DNA from: Hyphochytrium catenoides
Lineage: Eukaryota > Protista > Hyphochytriomycota
Assembly (NCBI GenBank): GCA_900088475.1
Contig: FLMG01003832.1
Location: 14,354-78,353 of the forward strand
Length of the DNA stretch: 64,000 nt
Reading direction: 5' to 3'
Shown here piece after piece: positions 1-64,000 of the stretch. The translations under genes were made by a program, and so were the position numbers. Within the stretch, counting starts at the first letter, position 1; each line of letters opens with the position of its first letter. The notes beneath the pieces are model-generated. The model did no database searches. It was not told the origin of the DNA and saw nothing but the letters and a program-made list of their open reading frames with translations.

Positions 1-1050
1 TGGTGGTGGTGGTGGAGTGGGAGATACCGTTGGCGCTGGGGTCGGCGCGGGCGTAGGTGGAGGAGGAGAAGCTCCAAAAGTGCTAGAAACTGCACCTGGG
101 ACCGTGCGTCTTCCTGTCATTGCGGTCTTCAACCAGCAGGTGCCGCCGTTATAATTGGTCCAGGTGTAGCCCTTGCATCCTGAGCTCATGGCACAGTCGG
201 CGCAACAAGCAGAGGCCTGAGACTGCTGCGTCGAGCGAAGATCATTGCCGAAATAATCAATGCCAATCTCTGCCGTGGAGCACTGTCCCGGATTTCTGCC
301 AAAGAATCTATCGACAATTGCCTTCCATTCTGTCTGAGAATAATAGAGCTTGGAGTCTCCCAGACACGCGCCAACGGTGCCCATTTGCTTACCGCGGCTC
401 CGGATAAGCGGGATAAAGTCATTGGCAGCTTCTACGGAGGAGAGATATGTATCATGTTGGAGAAAAATGCTATTTCCTGGGTCTCCAAGAGCTTTTGCAT
501 AGACATCGACGACGTGTTGCCGATTTCCCAGATTCTCAGGTCTCCAGTCATTGGTATCTGCAGCGTCAGAGCTCCAGTGGATCACTCTGAGGCCCAGACT
601 CTCAAGAGTGGCAATAGTTGCATCGCCGCAAGAGCCATACGGGCAGCGGAAGAAGCGCGGGCGCTTGTTCTCTCCCAAAATGGAGACAATCTTATCAGAG
701 TTCCGGATGATTTCATCGGCAATCTGATCTCTAGAAAGCGTCTCCAGATCTGCGTGAGAGTAGGTATGCATGGCAATGTGATGCCCGTCTGCGTCCATTT
801 GTCTGAGAGTCTGAGCTGCAGATGCAGATTCCAGCATATTCCCGACGGTGAAGAATGTTAACTTAGCGTTTTGATTCTTGAGAATTGTCAGAAGCGTTGG
901 CACGAATTCTGAAGGTCCGTCATCGTACGTTGGGGCGATGAAATTACTGAGGGAACAGTGGTCAATTCTGGCGCCATCGGCGGAGGAGAGGAAAGAGAAA
1001 GAAGAGAAAGAGAGAGAGAGAACGGCTGCGGCAGTGCTGGGGAACTTCAT
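1..1050 (-). CDS. Secreted polysaccharide/chitin deacetylase (CE4, NodB domain) + PAN/Apple domain + Pro/Thr linker; 3' end runs off the window
   Basis: Manual translation from ATG at 1050 is open to base 1. It starts MKFPSTAAAVLSLSFSSFSFLSSADG (signal-peptide-like). All five CE4 motifs occur in order: TYDDGP, HTYSH, RPRFFRCPYG, DTNDW, IFLQHD. These are followed by CSTAEIGIDYFGNDL...ACCADC...GCKGYTWTNYNGGTCWLK (PAN/Apple) and PPTPAPTPAPTVSPTPPPPP. Confidence 0.93.
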   Translation of the reverse strand, partial: MKFPSTAAAVLSLSFSSFSFLSSADGARIDHCSLSNFIAPTYDDGPSEFVPTLLTILKNQNAKLTFFTVGNMLESASAAQTLRQMDADGHHIAMHTYSHADLETLSRDQIADEIIRNSDKIVSILGENKRPRFFRCPYGSCGDATIATLESLGLRVIHWSSDAADTNDWRPENLGNRQHVVDVYAKALGDPGNSIFLQHDTYLSSVEAANDFIPLIRSRGKQMGTVGACLGDSKLYYSQTEWKAIVDRFFGRNPGQCSTAEIGIDYFGNDLRSTQQSQASACCADCAMSSGCKGYTWTNYNGGTCWLKTAMTGRRTVPGAVSSTFGASPPPPTPAPTPAPTVSPTPPPPP

Positions 1051-1149
1051 TGTCCTTTTCTTTGGGAGGAAAGAGAGAGAGAGAGAGAGAGGGAGTGTTG
1101 GCTAGGGGTTTTCCTTTTATAAAAAAAGTAGAGAGAGAGAGAAAATCTT

Positions 1150-1832
1150 CTCTTCTGGGATAGCGGGAAATGTTTGGAATGAGTGTTGAAGAGAGTGGGT
1201 GAGCGAGAGAGGAAAGGGGACCACGAGAGCTGAAAGTGAGACCAAACCACTTCTTGAAGGGAAAGAAGAGGGAGTGGAGGAAGGAGAGAGAGAGACAGAG
1301 AGAAAGAGAGAGAGAGAGAGAGCCAGTTGCTAGATCTGTAGGTACCTGGCCCCATCTGTGTACCTACACTAGCTGGAGAGATCAAGGGGCCACAGAAAGA
1401 GATGAGAGACAGAGAGAGAGAACGAGAGAGAGAACGAGAGAGAGAGAGAACGAGAGAGTGAGAGAGAGAGAGGAGAAAGAGGAAGGAGAACGATATCAAG
1501 GCACAGGCCATCAATATTAGCGATTAGTAGACAATATAGGGCCTTAGTGAGAGAAAGAGAAACCTGGCTAAGACGGGATAGAAAACGTATGGGAGAGAGA
1601 TAGACAGAAAGGGAACAAGAGGAAGAGAGAAAGAGAGAGAGAGAGAGAGCAAAAAAGCGACTAGGGGAAGAACGAAGAAGAATCATCCAAGACTGTTTAC
1701 TTATGATGTGGTCGCCATTTCTCTGCTCCGGCCCTCGGATATTTTGCTTCAACACTGTTCTGATGAGTCTGATGTGCATCCCAAGAGAGAGAAGAGACAT
1801 AACCAATATGATGAACCACCATAATGTCTCTT

Positions 1833-1865
<33 letters not shown>

Positions 1866-2100
1866 CATTGAGCGGGTACAGAGAGGAGAGAGAGAGAAAG
1901 AGAGAGAGAAAGTGGAAGACCGGAGAGGAAAAAGTGAGAGATACAAAACCTCGTTTGGACGGCTGACGCACCCGAGTATCTGATAAAGAACACAGAGACA
2001 AAGGGAGAGAGACCAAGCGAATGAGAGTGAGAGAGTGAGAGAAAGAGGGAGAGAGAGAGACAGTGAGAGAGAGAGAGAGAGAGAAACATTGTTATCCGAC
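1150..2100 (-). CDS. Possible spliced membrane-protein gene (exons unresolved)
   Basis: Non-repetitive islands between (CT)n tracts translate to TM-like peptide, e.g. ETLWWFIILVMSLLSLGMHIRLIRTVLKQ...SWMILLRS and KALYCLLIANIDGLCLDI. No complete model could be built. Confidence 0.3.
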
Positions 2101-3929
2101 CACGACATCTAGGAAAAAATGTTGGAGAGCCAGACCCCGCCTGGTCTTTTTGTTTCTTTTCCTTTGTGATTTTCTTAGGAACAGCTGCCTACTCTCTCTC
2201 CTTTCCTTCCATTCGGATCCGTTCTCGTTCTCTCTCTCTTGTTCTGTCTCTCTCTCTCTTCCCCTTTTTATCGGTTTTCCCCTCTCTCTTTCACTCTGTC
2301 TCCCTCTCTAGTGACGCTTTCTCAGACCTCCAGGTCTCTCTCTCTTTTTGGGCCACGCACCCCACTGATCTCAATAAATCTAGTCTCATCTCTTTATTAG
2401 TGTTTTGCCTATGCTTCGAGCACTCTGTCTCGGCGGCCTGGCCCCTTCCTCTCTTGTCGTCCCTCTTTTACCAAAGGGGAGTTTCAACAATATATCTCTT
2501 CCCTTGTGTCACTTTTGAATCAGTAGCTTGAACTCACTCTGTCTAAGGATTGAGCAGACCCCATACATTTTCTTACATCATATCTCCTTTGCTTTGACCT
2601 CTTATAATGACAGATTTATCTCACTCTACCTCGCAGTCTCTCTGTCTTGCAGTGTCGTAGGACTTTTGGTTAATATTTGGCTATGTTTTGCAGTATAAAA
2701 GGCAATCCCAATCTTTGTGACAAAGTTAAGCTAAGAAAGAGCGAAATGTTATCGGACGCAAGAGAGTTAATATCGGTTCTGAGTCAATGAACACAATTGT
2801 TTACTAGAAGCATTTCTAAATTCGCCTATCTTTTGGTTCAGCTTCGTATTACGAATCGTGTTTTGGGGCCAAAAGTTCTGTGCTTGCAACTGACCCCTTC
2901 TGGACACAGACTGGTCAGAATTAGTTTCAATAGAAGCCAAAAATATATTTCCACCTTCCTTTTCCAGCTTCGGTTGGTCGATCCTACGCAAAGAAACTTT
3001 CAAGCTAATTTTGAACGCTGAATTCTATCAACCATTTATTTTATAATAAATTACAACGATGATTCTTTTTTGGCTGGGCAAGGGTTTTGGCAATCAGCAA
3101 TCAGGAGCAGGGGATGTGCAAATTGAGCTGAGCTGAATAAACAAACAAAACGTGGAGCAGTGTTCTAATAACCATCATCATAAAATAGACCTTCTACATT
3201 TGTAAAACCCTCTTTTACTAATAAAACTTATCTAATTTCGGACAGTTCAGTAGCCGGACCCTACAGGCTGATCTGGTCTAGAGTTTGTACTTTCCTTCTA
3301 TCTGTGATAGTTTTGTCAATACTTTCTAAAAATTAATCAAGCTGAAAACCTTGCATAGACCCCTAATTTGGTATGCTCTATCGATTATTCACGAAGGCAC
3401 TTCGTTCTGTTTTGGCTTCCTTCCAGGTGATCTCGAAAGTTTCATTTTTTGAATCTTTCAAAGCTTTCATCCTGAGAGGTTGGAATTATGAACTTTGACA
3501 AAGTGCCCTCGTCAATCGCTTTTCCCCAAGGAGATTTGCCACTACTGTATGCCGAGTTCCATTTCGTTAGCTGCATTTTTGGGAAAGATAGAGGTGATAA
3601 GGTCTGAATATTTCACGTCTCTCTTATTACTGTACTGTAGAGTGTTTCTCTCTAGGCATTTTGAATTGGAACAGCAAATAGCAAAATATTACGAATCAGT
3701 CGAAACCTCACTTGATTGTAAATGGGGACAAGCTACATCCAAGATATTAGAGAGTTGTTCTTATGGTCTGTGTACTGTATTGGAGCGTTCGACATCACAC
3801 AGGGGCCGTGCTGTGGACGGAATATACAGCTTTTACACCAGATCAGCCTGTACTTACTTCTATTACCTATACTTTTCGTCTGGATCTGTCTCCCTCATAA
3901 AAAGCTCAAAAGATCATCAAAGAGCAGCA

Positions 3930-4550
3930 AGAGAGTAGAGCACGAGAGAGAGCAGAAGAGGAGGAGGGTGGAGAGAGAGACAGAAAGAGAGAGGAGGGGC
4001 AGGGGGGAGGGGAAGAGAGAGAGAGAGAAGGAAGAGAGAAAGGAGAGAGAGAGAAAGAAAGAGAGGAAGGAGAAGAAAGAGAAGAAGAGGAACAAGGAGA
4101 AAAAAGCGAAGAAGAAGAAGAAAAAGGAGAGGAGGATGAAAAAGAAGAAGAAAGAGAAGAATAAAAAGGAGAAGAAGGAGAAGAAGAAGAAGGAGAAGGA
4201 GAAGAAGGAGGAGGAGGAAAAGAAGAAGGAGAAGAAGAAGAAAAAGAGGAAGGAGAAGAAGGAGGAGAAGGAGGAGAAGAAGAAGAAGGAGGAGGAGAAA
4301 AAGAAGAAGGAAATGAAGGAGAAGAAGAAGAAAAGAAGAAGAAGGAGAAGAAGGAGAAAAAAAAAGAATGTAATGAAGGAGGAGGAGGAAAGAAATAGAA
4401 GGAGAAGAAGAAGAAAAAGAAGAAAAGGAATGAGACGAGAAGGAGAAGAGAAAAGAAAGAAGAAGGAGAAGGAGGAGGACAAGAAGATGAAGAAGAAGAA
4501 GAAGAAGAAGAAAAAGCAAAAAAAAGAAAAAGAAGGAGAAGAGCTAGAAG
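3930..4550. repeat. Purine-rich (GAA/GGA/GA)n low-complexity tract
   Basis: About 620 bp of almost pure A/G on the + strand. It produces spurious K/E-rich and F/S/L-rich ORFs. Confidence 0.95.
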
Positions 4551-5218
4551 AGACAAGCTACACGGTTCTGGACTCTTCGACACGCTCTTTTCTTGCATCA
4601 TAAGAGACTGAGGTGGAGAGAGAGAGAGAGAGAGAGAGAGAGNNNNNNNNNNNNNNNNNNNNNNNNNNNNNNNNNNNNNNNNNNNNNNNAGAAGATGCTC
4701 TGTCTGTTACCTTGGCCGGCCAGGCCTCAGTTCAGATTCTGCACCAGGCAGAGGAAGACTTCGCGGGAACATGCGCAGGTAACAAGGTGTCTTCTCCTTC
4801 AAGAAAGAAAGAAGTTCATTAACTGCCATTGAGAGATGAGGAAAGAGTCTTCTCTTTGAAGAAGAGAGAGTCAGTCTACCTGCTGGAGAAATGCAAAGAG
4901 AGAAACAGTGACCACCTGGCACGAGAAGAGGTGGAATCAACAAGCAATCCTAGGAAGAAGAACATGCAAAGAAGAAGAAGAAGAGAGCAGAAAGGAGAGA
5001 AAAAAAGAAAGACAGCCTCCGTCTTCATCGGAGCCATTCTTCGTTAACTCTTCGAGGTCAGGACAACTCGCCGTCCTGAGAAATACTCTCCAGAGAGACC
5101 AGAGGCCCGCATCATCCCAGACACCGGCCCAATCCTCATCCTGCGACGAACCAGATAATCGGTCTCAGGGCGTGCACATCTAACACAAGGACGAGTGGCC
5201 AAGGCCGCGCATGCTTGA

Positions 5219-5389
5219 CAGCAGCAGCAGCAGCAGCAGTAGCAGTAGCAGTAGCAGCAGTAGCAGCAGCAGCAGCAGGAGCAGCAGCAGCAGTAGCAGC
5301 AGCNNNNNNNNNNNNNNNNNNNNNNNNNNNNNNNNNNNNNNNNNNNNNNNNNNNNNNNNNNNNNNNNNNNNNNNNNNNCAGCAGCAGCA

Positions 5390-5441
<52 letters not shown>

Positions 5442-5445
5442 CAGC
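5219..5445. repeat. (CAG)n microsatellite with TAG variants, spanning an N gap
   Basis: Direct reading: cagcagcagtagcagtag... on both sides of the N run. Confidence 0.95.
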
Positions 5446-5468
5446 GAAAGCAGGTGGAATAAGGAATA

Positions 5469-6940
5469 TTAGTCTCCTTGGCGCGGTAGTAGGACGAGGC
5501 TGGACCTCCTGCCTCCGTCACCGTCAGATTTGCCTCCTTCTTTCTTGAGTGCTTGCGCGAAATCCTGCGTAGCCTTTAGACGGTCTCCTATCGCTCTGAT
5601 ATGCTCTATCTGTGGCTCTATCGCTGGAGCCATTCTGCTGAGTGGATTGTCCTCAACGGCGTTGACGAGAGCAAGAAAATGAGTGATTTCCTCTTCTTTG
5701 GCGGCTTGTATCTGCTTCACTTTCTGCTCAAAGGACTCTATCTCTGTAGGAGTGGGACGTTCTTCTCGTTGGTTTGAGGTGTCCCTGTGCAGCAGGGCCG
5801 TTCCCTCGTTGGCCACCGCCGCCAAAGGACGGTACAGATGATTGAACATCTTGACCATTCGAAGAGCTTGTAGCTCTGGCTCGCCCACTTTGCTTCGTGC
5901 TTCCTCCGCTGCCGCACGGCGCCCTCATCAGGAGATTGGATTCTTTCTCACCTACCGCCTCTGCTGTCAAGCGGGACAGGTCTCCAACATTATCTCTTTG
6001 TGGGTCTGTCTCGACTGCCGCTCGCTCGTTGTTGGTCCCGTGCCTTGCTTCTGGTAAGCGCTCTCCAGTATCTCTTTGCACTTCTGTCTCGACTGGCGCT
6101 CGCTCGTTGTTGGTCCCGTCCCTTGCTTCTGGTAAGCGCTCTTCAGTATCTCTTTGTGGGTCTGTCTCGACTGGCGCTTGCCCGTTGTTGGTCCCGTCCC
6201 TTGCTTCTGGTGGCCGCTCTCCGGTATCTCTTTGCAGTTCTGTCTCGACTGGCGCTTGCCTGTTGTTGGTCCCGTCCCGTGCTTCTGATAGCCGCTCTTC
6301 AGTATCTCTTTGCACTTCTGTCTCACTGCCGCTTGCCCGTTGTTGGTCCCGTCCCTTGCTTCTGGTAAGCGCTCTCCAGTATCTCTTTGCAGTTCTGTCT
6401 CGACTGCCGCTTGCCCGTTGTTGACCCCGTCCCTTGCTTCTGATGACCGCTCTTCAGTATCTCTTTGCAGTTCTGTCTCGACTGCCACTTGCTCGTTGTT
6501 GGTCCCGTCCCTTGCTTCTGGTAAGCGCTCTTCAGTATCTCTTTGCAGTTCTGTCTCGACTGGCGCTCGCTCGTTGTTGGTCCCGTCCCTTGCTTCTGGT
6601 AAGCGCTCTTCAGTATCTCTTTGCACTTCTGTCTCACTGCCGCTTGCCCGTTGTTGGTCCCGTCCCTTGCTTCTGATAGCCGCTCTTCAGTATCTCTTTG
6701 CAGTTCTGTCTCGACTGCCGCTTGCCCGTTGTTGACCCCGTCCCTTGCTTCTGGTAAGCGCTCTTCAGTATCTCTTTGCAGTTCTGTCTCGACTGGCGCT
6801 CGCTCGTTGTTGGTCCCGTCCCCTTGCTTCTGATGACTCTCCTGGCTTGTTTGGCCTTACACGGCCTCGTCGCAGACCCTGGCACCATCTCTTCATCAAG
6901 GTTTCACACCCAGATAGCGGTCCCTTCCCACGGCCTTGAA
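5469..6940 (-). pseudogene. Repeat-containing protein gene (26-aa acidic repeats + helical C-terminus), frameshifted in this assembly
   Basis: The repeat frame reads (QRDTEERLPEARDGTNNERAPVETEL)n. A plausible 43-nt intron (gtgaga...cggcag, ~5910-5952) joins it in phase to the C-terminal ORF EARSKVGEPELQALRMVKMFNHLY...ALKKEGGKSDG. 1-bp indels near 6324, 6635 and 6821 break the frame. Confidence 0.5.
5990..6832. repeat. 78-bp minisatellite, ~11 units
   Basis: Unit ...ctgtctcgactggcgctcgctcgttgttggtcccgtcccttgcttctggtaagcgctcttcagtatctctttgca... with a period of 78 bp. Two units are 77 bp. Confidence 0.97.
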
Positions 6941-7148
6941 CGTTACTTCGGACAGCTGCTGCTCTAGAAGACGAACGAAGACCAAGCGCAGGAACGACGA
7001 GAAGAGAAGAGAAAGAGATCATAAGAGCTGCACCGCGAAGCTCTACTAAGAGGTCCCATGTCATCTTCTACATCATTAATAAGCTTATTATCTATCCTTA
7101 GTACTGAGATCCTCTAAGTCTTTATAGGTCTTCCCAGAGGGAGGGAGG

Positions 7149-7179
<31 letters not shown>

Positions 7180-7232
7180 AGAGAGAGNNNNNNNNNNNNN
7201 NNNNNNNNNNNNNNNNNNNNNNNNNNNNNNNN

Positions 7233-7263
<31 letters not shown>

Positions 7264-8769
7264 AGAGGATGAGAAGATAGGAAAGCACCCTCAGAGATCC
7301 TATCTTCTTTCATCCTCCACCTCAGTCAGAAAGCCCCGTTCCTCTTATCGAGACCACGAGCTTAGAGCCACAACTCCTACCACTTGCTACCCTTTCCTGT
7401 CGGGCGGCCAAGGGCATAGATTGGCCTTTGATGCTACGACTCAGAAGAAGAAGAAGAGAGAGAGAAGAAGAAGAAGTAAATAAATGGAGGGAGGAGAAGA
7501 AGGAGAAGAAGAAGAGAGAGAAGAAGAGGAAGAAGACGAGACAAGAAAACGCTCTTTTATAACGCCTTGGTCGTCTCGTCCTCCTCCGCTCGATCTGCTC
7601 CACGCTTTTCATCAATGAAAGGAAGAGTCAGAGCTGATCACCTCAGTGATAATAATAAGAGGGAGAGAAGAAGGAAGAGGCGGCAAGCCAGAGAAGAAAG
7701 AAAGGTGCCAGCAGCTGCTCAAGAAGAGGAACACGCTTCAAAATCTGAAAGCGCATCTTTTTCCCATGAACCGCCATAGAGATTCTACCACTGTTTTTAC
7801 AAAGAAGACAGGAAAAACTGTACGATGACCAAGAAGAAGAGGAACAAGAGCGACAACTCGTCGTAGGCCAGAAAGAGAAAGAGAAAATAGAGGAGGGAAG
7901 AAAGCAGCGTGGCCGCCGAGAGATGATGATCAACAAGAAGCCGGAGCTGCGGGAAGAACTAGTAGACTACTGCTCCGTATAAAGAGGAATCATAGCACCT
8001 ACAACGACTAACAAAGGAAGAAGTAAACAAGAGAAAAAGCAAGAAGAAGCAGCAGCAGCAGGAGGAGAAGAAGAAGATGATGATGAAAGAGGAAAGAGAG
8101 AACGAAGAAGAAGAGGAGACAAGAAAAGCGCTAACAACGCCTTCGTCTTCCTCGTCGATCTCCTCAGCGATAAGAATAAGGGAAGAGAAGAAGAAGGAAG
8201 AGAAGATGAACCATCAGCCACAATGCCATCACCATCCAAGCTCGACCGCCGCAGCAGCAAGAAAACAAGCAAGAGAACGGTTCCAGCAGCTGCGCAAGAG
8301 GAGAACTCTTCAAATCTCTCTGAAGCGCATGTTCTTCATGATGAATCCCATAGAAAACTCTCGTGTGAAGGCGTAAAGCCTTGGCCAAGCAAGACCAACC
8401 AATTGACCAAGATGCCGAGAAGCATCATCGTCAAGAAGAGCAGCGCGGTCACACTGAAGCTTCAACAAGAAGATGATGTCTCACACAAGCAACAACGAAC
8501 GCCCGGCATGGCTTCCTTCTCTCCAAACGACTCACAAACGAGCGCGACAAACTGCAGCGCTACAGCCTTATAAAGAGCCTTTCTCTTTGCTTCTCTCGCG
8601 ACGGTTGAGCTTGTTGTTGGTGAGGACATGGCTGCTGCTGCCGTCCTCCTTCTTCTTCTCCGCTTATCATTTACTGAGGAAATCAACTATGACTCTTCTT
8701 TTTTTTTACACTGATGAGAAGCATGGAGCAGATTGAGCTGACGAGGAAGAGCCCAAGGCTTTTATAGGC

Positions 8770-9795
8770 TTTTCTTTTCTCATCTTTCTTCCTCTTTATT
8801 TCTTTCTCTTTTCCTTCTTCATCCTCTCTCTTTTCCTTCTTCATCCTCTCTTCTTCTTCTTCCTTCCTCTTATTTCTTTCTCTTTTCCTCCTTCATCTTT
8901 TCTCTTCTTCCTTCCTCTTCTTCCTTTCTCTTTTCCTCCTTCATCCTCTCTCTTCTTCTTCCTCTATTTCTTCTCTATTCCTTCTTCATCTTCTCTCTTC
9001 TTCCTTCCTCTTCTTCCTTTCTCTGTTCCTTCTTCATCTTGTCTCTTCTTCCTTCCTCTTATTTCTATCTCTTTTCCTCCTTCATCCTCTCTCTTCTTCC
9101 TTCCTCTTCTTCCTTTTTTTCTCTGTTCCTCCTTCATCTCCTCTCTTCTTCTTCCTCTTATTTCTTTCTCTTGTCCTCCTTCCTCTTCTCTCTTCTTCCT
9201 TCCTCTTCTTCCTTTCTCTTTTCCTTCTTCATCTTGTCTCTTCTTCCTTCCTCTTATTTCTTTCTCTTTTCCTCCTTCATCCTCTCTCTTCTTCCTTCCT
9301 CTTCTTCCTTTCTCTTTTCCTTCTTCATCTTGTCTCTTCTTCTTCCTCTTATTTCTTTCCTTTTCCTCCTTCATCTTCTCTCTTCTTCTTCCCCTTATTT
9401 CTTTCTCTTTTTCTCCTTCATCCTCTCTCTTCTTCTTCCTCTTATTTCTTTCTCTTTTCCTTCTTCATCCTCTCTCTCTTCTCCTTCCTCTTATTTCTTT
9501 CTCTTTTCCTTCTTCATCTCCTCTCTTCTTCTTCCTCTCTTTCTTTCTCTTTTCCTCGTTCATCATCTCTCTTCTTCTTCCTCTTATTTCTTTCTCTTTT
9601 CCTCCTTCATCTTCTCTCTTCTTCTTCCTCTCTTTCTTTCTCTTTTCCTCGTTCATCATCTCTCTTCTTCTTCCTCTTATTTCTTTCTCTTTTCCTCCTT
9701 TATCTTCTCTCTTCTTCCTTCCTCTTCTTCCTTTCTCTGTTCCTTCTTCATCTTCTTCCTCTTATTTTTTTTCTCTTCTTCTTCGTCTTCATCCT
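8770..9795. repeat. Pyrimidine-rich (CTT/CT) tract with recurring sub-units such as ttcctcttatttctttctcttttcctccttcatc
   Basis: About 1 kb of nearly pure C/T on the + strand with recurring blocks. Confidence 0.9.
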
Positions 9796-10962
9796 CAATA
9801 GTAGGATAGAGTTAAAGGCAAAATTAACTAGCTTCTTTTACTTCTAAGAAAAACCTCATAGAACGCCGTCATCAGCAATTTTTTTTTGATGGCAGGGCAA
9901 AGTTTACACCTTTTCTTTCTCTCTCTGTTTTTTGTGCATTAATTTGAGTGTTTTTTATTGTGTTTTTGTAGGATTTTTATTACTCAGTAGTAAGATAGTC
10001 TAAAAAGACACATAAACAGCCAATAAACAAGGGAAAGCGAAGCAGAGAGCAACAATGAAGAAAGAAAGAAAAAAAGGGAGAGAGAGAGACAGAGAGAGAG
10101 AGAAAGAGAGAGAATATGGCAATGGAGGAAGGATGAGATGAATAGAGCATAAGATAAGACAGGGGAATGGAGAAGGAAGACAGAAATAAAACGGCCAAGG
10201 AAGAGAGACACCAGGAGAAAGAAGAAACGGAAGAGAGAGAAAGAGGGAGAGTAAAAGAAAGAAAATAGAACAGAGCAGAGAAGTGAAAAATAATAAGGGA
10301 AGAAGACAGAGAACAGAGAAGAAGGAAGAGATCAATAAAGAATAAGGGAGAAAGAGAGACAGAAGAGAACTTAAGAAAGAGGGGAAGAAGGAAAACTGAA
10401 AAGAGAACTATCACTGGAGAAGCAGTGACTGAGAAAGAGAGGTGACGACAATGCATCAACGGTGAGACTGCGAAAAAAGAGAGAGAGAGGAGGAAAAAAA
10501 GAGGAGAGAGAGCAAGAGCAAGGAAAAGTGAAGGCGTGGCTTTATTAACATTTTGTTGGGGGAGAGGGAGAGAAACAGCGGAAAACAGAAAGAAAGAAAG
10601 AAGAGAGAAACAATAGAAGCAGCGGCATCATCCAAAGCAGGACAGACTGGAGATATCAAAAAGCTTTCAGTCTCATGACAGAGGAAGGAGAGAGAAGAAA
10701 CTTATTAGAATTAGGTGTTTAGGTGCGTGAGAGAGAGAGAGAGAGAAAGAGAGAGGGAGAAAGAGAGAGAGAAAGACAGAGAGAGAGAAATAGGGAATAT
10801 GTGTTGTTCCCTCTCCTGTTATTTTGTATGGACTCGCTATTACCCTCGCGTGGAGAGAGGGAGAGAGGAAGAAGGAAGAGAAAGAGAGGAAGAGAGCGAC
10901 ACAGGCTTTCCTCTTCTCACTTGTGGATCCTTGCAAGATTTTCTCGCTTACTCATTGTTGTT

Positions 10963-11189
10963 CTAGAGGCGGAGAGAGAGAGGAGACGGAGGCGGAGAAT
11001 GGAAGAGAGCCGTCATCTCTCTCTCTTCATCATAATATCGAGATTCTATGCGTAGTCCCCCAGGTTCAGCGGGAGAAAAGAAAGAGAAAGAAGAGGGAGA
11101 GAGAATGGCGTCTACCGACGCAGACAGGTCTGAATGTAGGCAATAGTGGTTCCGACCACAGATCTGCCAGGAGAAAGAGAGAAAAAGAA

Positions 11190-11229
<40 letters not shown>

Positions 11230-14200
11230 GTAAAGAGGTAAAGAGGAGGGGAGAGAAGGAGAAAGAGAAGGGCGGAGATGGGAAGGAAAGAGTTAGTTGA
11301 GCAAGACAACGAGGGGAGAAGAAGGCAAGGGGAAGACGAGAGAGAGAAAGAGAGAGAGCGGGGGAGCAAGAGAGAGCAAAGGGATAAAAGAAAAGGAGAA
11401 AGCAGAGAGGAGGAAAGAGAAGAAAGAGAGGAACAGAGAAAGAAGAGACCAATACAGAGAAGGAGAGAATGGCACCTCTTAGGTTCGGCGAAATCGGGCA
11501 ACGAGAGACAAAAAGTGGGACACGAATACAGACAGACGGAGAGAGAGAGAGAGAGAGAGAGAAACTTGGACAGGGTAGCTAGAGAACAAGAGAGAGAGAG
11601 AGCGAGCGAGAGCGGGGAAGACAGAGAGAGAGAAAGTAGGAGAGCAGCGAGAGAGACGAAGCAGGTTGCTCTGACCTCAACCAGAATAGAGAACATCGGT
11701 GTACCGGCTCTTTCTAGAGGAACATCTGGGTGAGCATCACGCTCCTCTCTTTTTTCCTCTCTCTCTTTCTTTTTCTCTCTCAGTCCTCCTAGCAACTCTC
11801 TCAGCTGTGGATGGGAGAGAATGTCTTGCAAGGAAGAGAGAGGGAGAGAGGCGAGAAGAGAGATTCCTCTCTCTATCACCGACCGCGCGGCCCTTATATC
11901 TCCCGCCACCGAGAGCTCATCCACAACGAGTATCTGGAAGAGAGAGACAGAGAGAGAGAGAGAGGCCCAGCGAAAGAGAGAAGAAGAGAGAAAAGTCAGT
12001 GAGGAGTCGGAAGAGGGTGAAAGAGAGAGGCGATTCAACGCGGCAAGTGAGAAGCGGAGAAACGCAAGAGAGATAGAGAGAGAACAAGAGAGAGAGAGAG
12101 GGAAGGAGAAAGAGAATAATAGGCCTTTCCTCGGCAAAAGCGTCCTGAGAGACAAGTGTGCAGAAGAGAAAAGAAGTAAAGGTTGGAAAGCTCGAGGAAA
12201 GAGAAAAAACAGTAAAAAGAGGAGCTTTTTTTTTGCTCTTAGCTTTCTCTCTCTCTCTTCCTTTCACTCCTCTCATAGTCTGTCTCTTTCTCATTGTACT
12301 TCCCTGTCTTTCCTCTCTCTCTCCCTCTCTCTTGCAGATTCTCGTTGTGGATGAGCTACACTCTCTCTCTCTCTCTTACCTCTGGCTTGTAGTTCCTGAC
12401 TGCTTCCTCTATCACTCTTTCTTGTTCCTCCCTTTTGCCCACTTGCAATCTCCGAGAGAGAGAGAGAGAAGAGTGAGGAAGATCTCCGTCTCCTCCCAGC
12501 TCGTTAAATGTGTCAACCACTACGACCGAAGGGGAAGAGAGAGAGCTGAGAGAGGAAGCGAAGGCTCGTAGTAGAGTTGTCTTTCCTAAAAAGGGGCGAA
12601 AGCGAGAGGGAGAGAGAGATTCATGGGATGAGACCAGAAGAGCGACTATAGCTTGGTATAGAAAGAAGAGAAGACAAAAGAGAGAGAGAGAGAGAGAGAG
12701 AGATGGGTAGGTAGATAGATAGATAAAGAGAATGGAAGAGAGAAGAGCCGATGATAGAGGGAAAACAATCAAGGAAAGAGACTTCCGAGAGAGAGAAACT
12801 TAGGTCTCGATAGATGCACGATGTAGTTGTGGGGAGGAAAAAGAAGGGAGGAGATAGAAGGGATCAGAGAGAGAGAGAGAAGAGTCCGGCAAGAGAAAGA
12901 GAGACTGGTTGGCCAGAAAAAGAAACAAGGAAAAGACGAGGGAAAGAGAGAGGTCCGCGGAGAAAAGACAGAGTGAGAAAGAGATCCGATGCCAACGGTA
13001 CACAGAGTCAGACCATATTTAGAGAGAGAGAGAGAGAGGAGAAGCAGGGCCGAAGAGAGAGGGAGAAAGAGGTGTTCAGATAGAGAATGGGATATGGGTC
13101 AAGAGAGTAATGGACATTTAGAGAGACGCACAAACGATGAGCTATGGACAGAGCCAGAGAGAGCAGAACGAGTAAAGGAGAAGAGAGAGAGAGTAAAAGG
13201 GAGAGAGAGAAAGAGAGAGAAAAGAAGTATTCTCCTTACCAACTCCCTTCGGTCCCACCACTAGCACAGAAAGCCTACTTCCTCTTCCTCCGCCGCTTCC
13301 TCTCTCTCTCTCTGTCCGTAGACAGGAAATGACGTCCCTTAACAGCTCCTCCACCCCGAAGATGTGCCGCCCCACCGAGAGAGAGACGCCCAAGACTTTC
13401 TCTCTCCCTCGAGAGAGAAGGAACGAGAGACGATGCAGTGTTCTCGCTATTCCTAAGCGATTGTCAGAGGGAAGAAAGTCGAGCAACTTTCTCTTTCTCT
13501 TTCCTCTCTCTTCTCCTCCTCCTCCGTCTCGAGCGAAAGACGAGGTGCTTGTAGTAGGAGGGTAAGAAGGAGGCGGACTGTGTGGGGAAGACTCTCTTCC
13601 TCTGTCTTTCTCTCTCTCTTTCCCCTCTTCTCCTCCTACCGTGTCTGCTCTTGAAGAAGAAGACAGAGAGACAAGAGGGGAAGAGTGGCCGCTCATTGGA
13701 CTTGTCTTTCTCTCTTCTGCCTCTCTCTCTCTCGTTACGCCTGATCCACGTGCCGTTCTTCCTTGTCGGTAGGAGAGAATCTTTTCTGCTCTCTCTCTTA
13801 TTTTCTCTTTCCTGCTCTCGGAAGGGAGAGAGACCTCCCGGGTGTAGTGCGCTTCAAAGTACCGCAAGAACCCATCAAACGCCCTAGCGCTGGAAAGGTT
13901 AGAGGCCGTTACCGCCTCTATCCGCCTTCCATCTCTAAATATAACTATGGGGTTTCTTCCCAATTCATAGATAATCTCCGTTACCGGCTCTCTCTGGCTG
14001 TGAGCTCGGAGGGTGGCCACGATAGAAGACTGAAGCTCCGAAGGAAAGAACTGAAGAGAAGAGAGAAGAGCTTCTTCATCATCTTGTTCTGGAAAAGGGA
14101 GAGAGACAATCCTTCTTTTCTCTTGCTCTCTTTCTTCTTTCCTGTCCTGATCTGTGCCTGCGGTGTTCTCTCCCTTGCTCCCACTTTCTTCCATCTGCAG

Positions 14201-14908
14201 TGCTGTCTTCTTCCTTTTCTCTTCATGCTCTTCCTCATGATGAGGCTTGCAAGTTGTCTCTTCTTCTTCTTGTTCTCTCTCTTTTGTCTCTGGTTGGAGA
14301 GAGGAAGGGAGGCCGCAGGAGGGACGAGAGGGAGAGTAGCACTCAGTCGGTCCTTCTCTCTTAACGATTCTCTCCGTTTCAGAGAAGACGGCAGAAGAGG
14401 AGAGAGAAGCCTTCTCTCGGTTTTTCTTCTCGCTCTCTGTTCCTTCTCTCCTATTGTCTTGTTCCTCTACCTTCACAGTCGAAGGAGGGATAAACTGGTA
14501 CTCTGGCACGTAGATGTCCGGAAGAGAGAGAGAGGACATCGAAGAAGAGAGTGGTTCTTCCCCATTTCTGCTGAGCCTTGAAAAACTAAGGCGAAGGGGA
14601 ACATTGTAAGGAGGAAAGACTCCTTCTTCTCTCCGTCTCTCTGCTTCTCTCCTCCTTCGTCTCTCTTCCTCTTCCTCTTCAAACCCTTCCTCAACGCTTT
14701 GTCTCTCTTCTTCTTCTTCTCTTTCTGTCCCTCGCCTAACGCCTTCTCTACTGGTTTGTTCTAAATATCTATCCGTCCATGAGGACGTGGAAGAGGCATC
14801 TTCCTGTTTCCAGCTTATTTCCAAGAGTTCTTTCAGGTCAAAAAGAGGAGACACTTCATAGGCCGCATACTCTGCAAGCCTACACTTGTTCATTAGGATC
14901 ACCTTGAC

Positions 14909-14944
<36 letters not shown>

Positions 14945-17900
14945 AGTTAGCTCATTACAGTCTAGGGTGTCCTGCTACTTCTAGAGGAGAGCATCATTGG
15001 CCAGATCGAAAGAGAGTGATAGAAAGAGAGAAAGATTACCTCTACATTGAGAAAGTATGAAACGGAAGGGAGAGTGAAAAGAGGAAGTTCAGAGAAGAGA
15101 GAGATACGCGGTGGCCGCTACTAGCCAATAAAAGCTACCGGACCGAAAGAGAGAGAGACCAAACCCAACTACTATCTGTGCCTGTCACCAGTTCCTCTCT
15201 CTCTCTCTCTCTTTTCGCTATCACCTTTTTTCTCTTCTAGCTCTCCTCCCCCCAATGTTAGCAGAGGAAATGGAAAAACGAGAAAGATGGAGAGGAGACA
15301 GAAGAGAGAGAAAGTCTCACCTGCCGCCACTTTTTTGCTGGTTGGCGGCGCAGCAGACGCTGGAAATCCGTTAATATCTTTTCCCAGAGAGAGCGAAGAG
15401 GATGAGGAGGAAGATTCACAAGGTGCAGCAGCTCATCGAGAGGAATAGAGGAGAATGTCCTTTCTCTCTCTTGTGCAGATTCCTCTTCTCCCTCTTTCTT
15501 GGTTACAAAGGGAGAGTAAGGTTCCGTCCTCCTAACCTCGTCTTCTGCTATTATCTCACTCTCTGCTGTTCTGGCTGGAGCTGAAAACTCTTCTGTGTCT
15601 CTTCTCTTCTCCTCCGTTTGGGAGAGAGCTTGATGCGTTTTCAAAGAGAGGCTTTTCCCTTCTCCCTCTTCATCTAGCTCCATAGACTCAGGAGATTGTG
15701 GGACTCGCTCTTGCTCTTCTCTTTCTTTATCCTCTTGAGAGGGAAAAACTCTGTCACCTTCTCCCTTTACGGAGGAGAGAGGAGAGAAATGCTCGTCTGT
15801 CCTTCTTTCTCTCTGATCTTCTTCTTCTTCTCTCCACTGCGCGGCTTCTAGAAGGTTCTTCTCTTCTTCCTGTCTCAGCAGCTGATGATAGACTTCCATG
15901 GTGTCAAAGACCGTTTCCGGCTTTATCTTCCACTTTCTCTCCAAAAGGCCCGCGACTCTCTCTCTCTCGTGGACGACTTTCTCCACTTCTGGATCTTCAA
16001 ACACCTGCTTTAGCACAGAAACATAGAGCATTTCTTCCTTACCTAGGGGTTCTGAGAGATCCAACAGGTAGACTCTCTCTTCTTCCACGAAAGGAGAAGG
16101 TCCTACCAGAAGAGAGAGAAGAGAGAAACATATACCCGTTCCTCTTCTCTCTCTCTCTCCTTCGTCATCCATGACGATTTCTTCTATGTTCAGCGCTATC
16201 TCTTTGCACGTAGTTACATGCTTTGTGAACTCTTCTCTCCAAGTCTCTCTCCCACCAGGGAGGAGAAGGGTAACGCGGAGAGAGCGTTGCACTTTGTTTT
16301 TCACAGTGTGAATATAAAGAACCGGATCCCAGAAGGAACATTCTTCTTCTTCTTTCTCTCCCCATATTTCGCCCTCTCCTGTCTCTCTGATTCCTTCTCC
16401 TCTTCTCTTTCTTTTTGTCTTTGTGGGATCTTGAGTAAGGGAAACTTCTTTTTCTTCATCTTCGTCCTCTTCTTCGAGTTCCATGTCACTTCTCCTCTCT
16501 CTCTCTTTCCTTTCTCCCTGCTGCTCTTCATGGGGAAACTCGTCCACCTTTTCGCCTTTCTTAGACAGTTCCTCCTGAAGAGAAGTGAGGAATGTCATGG
16601 AAGACGGAAGAGAAGTTTCTGTTGATGAAACGAGAGAGAGAGAAGGTGGCTCCTGGCCAAGAGATGACGGGGGTTTTGCCTTCTTTCCGTCCTGGGAAGA
16701 AGAGACAGAGACCCGCTCTTTGCTTTCTTCTTTCTTTCTCGTTCCTGCTCCCTCCAAGTCAGCGTCTCTCTCTTTCTCTTCACCCACGTGCTTGGGCTTT
16801 CCTTCTTCTTTCTTTATGAGAGCTTTATTCCTCTCACTCCCTGCCTCCTCTGTCCCTCCAGTCTGCGGTTTCTCTTCATCTTTCTGGGCAGCGAGAGGTT
16901 GAGAAGAGGTCTTCTGTTTTTTCTTGGAAGGCGCTTCTTCTTTGGTGCTGTCTTCGGGAGAGAGAGAAGAGCTCTCACCCTTCTCCTTCTTGGGGAGTTG
17001 GGATTTAGAAGAGGTCGCAATGTTCCCTTCTCGCTTTCTATAGTCTCTCTCTCTGTCTCTTTCTTTGCGCATTTCTTCTTCCGGAAAACGGGGCCTCCGT
17101 TGGTTTTCTCTAACAAGCCTTCCCTTTTCTTCATCTTCTTTCTCCACATAGTGATGCACTTTCCTGTAGCTTTTGTTAGGACTGGAAGAGCAAGGGAAGA
17201 CTGCTCTTCTTCTCTCTTCTCCTCTCTCTTCTTCCACATAGTGTTCCACTTTTCTATAAGGTTTGGTGGGACTTCCATATCCTGCTCTCTCAATATCTTC
17301 TACCACCCTTCTGAAAGAAGAGGGAGGAGCCCTTGTTGGGGCAAGAGAGAGAGACGAAGAAGAAAGGGATGAGACCTCTCTCTCCCGCGTCGAGGCAGAA
17401 AGACGGACGATGAGGTTGCTCCCTTTCCTCGGAGGCGGAAGTAGAGATGTTTTTGAGGGAGAGAAAGTAGAAGAGACGATGAGGCTTTCGTCTTTTTCCT
17501 CTCTCTCTTCTTCTCCCCTATCGCGTTTGTTCAGCTTCTCATTCCATCGCAATTTCTGTCTTCTCTTTCCGGAGAGACGGATCTTTCTCTCTTCTCCTTC
17601 TCCTTCGACAAAGAAGCCCGCGAAGTCGGAATTTTTAAATGTTTCCGCATAGATGGGATCCGAATATACGGTTTGAATCCGTTCCATGACCCGCGAGAGA
17701 GGGAGCTCTAAGGCTTGAGGCGACTCAACCACGATTAATCCGGTTACGAAAGCGTCAACTTTCTCCAAAATCTGCCTGTGATAGGCTGACATATCTGGAA
17801 CCCGATGAGAGAGATCTGGAATAAGCCGTGCTCGAGGGATAGTGTGAGAGAAAGAGCGAGAGAGAGAAAGAGAGGATGCTGAAGAAAGCCGCGGAAGAGG

Positions 17901-18834
17901 AAGTCTCTCTTCTCCCGGTCTTTTCCAGGTCTCTCCTCTCTCTCTCTCTTCTTCTCTCTCTCGCCTGTAGGAGCTTCCACCGCGATAACTAGAGGAAGAA
18001 GAAGGAGAAGAGAACCGCGGAGGAGAGAAAGAGGATCGCGATCTTTTAAGAGAGGGACGGAGAGAAGTAGAAGAAGAAGAGAGAGAAGAAGAAGAATGGC
18101 CGCGATAGGAGTAGCTAGATCCTCTTTCTTCTCCTCCTCTATAAGAGTAATTAGAAGAGGAAGAGGTCTCTCCTCGGAAAGATGAAGAAAAAGAGAGAGG
18201 ACGACGGTAGGAAGAATAAGAGTTCGAGGAGAGAGAAGAAGAAGGGAGAGACGGAGGGACGGAAGAAGAGAAATCCGTCCTTCTTCCCTTTTCGGCTCGA
18301 GCCGTCTTCAAAGGCTTGTAATACGTGTCCGAGGGAATCTGAGAGGAAGAAGAAGAAGGGAGTTGCACGCGTAGTTCTCTTCCAAAATGATCGACGTCTC
18401 TCTTCTTTTTCTTATCGACCGTTGTGTGTGTCTCTCTGTTGTTATCTCTCGTGACGGTGGGAGACGTTCTGCGCAAAGGAGAGAAAGGACGAACCGTGAA
18501 GCAGAGGAGAGAGAGAAGAGAGATTAGAACAGACTGAGAGAGACGGCGAGAGAGAAGAGAAAGAGACGCCAAGAGAGAGAGAGAGAGAAGAACGAGAGAA
18601 GAGAAACCTGGAGAGACGTATGTAGAGGGAGAATGAGAGCTATAGCCAGAGAGAGAAAGGGAAAGAGACTAACCTTGTCGATATGAGAGATTCTTTCTCT
18701 CTTCCGCCACCGGCAGAGGTGGTGGACATTGTTGTTCCCTTGTTATCTCTCTCTTTGAGAGAGTTTGTCTCTTTCTCTCTTTCTTGCGTTCTCTCTTCTT
18801 TTCCTCCCGTGTTCGCAGTAGCTTCTTCGCTCAT
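10963..18834 (-). CDS. Degenerate 3'-5' exonuclease (DEDDy/EXD-like) domain fused to a Ycf45/SpoIIIAA-like P-loop ATPase, ~1,878 aa, 6 exons
   Basis: Phase-consistent GT-AG model: 18834-18674, 18468-15321, 14902-13240, 12585-12380, 11933-11676, 11163-10963 (5637 nt). Ycf45-type motifs occur in order: EIIYELGRNP, DNRLGIARTLHRLS, VGRHIFG, Walker A GPKGVG/KTT (split by an intron), VVVDTFNELGGDGDLPH, RRLQV, EAVRNYKPE/ILVVDE (Walker B), ERG, PLERAGTPMF, LHSDLSASVDAIL. Exonuclease-like segments: EIALNIEE, VYLLDL, LKQVFEDPEVEKVVH, VFDTM, LDELL, EYAAYEV. Confidence 0.88.
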
Positions 18835-19378
18835 CTCTCTCTTGCCCTCCTATTCTCACAAGTATAGGAGACGTAGAAGGAAACGCGAAAGAGAGAACGA
18901 GAGAGAGGCAGGAAGAGAAAACGAGAGAGAAGCAGAAAGAGAGATGTTCACGTTTCTCTCTCTCTCGTTCTCGCTCTCTCTCTTTATCGGAAGAGAAGAT
19001 AGAGACGACAAGAGATAGGAGCGAGAGACAAAGGAGCAAAGAGAGAGCCTACAGTAACAGAAGCTCGCAATGAAAGAGAGAGGGAAGAGAAGAAGTCTCT
19101 TTCTCCTCTCTCTTCATGCCTGAAAGACAAGCAGCAAACCAAATAAACGTTAGTAAGGATAAAGAGAAGAGAGAGAAAGAGGATTAAAGAGAGAGACACA
19201 GGAGAAAACCCTGGGAGATCCTGGACAGCAACAATACACAATGAGAGGAGAGACAGAGAGAGAGAGAGAGAGAAGAAAAAGAGAGAGAGCACGCAAGAGA
19301 GACAGAGATGGGGACAAGGGAGAGAGAGGAACGAAGAGAGAGACAGACAGAACAGGACAGCGAGAGAGGGTTTCATTG

Positions 19379-19483
19379 CTAACCTTCAGGTAACACGCGA
19401 CATTGTTTACTTGTATATGCACATAAAGCAGTGGGAGCAACGCGCGCGCGAAAGAGAGAGAGAACGAGAGAGAGTGAAAGAAA

Positions 19484-19516
<33 letters not shown>

Positions 19517-20460
19517 AAGAAAAGAACCGCAGTGAAAGGGAGAAAGATACTTCAAAAAGCACCGCAAGGCCGCGATCTATCAGAAGTTTATAATAGTGAG
19601 CTGCCAGAGATANNNNNNNNNNNNNNNNNNNNNNNNNNNNNNNNNNNNNNNNNNNNNNNNNNNNNNNNNNNNNNNNNNNNNNNNNNNNNNNNNNNNNNNN
19701 NNNNNNNNNNNNNNNNNGAGAGAGAGAGGAGAGGCAGGGAAGAGAGAGAAATAGAGAGAGATAGCGAGCGAAAGGGTGGATGAGAAAGGTGTCAAAGGAA
19801 AGGAGGAGGGAGAGGGAAAAGGGCAGACAAAGCTCAACAGGAAAAGAGATGGAAAAGCAAAGAGAGAGCGCAGCACGACCAACCGGCAAAAGAAGGCAAC
19901 AGCAGGAGAGACACCGCAACGGAAAGAGGAAAGACACAATGAGACGACGGAAGAGCAGGCAGCAAGCAACCAAGGGGCCAAGGACGGCAAGGAGAGAGAG
20001 AGACGGCAAGAGAGAGAGAGAGAGAGAGAGAGAGANNNNNNNNNNNNNNNNNNNNNNNNNNNNNNNNNNNNNNNNNNNNNNNNGAGAGAGAGAGAGCTCC
20101 TGATGAAAGTGCAAGCCACAGCTGGCGTGCTTCCGTTCTGTTCATGCAACGTGAGTCCGACGAGTAAAGATCGCTAGCGAGACAGAGTAGTGCTAGAACG
20201 ACCACAAAGCATGACGAGATTTGAATGAAGAGAGAGAGAGAGACCGGGCAAAAGAGACGAGAAAAATCAAAGAGAAAGAGAGAGGACTGGTAGAGATTAA
20301 CAGAGGAAGGTGAAGCCAGAGTGAGCAGAGAGGAAAGAGAGATTTGGTTAGGAGCAAGAAAGAACTCATCTCAGACCTCCCCGTGGAGACATGACATACA
20401 CCAAAATAAACGAGAAGTGTAACACTACTTACTATGTAAGATACCAGCATTACCGAAAAC
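19379..20460 (-). CDS. Probable further copy or fragment of the membrane module seen at 22421-27040 (broken by gaps)
   Basis: HYYKLLIDRGLAVLF resembles YSVVELASNRGITL and VWSFFMNRGLNF. VAPTALCAYTSKQCRV resembles KYPQNCVMLRSRVKIV. Two N gaps and CT tracts prevent a model. Confidence 0.35.
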
Positions 20461-20502
20461 AGCGAGCTCTATAGTTTTATGAAGAAAGTAGCGCCTTCTC
20501 TG

Positions 20503-20715
20503 TGCAATGGCGAAGATAGAGAGAGAGGTAGAGAGAGAAAGAGAGAAAGAGATAGAGATAAAGGAGAGAGAGGCAGAGGAAAGGGGAAGTGTTAGAAGAC
20601 AAAGTGTGCTCTGCGCAATGGCGAGGATTGAGAGAGAGGTAGAGAGAGAAAGAGAGAAAGGGAGAGAGATAAAGGAGAGAGAGACAGCAGAGGAAAGGGG
20701 AAGTTTTAGAAGAAG
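20503..20715. repeat. Two-copy ~111-bp tandem duplication
   Basis: gcaatggcga..gagagaggtagagagagaaagagagaaag..gcagaggaaaggggaagt at 20504 and 20615. Confidence 0.85.
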
Positions 20716-21179
20716 TCAAAATGTGAAATGAAGAAAAGAGAAAGCGACAAACCGAGAGCTGAGAAAAAGAGAGACACAGAATAGAAAAAAAATAAGCACA
20801 AGCGACAAAAGGAGATAATAAAAAGAGAAGCCCCTCTCTTCACCCAATAACGGCAAGAGAAAAGACGAAAAAGGAAGATTATTAATGAAGAAAGACGAGA
20901 GACTGCAAGCGAAAGACATAAGAAAAAGCCAGAGAGACGAATCGCGCATCTTTGGTGAGGAAGATCAATCTACTTCCTGTCAATCTTCCCCGCCCTAGAA
21001 GGTGACTACTAGTGTTACTCTTGTTCTTTTCATGTTCGTGGTACATTTTTTATCTTTCCTTCCTCTTCAAATAGCAGTCTAGTAGCCATCCTGAAAATTT
21101 GTTAGTTCATAAGGAGATGTGGAGAAGGAGAGCGTGTTGAGAAAGAGTCCAGGACTCTGTAACTCTTGCCTCCTGTTCA

Positions 21180-21430
21180 TTTTGTTTCTTCTCCTTCTTC
21201 TTCTTCTTCTCCTTCTTCCTCTTCTTTTTCCTCTTCTTCTCCTTCTTCTCCTTGTTCTCCTTCTCCTTCTTCTTCTTGTCCTTCTTCTTCTTCCTCTTCT
21301 TCCTCTTCTTCTTCCTCTTCTTCTCCTTCTTCTCCTTGTTCTTCTTCTCCTTCTTCTTCTTCTTCTTCCTCTTCTTCCTCTTCTTCTCCTCCTTTTCTTC
21401 TTCTCCTTCTCTTTCTCTCCTTTTCTTCGA
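21180..21430. repeat. (CTT/CCT)n tract
   Basis: Direct reading. Confidence 0.95.
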
Positions 21431-21599
21431 GTAGTTCTTCTTTCATATAGCAGTCGATAAATCATAATAATATTTTAAAAAAGAATATATAAGAGCAAAC
21501 CCAATAAAATATCACATTCTCATAAGGTTATCTACTTCTTACTTCTTACACCATTCGTCTACTAGTCACTCCTTTATTTTATTATATAAAATAATAACT

Positions 21600-22170
21600 G
21601 CTTTTTATAGAAAATAATAAGGTTCAAGAGGAGAAAAAGGGAAGGTTTTCTCTCTCATATGATCGATGAGGAAGATGATCTCCCCCGCGTCCTCCTCCTC
21701 GCTGTCCTCACAGCTCCCGCTTCCTGTTGATCCTTCTCTCCCCACCGCCCTCAGTGGCCGCGGGGTGATGATGGAGCTGCTTCCTTCCTTCTTTTTTCTC
21801 TTTCTGGCCTACGACGAGTTGTCGCTGTCGCTCTTGTTCCTCTTCTGGTTCGTATCACTGTTCCCATATCTTCCTTTTCTCCTCCTTTTCCTCTAGCTAC
21901 GGCCGCCTGGCTCCTATATAAACTCCTCCTGTTGCTGTTTTTTAAAGAGGAGAATCAAGAGAATGTCTTCTCTCCCATATGATCGGTTAGGAAAATGATC
22001 TCCCCGCGTCCTCCTCGCTGTCTCCTTCCTGTCGAACCTCCCCGACCCGCCCTCAATGGCCGCGGGGTGATGATGGAGCTGCTTCCTTCCTCTTTTTTTT
22101 TTCTCTTTCTGGCCTACTAACTTTCGCTCTTGTTCCTCTTCTCTTTCATAGTACGTTTCTTCCATATTTT
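21600..22170. repeat. Diverged two-copy ~320-bp tandem duplication
   Basis: catatgatcg..aggaa.atgatctcccc.gcgtcctcctc...ggccgcggggtgatgatggagctgcttccttcct...tttctggccta occurs at ~21656 and ~21976. Confidence 0.85.
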
Positions 22171-22420
22171 CTTTATATAACCGTAGTCCACGAGTTCACT
22201 CCTTGATGATTGTTCGTTAGTAAAAGGCCATTTCATCTTTATAAAAAAGAGGAAAGGATATTCGCAATCGATACAAAGGAACAGGTGACTAAGAAGGAAG
22301 AGAGAAGAAGAAGAAGTAAAAGGAAGAAGAAGAGAGACATCTACTGACTACGGAGGGGGAAGGGATAAAATCAGAGAAAGAAGAAAAAGAGAGAAAGGGG
22401 GAGAATTGTACGTTTTCTAT

Positions 22421-25400
22421 TTATGATTTTATGGGCAAGTCTATTGGTTCTGAGGGAAGAGGTGTGACCATTGCCTTTCCACTACCACTATTTCTTCTCT
22501 GTTTTCTCTTCTCTCCTCCTCCCTGCGTATCTTCTCTCCTGGTGGCCACTTTCTCTTTCTCTCTTTCTCTCTTCTCCTCCTCGTTAATCATCTCGTCTCC
22601 GTGCTGTCTTCCCGAGACCGGTCTCTCTTCTCTTCTTCCTCTTTCTTTCTCTTCCTTTTCTCTCTCTTCTCTCTCTCCCATCCGGACTATTTTCACTCTT
22701 GACCTCAACATCACGCAATTCTGCGGATATTTGAACGCAATAAAAACAATTCTCCAGATCAATAAACAGAAATTCAAACCGCGATTCATGAAGAAGCTCC
22801 AGACCGAGAGAGAAGAAGAGGACGATGGGACAGAAGAAGAAGAGAGCGTGTCTCTCTCTTCTTCCGCTCTTCCTCTTCCTCGTATAAGCCCGTCTTTAAA
22901 GCTGAATCTGTCATAGCAGATGCTTCCTGGGTAGAGAAAGCCGAAATCCACGAGAAAGATTCCGATGGTGAAGAGAAAGGCTGAGGCGGTGTAGAGAATC
23001 CTTGCTTGCTCGGCTCCTCGCCTGAAAAGTAGAGGGAGAGAAAGAGAAGAAAGAGAGAAGAGAGAGAGCGGAGAGTGAGAAGAAAGGAGAGAAAGAGGCA
23101 TTAATGAGCCACAGAGGAAAGAAGCAAAAGTAAGAGAGAGAAAGGAAAGAAAAGAGAGCAAATTAACCATGAGACCGGCAAGAATAAGCATCAAAGACTA
23201 AGCCAGAGACAAGAGACAAGGCGCAAGAGCAGGAGGGAAGGGGAGAGGTATACAGAGTAAGGACAGCATCATAGCCCCAACCAAAGATAGAGAAGTGGAG
23301 AGACAGAGAGAGAGAGAGAGAGGAGTGGGAAAAGGAACAATCAAAGAGAAATAAAAAATGAGAACCTTAGTCTCAGAAAGAGGGGAAGACACATCAAGGA
23401 CCAAACAGAGGTAAAGGAAGGAAGACGAGGCAAAGAAAGAGAGAGCAGGGAACAACTTCAGAGAAGCAGAAAGAAAGAGAGAGAGAGAGAGATGGGGCTG
23501 TGGGTCAGGAGGAACCTTTACCTTGGCAATGAGTCGCAGAAGAGAAAGGGAAGACAAATGAAGAAAGTGGAGAGAAGAATCAGAATGGCTGACGCACGGA
23601 GACAGAGAAGAACCGAGAGAGCCCACATGCCGAAGCATACCTGCAAATTTGAAAAAGGGGAGAGAGAGAGAGAGGGAGAGAGCGAGAGAGAGAGAGAGAG
23701 AGAGACGTTGTTGAGAGACCGACGGCAAATTAATAAGACACTGATGAGGAAGAAGCATAGCACATAGGTGAGAAGTAAGGGGCTGGCAAGGGAATTAGAA
23801 GAGAGAGCACAAAGAAGATAGGAAGATGAGATTCAAATAGATTCAGGAGAAAAGAAGGCAAGAGAAAGAACGTTCAAGAAGATGATGGTATATTAGAAGA
23901 GGATGATATGTACTTCAAAAAGAGAGAGAGAAAGAAAGAGAGAGAAATACAGAGACAAAGTAAAAGAAAGAGAACGAAAAGAGAGACGGAAAAAAGAGAG
24001 AGAAAGAGCGCATCATGGCCCACCCTCTTTCCATAATACCTCAGCAAGGAGTATCCACGTATCAAAGCACTGCAGCGCTTTCTTGGCGAGATAAAAATTC
24101 ATAATAGAAGTCAGGTCTAAAGTGAAGAGAGAGACGAAGAAGAAATGGAGAGACGAGAGACAGAGGAAAAGAGGAGATGTGGGGGAGAAAAGTGCGGAAC
24201 AGAGAAAGACTAAGAAATAAAGTAAAAGGATGAGCGCTCCAGTGTGCACAGTGAGCCGGTTCCAATATTTTCTCCGCACGCGCTTGTACCGGACGGTGAA
24301 GGGAGAACCGAGGACCTTGGACATCACGGTGGAGAGAGAATGTTCCGGAGAGAGGACAGAGAGAGAGAGAACCGGAGAGAGAAACCGCTGAGAATGAGGA
24401 GGACGAGGGGGCGAAGGAGGGCAGAGTGAAGGAGGAGAAGGAGGAGGAGAAGTGCCGGGTGGAGGAAGAGAAGAGGAGGGAGAGGAGGCAGAGAGAGAAA
24501 AGAAAGAGAGCGAGAGCGGAAAATGGAGAGAGAGAGTTGAGGAAGCTGAGACACGGATGGAAGTGATCCCAGCAATCTCTTCTTCCTCTGCTCTCTTCTC
24601 TTCCTGCAGCTGCTGCTTGACGGTATTTGAGGAGGGGAGAGAGGAGGGAGACGGAGGGAGACAGAGAGCTTCTATATCGTCCTCCATTTCCTCCCTTTCT
24701 CCTGTCTTTTCTCCTTTTTTTCTCACTCCTGCAGGTTGGCTCTCTCTCTTTATTACCTGGCAGAGGTGTACTGCTCCTTCTTTTCTTTCTTCCTCCTTTC
24801 CTGTTGCCACTTTGCTCTCGGCATTGTCCTCTTTTGGTCCGTGTATTTCACTTTTTTTCCGGAGTTGTTCCCTCTCCTCTTCTGCTTTTCTCTCTCCCTC
24901 TTCTGTTTCCTTCTTCTTCACCAGAACCTTCTTTCTCCCTTCTCCCTTTCCTGCTTTCTTCTTTTTCTTCTTTTCCTTGCGTTCTGCACTTTTGCGTCTT
25001 CTCTCTTCCGTCCTTTTCTCTCTCTTCTGTTCCACTGTCTTGATCTCTCTCTCGTCTTCATTTTCCTCTCTCCTGCTCCTTCTCTCTCCTCCTCCTCCTC
25101 CTGCATCTTCTCTCTTACTCCTCCGCTGCTGCACTTGCGAGGATAATGATTCGTAGTCCTTCTTTGGCATCTCTGTCAAGCGAAGCCTTACTTTATATAC
25201 TGCGAGCTCGGCCGGGCGAAGCCATTTGGAGATTCCGAGCCTACAGAGAAAAGCATGATAACAGAAGGCGAGGAGATGATAAGAAAAGACTTCAGGGAAC
25301 CAGGCGCTTCTTTTTCTCTCTTGGTTCTCTCTCTCTCCCCTCTCTTCTTTCTCCCTAATTGTGTTAACAAAGAAAGCTCTCTGTCACCAGGAATAATCCA

Positions 25401-27040
25401 AGATAGCACCTTCTATTTTCTCTCTCTCTCCTCTCTGCTGGCTTTCTCTTTTCTTGTTGTCTTCTTTATCGCTTCTTTTTCTTGGACATAATATTTGTTC
25501 CCCGGGTTATTTCTTCCTCTAAAAAAAGAGAAAAAGTCCTTGACAGCCTCTCTCCCTCGCTCTCTCTCTCTCTCTCCTTTTCGCCAACGCCTTCTCTTCC
25601 TCTTCTTCTCTTCTTACCACGCACCTGATAATGAAAATGCTCAGGGTAATGCCTCTATTCGAGGCAAGCTCCACGACAGAGTAGGTATGGTAGACAGGAC
25701 ACTGCAGTCGCGAGATATCTGCTCTGTCTCGTCTCAGGAGAAGAAGAGAGAAACCGATGAAGCCCGTGGCACCCCCCAGGATCGAGATGAGCTGAATCAT
25801 CTTCGAGGCCATCGAAGGGAGAGAATCAGAGAAAAGAACCATAATCGTGGAATAAACAGTTATCACAGCCATCAGCCATCCTCCAGGAGCAAAGCAGGCG
25901 CCCATCAAGAGAGAGACTGCGAGAAACGTGGCCTTTTTGGTGGAAGAAAGAGGTTGAGAGAGAAGAAGAGAGAGAGAAATAGAAAGAGAGAGAAAAAGAG
26001 AGAGAAAGAGAAAGAGTGGGGGAGAGGGAGAGAAAGAAGGGAGAAAAAGAGAGCAAGACCGAAAGAGAGAGAGAATGCGAGAGAGAAAGAAAGAGAGAGA
26101 GAGAAATGAAAGAGAGAGAGAAGAATGCGAGAAATAAAAAGAGTGAGAGAATAGGAAAGAGAGAGAGAAAGAGAAAGCAAAAAAGAGAGAGAGAGAGAGA
26201 GAAGAAAGAGAGTGGAATAAAAAGAGATGGGTAGAAAAGATTGTTAAAGATAATAAAAGAAGAGAGAGGGGCAACAATAAGAGAGAAGGAGAGATTGAGA
26301 GACAGAGGAGGGCGGCAACGAGATGATGTTAGCAGCAGAATAATGTGCTCCACCTGAGAGACATGCAGGGAAGTAGTAGAATGAACAATGAGGGAGAGAA
26401 GCTAAGAAAGAGAGAAGGACGAGAGTTGGGAGAGAACTCTGACATACGAGGGAAAGGAGAGAAGAAGGAAGAATATGTTCTATATGAAGAACAAGAACAA
26501 AGAGGGAGAACAAGAGAGTAACTAAAAAAGAGAGCAAGGAAGAGACAGAAAAGAAAGAAGAAGAACCGAGAAGAGAGAAAGGGTCAAGAGAGAGAGAGGG
26601 ATCAAAAGCAAAGACGGCGAATAAACGTCAGAAAAATAGCAAGGAAGAGTAGTATGTAGAAAATGGAAGAAGAAAGAGAAGCAACGATATGAGAAAAGAG
26701 AGCCAGAGAGAGGAAGATACTATGAAAGAGAGATAAGTAGATGAAAAAGGAGAGACAAAAGAAATGTAGGCTAAGAAAGAGAGGGACGAGAGAGAGAGAG
26801 GGAGAAACGGCATCCACCTGTCCCAGCATCATCCACGTGTCTGCGAAGCGACAGAGTTTGAGTGCGATATCGCAGTTTGCCATTGAAACATTTAGAAGGA
26901 AAGAGAGAGAGATAATCAGCGCGGTTCCCAGGTACCATCCCTCTCCCTCTCCCACGAGAGAAACAAAGGGATAGACAGAGAGAGACGCCGCACAGAAGAA
27001 GTGACACAAGAAGCCCAAGTGTCCGAGTCCTCGGCGTCTG
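22421..27040 (-). CDS. Multi-pass membrane protein with two tandem homologous TM modules joined by a charged linker; 5' exons probably extend towards ~29.3 kb
   Basis: Module 1: LNVSMANCDIALKLCRFADTWMMLGQ ... YSVVELASNRGITLSIFIIR/LGISKWLRPAELAVYKVRLRL. The intron 25624-25241 is phase 2 and continues in frame into ORF 25179-24013. Module 2: LDLTSIMNFYLAKKALQCFDTWILLAE ... VWSFFMNRGLNFCLLIWRIVFIAFKYPQNCVMLRSRVKI. A GT donor follows DTWxxLxx at the same codon in both modules. Confidence 0.7.
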
Positions 27041-27654
27041 CAAAAAAATAAAAGAAAGAAAGAGAGAGAGAGAGAAAGAGAGAGAGACAAAAAGAATGAG
27101 AGTGCGCGGTGGTGGAGGGAGAGAGACAGAGAGGGAAGGGGAGTTAACAGGAAAAAAAGAACCAAGAAGAGGAAACATTAGAAACAGAGAGAGAGAGAGC
27201 TCAACAAGAGAGGAGATAGATCAAGAGGAGAGGAGATAGATAGGAAAAATAAACCAGAGAGAGAGAGAGAGAGAGAGGAGACTGTCACCGGGCAACGGGG
27301 GGCGAAGAAGCGGGAGGAATAGTAGTAGACAAGATGGACGATTAGTAAATCAAAGAAGGAGAAGACAGAAGAGAGAGAGACAGAGAAGAGAAGAGAAAGA
27401 AGAAGGAAAGTCGGTCATATATAAGGGCAAATAGAGAGAAATCACCCGAAGGATGTCAAAGAAATAAACCAAGAGAAGAGCAGCTGATGCGTTGAAGAGA
27501 GAGAAGGACAATAATAAAGAAAGAAGGAAGGACAGGTGGAGAGACAAAAGTAAGTCACCCTCGAAGAACAATGAGAGAGACGGGAAAGAACGTAAGAAAA
27601 GAAAAAAGTTAGACAGAAGGAGAGAGGAAAAGAGGAGAGAGGGAGATAGGAAGA

Positions 27655-27700
<46 letters not shown>

Positions 27701-28378
27701 AGGAGGAGACCTGATCCATTTGAATTTCTGAGAGAATTCATGTCCGCAGAGTCTGNNNNNNNNNNNNNNNNNNNNNNNNNNNNNNNNNNNNNNNNNNNNN
27801 NNNNNNNNNNNNNNNNNNNNNNNNNNNNNNNNNNNNNNNNNNNNNNNNNNNNNNNNNTCTTTCTCTCTCTCTCTCCCTTTTCTGCCCTTCCTTTTTTGCC
27901 TGTGAGGGTGAGAAAGGATAGCAAGATGATGAGAGACCGACGAAGAAGGTTACGGAATATGGGAAGGAAGAGAGAAGAGGGGAGGGAGAAAGAGAGAGAG
28001 AGACTTGAGACGCAAGAAGGCGCGACAACACCAGAAATAAACAATCAAACAGAGAGAGGAAGAGCAAAGAAAAAAGAAAGAGATTGGAAGAGCAAACAGG
28101 AAGAGAGGTGTGAGGAGGCAGGGAGAGAGAGAGAAGAAGGACATGAAGAGAAGAAAGAGACGAGATTGAAAAGAGGAGAATGATAGGTCGGAGGAGAGAG
28201 AATCATCACAGAAAGAGGGAGAGAGAGAGAGCAAAAGCTAGAAGGGAAGCGCGCGAAGGGAGAACTGAAAGAAGTCGCAAAGCAACTCCAGAGGCAGGAA
28301 AGAGAGAGAAGAGGGAGAGACAAGAAGAGGAGAAAGATGATCGGTTCCTACCGGAGGAAGCAGAAGACTGGTGATGCC

Positions 28379-28415
<37 letters not shown>

Positions 28416-29037
28416 GTCTGTCTCTGTCTCTGTCTCTCTCTCTCTGTTTGTCTCTTCCTCTTCTCCCTCAGAAGCCCAGAAGATACGAGCCGAGACAGGA
28501 ACAGACACAGGAGAGAGAAGAAAAGAAAGAGAAAGGAGAAAGCGATTTCATATTTGAGGGAGAGAGAGAGAGAAAAAAGAGTTCGAAACAAGAGACAAGC
28601 GGCAGAAGAGAAAGAGAACAAAGAGAGAAAGGGAAAGAGAAGTAGAAGATAACGTGGCGAAGAGATCTCTGGTTTGCAGAGAAAAGGTACTGGCGACTAG
28701 AGGAGAGAGAGAGAGAGAAAAAGAAAACAACCCAGAAAGTTAAGAAAGGGAGTACAGAGAGTGACAAGTTGCGGCCGCCACAGAGAGAGAAGAAAAAAGA
28801 GATGAAAATGCTGACTTCATCGCAGGGCAGAAAAGATACTGAGAGAAGCCAAAAGAGAGAGAGGGGGGGAGTAGTGCCGCGAGGAGGAGAGAAAGGAGAA
28901 GAGAGCAGAGACTGAGAAAGAGTACGAGTTCGTACGACTGTAAGAGAAGAGAGAGTTACACAAGGGAAAAGAGGCGACGGGGAGAGAGACAAGGAAAGAG
29001 AGAGCGGGAGCCCAATTGTACGACCGACGGAAAGAGA

Positions 29038-29068
<31 letters not shown>

Positions 29069-29458
29069 CGATGTCAGCGGTAGAAGACGACGACAGCCAA
29101 GAGCAATCAGCTGTGCACCGTGATGAAAGAAGAGGAGGTAACAGCCAGAAGCGCCGCCAACTGTTGTCCACCTTTACCGATCTCTCTCTTTCTCTCTCTC
29201 TTATTATCCTGTCCCTATACAGAAACAGAGTCAAAGGTCAGAGGGCACTGTTGATAGAGAAGCGGGAAGCGAGCAACAGACTCGAGGGGAAATAGCACAC
29301 GGAATGGGAGAATAAAGTGAGCAGGAGAGAGAAGTGAGAGAGAGAAAGAGAGAGAGAGCGAGAGAGAAGAGAGAGAGAGANNNNNNNNNNNNNNNNNNNN
29401 NNNNNNCTCCTTATTTTGCAATCCACTGCAGACCCACCCGCTCTTGGTGGCCCTCCTT

Positions 29459-29538
29459 TACCTGGATCTACATCTGGGTCTTCCGATAACCAGCTAACCT
29501 TTGAGACCCATGTTAAAAATGTCTTTACCCAGGTCTAA
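29459..29538 (+). mobile_element. Tiny relic resembling the C-terminal end of a non-LTR (LINE) reverse transcriptase
   Basis: YLDLHL followed, after a frameshift, by DNQLTFETHVKNV resembles the YLG...D..L.F..H...V motif. It is very short. Confidence 0.3.
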
Positions 29539-29769
29539 GTTGAAAGATTCCTAAAAGCTATAGAAGATTCAGTGCGTAGGGGACGTAGCACTAGATTGTG
29601 AAAGATTCTACTTTGTGTAATAGACGGCAACATCAAAGGTTTCAATATGGGTTCCTGCGTTACATTGTTCATAGAAGATGATCGGTATCAGAACATTTCC
29701 TGTCTCTCCTCTCTCTCTCTCGTCTCCCTTTCATCTTCCAGCCTCTCCTACTCCTATCTCTATTTCTTC

Positions 29770-30035
29770 CTCTCTCTCCCCCTTCCCTCAATGTCACCCT
29801 TCTCTTTCGTCTCTCTCTTTGTCTTGTTGTCTTGTTGTTCTCTCCCTCTCTCTTCTTTCTGCTCCCCTTATTATGCATGGGGTCTTTGTCCTAAAGGGAA
29901 GTGCACTCTCCCCCTTCCCTCAATATCACCAAATCTCCTTCTCTCTCGTCTCTTTGTCTTGTTGTTCTCTTTCTCTCTCTCTTCTTTCTGTTTCCTTATT
30001 ATGCATGGGGTCTTTGTCCTATAAGCGAAGTGCAG
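29770..30035. repeat. Two-copy ~128-bp tandem duplication
   Basis: ttatgcatggggtctttgtccta...aagtgca at 29871 and 29999. Confidence 0.85.
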
Positions 30036-30449
30036 AGGGAAGAGGAAGTCCGTCCGATCTCATCTCTTTGACATAGTCTTCACCATACAAGGTAGAAAGA
30101 AGAGAGAGACGCGTTTTGGCTTCTCCTCTCGTGTCATGCTTGGGCCATTGCTTCAGTAAAAAAGACTTAGAGAGCATGGGAGAGAGGAAGAAGCGGTGGA
30201 GAAAGGAAGAGAAAACGAAACGATGACTTCCTATTTATCAATCTGTAAGGATAATAACTAACTTCAGCTTCTTCTCTTTGCGAGTATCATGACATGACAT
30301 GACAAGCAAGAGCCTTCTCTCTTTTCCTCTGTCTCTGAAAGTACTCGCAGAGAAGGCCTGAATATGTACGAGAAAGTGATGTAACGCAGAGAGGGAGAGA
30401 GAGAAGAACGAAGACAGTCTCCTGATCTCCATAAAACGAGGCTGGTTCC

Positions 30450-31232
30450 TTATTGCTTTGCGCCGCATTGGTTGCAAAAGACAACTCCAGGCATCACGGG
30501 CCCAGCGCCACAGTTTGCACAATTCTTTGCCGGCGCCTGCATTTGTTGCTGCGGCTGAGGAGGCTGCTGTTGGACAGGAACAGGTGGAGCATTGTACTGC
30601 TGAACTTGCTCTTGCGGAGGAAGAGGAACAGGAGGCTGTCCTCCTGCAGGGACGCCCGCCTCCATATAGTGATAGCCCTGCTCTCCTCCCTCAGGCGTGT
30701 ACACAGGCGTTGCAACTCCTGCTCCATGTGTCTGCGCACCGGCAGCAGCGGAGAGAGAGGCCTTGTACATCTTATAGCCAGTCAAAAGTGCCGCAGCCAG
30801 CGCGGTGAAGGCCGTAAGAAAGCCAAAAGCAATGGCAGTGCGCATGACATCGCACTTAAATCCATAGGACTTTAGCACATCCTTACCATAACTCGATCCG
30901 CACGCACCATCGCCGTTGATATCCGCACCTGCGGCCACCGACGCTGTGATCAAAAGCATCAAAAAGATCGCACCATCAAACAGCAGTGCAAATCCAGGAT
31001 GGATCTTGGGTACATTCATAACATTGAACGCTACAACCCATCCGGTCAGGAATACGAAGCAAATGACGCCCAGGGCTAACAGTCCGACAAGTGCACTGAC
31101 TTCATCTTCAAAACCATAATCATTGGCCTTTTGAAACCCACTTCCTGCCGCTGTGGCGAAGGTGATGAGAGAGAAAAGAATGGCAATGCCATGAAGAATC
31201 AGATCGTCCGTAAGGGCAATCTTTCCTGCCAT
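30450..31232 (-). CDS. MARVEL-like 4-TM protein with Pro/Gln-rich tail and C-terminal zinc ribbon
   Basis: Intronless 260-aa ORF with four hydrophobic helices. The pattern FDGAIFLMLLITASVAA...C...C..MRTAIAFGFL is typical of MARVEL domains. It ends CANCGAGPVMPGVVFCNQCGAKQ. Confidence 0.85.
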   Translation of the reverse strand: MAGKIALTDDLILHGIAILFSLITFATAAGSGFQKANDYGFEDEVSALVGLLALGVICFVFLTGWVVAFNVMNVPKIHPGFALLFDGAIFLMLLITASVAAGADINGDGACGSSYGKDVLKSYGFKCDVMRTAIAFGFLTAFTALAAALLTGYKMYKASLSAAAGAQTHGAGVATPVYTPEGGEQGYHYMEAGVPAGGQPPVPLPPQEQVQQYNAPPVPVQQQPPQPQQQMQAPAKNCANCGAGPVMPGVVFCNQCGAKQ

Positions 31233-32042
31233 CTTTCCCGATAGAGAGAGAGAGAGAGAAGTATATTGGGTTTCTCTTTGACTAGTGGAACTTGGCGGGG
31301 AAGAGAGAGGATTTTAAGCACTGACAGAGAGAGAGAGAGGTGATGAGTCTTTCCTGCTTTCTTCACTTTGTCTGTAGGCTTGCGCACTTGGAAGCAAAAG
31401 CTTAAATGACAGACCGTGGAAAGAAAAGAGGAGGAGACAGAGAGAAGAAGAAAGAGATGGAAGAGAGGGAGACAGGCCACCACAGGGCACAGTCGTGGAA
31501 AGGAAGAGAGGAAGAGACAGAGCGTGGAAGGTAGGAGCATTGATGGAGACAAGCGACAAATGACACACATTCTTTATCTCTTGCGTCTCTTAGCACTTTC
31601 TTTTGGACCTGACTGGTCTGATGGCGTCTGTGTAGCTGGTGCTTCCTGAGATCTTTTCTGCATCCCTCCTCACCGCCACCTGACTCTTTCTCTCTCTCTC
31701 TCTCTCTCTCACTCAGCTTTCTCTCTGATCTCCCCCAGCTTGCTCTCTCTGTGTTGCTCTCTCTCTCAGGCTAGCTGTTTCCTGAGGCTAGCTGTTTCCT
31801 GAGTTGGCTCTAGAAAATTTAATGTGGATGGAGTCAGGATGGAGGGCTGATAGTGGTCAAGCGAGAGGGAGAGAAAAAGATTAGGAGAGAACAGAAAAGA
31901 GAGAAACTATAGAGTGGGGCGCACCATGACGAGATCAGGGCAAACAACATGGAGACATAGTCCAAAGACAAAAGAGAGAAGAAAAGGCCGTTCCCAAGTA
32001 CCTGAGAAAGAGAGAAAAGATACAAGAGATAGGTATACAGAC

Positions 32043-32099
<57 letters not shown>

Positions 32100-33016
32100 A
32101 AGAGAGAGAGAGACAGCTCTGTCTCAGGGAAGGGTCGGATACAAGGTGCCACTCGCAGTTTTTGCAGCTGTCAAACCTGAGAACCCGTCTTTGAAGCTTT
32201 CAGAGACCTGAAAGATATCTTTTTAAGGCCTCTATGATAAGTCGTTATAAATTACTCCGTATATCTTTGAAATCATCTCTTGAAAGTAACCCATATTATC
32301 CGAATTCTGACGTCCTTGTTGGAATGATTTGACTCAAGGCTGACTCTGTGGCCTGACCCATTGTTGACCCATTACTGTTCTTAGCGTACTGATTGGTTAT
32401 TCCACGGCACTGGGTAATATGGGTGTTATGGGTCGGATCGAACATAGCCGATTCTAATCGGTGCCACCTCTGGGGTTTGTGTTGTAATTGTGGACCCCCT
32501 CTCCTCCTGTTCCTTCTTTGGATTGTGGGTTGGGGGGACAGTGACAAGGGAACAACAGTACATACAACTTACTCCTGTCTGTGTCTCTCCATTATCTGTC
32601 TTGCTGACGCTGGGGGGATGTTAATGTTTGTTGTATTGGATCATGAAGATTCTTGTATCTCTTGGATGGCTCTGTCTTGTGTAATTCTTGTGCGGTTTTT
32701 TCCTGAACTGTTGGGGCCACATCTCTTTCACTCTGTCTCTTCTTGGTGGGGAAAAATTGCTATATTCTCTAACGTCTGATGGATTTCTTGCATCTCTGGC
32801 TGACTCTGTCTCGTGTCTGTTATTTATCAACTTCAACATTCCAGGTGGATTGTGGATCATGGCTCGTTGTGAAGGCCAAACAGAGAGGAGATCTGTCGAG
32901 ACAGATAGAAAGCGAGATACATAATCAGGTGTATTAAAGAGGCAGAGTCATAGACAGAGTAAAACTACTTTCCAGAAGATTGAACAGAGAAAGAACAGGG
33001 ACAACAAGGAAAAAAC

Positions 33017-33051
<35 letters not shown>

Positions 33052-33319
33052 AAGAGAGAGAGAAAAAGAGAGAGTATCCGCTCCATTTATTTGGTGGTAA
33101 ATGAGGACGACGGAATGAGACAGAGAGAGAAAAGATATCCTAAGAAAGTGGGAGAGATGAGGCAAAAAGGCAGCAAAAGGAACAAGAGAAACAGACAAAA
33201 CCAGGGAAGAAAGAGAGGAGAGAGAGAGAGACATCAAGAGACAGAGAGAGCTCAAGATTTCGACGACCAGGGTTCTCTTTATGTCGCGGTTTGAGAGCCT
33301 CGCCGCTTCAACTCTGCGG

Positions 33320-33600
33320 CGACACACACTTTCTCTTTCGAGGCAGCTTTCTCCACATAGTGTTGAGAGGAAGGGTGGCGGCGGAGAGAGAGAACAAGAG
33401 AGAGAGAGAGACGACACACACTTTCTCTTTCGAGGCAGATTTCTCCACATAGTGTTGAGAGGAAGGGTGGCGGCGGAGAGAGAGAACAAGAGAGAGAGAG
33501 AGACGACGCACACTTTCTCTTTCGAGGCAGCTTACTCCACATAGTGTTGAGAGGAAGGGTGGCGGCGCAGAGAGAGAGAGAACAAGAGAGAGAGAGAGTG
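33320..33600. repeat. 92-bp tandem repeat, 3 copies plus degenerate remnants
   Basis: ctttctctttcgaggcag...ctccacatagtgttgagaggaagggtggcggcg at 33329, 33421 and 33513. Remnants lie near 33640 and 33808. Confidence 0.93.
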
Positions 33601-34068
33601 AAAGAGAGAGAGAGAAAGAGAGAGAAAGAGAGAGAATCTCTTTCCACGCAGCTTCTATAGATATTTTGGTTAGCAATGAGATGGAGGAAGCTGCGGAGAG
33701 AAGAGGAGAGACATTAGAAGAGAGAGAGAGCAAAGAGAGAGAGAGAAGAAGAAGAGAGGGAGAGCAAGAGAGAGAGAGAGAGAAAAAAGCAGAGAATCTG
33801 TTGTCGTCGAGGCAGCTTTCTATAGATATGTGGCTAGTATGGAAAGAGGAGAGAGACATAACAAGAGAGAGAGAACGAGAGAGAGAAATAAGAGAGAGAG
33901 AGAACACAGAAGAGAGAGAGAGAGAAAGAGAGAGAACCAAAACATGCTTGATGGGATGGGGATAGGGAAGCATAATCCCTCGACAGCCTTGCATCGAGGA
34001 GAAGAGAAGGAGATGCGTGGCTGCCTGCTTTCTCTCTGACCAATGAAGAGAGTCCGTTCCGGCCAGAG

Positions 34069-34104
<36 letters not shown>

Positions 34105-34740
34105 CACATAAGAAGGAGAGAGAGAGAGAGGATATAAGAGAGAGAGAGAGGATATACAAGAGAGAGAGTGAGAGAGAGAGCACGAGACAGAGAGCGAGAG
34201 AGAAGGAGGATTCGCTCTATGGGTTGCACAGAATAAAAAGGTTGCACGCGAGGTAGAGCCGTAGTCTCTCTTGCCCATCTGCTGCGTCAAAGCTTTGCAT
34301 TCTTAGGCTTTATAGCACTTAACGAAGAGATGAGTTCACCAGTCTACGAGTGGCTCCCACGGAAGAGGAAAGAAGAGGAGATTTCCTCTTTCTCGCTCTC
34401 TTTTCTTCTTCTTCTTCGCCCACTTTCTCTCTTCTACTACGTTCGCTCCTTTTTAAGAGAAGTATTGTTCCGCTGTTCTACTCTTTCTCTCCTCTTCTTC
34501 TCTGTCTCTCTCTCCCCCTTTCTCTCGTCTCTCCTTTTCTCAGGTCAATCAGGAGATCGCTGATTAGGAGACTTCTCTCTCTCTCTTGCATCCACTGTCC
34601 TCCACATACACGCTTTCTCTTTCTCTCTCTCTCTCTCTTCTCACCCTCTCCGTCTCTCTCCGTTGCCTGCTGCTTTCCTACCAACAAGGAGGCCAGAGAA
34701 AGAGAGACAGATGAGAAAGCAGAGCATGATAAGAGAAAAC

Positions 34741-34771
<31 letters not shown>

Positions 34772-37700
34772 AAGAGAGAGAAAAGAGAGAGGGTAGTGCC
34801 CCTCAAAGGCCAATCTTTTGAGGTGGTGACCTGTCTCCATCTCCCTCGCTATCAGGCAGTAGATCTATAGTCCCAGCACTGCTGCTGCTGCTGCTGCCAT
34901 CTTCTCTTCTTCGCCCTGAACGGAGGAGGAAGTTCTCCTTCTGTTGATCCTCAGAAAGTTCTGACAGCCAACAGGTGCGGCTGGTCTCTCATCTTTTTCT
35001 TCTTCTTTCAACACTAGCTCCTAGGGCAATCACGGCAGAAGACGCTTAGTTTGTCAGAAAGAAGATCCATCATCAGAGTGGTGAGGCGCCGCTGCGTGTT
35101 CTGGCCACCACGATCAGAGGCTGTCTGACTATCCCTTGGCCTGCTTGGCCGCCTGACTACGATGGCAGGGATTCTCTATTCGAAGCGTGATGATGACTTC
35201 TTGAAAGCTGCCTGTGGACTGTTCGGAGAGCGGCGAAGTCACGGCGCTTGGTAAGTGTGCCGACCAAGCTCAGGACACAGCGGGAGAACAGGCAAAAGGT
35301 ATTATGCACGTCATAGGGATTTAGCCGCGCGTGAATGGCCGTCACGACGATGGTGTGACAGACATTATCGGTCGGTCGCTCGACACCACGCTGACTCTTG
35401 GGAAGACGACAGCCAGAGAAGGGACGGATCTCTTGTGTGTGCCTGCTGCTGAAGAAGGAAATGCGCTGATTGACATGATGCGACAGCGGCTACGCATCGT
35501 CGTGGGATCTTTGCCACCCATGGGACGTGCCGGTCAAGACAAGCAACGACGTGAGATCCAACGCCTTGTCCTTGGACGCGCGGAGGATTATGGACCACCC
35601 GTCCGTGGTAATGCGTGGGTTCTCTCCCGACCTGACGTCTCCACATTCCTTAGAGTCCCCCGTTCAGCAAGGATGTCACCTACTCTCCCGTCGGAGATCA
35701 GGCAGGTTTGCGATGCCCTTGAAGACCCGTCGAGGTCTACCATTGGTACCACTTGCGGAGATTGTTGGACAGTGAATAGCAACGCTTTCGAGGCCCATGA
35801 GGCACAGAGCTCGTGGAGACGAGCAGGCCTTCGATTCCTTCTCTCGCGCCTTTCACGTCTTACCATGCCAGATCCCTTCTGCAGCACCGAGCGAGGGCAC
35901 AGTCATCCTGCTGCCGTGCAAAGCGTCTGGATAGTAGGTTGATAACGTTGGACCACTAGCCAGGCGACAGCCAGACTCCGTCAAAGGAAAGCACATGGTG
36001 GTCTGCTGGTGTACACATTGTCAGCAGGTAAAGCGCAATAGCAGCAGCATGCGACATCGCACACGCGCATCTTCTGGGTAACAATCATCAAGGAGAGAGA
36101 GTGTTGCCCTTGAAGGAAGAAGATTGATCCGGTGGCAATGCTGATAGTGAGAAAGAAGAGATGGATAGAAGAGGAAGAGCTAAAGCTGCGCAACAACGAC
36201 TCACCAAAAGTACGCAATGCTTTGTAGGGCAGGGAGGAGCAGGAGTCATCATCTAGGAGCTGACTAAGAATGGACCAAGAAGAGCGCTACTCGTGACAGA
36301 GTAGCGTCTGACTCTTGAGTGAATGCGCTACCGGAGCCTCGGGCTGACAACAGTCCATGGATGTCAGTTGGTCGCTAGCTCCAGCGGCGAGGAGAAGGTG
36401 TCCAGCAGCAGAAGCAGCAGAGGACACTTTGAAAAATATGGACGCTCCTTGCTCTCTTCTTCTTTCGACTTTTTCTCAAGAAATGAGCTAAGGCCTTACT
36501 CCTCCTTTGAAGAAAGAAGAAGAAGAGTAGGAGAAGAAGAAAGAAGAAGAAGAAGAAAAAAGAAAGAAGGAGAATAGACGGAGAAGAAGGAGAAGAAGAA
36601 GAAAGAGGAAAGAGGAAAGAGAAGGACCGAGGTAGGAAAGGCTTGGTCTCTTCATCAGCTCTTTCTCCCCTTCACCACTATTATCAGCTGATCTCTTCAG
36701 CAATGATGAGAACAAAAGGAGAGGCAATGAAGACCACCTTCATCACACTGCCAGGCAAGCAGAAAGGGTTCTTTACTTCCTGGCAGGGAGGTTGAGGTCT
36801 GACAGAGCTCCAAAAAGAAGAAGAAGACTAGGAACATAGCGGATGAATCTCTTAGTAGTGCTTCGCCTCTCACCTCATCATGAGAAGCTAACAGCCCTAA
36901 GCTTCCAATCATTGCCGCTCCGTCCTGGTGTCAGGGGAACCGCTGCAGGTCAGCCCAGAATCTCCTTATTCTTCCTCGTCTCCTGCAGCAGCAGGAAGCC
37001 CTTGTTCTTCTCGCTGTCTCGTTTGGCTTTCCTTCTCTTCCACGTCTCTTTCCTGTTGGACTTGGCCACTGAAAACAGCACATCATCATTGACAGCGGAG
37101 GATTCTCTAGCGTTTTTGTCAGGCGTCCCAGCTCCGGGGCTGCTATTATTGAGGTGGCGCCAACCAGGAAGAGTAGTCAACAGTGCGGCAGTCCGCATCG
37201 GATATGAAGCCGCTTCTGCGCGCACAGGTGGGATGCTCACCTCCTCCTGACAGCTAAGCAGCGGGCGCGCTTCTTGTCCTCTTCCCTGGCTGATCTTGTC
37301 CTGGGTGGCTCTGGATCAGGGTTTTCCTTATGGGAATCCTCCTCCTCCACACAGGTAAACCTTCCACTTTGCAGCCGGGACTCACTAGAAAGAGAGCCAT
37401 TATCCTTGTAAGTGCTGTCCATCGTAAGAGAAGACATTACATTGGCAAGCCTCATCAACGCTCGTTTCCCTCGGGTGCTTGATGAGCGTCTGTACTTGGA
37501 AGGTCCTTCTTGACCGAACTGCTTCCTGCAGCAGCATGCTAGGCGAACGAACAACGCTACCTTTCTGCACTTCCTGCCGCGCACGCGTTCTATCGCAAGC
37601 CTTTGGCCACGTTCGTCCCTTGTGGGACTTCCTTTGGAGAAGAAGTTGGCCCAGCTCCTGTCTGGATCTAAAGGACAGCGGCAGTGCTGGTCATCGACGG

Positions 37701-38507
37701 GTTCCTCTCTCTTGCCAGTCTAGGATGTACTCCTTCTGTCGATAGAGAGGGAGAGGTTATGGTCGCGGTGAGAGCCAACAATCGCCAACATGAGGAAGAG
37801 CTAGCCATCACGAGAAAGCGTGCCATGTCCTTCCTTGTGCCGTCAAAGGCTGAAGAAGATTGAGGCGTGGGCTGGCTGTTAGCTGGGCTGTTAGCCGCAA
37901 AAGAAGAACCTTCTTTGCCCTTCCTGAAGCGCCTTCCAGGTGCCAGAAGCCTCCTCCTGCTAGCTGTTTGTTTCTCAGAGATGGATCTCTATGCAAGAGA
38001 GATTGGATAGAGATTCGTCGATCTATTGCTTGGTACCATCAGTCAGCCCGCTAAGTTAGTAAGAGGAAGTTTTGGTGGCTAGAACGGTAAAGGCGTTAGT
38101 TGATATATAAAAGAAGAAGAAGGCCTATAGACTTTCTCTCCCTCCTCCGCTCTCTCTCTCTTTCCTTCTTCTCGCCCCCGTCTCCCGCTTTTCTCTCTCT
38201 CTCTTTCTCACTCACTCTTTCTGTGTCATATTTCCTATAGCCCTGCTCTTATCACTATTAAGAGCTCTAAGGATAAAGGACGGAAGGAGCAACAACCGGT
38301 CTATTTTACTCCGAGATAAAGATCGAGAGGCTATTGTCCTTGAACGACTTGGGCTGTCTAGGGATCTGGTGCAAATGGCAAGCAAATCTATGACTTTGCT
38401 GACGTCCGTGTTGGCTCTCCTAAGGAGGCATCGCTCTCTTTATGTTCCGGAATAATAGCCACTGAATGAAGTCCATGGCATAGATGGGAAGCCGTGCACA
38501 GTCTGCT

Positions 38508-38984
38508 TTAGACTCGCCTGATCGTTTCTAGCCTTGCAGGCGGACCAAAGTCACAGCCATCTTGCTGGATCTGTAGGTGGTTGGCCATCTGGCACAGTAC
38601 GCAGGCAGGGCAGCACCAGGAGCAACAACAGTCGCCACAGCAGTCCCCATGCAACCCTAGGACCTGGCTTGCTTTTCTTCTTAACAAGCATGTCCAACAA
38701 CAGCTAAAGCCCATGAAAATTGAGAGCAGACAGAACAAACTGTTCACAAGGCATCCGCAGTCATCGCAGCATCCATTAGAGCCAATCCTCTCTGAGATCT
38801 GGCCGAAGGTAATGCATGGACAGTACATCACCATACAGCAGTTTTTGCAGTTATCTGTGCATCCACATATTCCTGAGGACCAACCAAGACTCTGATGAAC
38901 TGGAGCTGTGCTCATGACATAGACAACGTTCTGGTGGTTGTTGGGGCTTGCGGGCAGGCCGTTCTGAGTAGTGGCAACCTTCAT
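38508..38984 (-). CDS. PLAC8/cornifelin family Cys-rich protein
   Basis: WSSGICGCTDNCKNCCMVMYCPCITFGQISERI ... LRRK ... GDCCGDCCCSWCCPACVLCQMA matches the PLAC8 signature. Confidence 0.93.
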   Translation of the reverse strand: MKVATTQNGLPASPNNHQNVVYVMSTAPVHQSLGWSSGICGCTDNCKNCCMVMYCPCITFGQISERIGSNGCCDDCGCLVNSLFCLLSIFMGFSCCWTCLLRRKASQVLGLHGDCCGDCCCSWCCPACVLCQMANHLQIQQDGCDFGPPARLETIRRV

Positions 38985-40164
38985 CTCTTGCCTCTGACGA
39001 CGGTCCGGTAGGAGGGCCGGGGCTCTTTATCACTTCTTGGAAGAGAAAGCGAACGGATAATCCAACCAGCAGGACAGCCAATAAATTGATGATCGAGGTC
39101 TTCTTTCTAAGCCAATAGTTCTTCAAAGCAGTGACGTCTGACGCGGTGGAAAGCAGCTGCCGCCCTCGATAGAAAATGAAAAGTAATGCTGGCTCCTTTT
39201 TGGGAGGGTCATACACATTTTGCTCTTCTTGAAGAAGGTCAAATAGCTGGCACCCGGCGGCGGTGCAGTTGGAGAATGATGGTGATGATGAGTACATGCA
39301 CTCGTAGAGAGCAAGAAGAAGCATATAGAGGAGTAGGTAGATCGGCCCTCTAACAATGTTATAACTGCTGAAGTAGTAACAATAACATGAACACGACGAA
39401 GACAGGAACGTCATCCCTATTCCTGCTGATCAAAAAGAAGCCGCGGAGAACGAAGAGGTGACGAAGAAGAAGAAGCAGACAACCAAAACAACAATGGTCT
39501 ATCCTCCTGCCTATTATAGAGAGAGAGTGCACACCTGTGATAACAACTCTACTACTGGCGTCCGGTCCGTTACATCCTGGTCCAGTAGCTGTAAAACAGG
39601 TGAAGAAACAAACAACAATGGTCATTGGCGGCGGAAGGAGGAGGACTCTCCTCAGAAAAGCTCATCAAGTGAATCCCGTCCCGTCAAGGAGGGCAACAAC
39701 AAGTGCCATAGCAGCAGCAGCAGAAGGAGAAGAAGAAGCGCACTACTACTACTACTAGAAGCGTTAGTAGTAGCTTTAGTAGTGCACTAGGGAGTAACGA
39801 CTCGAGTTCTACTGTTTTGTCGCACAAAGGTAAGAGAGCTGGGTCATCCAAAGCTCCGCTTCCTGGTAACCTCTCAATTGGTATGAAAGCACAGATAATA
39901 TCTGCCTTAGGATTGGAGATATAGCGACGCCAGATACCATTCTCGGAGTTGAGCTTCGGCGGGCGTAAGACCTTATTCAGAATTACGGTACATGATCTGG
40001 ACACCTATGGGGGATTATCCTTGCTTTATGCGAAATGATGCAAGTATTGAGCCGCTGGTGGAAGGATGAAACCACCTTGATGTCCGTCTCATCATCAACT
40101 TCCTCTCAAGCCGAAGAAGAACGGAAGAAGCTGCTGCTGCTGCTCGAACCACGACGACGAGCAC

Positions 40165-40580
40165 TCTTAGAACTAGTGCTCCCTCGTCATCGTCGCTGCT
40201 CCTGCTGTGCTGCTTCCTCTTCACTCTACAACTAGTGTTCCCTCGTTATCGTCGCTGATCCTGCTGGCTGGGCTGCTTCCTCTTCTCCAGGACTACTACT
40301 CCACCAGAAGAAGTAAAGTTCCCTCGTCATCGACGGTCGCTGCTCCTGCTGTGCTGCTTCCTCTTCACTCTAGAACTAGTTCCCTCGTCATCCATATCGT
40401 CGCTGCTGCTGCTGCGGTGCTGCTTCCTCTTTACTCTAGAACTACTACTGTTCCCTCGTCATCCATATCGTCGCTGCTGCTGCGGTGCAGCTTCCTCTTT
40501 ACTCTAGAACTAACTACTGTTACTCCCTCGTCATCGTCGCTGCTCCTCTGCTCCTGCTGTGCTGCTTCCTCCTTTCTTTA
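40165..40580. repeat. Degenerate ~55-80-bp minisatellite, ~6 units
   Basis: Recurring ttccctcgtcatc..gtcgctgct..ctgctg(t/c)g..gcttcctctt.actctagaact. Confidence 0.88.
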
Positions 40581-41062
40581 GTTCTCCACTCTTCTGTTGC
40601 TGCTGCTCCTCCTGCCAGTTAAACGTATCATCGCTCATCCTGGATTCCTCATCTTCTATCATCATCACCGGTCAAGATAGAGCTAAAGCAGCGCCAGCCT
40701 TCGTCCACTAGTAGTCATTAGTCGTCAAGACGCATGCAACAACTAGGGAAATGTAATGAAGTACAAATAACAGGATCACCGGATTTTGGAGCAGGAGGTT
40801 TTTTGGAGTCTCTGCAGTCTATCTTGTAAGCGATCGGGCTAGTAGACTGATCTGGACAAGAGAGGATCCCATACGCTCGTCTTCTCTCGTCATCATCGCT
40901 GCTCCTGCTGTCCTGCTTCATCCTTTCTTTAGTTCTCCACTCTGTTGCCGCTGCCAAATAGACAAAGTATCATCGCTCATCTTGGTACTCCTCTATCATC
41001 ATCATCATCACCTGTCACTATAGGACTAAACCAGCGCCAGTCTTCGTCCACTAATAGTCAGT
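40520..41062. repeat. Diverged ~350-bp-spaced duplication
   Basis: cctttctt(t)tagttctccact...gtatcatcgctcatc...cagcgccag.cttcgtccacta.tagtca at ~40571-40717 and ~40922-41060. Confidence 0.8.
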
Positions 41063-44000
41063 AGTAACGGAAGAATCATCACGACGGAATTTCCAAAGCT
41101 CGCTGTCATTAGGAGTCTCTGCAGCAGTCTTACTATACTTTCAAGCGACCCTCACCTTTCTCCTCAAGATGATGATAAGGCCTTAGCTACTATTCTTATA
41201 AAAATAATACTTTCTACCTAAAAAAGAGATTCAAGAAGAGGGAAGGAGAAGAAGAAGAAAAAAAAAAAGCAGAGGAAGCAGAGGAAGAAGAGACAAGAGT
41301 TACAAAGTCCTGGACACTATCTCTAACCAAGGCTTATTATTACCCGCGTAATCTTTCCCCTACTATCCCACGTTGCAGTTAGGTATATAGATCTTGATAG
41401 TTAAGAGTAGAAGGATCTGTAGCGTTAAAATTGATAGAGAAAAGCCTTTTCATTTAGAATGAGGATAATGCGGTGGGAAGCACAGCTCTCTCTCATTCTT
41501 GTTGAGTCCAGAACCTCATCTCCTTTCGTCTCGGAATGATAGATGATGATGGGGCACGGGCTATCTAATGATAATATCTGTTCTTCTCCCCTCCGTCATA
41601 TAATAATTAGACAAAGCTTGCCTCCTGTGGTGCTCTGCCTGGGAGCCCCAGATCCTCTGCTGTCATCTTGGTCATTGCCTCCTCACATCCACACCACGAC
41701 GGGGTCGTTTGCCTTGCAGTGATCATGACAGGCAGAAGAAGTGAACTTGGCAGCTCCTCCCGGGCCACAGGCACTACGCTCTGTACATCTTTAGGACAGT
41801 GATGATGATAAGGAGCCAGCGCAAACGCGGGTAGTAGGCCCGCCCTGCTGGCCCCAGGCTGCTTCGCTGCCTGATAACAATGAGGATGATCAAACATTAT
41901 ATTCCTGCTGCAACTCTATCTACGTACTCCACGCTGGAGAGCACACGGCCGGGTAAGCTCTTTCTATAGGTAATCATAGCAAGGTAATCATAGCAAGGGC
42001 GCCACCCCGGCCGGCCTGGTCTCGGGCCATGGGTGGGCTCTCTCTCTCCCTCTCTCCTGTTGTTGGCGCTCAAGAGACAAACGAGAAAGATGGCGTGCTA
42101 ACCTCCCTCAACAGAGGGCACTTTCTTGCCTTGATCTAAGGACGTATAAGGTACTTCTGATGACGAAGAGCGGTACGGCCCGCGCTCCTTCTTCTTCTCA
42201 GGAGACTCGCTGCCCGAGCTCTTCTTATGATTGTTTTGAAGACAGAGAGAGAGAAAGAGAGAGAGAGAGAGGATAGAGGGGGGAATGATAATTCGGCTGG
42301 TGGTTGTGGCTGGCGCAGTGTACCTTCTTCTGCTTGCGTTTGGTAGGGAGCTAGCCAAAACGTCATCCGATCTTCTAGGCTAGCTCCTGCGGGCAGCAGC
42401 CAGACGCCACCTGGAGGTCAGAGCATGGCAGGAAAAAAAAAGAACATATCTTCTCTCTTCCGTTATGTTCACAATGGAGAGGGAGCGAAGCGGAAGCAAA
42501 AATAAGTAGCCACTCTTCTCTTTCCTTTCTCTTCATCCGTGTAGTTTCTTCTTTTTTTCTCTCTCTCCTCTTCAATTTGCCTATCATTCCTTTCTTCTCT
42601 CTTCCTTTCTTACCAGGCTTTTTCATTTTTTTCACTACGGAGTACTTCTTCCCCTTCTCCTCCTAGATGGCTCTCGCGCCCTCCCCTCTCAAGTCTCTCT
42701 CTTCTCTCAAAGGCCTCTGAAGTCTCTCTCTTCGTCTCTCTCTTCGTCTCTCTCTTTCACTCTTCTCTTTTTTCTTTCTCTCGTCGCCTCGTCAGGTGGT
42801 AAAGATCATCATCACTGTCAACCGAGAGACACGTCCTGCTCCAGAAGAGCACCACACCAACTACAAGACTGCTATAGAAGATAACCAAGCTAGTTTCTTT
42901 AAGCGACAGTCCTCAAACTCTCTCTTTCTCTGTCGTCGGTCTTCTCTCTCTCTTTTTTTCCTCTGCCATGCTCATTCTGTCTTTCTCCTTCTCCTTCTCT
43001 TTCTTTCACGTTTTTCTCTTCATTATGCTGTTCTCTCTTCTCTCTCTTCTCTTCAAGATATCTTCTCTCTCTCTTCTCTACTATTTCACTCAATAATGAG
43101 CCCTTTTCCCCACTCACGCTTCCTCTCTCCTGCTCATTATAGTTTGCCTTCCTTCCTCCTCGCGTTTTTCTACTTTCGCCACGCTCCTCCTCTTCCCTTG
43201 CGGTCTACTTTCTTTCTCTCTCTCTCTTCTTATCTTCCACCGTCATGTTGAACTATGATGACGAAGTTCCTTTCCCCTGTCTTCAAGCTTTTTGACAACC
43301 TCTCCGTCCGCTAATAATAATCATAACATGATCCGTTTCCCTAGTGTCCTCTCTTCTTGTGTCCTCTCTTCTTGCTGCTCCCCGTTGATTGAGCTCTATA
43401 TTGTTCTTGCTGATCATTCCTGTTCTGGGGATCACCGGTGGAGTGGCTCTCTCTTTCTTCCTCTCTCTTCTCTTTTCTTCTTCTCAATTTGCCTCAATAG
43501 TCGCTCTTTCTCTTTCTCTCTCTGTCTCTCTCTCTCTTTCTCTCATCCCTTTGCATTTCTCGTCCTTGTTTCTCCAGTTGTCTCCTCTTACCGATTTCGT
43601 CATTCCCTGCTGCCATCAAGACAAAGTGTAAAAACGTTCTTCCTCTTCTGATTTTCTCACTGTTTTTGTTCTTTGTCTCTTTCTCTATATTGCTCTCTTG
43701 CTTTGCCTTGTCTCGAGGAGAAGATAGATCGCCTACTGTATCATCTTCCTCTTTCTGCTTATGGAGGCGTCGTAGTACTGCTTTGTTGCCCTTCTATTCT
43801 TACGCTTGTCGAAGTCTCTCTCTCTCTTTCTCCCCCTCTGTGTCTCTCTCCACTCTCCTCTTCCCTTCCCCTGCTGCTCCTCCAACAGCTTTGGCGTTTG
43901 TAAGACTCTGTCTCCTTACTCGATCTAGCTCTCGATCTGCAGCAACAAGCTAATGACCAGCGAGAGGTTGAGATTGAGATGGTGTAGAGAGAGTAAAAGA

Positions 44001-44158
44001 GAGAAATGTTCTAGAGGTTAGAGGTGTAGAGACAGAAAGAAGAACAGAGAGAGAGTGGGAACGAGAGAGGAAAAGAGAGAGAAAAAGAGAGAGAGAAAAT
44101 GAGAGAGAGGAAGAGAGAGAGAAAGAGAGAGAAGAAGAGAGAGAGAAAGAGAGAGAAG

Positions 44159-44224
<66 letters not shown>

Positions 44225-45278
44225 AAAAGAGAGAGATGAAATGAGAGGGAAAGAGAGTCATGAAAAATGAGAGAGAGAAAGAGAGAAACAGGATCGGAAA
44301 ATAAAACGAGAGAAATAAACGAGAGAAATGATCCCGTGCTCTCTTTTCAGGAAATAAAAAAGCTGGAAAATAAGATCTAAGGAACAGTGCGCACGGCACC
44401 TACTAAAGAAGGCTCTAATTGCGCTCGTACGCACAAACTCAAGTGCAGGGAACCAGGAGCTAAACGGCCGCCATGAAACAGGTAACACGTGCACAAGCTT
44501 CACATCAACAGACCCACGACGCACAATTGTGCGCACAATATAATGTTTCCACTACCGTTTTACAGTAGTCTAGTGTTTTACCGTTAGCCATCCGCCCTTC
44601 AAGTGCATTTGGTGCGCTCGGGGAGGAAACATGATCATAGCGAGGAAGAAAAGAGATAGAAGAAGAAGGAGAGGACGGGAGATGAGAGATGCGAGGAAGA
44701 TGGTCCCTCGAACAATGACAAGCGCGACTGATAACGACGGGAGAGCCAGTTCTTCTTTTCCATGCTGTTCCCCACAAAGCCGATGAGTCTTTTATTATGG
44801 GAAGGCAGGAAGGCAAGTACCTCCTTGACAGGCTTCACATCGCGAATAAATGCTGTTTAATCTCAAATCAAGAAAGTTAAGGGGTTCTACATTTGTGATC
44901 AAGTGCGGTGTGTTTGTCTGTTTCTGCCAGAAGAGAAGAACTTACGAACCTCTCTCTGCCTCTCTCTCTGCCTCTCTCTCTGTCTCTCTCTGCCTCTTCT
45001 TCTCATCCAGTCTTGTTCACTCTTCTCTCTTTGGTCTCTCTCTGTCTCATTCTCTCCTTCCTCGTCTATCTCTCTCTCTTTTTCCTTACTCTCACTCTGT
45101 CTCTCTGCCTCTCATTGCGGACAGTTGTTCATCATCTTCATCCTTCCCCCTCGATCTATCTTCCTTCTTTGTCCTTGTCTCTAGTCTTTTATTCTCTTTT
45201 TCTCTTTCCCTCGCCGCTCTCGCGCACTCTCTCCCTCTCTGCGCACCTCTCTTGCTCTCTCCTTTCTCTTTCTCCCCT

Positions 45279-45324
<46 letters not shown>

Positions 45325-45515
45325 ATCATTCCCTCCAGCTGCCTACAGTAATGCTCCCTATCATCATCAGTTGTCTTGCAAGGTTTGTTCCACTTGCTCG
45401 GTCTACAGAGCGATCTTCTCCGGCTCTAACTTCTCTTAGGCTGTTTTCCTTCTCCTTGGTTTGAGTTTCCACACTTTCTTCCCTCCTCTGCAGCTCTCCC
45501 TCTGGAATCTTTTCG

Positions 45516-45590
<75 letters not shown>

Positions 45591-45714
45591 TTTGTTTTTG
45601 CTTCGCTCTCTCTTATTTCCGCAGAACCAAAGAGATTCCTCTATTCGTCTTATACCGACCTGTCGTTCTCATTACATGTCTTCTCCCATCGTAATCAAGC
45701 TAGTAAAGCCCAAT

Positions 45715-45756
<42 letters not shown>

Positions 45757-45764
45757 GACACTGG

Positions 45765-45930
45765 CGCTGGTGCCGGTGGTGGCGCTGGGGTGGCAGGTTG
45801 CCCAAGCTTCTGCGGCAACAACATCGTCAAGGTTCTAACGAGAGAGAGAGAGAAACCCTGGCGCTGGTGTCGGTTGGCAGGTCGCCCAAGCTTCTGCGGC
45901 AACAGCATCGTCAAGCAGGTCAAGGTTCTA
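45765..45930. repeat. Two-copy ~87-bp duplication
   Basis: ggcaggt.gcccaagcttctgcggcaaca.catcgtcaag occurs twice. Confidence 0.85.
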
Positions 45931-46275
45931 TCGGAAGCCACTTTTATTCTCTCTCTCTTTCTCTCTCTCCACTTTCTCTCTTTTACTCTCTTCTTTGTTG
46001 CGCGGCTCACTCTATTTCTTTTCCATCCATCACTGCTGCGTCCGCTCATTTGGTTCTTCATTGCTTTTAGGATCAGCTCAGAACTCTCTCTTCGTCCTTT
46101 CAGTCAAGAAACACGTCCCTCCTTTATCCTCTCTCTCTCTCTCTTCTCTCTCTCTCTNNNNNNNNNNNNNNNNNNNNNNNNNNNNNNNNNNNNNNNNNNN
46201 NNNNNNNNNNNNNNNNNNNNNNNNNCGACGAAAGATCTTTGACTATTATCTTCTCCCTCGCGGTGCTCTCAATCT

Positions 46276-46317
<42 letters not shown>

Positions 46318-46593
46318 CTCTTCTCTCTCATCTCTTTTTCTACATCATAATGAGAGAATTGGTTGGGCTCTGGTTCTGGTGCTCGTCTAGCATCTTCTGC
46401 TCGTAGATGCGCTGATCCTTCCTCATTCCGACTCTTTCCTAAGAGAGAGCAAGTCCCCCTGCTCTCTTAACTCTCTGCTGTGTGCGTGTCTCTCTCTTCT
46501 GTACCGCCACCGCCGAAAGAAGTTTTTCAAGACTTAGGAAAGAGAAGAGCGAGGAGAAAAAGAAAAGAAGGAGAACGCAAAGGAGAAAAAACA

Positions 46594-48867
46594 ATGGCTT
46601 TTCCTCTTCGAAGGCTCTCTCTTCTCGTCTTTCTCTCTCTCTCTCTCTTCCTCTCGCTCCCTCCGTCGGTACGCTCAGCTATTTCCCTATACGGAAGCGT
46701 ACGAAGCGGCCGAGCTCTGCCTGCCGCGGGCCCTCGAAAAGTAGTACCTGTACCGCGTGTAGGAGGAATAGTTCGCAACGGCCAGGTAGCAGTAAAAACT
46801 TCCGGGAACCACATGTCAGCTCCTGACTGGATGACAGTGACAAAGGCGCAAGACTACATGGCAAAGATTGCAGAAGAGGGACCAAACAGAGCGAAGGCCA
46901 GCCCTCTTCTCAATGAGCACAATGAGCAACGCCAGAGCACGAGACAGACGGAAAGAGACACTCCCGTTGCGGTCCCTAGAGACGAAGTAAGACAAGAGAT
47001 CTCGTCGGCTAAGGATGTAGACCAGCCGTCTTCGGCAGGGAAAGAGCCTCAAAGCGATCCTCTTCTTGATGATGTCTCACCAGGGAAAGAGAAAGACTCT
47101 GTCTCTCTCCCGCCTCAAGAGAAGGTGGAAGAGACAAGATCTTCTTCTTCTTCTTCTCTCCCCATGTCAGGCGACTCTTCTTCTTCTTCTTCTTCTCTCG
47201 TCATTAGAGGAAGACCTTATCTCACGTACAATGAACTTGTGACGCTTGTGCAAGAAAAACTAGGCGTGACGCTTGGGCGGCGCGGCGGGCTTCTGGGTGC
47301 TCTGGACGATTTCTTTGCTTCTGCCATGAAAGGCTTTCTTAAGACTGAGACAACGCCATACTTCGGGGCAATGTCAGCTATCAACTTCTTCTCCTATGGC
47401 AATGCGTTGAGTGCGCTGAAGGTCAGGTTCCTGCTTGGCGTGAGGCCAGTAAAGCTGACCTACAACGGCGTGAAGCTCCACGTGCTGGTGCTTGAGAGCA
47501 ACCAAGGAGGCAAGCCTCTGCCTGGGCAGGAGGTGGTTGACATGGTCTTGGTCCACGGGTATAACGCTGATGGCTCCACCTTCTTTCCCATCATAGAAAA
47601 GCTGCTGGAGAGCCATCCAGATCCTAATGTTTACTATCGGTTCATCCTCCCTGACAGCGTCGGCCATGGAAGAAGCGCCAAGAACTTTCCTTCCCATCTG
47701 CAGCCTGGAAATGGAGATCTCATCCGGTTTATGGGCGAAGCGCTGGCTCATGTCCTAGAGAAGGTGGACGTGGATGGGAAAGTCATCATCGGCGCGCACT
47801 CACTCGGCGGTGCCAAGCTCCATGAGGCGCTTTGGGCAAAGCCGGCGCTGCTTGAGAAAGTGGCAGGACTCATAGAGTTTGAGACCTTTGGCCATCCAAC
47901 GCCTGAGTATTCTTTCGCAGAGTCATTGGAGACAGGCCATGGATTCAACGCGCTAGCGCCGCAGAATAATGAGCAAGCTTGGCTGGCAGCCAACCTGGCC
48001 GTGGGCAAGAACAAGATCAGAGACAGTCATCTGAAGACCATGCTGCCGAACATGGTGCTGCAGAACTTCGTTGAGGCTGCCAATAGGCATAGTCACATCT
48101 TGGTAGATATCAAAGGCTATCGTAAGAAGATACTACCGGACGGCTCTTCTTCTCTCTCCCGCAGCGCGGAGGAGAGCTCTCCTTTTCCTTCCCTAGAGAA
48201 GATGAAAGCTCTGTATGGGAAAGAAGACGGACCTTTCGTCTTCCTCGTCGAGGGAGAGCATGACAACCTCATCCCTCCCTATGTTGACTTCTATGAGAAG
48301 CACTTCGGCAGCGATCATCCTAACATTGAGTACGTCAAACTCCCAGACACCGGGCATATGCTAAGCCTCGAGAACCCAGAAGGCGCTGCCCATATTCTAC
48401 ATCGCAGTGTGCAGAGGAAGCTTACCAAGGAAGGAGCAGCATCTCCTTCTTCTGTTACTATCAATGTGAAAGTGGGAGGAGAAAGAGCAGAGCAAATGGG
48501 GAGAAAGCTCTCCTCTCTCTCCAGGTCTTCTTCCTCTCTTCAGTCTGCTGTTGTTGAGAAGAGAAGATTTAGACGGAACATCGCTGCCACGGCTCCGATG
48601 GCTGGGGAAGAACAAGAGTCTTCTTCTTCTCCATCTCTTTCTCTCCTCTTCTCTCCCGAAGGATTCGCCTCTCTCTATGAAGACCCGTTCTCTCCTAAGA
48701 ACGCGCCTCGTCTCTCTCTCCTGCTAAAGGTTCAGGAGCATAACCAAGAAAAGGCTCTGGCTCAGCTGGAAGAGAAGGTCCCAGAAGAGAAGAGAGAAAG
48801 CTTTAGACAGGAGATGAAGGAAGCCATAAAGGTCTCAGAGGACTTTGTGCGCTATTGGGGCGCCTAG
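46594..48867 (+). CDS. Secreted alpha/beta-fold hydrolase (lipase/esterase-like), 757 aa
   Basis: ATG 46594 gives MAFPLRRLSLLVFLSLSLFLSLPPSVRSA (signal-peptide-like). Motifs: VLVHGY (oxyanion), PDSVGHGRS, nucleophile elbow GAHSLGG, acid GEHDNLIP, His PDTGHML. Confidence 0.92.
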   Translation: MAFPLRRLSLLVFLSLSLFLSLPPSVRSAISLYGSVRSGRALPAAGPRKVVPVPRVGGIVRNGQVAVKTSGNHMSAPDWMTVTKAQDYMAKIAEEGPNRAKASPLLNEHNEQRQSTRQTERDTPVAVPRDEVRQEISSAKDVDQPSSAGKEPQSDPLLDDVSPGKEKDSVSLPPQEKVEETRSSSSSSLPMSGDSSSSSSSLVIRGRPYLTYNELVTLVQEKLGVTLGRRGGLLGALDDFFASAMKGFLKTETTPYFGAMSAINFFSYGNALSALKVRFLLGVRPVKLTYNGVKLHVLVLESNQGGKPLPGQEVVDMVLVHGYNADGSTFFPIIEKLLESHPDPNVYYRFILPDSVGHGRSAKNFPSHLQPGNGDLIRFMGEALAHVLEKVDVDGKVIIGAHSLGGAKLHEALWAKPALLEKVAGLIEFETFGHPTPEYSFAESLETGHGFNALAPQNNEQAWLAANLAVGKNKIRDSHLKTMLPNMVLQNFVEAANRHSHILVDIKGYRKKILPDGSSSLSRSAEESSPFPSLEKMKALYGKEDGPFVFLVEGEHDNLIPPYVDFYEKHFGSDHPNIEYVKLPDTGHMLSLENPEGAAHILHRSVQRKLTKEGAASPSSVTINVKVGGERAEQMGRKLSSLSRSSSSLQSAVVEKRRFRRNIAATAPMAGEEQESSSSPSLSLLFSPEGFASLYEDPFSPKNAPRLSLLLKVQEHNQEKALAQLEEKVPEEKRESFRQEMKEAIKVSEDFVRYWGA

Positions 48868-48902
48868 GCTTCTTTCTCTTAGCTTCTTTGACGATTTACC
48901 TT

Positions 48903-48941
<39 letters not shown>

Positions 48942-49157
48942 TATATCACATCTATGTCCTCTGTCTGTCTGTCTTTCAGAACTAAGGCTAGGTCATCGCT
49001 CTGGGTTGGCAGAGTAATCTTGTCACGTCTCATTTCTCCTTTCCTTGGTGCCAGTTCTCTCTCGCCTCGAACAGAGAATCTTTCTCTCCCAGGAACGCAC
49101 CACGTTTTTCAAAAAGTTAGAAGAAATATAATTTAAAGAGCCAATTAATCGTCTACT

Positions 49158-49188
<31 letters not shown>

Positions 49189-49251
49189 TCCCCTCCTCCT
49201 ACCTCCTCTTTTCCTCTCTCTACTTCCGCGCTCTCCGCCTCTTGTTCCTCC

Positions 49252-49312
<61 letters not shown>

Positions 49313-49449
49313 CTTTCTTTTTCTCTCTCTCTCTTGCTACTATCTGTATTGCATCACCATCATGAGCTCCTAAGAAAAGGCGAGAGTTAGGTAGAGGACC
49401 ACCGGAGAGCCATGGCACCAGCAAGAAGTACGCCTGTCTCTCAGCGGTG

Positions 49450-51350
49450 CTGCTACTCGTGAACACCGCGGTCTCCCGCTAAATAATATCCCAGAGATGA
49501 TGATGATGAGCCTGCCAGCCGCCATTCCCGTCGTTCCGCCGCTTACTCTCCTGCAGGGTAGTAGGAAGAAGCTCTCTCCCTCCCTGGTGATGATGATGAA
49601 GAGTTCTCTTCGTGAGAAAGAGTTGCTGATTGACTCGAAGATCTAAACATAGGTCTTTTTTCACCAGGGAAGGTAAGGATCCATCTATTGCCGCCGCGCG
49701 GAGGAAAGACCCAGCAAGCGAGCCTCGTGATTGTCAATAGAGAAGATGGCAACAGATTGCCCTGCGCTGTGGGAGAAAGTAGGCGGCCCTAGACCCTTGA
49801 CAGCGGGAGGAGAAATGATCTTGTTGTTGACTTGACAGCCCTAACATCTCAGCCCAAGATTGTGGGACTAAACCTTCTGGAGCCATCGTCCACCAAGAAG
49901 CTGCCACTACCTCTTTCTAGGCTGATCTGCAGATGAGGCCAATGATAAAGGAGGAATGATACTGCTGATTCACCTTCTATAATAGGTCTCCAGACAGGTA
50001 GGAAGAGGAGCCTTCTCATTCGTTTATCTAGGGGAAGGAGGACGACAAAGGACGAGCGACTAGGTCAGGCTATGCCATACAGGCTGACACACAGACTAGA
50101 GCGTACATGCGGCGCTGTCTATGCGCAGTGATCCTTTGTCTTCTTGCAATGCTAAGAATGCTGATGGAGAGAAAGCTAACATTAGGTCCAATCATGTTAG
50201 CTGGAGTCGTAGTAGGAAAGAGACAAGCTGATGAGCAGAGCATCATTTCTTCTATTCGAATCCTTTCTTTCTTTCCTTCGCCACCACCCACCAGCCAGCA
50301 AGGAAGCCACCGCCTTGTGGTCGCTGCCCAGTTCCCTCTGGCCTGCAACCTTCCTCTCATCACAGCTCCATCTTCAGAACGCCAGGTTCATTTGCTTTCT
50401 TGCCTACTATCTCCCCATCACAACGATAGGTAGTGCGCCGGACCAGAGAAGGCCTAAGCCGAGTTTGATGCCAGCTGTGGCGCAGACTTCGAAGACTTCA
50501 AGACCTATCTGGAGACAATGCAGAAGTTCAGAAGAGCGTCATCATCCCTAAGCTTGGAGCACCTGTATGTAGATGATATTCTTCTCACACTTGCCCCTGT
50601 GTGGTCATCACTTCAAAATTCTTGCCACATATCATTGTCGTCTCCATGGCCTTTCGCAAAGATAATGCGCCAGTTGCGGGACATTGTGGCGCGGGCATAG
50701 GCATCATCTGCTTCAACGCACGGCCCCTCCCGCCGCCGCCATCGTCGTAGGCAGCAATTCTCTGCTTGACTTAGGAAGCAGCGCCAAAGGACTGGACGCG
50801 AATGGATTCCCACGACACGGTTTGCACTGCTTTCCTTGTTTGAAGGCTGCTCGGCGTCTTCTCTTGCCGCCGTGTGAGTCGCTCATAAAAGCCTTCTGTT
50901 CTCGTCGCTCTTGTTGCCCTGCCTTCGTCGCATGCCTAGTACTATGCCTTCTTCGCCTGATGCCTTCACATCTTGATTACATCCTTCCCGCCTGCCACTG
51001 ATCATCGACCATAAGATGTTTTGCCTCTCTCGCATGAGGATGAGGTCCGCCAGCTCCGTCTCCTCTCACTTCTCCGTGTCGCCACCTCTGCAGATTGGTC
51101 AACCTAGCTATCCTATCCACTTCCTCCTCAATGGTTGCTCTCTGTCCTAGTTCTTCCTAAGAGTTGCACATGGCAACGTACTGTTTGATGAATAATATAA
51201 TCATTTCTGCATGTTCCCATCTGTTTGCTTCTTAGTTCATTGCTCATCTTTCTCCTTCGAGTCTCATGCAGTCTGTCGCGCGGAAAGCTCGCCTGAGAAA
51301 CGTTCTGTTGTCTCGGAAGAAACCTCATGTCGAAGTACCGCTGGTGGTGC
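49450..51350 (-). mobile_element. Highly decayed Ty1/copia-like gag/integrase relic (tentative)
   Basis: Fragments in mixed frames with many stops: WHQTRL, VCVSACMA, FLVDDGSR, RGGNRWILTF, RRNDGNGG. They resemble copia pre-integrase and integrase motifs (WH.RLGH, C..C, GG.RY.LTF.DD.SR, RSDNGG). The DD.SR-like piece is out of the expected order. No LTRs were seen. Confidence 0.3.
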
Positions 51351-54300
51351 CCCAAGCTAGCATCACTATCACCAAGCTAGCATCACTATCATCAAGCTGA
51401 CGCGCTGAGTCCTATCCGCATCTTCAACAAAGTCTAACAACGAACAGTCCGATGTAGAAAGCAGACTGCAAAGAAGCAGGAGAGACGGACGGTGTTGGCT
51501 GGTATCTAATACGTCTCCTGCTTGCTGGAGCCTTGGAGAGTCAGCTATGCGGATAGTAGGCTCATGTTGGACCATACTAATCAGTGCATGAGTCTTCCTT
51601 TGCGGGCAGATGATGGTGCATTTATTACGTCTTCCTAGTCTGCTGCTGTTGATCCGTCGTATTCCCTCATCCGCACTCGCGGCGGCTGCCTCCTCCGACA
51701 ACGGGGCTCTCGGTAGAATAAGCACGGTCGGCTTGGGCTTCTCATCAGGGAGAATGGTGATGCTGGAGAAGATACCTTGCAACAATGGTCTCGGCGGCGA
51801 GGTGGGGTGAGGAGGAGACTACCGGCAGGAGAAGATTACTTCTTCCTTGATGATGATGGACAAGTCTTCAGCTATGGTCGTCAGGGTGGAGACTCTGGCT
51901 CTGCAACTTCAGAAGAAGAGTATCATATCCTTCTTCCAAAGATACCTGATAACCGGTTGTGCCGCAGCTATCGAGAGCTCGTGGTGAATCGGCGGCAAGG
52001 CCATTTCCCCTATGACGACGACGTCGTCCTGATCAAAGAAAAAGCTAGCTTTGACAACGAATGGGATATCAGGACGTGCCCTAAGGGTAGAGCAGGCTCT
52101 ATGGCCTGCACAGTTCTCATGAGAGCTATGCGCTTAAAGCTCGTCAAGGAGGCATGATGCGCGGTGGAATGTCCGAATGGGAACAATGAAATCCTAGCAT
52201 GATTGGATTGTGTCCTTTATCTTCTGATGGCCGATGCTACTATCAGATTTGTCTGACTTGCGGATAGACGCTAGTGCTGAATGCAACGAGGATTGAGTCC
52301 TCTGTTTCCCCTGCAACATGATGATTAAAGCTCTTCGGAGGTAGCGTTCTCATCATCCCTAATAAGAAGGGTGTTCATCTACATTGGACGCACTTCGTCA
52401 ACTCGGCTTGGATTGCGCTTCCGACACTACTTCTTCTTCTTGGAACCATTCGGAGCCCCCAATTTAGAGAAAGGAAAGGATGATGAGGTGCACGTCCGAG
52501 TCGTCAGCAACAGTGATTCTTTAGGAATGCTAGGTCATGCTCCTCCTGCTGGTTGAACCTCTTTTCTAGTGTTGCCTCTTCGTCGGTGCGGAGAGGCATC
52601 CAAAAGGCTCTCGTCACGCCTTCTGGACAATTGAGGAGAAAGGGGAGATGGGATCGTCAGTGAGATGTATTGAGAACTCTGTTCTCTGGAGGCCACTATG
52701 GCAAGGAAAACTCTTGTCCTATTTCCCTCGTCCAACGGTTTATCTCTCGCTATTATGTCCTTCACATTTGTTCCTGCTGCTCCCGGGAACTTTATCTCTT
52801 CGTCGCGACCTTTTTTTCATCGTCGCAGTCTTCCGGACACACTCTTTCATTGTTGCCAAGATTCTTCTCTTCTTTGAGGGATGATGATTCTCTTCTTTCG
52901 TGACTGTCTGATGAGGAGCTTCTGTCACTCTCTGTTCTTTCTTCTTCTTACATAGAGGGCATATCCTCTGCTTTCTTCGCCCTTGTACTTCAACTTCATA
53001 ATCTATTGAGCTCTCCTCACGCTGGCCCATAATCTTCATCATTAGTCTCATTCTTCTGCTATTGGTACTTAAACTAGGGAGAGCTTTTCTCAAGCAAATC
53101 TGCCATCCCATCAAGAGGCCCATCACCGGTCTCCTGTCGATTGAATATTGCAAACAACTGATGGATTGATTGAGGAAATCAAACGATAACCTTTGGGGCG
53201 AGAGGCGTGGTTTACCGGTGCCTTTCCTAGCCGCTGCCGCTGCTGTATCTAGACGACTCTGCTGCTGAGCAAGCGGGCAAAGGTCCAGTCTGACCAGAGC
53301 AAGTATTAGCCGCGCCAGGGAATGCCAAACTCTGCCCGTCAAGTGTTCCGTCCTTCTCCTACCAGACTCCAGCGAAGCTTCCGCTGTTCTGTCTGTCAAG
53401 CCTTTACATATTACTAATAAGAGGATGGTTTTGTTTCAAGTTCTCTGCCCACTGTTCACTGTCCAGTGTCCATCGAGCAGCAGAAATGCATCAAGCGTGC
53501 AGGTGATGATATCTGTATGTGGAGAACTCCTTTTCAGCATTATTGGGACTGGAGTGTCACCTTACAGTGAGGAGATCGTACGTAGGAGGAACGTGGAGGA
53601 CGCTACGGACAATCTTCTCGTGCTTTATCTCTCGATAGCGCTTATTGTCCTATCCCAGGAGGAAGGAAGAGTCAGATAGAGTCGGTATCTCACCTTTATT
53701 CCCATCGCAAGCTTGTTTCACTGTTATGATAAGGATAAAGCTATCTCTGCCACCTCCGCGCTGGCGTTGCTGCTACTCGGAGCGAGCCCATTCACCTATT
53801 CGGCTATCACCTTAATTATCAAGACAAATCTTCTCTCTAGGAATAGTAATGAAGGAGGAAGCAGCTCTAACGAATTGTGACCTCGATGTGACGGACTCTT
53901 TCGACATCTCTTTCTCGGCTTCTCCGTGCTGAGGGCCGGCGGGCTGCTGATACTTCTGGTGCTGTTTGGGCTGCTGCTGACAGATCTTGTTGCCTTGCTG
54001 CCAATCCCTTTCTCTTCAGTCTTCTGCTGCTACGTAGCGCACTAGGATCTTGCACCTCTGACTGGCCTAACAGTGATCGCAGCTGAGGACGTTTTGCCTC
54101 TCTCATTATGGATGAGGACTGGCTATCTACCCCGACTCTTTCTCTATTGGTCCGTCGCATCTGTCGGGAAGGCGCATGCTCCTTATTAGTCTTTATTATT
54201 GCTTTTATAGCTCTTCAATAAAATAAACTCATTAGTCCTGCGTGACATAGTCATGGTCGTATAAAATCTAATAAAACACATTGTGTTGAGTGTTATTTTA

Positions 54301-55159
54301 TTTGTTAAAATTCATTGAGAGCGACTACTACTACTATAACGAAGACGGAGTAAAAAAGAGAAGAATAAGAGGAAGAAGAGGAGAAAAGGAAAGAGAGGAA
54401 GAAGAAGAAGAAGGGGAAGATCAAATGCATATAATAATAGAAGTTACCTGGTGATATTTTCTATCTACTGTTCAAAGATAGAGAGAGAGAACCAGAAGAA
54501 GGGAGGATAATTTGGGAGACCTTTGGTGGAGCTACAGAGGAGGTTCACGCCACGTTGCGACATTGGATAAGAGCTGTCTAGTTGAATTCACTGCATTTGG
54601 TTCTCATACGTTTGGGACTATTCTATATTCGTCCAGTGATTCTTTATAAAAATTAAGGAAGTAAATAAAAATAGTAGGGTACTACTACTATGACTAACTA
54701 AAAAACAGCACAGGATAGAAAAGAAGGCGAGGTAGAAGACAGAGATGAAGATGAGTTAAAGAGAAGAAGAAAAAGAAGAAGAAGACGATGGAGAAGAAGA
54801 GGAAGGAAAATAGGGAAATGAAGAAGAGGCAAGAGGTACAGATTCCTTGACTCTTCAACACACTCTCTCCTCCACCATCATGATCGGGGAAAAGGGAAGA
54901 AGAATCATAATAGCTGAACTCTGCGGCAATAACGGTAGGATACGGAGGGGGAGGAGAAGAAGAGGAGGACGGCGTAGTTGACCAGGAATACGCTTCAGAA
55001 ATTGCAGCGCATTCTCTCCATGAATAGCGAAAGAGATTCTGGTCTAAACAGAGTAGTTCTAAGCGCTTTTCCTCCAAAGTTAAAAATGAAAAAGGAGCAA
55101 TTCTGGAGTGACTAAGGCCTTAGTAGACTACTGTTTAATAAAGTTTTATGTTGGCTTAA

Positions 55160-55183
55160 GGGTGAGTTCACGAGAAACGTGAA
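55160..55183 (+). repeat. Left terminal inverted repeat
   Basis: GGGTGAGTTCACGAGAAACGTGAA, preceded by TTAA. Confidence 0.92.
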
Positions 55184-55900
55184 GGTTTGTATGGGCAGTA
55201 ATGGCAATGGACCCAGAAGCACATGATTCGAAAGGACTCCAAAGGCAGCTGTATCGAGAATCCCTTGATATATAGTATGTCTTTATTCTTCATTAATGGC
55301 TGATATTTGCTTACTATTCTACAATATTTTGTGCATGACCCTCCTTTATAAGGGTCGAAGGAGCCTCTTCTTGTCCACTGAAGCACCAAAAACAACCTCC
55401 ATTCCGCCCTGCTGCATTCGAGTAAAGAGCCGAGTATCAAAAACTTCAGTTAGATAACTGATATATAACCACTAAAATGTATCAATAATGTAATGATTCT
55501 TTGACGGTTATTGATGGGATCGAGGTGGAAAACCATCACTCATTCCATCACCTTCATCACAGCATCATCACACCCTCGAGTTCTATCATTTTGTGTCATC
55601 ATTATCCTCCTCATCATCATCAGGCCAACAACGGCACCACCATCAAATCTCTTCTTGGCCATCCAACCACCCTGTGGGACAACTGGCAAACGAGGCATGA
55701 GTCCTAGACTGCTCGCTCATTATCGTCATAGCGTGATGAATCGATATGCTGCTGCATAGTAGCTGCTAACACTGTCTATTCCGAGAGACAGCAGCACAGA
55801 CACAAGTTGTCTACACCGTGTCTTTGCTCGATTATCATCAAACCAGTAACATCCAAATTGTTACGCCCAACGTCTTGCAACGGTACATGGGTGTGATACA

Positions 55901-58900
55901 ATGAGCTCCTCATCTACTATGTCCTCTGCATCCCCATCATTCATTGTCTATCAGCGCCTGCAGGCGTTTGTCGACAAGAAACCCCATGTGACAATTTCAC
56001 AATTAGCCGAAGCAATGAGTCTATCTCGATATACGCTCACCGCCTTTATGAAGTCTCAAGGAGGTAAGTTCTTGTTCCAGTGAAAAAAAGAAACAATAGC
56101 CGCAGCAAAACTGCCTCCTCCTCGTCCACTAATGAAGCTATGTACCCAGTCTCTGCGTATGCTAAGACCCTAACAGCGGTTCAAAAGTTCCTTGATGATC
56201 AAGAAGGAAGTACGAGCACTCAATCGGAACAATACGGTGTAGGTTTCTCCTGTTGGTTCGTCTGATTGTGCATACACAGTAGCATTCCCCTCTTTCCTTT
56301 TTATAGTTCAACCACTCTCTTTCATCATCATTATGACACTTTCAAGCATAATTGGCGTATGTTAGACCCGACCAGCTAGAACTTACGGACCATATGTTGC
56401 TAGGGGCCAGTTCAGGACCTAACTGGTGAACAAGTCCACTCTTACCGATTCCTATCGCGCGAGGAGTATCTTCAGCGAGTTGCAGAAAATAACTTCAATC
56501 AGAGGGATGAGATAGCTTCACCTGTACCTGTCAGGGTGACTATTTTAACAAGAACACCTCCTAAGACTTCAGGCAGTGACATCAAGCCATGGATTAACAA
56601 CAGACTCTGGATGATTGCTCCGCGGGGCCATAACAACGAATCTCTGCAGCTGTATCCAGGACTTGCCGATGTGACAACTATCCGCGGAGGGAAAAGTCAC
56701 GTTAGGGATCGATCATTCTACTGGAGGGTGGTTGCTAGGGGATGCTCATACAAAAGCATCTGGGAGGGGCCCTTATTTCAATGTATCGACCTGGAGAAGC
56801 CGGCTGATGCCATATTTGAAGGCAAATCGCCAACCCAAATGTGGAAGAACGCGGCTGAAGCATATGGAAGACCATGGCAGTTCCAGCATGGTCGCGCTTT
56901 GCTGGGCTTCCTCGATGAGGGGATATGCATTGCTATTAGCGGTGCAGGAGGTGACAAAGAATTAGATGGAGATGACGATGGGGAGCTAAGGCTGCCCATG
57001 AGTACAAGGTTTGGACGACTAAGTCAGCTAAGTATCCGCCGCAAGCGGGACTTGGCAAGACTGATCCACGAAAAACTGCATAGTCTAATGACTGAAATCC
57101 ATCCAGACTCTCCCATAGAAGCTTTTAAGGTGCTCGTCGAGTTCAACAAGTATCGAAAGATATGGCTAGAGGGTGCCATAGGTGAAGAAGCTATATTGGA
57201 GTCTCTTTCAGCCGAAGCTCCTGTTGTGAGCGCGATATGTCAGGCCTTCAAGAATCTGGAGAAGTCTGGGGACCGGCTGCAAATGGGGTCCTTGATAGCT
57301 CCATATCTGCCTATCTCTGTAGTCTCTAAGCTTTTAGGTGTGGGAGCGACTACCGTCCATAAAATGCGGACCTACGCTAGGCGACACGGAGCCGGAGCTC
57401 GGGTGGCTGCAGAGACGATTAAGCGTGACCGCCTTCAGGGAAGAGACCTCCTGGTCAAAGAGTTCTTGGAGGACCAAGATGTTCTGTACGCAAGCCCCAC
57501 TCTACGGGACGGCAAACAGGTCATCTACAAAATGCATAACGATAACGACCTCTATTCACTGTATAGGTCTTATTGCATAGACATTGGCCGGGATGATGAA
57601 GTTATCAAGAAAACGAAGTTTCGTTCTCTCATCAAGAAAATGAAGCTTCGCAAATGGGACCCCAAGTCATGTCTCTGTAATCAGTGTGCACGGTATGGCT
57701 TCAAGACCTTTGAGGATCTCCGGCAGATTGTGTCCGAGACGTATGAGATTATAGCCTCCTCTGATGAAGCCATACCGGAGGTCGCCAGAGATCGTGATGA
57801 CGCGTTAGAGGCCATAAAGGCTGTACAGAACTATTATTGGAATGGTTTCAAGCAAGATCTTCAACTATCTTCCGTAAGTGGACTGCTATGTCTTAGACAT
57901 GGTCTTTCTTTGGACGATAAAGTGGATAAGGACGGTCCCTTTTCTCACCGCTGCGATCATGAACACAACTCAAGCACGACGGAAGGGTGAGCAGTTGCAT
58001 TAATGTTTGTTTGTGAGATGCCATTAGCTTCACGATGACGGCTTCTCTTATTCATTGTTACTCATTTGCCCCCATCACTGATTCCTTATCCCGCAGATGT
58101 GATCTAAGATCGCAGCTAGAAACGCTTACTTGGAGATTGCTTGGCAAGGCAAAGGAGTTAAGCGAGCGACCGACATCAACAACCCTTAATCGTAGGGTCA
58201 TAGACAATCTGAACGAAAGACTACTGAAGTGTGAGCAAAATCTAGAGTTCTATATTGCCCATCAAGCACGCAAAAGATTCTCTACACTCGTCAAATTAGC
58301 AGTGCGTGATGGTCTTTCTCTGAATCAAGCTGTAGTCATCATCGACCATAAAATGAAGTGGTTGCCACGATGGCATAGAGAGACACAAGCGCAGTACTTC
58401 GGGAAGTCAGGAATCACAATTTTTGGTGCTGTTGTTCTCTACAAGGACGATAGCGGTGAGTGTATGAGTTTGAGTACAACCCTACTTCGTCAGAATCTTA
58501 CTTTCATCATCTCTTGGCTGCTGCTAGGGCACTTCAATCTCATCAATATCCGCGCATTTAGCGACGAGAGCCACCAGGATTGGTCTCAGTCTCTGGTTCT
58601 CTTATCAAGTTGCCTACAGGAGCTATCCATAGCAACTGAGGGAAGAATCACCGAAGTTATTATCCAAAGCGATGGTGCTGGCAATTACTCCGGAACGGGG
58701 TTCTTCCTTGGACTCCCTTCAGCAGCTCCAGCAGGAATGAAGATTATCGGGCATCTGATCACAGAGGCAGGCGGTGGAAAGGATCGGGTAGATCAAGACT
58801 TTGCTGACTTGGGAAGACAACTTCTGAAGTTTCTGAATTCGGGTCATGATTTGGTCTCCTCAAAAGATTTATTAGAGGCCGCAAACTTCGAGCTCACAAG

Positions 58901-60515
58901 GAAAGAAACTTCAATCAACATTGAAGTCGTCTTGGAGCGTCAAGAAGACACAAAAATTCTCACTCAAGCTGGCATCAAGGACTATTACTGGCGAGAATAT
59001 TTTAGTACCCCGTTAAACAATGAGCGGTCCCACGCTGAAGAAACCAGCAACACTACTAGTGAAGAGGGCGGGGCTGGCCTGGGACAGGTTGAGGCCAGAC
59101 TCTACAATTTCTATGGCATTGGGACCGGAAAGCACCTTGACCGTGCTAGTTTGATGTCGTTGGCTCCAGATGTGTAAGAGCTATCAATAAATCTGGCTGC
59201 TTATAGGAGTAAAGGTGAGAAGATCTTTAATCAAGTGTATGTCTCCTCGCTGGGCTCTATCGCTAAAAGCTGATCACCCGTTATCGTTCTTCTCTTTCGT
59301 CCTTTTGCGTGCGTCTGTCTTCCTTTAAGGTATTAAGGGGCGGGAAGATCGAGCATCCATTTTCAGGCCAGCTCAACAAATGTCCCAGGCGGACAAAGAA
59401 GAAGCCCAACGGAAGAGAGGAGAGAAGCAGAACAAGCGCAGAAAAAGTGGGGTTGGCGATTCTCTCAACCTTAACATCAGGGACAGAATCCGGTAGGATC
59501 ATCATTGCCATATACTCTTTAAGTTTTTTATTTTACTCTTGTTGTTTAATGGATATAACCTGTCGTACCTGGGTCATAGAAGAAGCGCAACGACATCAGC
59601 ACCGACACGAAGTGAGAGCGCTATGGACGAAGAGGGCGAGACAGGTTGTTCAGACCTTTTTGACGGCAGCTATCAAAGTGGCGACGGAGATAATGAGTCC
59701 GTATCCCTTTCTGACCTTGTCCTAACCGCAGAAGAGTTTGATGCTATGGTAGGTCTTATCTTTCTGACTTCGTTGATAGTTAGATGTTAAATTCATTAGT
59801 TGATCTATCCTTCTTGGCAGCTGAAGGAAGCCGAAGATTTAGAACTAGACGAAGGGGATGACTATTACTACGACAATGAGCTTCAAGAAGGTAACGCAGC
59901 AGCACCCAAAGAAGGCTCCTCATCAGTGAGGCCGGATAACGACGAGGTGAGCCCTTGCGTCATGTTTATGAAGCCTTTTTACCCTATAGTGTCTGACCAT
60001 CGGAAGTTATTGTATGGATGCTTTAGACAATAAGCCAGTATTATCGCGTGGGGCTCTATCGGAAGCCTGTTCGCAAAGGAAGCAAACGCTTCACAACAGA
60101 ACAAGTCTCTTTTCTATTATCCCAGTACGACGCTCATGGATCTCGCGTCAATGAGCGTCAGGCGCATGAGAGGATGGCTCAGCTCTTCACAATCGAAAAT
60201 GGTAAGCAATCCTTACTGCTCACTGAGGCCCAGATCAAGTCTTGGTTCTCCGCCGAGACTGCCCGGAGGAAAAAGAAGCCCACCGCTGCCGTAGGAGGTG
60301 AAGGTCAATATGGGCATACTGAGAGCTCATTGGAAAGGGACCGACTTCCCGATGTGAATGTGCTCGAAGGTGAGACACAACCTGACGAAGTTGATCCTAA
60401 AATAAATCAAAAGCGCCAGCCTGTGGTGGACAAACCCAGTGCACGGAGACCACCTTTGTGCAAGAAGTGTCGCGCTCCAATGAAGGGTCACAGGCATGGA
60501 TGTGAGCCTGCTTAG
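55901..60515 (+). CDS. Spliced Sola3-like DDD transposase (~1,290 aa) with one in-frame TAA at 59175
   Basis: Phase-consistent exons: 55901-56063, 56150-56236 (or 56242), 56307-56356, 56404-57986, 58097-58455, 58528-59214, 59330-59492, 59580-59748, 59821-59946, 60027-60515. Core motifs: AHQAR, VVIIDHKMKWLPRWHRETQAQYFGKSGI (D at 58344), HQDW, IIQSDGAGNY (D at 58671), ITEAGGGKDRVD (D at 58782/58791), NSGHDL. Cys/His motifs: CLCNQC, CLRHGLS...CDHEH. C-terminus: RFTTEQVSFL...LTEAQIKSWFS and CKKC...H...C. The 5' exons are less certain than the core. Confidence 0.85.
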
Positions 60516-60696
60516 CGGGAAAGACTTCCTAGCTCATTGTAATATTCAATAAGCACTAGGGTTGTGATAAACCGAAAAGGAGATTATTTGCCCCAACGTC
60601 TTCCATCCTTTGTTATTTTTGAACGACTGGAGGTAAGCTTAGAGACTCAATAAGCCCAAGCAAGTCAAACAAGGCATATTTATCACCCGGTTGTTA

Positions 60697-61902
60697 TCAA
60701 TAAGATTGACTTTCTTCTACTCCAGGAGAAGCTTTGGCTCTTAGATATGACGCCAGTATTTTGAACTCCCGTTGTAGGGAGCTCACTCCATGACAGATTG
60801 TCTTTACTTCCGCAAGCATGAGCGTTTGGAATTCGGTCATGGTATCGGACTTGATGACAGGTCCTGATGGTCGGGAAGTCTTAGCCTCGCCCAAATGCTC
60901 TTGTCTTCCTCGCCTCCGCGATCGGTCACAGTTCGTCACCATCCTCTCCAGATCAGTATCATCGCCACTGCAGTAGATTTGCATTAGACGTCTCAAGCTG
61001 CTAGATAACCCGGTACTACCATTAGACTGAGCAAGAGAGTCGTTAGCATTCATTGTTTAAGTATGCGGAGTTGGTATAACCACTCAATACCTTGTATTCC
61101 TTGGACAGATAAGCCCATTTGTTCTTGATAGACTTGACATCCCTGTCCACTTTCGCCCTCTTGCGAAGGGCTTGCTGAAAGCTCTTCCATATCTCAGCCA
61201 TCTGGAGATTGCTTAGATCTTGGCTGTCAAATACCCGCTTCCATTCCGTTCTCAGCAGGATTAGAGCTTGCGTATCCTCCTCTGACCAATTGACGCGCTG
61301 TCTAGTCTTCTTCTTTTTGGTGCCTCGTTTAGTCGGCTCTGTGCTTTGGCGTTTTCTCGTGGAAGTTGCCAGATGTGCCTACCATGACAAATAACCGTGT
61401 CAAATAGAATGGAAGTCTGCGGGTTGGCTTGAAGTGTAAGAACTCTATACCTGGTCCTCGTTTCCTACAGGACCTCCAACTGGCTCCGTTTCTAACTGAG
61501 CTAACAGGATGGGTTCAAACCGATAAGCCCGCATATGCTGGTAAGAGAGGTTGCTGCTTAGCATGACGGACTACGAATGGTTTACATACATAGATCTTGA
61601 CGTTGGGCTTCAGGCTCTCTATCAGAAGTATCTGACGAGAATGGACTTGATGGCTGAATCGCGTTATTATCTTCTGTCTCTCGTCCTGGTGGTGACTCTT
61701 TGTCGCCGCCATTTTCCTTCGGTACCTGCTTGTCTTTAGGCTTTGGTCGGGGCATGCTGAGGATAGGAGCCGGTCCGTGCGACGGTACTTGCAAGGCTAA
61801 TTATTCGCTTTTCGTTGGCAAGACAGGTGGCAGCTCAAGCAGTTCAGCAGATTGACGATAAAAGCGATCAGAGGCTTCATGCAATCGCCTTTCTGCCTCC
61901 GC
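60697..61902 (-). CDS. Transposon-borne Myb/SANT-like (trihelix) DNA-binding protein, spliced, with lesion(s); start not located
   Basis: Exon 61378-61091 (96 codons, ag..gt) reads KKKKTRQRVNWSEEDTQALILLRTEWKRVFDSQDLSNLQMAEIWKSFQQALRKRAKVDRDVKSIKNKWAYLSKEYK, with the three spaced Trp of Myb/trihelix domains. Upstream exons 61500-61451 and 61902-61590 are phase-consistent, with one in-frame TAA at 61803-61801. The downstream exon ends at 60697 with an amphipathic helix (EFQTLMLAEVKTICHGVSSLQREFKILASYL). Confidence 0.82.
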
Positions 61903-62080
61903 CTACCGCCAACAAGATCCACCGCTTTTACAAAAAGTTCCTACTGTACGATACAATCCGCTACATCACCATCGACTGGTGTACATAGGCATAGAGTGTT
62001 ACGCCTATAGCTGACTGGGAGACCCTGTGCTTCCCTATAAGACTCTACAGCAGTCCATACTCCTGTTCCGAAGCAAAATT

Positions 62081-62599
62081 CTACCCTCTCGACTGGATCA
62101 ACCATAGACATAGCGTGGTAGCGTAAAGCTGACTGGAGGTTATTGTGCTTTGATTTAGGACCCTATAGTCAAGCAAGTTCTCTTGTTTAGTCGGCCTACC
62201 CTCTCGACTGGATCAACCATAGGTATAAGGTGGTAGCGTAAGCTGACTGGAGGTTATTGTGCTTTGATATAGGACCCTATAGTCAAGCAAGTTCTCTTAT
62301 TTAGCCTGGCCTACCCTCTCGACTGGATCAACCATAGACATAGCGTGGTAGCGTAAAGCTGACTGGAGGTTATACTGCTTTGATATAGGACCCTATAGTC
62401 AAGCAAGTTCTCTTGTTTAGCCGGCCTACCCTCTCGACTGGATCAACCATAGCCATAGCGTGGTAGCGTAAAGCTGACTGGAGGTTATACAGTTTTGATA
62501 TAGGACCCTATAGTCAAGCAAGTTCTCTTGTTTGGTCGGCCTACCCTCTCGACTGGATCAACCATAGACATAGCGTGGTAACGTAAAGCTGACTGGAGG
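62081..62599. repeat. 115-bp tandem array (4.5 copies) in the right subterminal region of the transposon
   Basis: ctaccctctcgactggatcaaccatag starts at 62081, 62196, 62311, 62426 and 62541. Degenerate flanking copies lie at ~61970-62080 and ~62655-62705. Confidence 0.96.
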
Positions 62600-63032
62600 C
62601 TCTAGACTGTAACATGCTTGTTCTCCTATCGTACTGTACGACATACAGCGTGTTACATCGACTGGATAGATTATGGGGGTACACTGTAATACTGAAGCTG
62701 ACTAAAACATGACCTTGCTTACACCCTGTACCATAATGAGGTGCCACATTATCGACCCGAGTAGGATGACTCGAGTAGTGCTCGAGGAAGCAGCCCCTCT
62801 TCAGACGAAATTGAGCACGGAATTTGGAAATGAGAGAATCCCTAACGGTCAAATTCTGACCCATGGACATGGGTGGGCGAGCAATAATCACCACAAGGCT
62901 TTGCCACTCCATTAGGGATAATGACCCCGTCGAACCTCCCATATCAAAAGCTATACAAACTCTGCACACGAGATTTGGGTTCTACAAACAGTAAATGTTA
63001 GAAAGTGGGCACCAAATTACTGCAAAATTTTG

Positions 63033-63056
63033 TTCGCGTTTCTCGCGAACTCGCCC
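63033..63056 (-). repeat. Right terminal inverted repeat
   Basis: Reverse complement is GGGCGAGTTCGCGAGAAACGCGAA, followed on the + strand by TTAA. Confidence 0.92.
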
Positions 63057-63209
63057 TTAATAGAACTACTACTAGTCAGACGAAGCTGGAGAAGAAGAAG
63101 AAAAAGGATCAGGGAGACAGACATAGGAGACAATAATGATGAAGATTAGGAAAAAGAAGAAGGAAGAGTTGCCAAGAGCTACAAAGCCTTGGATTCTTCT
63201 TCTTCAGCT

Positions 63210-63890
63210 CTAGTTCCACTGTTTATGGTTCTGCATAGAGTTCCAGCTAGGCCGATATTCTTATGTTGAACCATCACCAAGTCGCTGAGGGATACGCCTA
63301 AGAAGTATCACCAAACCGTAAACAGTCTCCCTCTGCAGTTTTGGTACTAGAAGCAGGAGAAATGAAGACCGCTGCTGACCTGTATCTACGAGAGCATATA
63401 ACCTCCTGTTGAATCTCATAAGGTGAATGAGTGTCTCCCAGCCTTGAACTGTCTTCTCTCACAGTTCTCGACCAGAAAGCAGGACAAATGCGCGCTTCTT
63501 GTAGCTGCTGTCGGTCTGTATCTATGAACAAGTAGTTCTACTGTCAATGTGGAGGCTCTGCATAGAGTTCAGCTCGGTCAATATTCTATGGCGGCCATCA
63601 CACTGTTGGGGAGGGACACGCCTAAGAAGTATCACCAAACCATAAACTGTCTCCCTCGGCAGTTCTTGTAACAAAGCGGGAGAAACAAAGACGGCTGTTG
63701 GACTGAATGAGCATGGTTCTACTACTGTTAGTTTGGAGGCTTTGAAGAGTCAGATAGGCCCACAACCTCATGGTTGGACAACAAAGAGGGGATGATGAGT
63801 TCTCGCAGCCATGAACTGCCCTTGCTTTATAGACTTCACTCGTCTCTGGAGGCAGGAGAAATGAGCGCTACTTGTAGCTTTTGGTCCGTC
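63210..63890. repeat. Diverged ~324-bp tandem duplication with a third partial copy
   Basis: ctctgcatagagtt...cgcctaagaagtatcaccaaacc.taaac.gtctccctc, with agaagtatca at 63301 and 63625. Confidence 0.85.
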
Positions 63891-64000
63891 TCTAATAAGA
63901 ATAATAATATGCTAGACCAAATGTCACATGTTGAGGATCAAACTTTTCTCCCACGTTCTTTCATCTGACTCTTTGTGGTTGTTCTTTTACTTTGGTCTTA

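Follow-up and report, generated by a model that had tools for sequence, protein, structure and literature searches.

The stretch of Hyphochytrium catenoides contig FLMG01003832.1 that was analyzed (64,000 nucleotides, hereafter the window) contains, at 55156-63060, one 7.9 kb Sola3-type unit in which a DDD transposase gene converges on a Myb/SANT-like gene, and we read it, with a little better than even confidence, as a single-copy, apparently intact Sola3 element that acquired a lineage-specific Myb gene, either as an accessory or as a passenger. The pairing of a Sola3 transposase with a Myb gene is known here from one copy and from DNA alone, and it is a lead, not a result. The features of the unit are collected in Table 1.

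Table 1 Features of the Sola3-type unit, numbered by position in the window; exon boundaries are proposed
Feature	Position	Strand	Remark
Left TTAA target-site duplication	55156-55159	.	same TTAA at 63057-63060
Left TIR, 24 nt, starts GGG	55160-55183	+	21/24 complementary to 63033-63056
Transposase gene, Sola3-type DDD, ~1,280 codons, multi-exon	55901-60515	+	predicted splicing
Proposed transposase exons, 5' part	55901-56063, 56177-56238, 56404-57986, 58028-58455, 58528-~59173	+	
Proposed transposase exons, 3' part	59330-59492, 59580-59748, 59821-59946, 60027-60512	+	then stop
Catalytic core, DDD triad	58344-58793	+	D 58344-58346, D 58671-58673, D 58791-58793
In-frame intron in catalytic ORF, 72 nt	58456-58527	+	GTGAGT...CTAG
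Last transposase exon, conserved homeodomain-like helix-turn-helix and Cys/His-rich tail	60027-60515	+	C-terminal
Myb/SANT-like gene, 242 codons, 3 exons	60697-61755	-	predicted spliced model, stop-free
Proposed Myb gene exons	61755-61590, 61323-61091, 61026-60700	-	stop TGA 60699-60697
Myb/SANT trihelix-type exon with lysine run KKKK	61091-61323	-	Pfam Myb_DNA-bind_4
Tandem array, 4.5 x 115-bp unit	62081-62599	.	TRF score 903, 93% matches
Right TIR, 24 nt	63033-63056	-	partner of 55160-55183
Right TTAA target-site duplication	63057-63060	.	directly outside right TIR

Ends and copy number of the element

The original prediction of a complete element bounded by terminal inverted repeats (TIRs) and a TTAA target-site duplication is borne out by the two ends, where the 24-nt TIRs have a TTAA on each outer side and where each of the three TIR mismatches sets CpG against TpG/CpA. 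A short extra match, GCAGTAAT, lies ~33 nt inside each end, beyond the TIR. The 115-bp array near the right end has nothing similar at the left end. The bases outside both TTAAs do not repeat, so the TTAA is the duplicated target rather than a piece of the TIR, and the layout of the ends is TTAA-GGG...CCC-TTAA. The TIR pattern occurs at two sites in the 64 kb window, both of them ends of the element, where 100 shuffles give an expectation of zero; in the JGI metagenomes it returned four chance matches lacking a TTAA or other similarity, and the transposase peptide returned nothing there.

Contig depth in the DNA runs is 194.5 within the element and 194.6 in the flank, indicating a single copy, and neither a second copy in the 64 kb window or the DNA runs nor an empty insertion site was identified. 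CpG depletion is no stronger in the element, and codon composition (GC3) does not separate its genes from host ORFs.

The transposase and its Sola3 identity

The plus-strand transposase, which had been predicted to end at 60515, is a multi-exon gene whose stop codon is the TAG at 60513-60515. Stop-free stretches at 56404-57987, 58017-59174, and 60027-60512 all find their homologues in one family of long proteins, which span 56554-57990, 58035-59177, and 60048-60300, and we infer splicing of segments that canonical GT-AG introns could link and that are stop-free on translation once joined. One join, within 59172-59329, is not fixed in the exon model, so that a defect may lie between 59172 and 59330. 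In the case of the 72-nt in-frame intron, relatives L009-L011 show a gap where it falls, and the residues that it would encode have low pLDDT in the AlphaFold model. Relatives P0004, P0011, P0029, P0039, and P0044 match the last exon with their C-terminal parts, and this exon gives weak Homeodomain matches (Pfam, E 0.019; PDB engrailed, E 0.007). Pfam assigned no family to the transposase or to 37 relatives, and a resemblance to DUF7869/ISAzo13 seen in the Atlas was not confirmed by hmmscan.

The triad residues correspond to D104, D213, and D253 of a 380-aa ORF (58035-59177) and do not vary across 37 aligned sequences of the family. The AlphaFold model of the core (pLDDT 82, pTM 0.80) has an RNase H-like fold with the canonical order of strands and helices, in which D104 lies on strand 1, D213 follows strand 4, and D253 opens the next helix. 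Its fold matches are RNase H, retroviral integrase cores, and the transposases of the P element and Mos1.

The Sola superfamily, including its Sola3 group, reportedly goes back to Bao, Jurka, Kapitonov and Jurka (2009), and TTAA is said by Bao et al. (2009) to be the target preference of Sola3. Judged against the Sola blocks given in the PMC3985635 supplement, the first catalytic block, at D104, aligns without gaps to those of Sola3-1_HM (BLOSUM62 score 53, 12/31 identities) and the Caenorhabditis remanei Sola3 protein CRE_08425 (score 51, 10/31), and none of 2000 shuffles reaches either score, whereas the Sola1 and Sola2 blocks score 16, are placed elsewhere, and are at chance level (111 and 189 of the 2000 shuffles do as well). 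The shared blocks take the form D-x-x-x-K-x-L/I-P ... Q-x-x-Y/F-F/Y-G-K-x-G-I/M-S, S-D-x-A-x-x-Y, and G-K-D, the SD..(A)..Y and GKD blocks also agreeing with Sola3. Sola elements are DDD transposons of 2-9 kb with 4-bp target duplications and TIRs of 11-1124 bp (PMC10741241), and the present unit shares with them its 4-bp duplication, its TIRs, and a size inside the published range. On its signature block, its DDD triad on an RNase H-like fold, and its ends, the element is a DNA transposon of the Sola3 group and not of Sola1 or Sola2, though as regards multiple copies or evidence of mobility the depth is that of a single copy. What sets it apart from Sola3, as known from published blocks and features, is the extra convergent Myb/SANT gene.

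The minus-strand Myb/SANT gene

A spliced Myb/trihelix gene had been predicted on the minus strand, lying tail to tail with the transposase gene and ending at 60697, and a real-looking gene with that end does lie within the same unit, its 3' end separated from that of the transposase by 181 bp. As had also been noticed, its Myb exon escapes the list of open reading frames, since it lacks its own start codon; the list holds no more of it than a 52-aa piece (61043-61201). In the predicted splicing, introns of 266 nt (GTATGT..CTAAAC..AG) and 64 nt (GTATTG..CTAAC..CAG) are removed, and the shorter one links exon 61323-61091 in frame to 61026-60700, adding 109 stop-free codons. Confidence in the model is lowest for its first exon and the junction of that exon, which were chosen by frame and splice consensus alone.

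The middle exon matches Pfam Myb_DNA-bind_4 at 37.1 bits (E 4e-9), above the cut-off of 27, which agrees with the domain expected for this protein. Its neighbors in the Atlas are generic Myb_DNA-bind_4/3/5 (Myb/SANT) clusters, it aligns end to end, though weakly (E 0.07), with the trihelix domain of Arabidopsis GT-1 (2JMW), and its single-sequence model has three helices at low confidence (mean pLDDT 61.5, pTM 0.32). The lysine run that it encodes may be a nuclear localization signal.

One alternative is that the minus-strand gene is non-functional, a decayed or chance Myb-like exon in non-coding transposon DNA to which splicing has been over-fitted. In keeping with this, a word-based search limited to proteins of 53-168 aa found no Myb homologue, the C-terminal 109 aa have no recognizable family in Pfam and nothing in the Atlas, and the splicing is predicted. 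We nevertheless regard it as quite improbable, in that the Pfam score exceeds the curated cut-off by 10 bits across the whole domain, and the 64-nt intron, which shows GT, a CTAAC branch motif, and CAG, links two open frames with the phase kept exactly.

The gene might instead have arrived after the insertion, through a nested element, of Harbinger type or another, that lost its ends and its transposase or through a local rearrangement, and so never have been mobilized by the Sola3 transposase. A weak inverted repeat of 20 nt (75%) at 60573-60592 and 61795-61814 does bracket the Myb gene, but it is at the level of 23 chance pairs in the same 2.7 kb and is not flanked by direct repeats, whether of 3 bp or longer or shorter. 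The element also holds no remnant of a DDE_Tnp_4 or other second transposase, and no other contig in the genome runs is at least 80% like the Myb region (60600-62000). Later arrival is thus, in our judgment, a distinctly unlikely account. The particular case of a nested Harbinger bounded by separate TIRs and a 3-bp duplication, which had been named as one that would overturn the original prediction, was looked for and is unsupported, as there are no inner inverted repeats or 3-bp duplication around the Myb gene and no Harbinger transposase.

Comparison with relatives and with other transposons

The combination of a transposase with a Myb protein is treated as a hallmark of PIF/Harbinger, whose target duplication is 3 bp. 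The second ORF of the present element, with its Myb/SANT-like trihelix domain, resembles that system, but the duplication is the 4-bp TTAA, and the transposase has a DDD Sola3 core, with no DDE_Tnp_4/Plant_tran match on any ORF of the element; it is, as had been proposed, of Sola3 type and unrelated to that of Harbinger. Autonomous PIF/Harbinger elements have two genes, one for the transposase and one for a separate Myb/SANT-like (trihelix) DNA-binding protein, and the Myb-like partners, which are described as divergent, both bind to the TIRs and contact the transposase; a single origin of the pairing, within Harbinger transposons, has been inferred (PMC9179366). End binding and transposase interaction are thus known for the Harbinger Myb proteins, whereas the present pair is known from its genes alone.

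Kolobok, in its Kol0 group with KolX, combines a 4-bp TTAA duplication with 5'-RR...YY-3' termini, has two proteins in its original families, and is found in diatoms (PMC9587614). The present element likewise has a TTAA duplication, RR...YY termini (here GG...CC), and two proteins, and since TTAA and RR...YY termini are common to both they do not discriminate between them. The catalytic motif does, as D213 and D253 are 40 residues apart without the C/DxxH between them that defines Kolobok (PMC9587614), and on this motif and the Sola3 block match Kolobok was rejected. With piggyBac, the element shares the TTAA target duplication, but it has no DDE_Tnp_1_7 match and its termini are opposite, GGG...CCC here and CCC...GGG in piggyBac, so that this identity was also rejected.

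In the relatives, the transposase has the same N-terminal, core, and C-terminal regions as here. None of the four that have usable flanks (L001, L002, L007, and L008) has a Myb gene, in a comparison that covers distant (22-33% identity) or partial relatives, and L001 is a complete TIR-bounded relative with 430-nt TIRs and one gene only. The closest relatives (~50% identity), all from run SRR22387817, lie on contigs of 1.5-1.8 kb, too short for a neighbor gene, so the Myb gene may be present in the immediate sub-lineage. The suggestion of an undescribed two-component Sola lineage, made in the original prediction, accordingly lacks comparative backing, with a single copy here and no Myb gene in the flanked relatives.

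Possible roles of the Myb protein

In the favored reading, of a Sola3 element with an acquired Myb gene, a cut-and-paste element would have inserted at a TTAA and duplicated it. Its transposase of ~1,280 aa would comprise an N-terminal helix-turn-helix, a Cys/His region, the RNase H-like DDD core, and a C-terminal homeodomain-like domain, and it would by itself recognize the 24-nt GGG...CCC ends, excise the element, and insert it at TTAA; relatives without the second gene keep these same modules. As the Myb gene is located inside the mobile unit, it would have travelled with the element at the last insertion, though probably not as a second subunit that, as in Harbinger, is conserved and obligatory. 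The likeliest role of the Myb protein, if it has one, is to bind DNA in or near the element, such as the 115-bp array or the ends, through which it could help or regulate transposition or transcription. We infer the activity of the transposase, as well as any interaction that it may have with the Myb protein. An intact Myb gene with its own introns, in a Harbinger-like position, is as compatible with a functional partner as with a passenger, and a functional partnership of the two proteins is possible, if improbable.

The strongest form of such a partnership would be a true two-component Sola3 lineage, in which the Myb/SANT protein is a dedicated partner that, as in PIF/Harbinger, attaches to the element ends or to subterminal repeats, recruits the transposase or imports it, and is required for transposition or strongly stimulates it. 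It would accord with an intact gene, predicted to be spliced and encoding a lysine run, within the TIR/TTAA unit, with a domain type that is that of the Harbinger partner proteins, with a protein too divergent for its homologues to be detected, as is said of Harbinger Myb-like proteins (PMC9179366), and with the position of the 115-bp array between the 5' side of the Myb gene and the right TIR. We consider it unlikely, however, as the element is present in one copy, none of the relatives with flanks carries a Myb gene, the transposase keeps three conserved DNA-binding-type modules of its own that are common to single-gene relatives, and the two subterminal regions share no repeated motif apart from the TIR. 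Similarly doubtful is the evolutionary claim that a Sola3 lineage recruited a Myb/SANT subunit independently of PIF/Harbinger and is now a two-protein system, its trihelix protein binding the ends or the 115-bp array and delivering or activating the transposase.

If such a system were true, a second, unrelated transposase family would have a Myb partner, such a division of labor could be said to arise more than once, and the element would offer a natural comparison for the recruitment of separate DNA-binding subunits. Harbinger-derived pairs of transposase and Myb protein became host chromatin factors, and a Sola3 pair would then bear on the domestication of such pairs as well. Were the Myb gene only a passenger, the movement of an intact DNA-binding gene with introns inside a TTAA-specific element would still be a clean case of a rare superfamily carrying a gene, here in the genome of a stramenopile.

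Element boundaries and copy number

The structural claim that this Sola3 copy holds a second, intact-looking Myb/SANT gene is sound. An inverted-repeat search over 54500-64000 returned as its longest pair 55156-55183 and 63033-63060, which without the TTAA leaves terminal inverted repeats (TIRs) of 24 nt that match at 21 of 24 positions (55160-55183 versus 63033-63056). TTAA abuts both TIRs on the outer side and the bases beyond it do not repeat; this makes TTAA the target-site duplication and gives a unit of 7,905 bp (55156-63060), whose ends are those of the original prediction. The Sola3 group reportedly targets TTAA. A degenerate TIR pattern occurs at only two sites in the window, both of them element ends, and at none in 100 dinucleotide-preserving shuffles. 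At all three TIR mismatches the right end has CpG and the left end TpG or CpA, which fits deamination of methylated cytosines at the left end; the observed/expected CpG ratio of the whole element is 0.75, not below that of the rest of the window (0.61).

Inward of the TIRs by about 33 nt, a second short match, GCAGTAAT, is present at both ends, and past it the two subterminal regions have no inverted-orientation word of at least 10 nt in common. The right side holds a tandem array (62081-62599; 4.5 copies of a 115-bp unit, 93% matches), located between the TIR and the 5' side of the Myb gene, and nothing at the left end resembles it. A degenerate additional copy of the unit begins near 62009.

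Logan contigs of three H. catenoides DNA runs cover the element without differences, an agreement that does not count as independent support because the assembly was probably built from these runs. Contig depth is 194.5 over the element and 194.6 over the flank, and the organism's DNA runs contain no further contig of at least 80% likeness over 60600-62000; we count one copy of the element and, in the DNA runs, one of the Myb gene. Short stretches of the transposase gene have matches on other contigs at about 82-87% likeness (57421-57494, 58329-58413, and 60116-60307, the last at about twice single-copy depth), from which we infer that other, diverged Sola3-type families reside in the same genome. 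In all three runs the contigs break within the right TIR (62551-63059 and 63030-63399, with an overlap of 30 nt). Another contig matches the right flank from 63069 on, preceded by 255 unlike letters that end in a TTAGGG-like stretch; it has no clean match to the left flank and may represent the flank in a paralogous or element-free form, or a repeat-induced branch of the graph.

Gene model and assignment of the transposase

All three long stop-free stretches of the plus strand (56404-57987, 58017-59174, and 60027-60512) have their matches in one family of long proteins. The middle ORF of 380 aa (58035-59177), whose residue numbering is used here, gave 488 matches in a HMMER search of 1.84 billion representatives, and these, aligned back onto the element with tblastn, also cover the upstream and last ORFs. 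Canonical GT-AG introns would join the pieces into one open frame, in which the junction at 59172-59330 is tentative. One intron of 72 nt is in frame and thus makes no break in the ORF list; the residues that it would encode if unspliced are the low-confidence part of the structure model, and genomic contigs of the closest relatives show a gap at its position. The gene model also needs very short introns, of 41 nt at 57987-58027 and possibly of 43-49 nt after 59172, and on weak similarity a 17-nt micro-exon at 59220-59236 may restore the I-K-C motif of the relative proteins P0001, P0003, and P0032. At the extreme C-terminus (60420-60512), a small Cys/His cluster, C-x2-C ... H-x-H-x-C, follows the homeodomain-like domain.

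Coordinates of the transposase gene and of a distant relative
Feature	Position	Strand	Remark
Transposase exons	55901-56063, 56177-56238, 56404-57986, 58028-58455, 58528-~59173	+	predicted GT-AG splicing
Transposase exons, continued	59330-59492, 59580-59748, 59821-59946, 60027-60512	+	predicted GT-AG splicing
In-frame intron, 72 nt	58456-58527	+	
Catalytic aspartates	D104 58344-58346; D213 58671-58673; D253 58791-58793	+	invariant in family alignment
Transposase stop	TAG 60513-60515	+	
L001	JGI metagenome contig Ga0621872_41875, 1-7930; TIRs 56-488 / 7067-7498		distant Sola3-type element

Pfam recognized no family in the transposase or in 37 relatives. For the N-terminal region at 56600-56915, a candidate FYR-like domain gained no Pfam match at E up to 1 in the 484-aa ORF that covers it. 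H76 and K249 are invariant in the family alignment together with the three aspartates, and from that alignment AlphaFold gives a model (pLDDT 82.4, pTM 0.80) with an RNase H-like order of strands and helices, which would place D104 on strand 1, D213 just after strand 4, and D253 at the start of the next helix. Foldseek against the PDB returned the P element and Mos1 transposases, retroviral integrase cores, Argonaute PIWI domains, and RNase H, with E-values near 1e-3 and probabilities up to 1.0. Majorek et al. 2014 list core blocks for Sola1-1_AP, Sola2-1_HM, Sola3-1_HM, and a C. remanei Sola3 protein in their supplement (PMC3985635). At D104, the first blocks of the two Sola3 references give ungapped alignments whose BLOSUM62 scores, 53 and 51, are never attained in 2,000 shuffles. 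The blocks of Sola1 and Sola2 are placed at unrelated sites, with a score of 16, as expected by chance. Agreement with the transposase extends to the second (SD-A--Y) and third (GKD) Sola3 blocks, and the assignment to Sola3 rests on likeness to these published reference sequences. Sola elements are described as DDD transposons of 2-9 kb with 4-bp duplications and TIRs of 11-1124 bp (PMC10741241), and the present element fits that description in type, duplication length, size, and TIRs.

Kolobok elements are characterized by a TTAA duplication and 5'-RR...YY-3' termini, encode two proteins in the founding families, and are present in diatoms (PMC9587614). The TTAA duplication and GGG...CCC termini seen here are Kolobok-like, but the third acidic residue follows the second at a distance of only 40 residues, and the interval holds no C/DxxH motif; this, together with the core match to the Sola3 references, rules Kolobok out. 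The termini of piggyBac are opposite to GGG...CCC, and piggyBac was rejected on this ground and for want of a domain match.

The Myb/SANT gene

On the minus strand, Myb_DNA-bind_4 matches the stop-free stretch 61378-61091 over the whole domain at 37.1 bits (E 4e-9; cut-off 27), and the closest Atlas clusters of this stretch belong to the Myb_DNA-bind_4/3/5 families. Its alignment to the trihelix domain of Arabidopsis GT-1, a solved structure, is weak (E 0.07) but runs end to end, and a low-confidence single-sequence model predicts three helices for the exon. A GTATTG donor lies at the end of the domain, and 64 bases later, past a CTAAC motif and CAG, the frame resumes in phase for 109 further codons before a TGA at 60699-60697. 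On the 5' side, an ATG-initiated exon of 55 codons (61755-61590), the least secure part of the gene model, would be spliced on in phase from a GTATGT donor at 61589 to an acceptor at 61324. The full model, with its predicted splicing, comprises 242 codons without a stop. The predicted protein begins with an acidic, serine-rich region, followed by a KKKK run and the trihelix domain, and its helical tail belongs to no recognizable family; that the model is non-functional seems improbable. The stop codons of the two convergent genes are separated by 181 bp, and the tail-to-tail, spliced Myb/trihelix gene that had been proposed here is borne out by the domain score and the open spliced model.

It had also been asked whether the gene lies in a nested Harbinger fragment with its own TIRs and 3-bp duplication. 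The sole inverted repeat that brackets it within 60300-63060 is a 20-nt, 75% match (60573-60592 / 61795-61814), a chance-level repeat. The 2.7 kb contain 23 pairs this good in all, and no direct repeat, whatever its length, flanks this one on the outside; nor does any of the element's ORFs match a Harbinger-type transposase. With neither the TIRs and duplication of a nested element nor such a transposase, there is only a slight chance that the Myb segment arrived later than the element inserted, and it was presumably carried along on insertion here.

Relatives and the origin of the Myb gene

The closest proteins are three fragments of about 50% identity; all come from SRR22387817, where their contigs, 1.5-1.8 kb long, stop short of any neighbor gene. 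Some more distant relatives have flanking DNA. One of them, L001, is a complete element whose TIRs are 430 nt long and whose only gene encodes 1,054 aa. At the loci L002, L007, and L008, tblastn, tblastx, and Pfam found no Myb-like ORF. The flanks of L001 are ATAT and ATAA, with no clean TTAA duplication. Two metagenome scans found no further copies of the element, and weak searches found no homologues of the Myb protein. Harbinger elements with Myb genes are a possible source, but no present-day copy has DNA-level likeness to the Myb region.

The original prediction had proposed a two-component Sola lineage, and the existing evidence, a single copy and four distant relatives that show no Myb gene, points the other way. 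A functional two-component system would be analogous to that of Harbinger, with a transposase and a Myb/SANT protein; it is unlikely here, given those Myb-less relatives and a transposase with DNA-binding modules of its own. This transposase has an upstream region, a core, and a C-terminal homeodomain-like domain in common with its single-gene relatives; it therefore brings DNA-binding modules of its own. As the most likely reading, held at somewhat better than even, the Myb gene is a lineage-specific acquisition, accessory or passenger.
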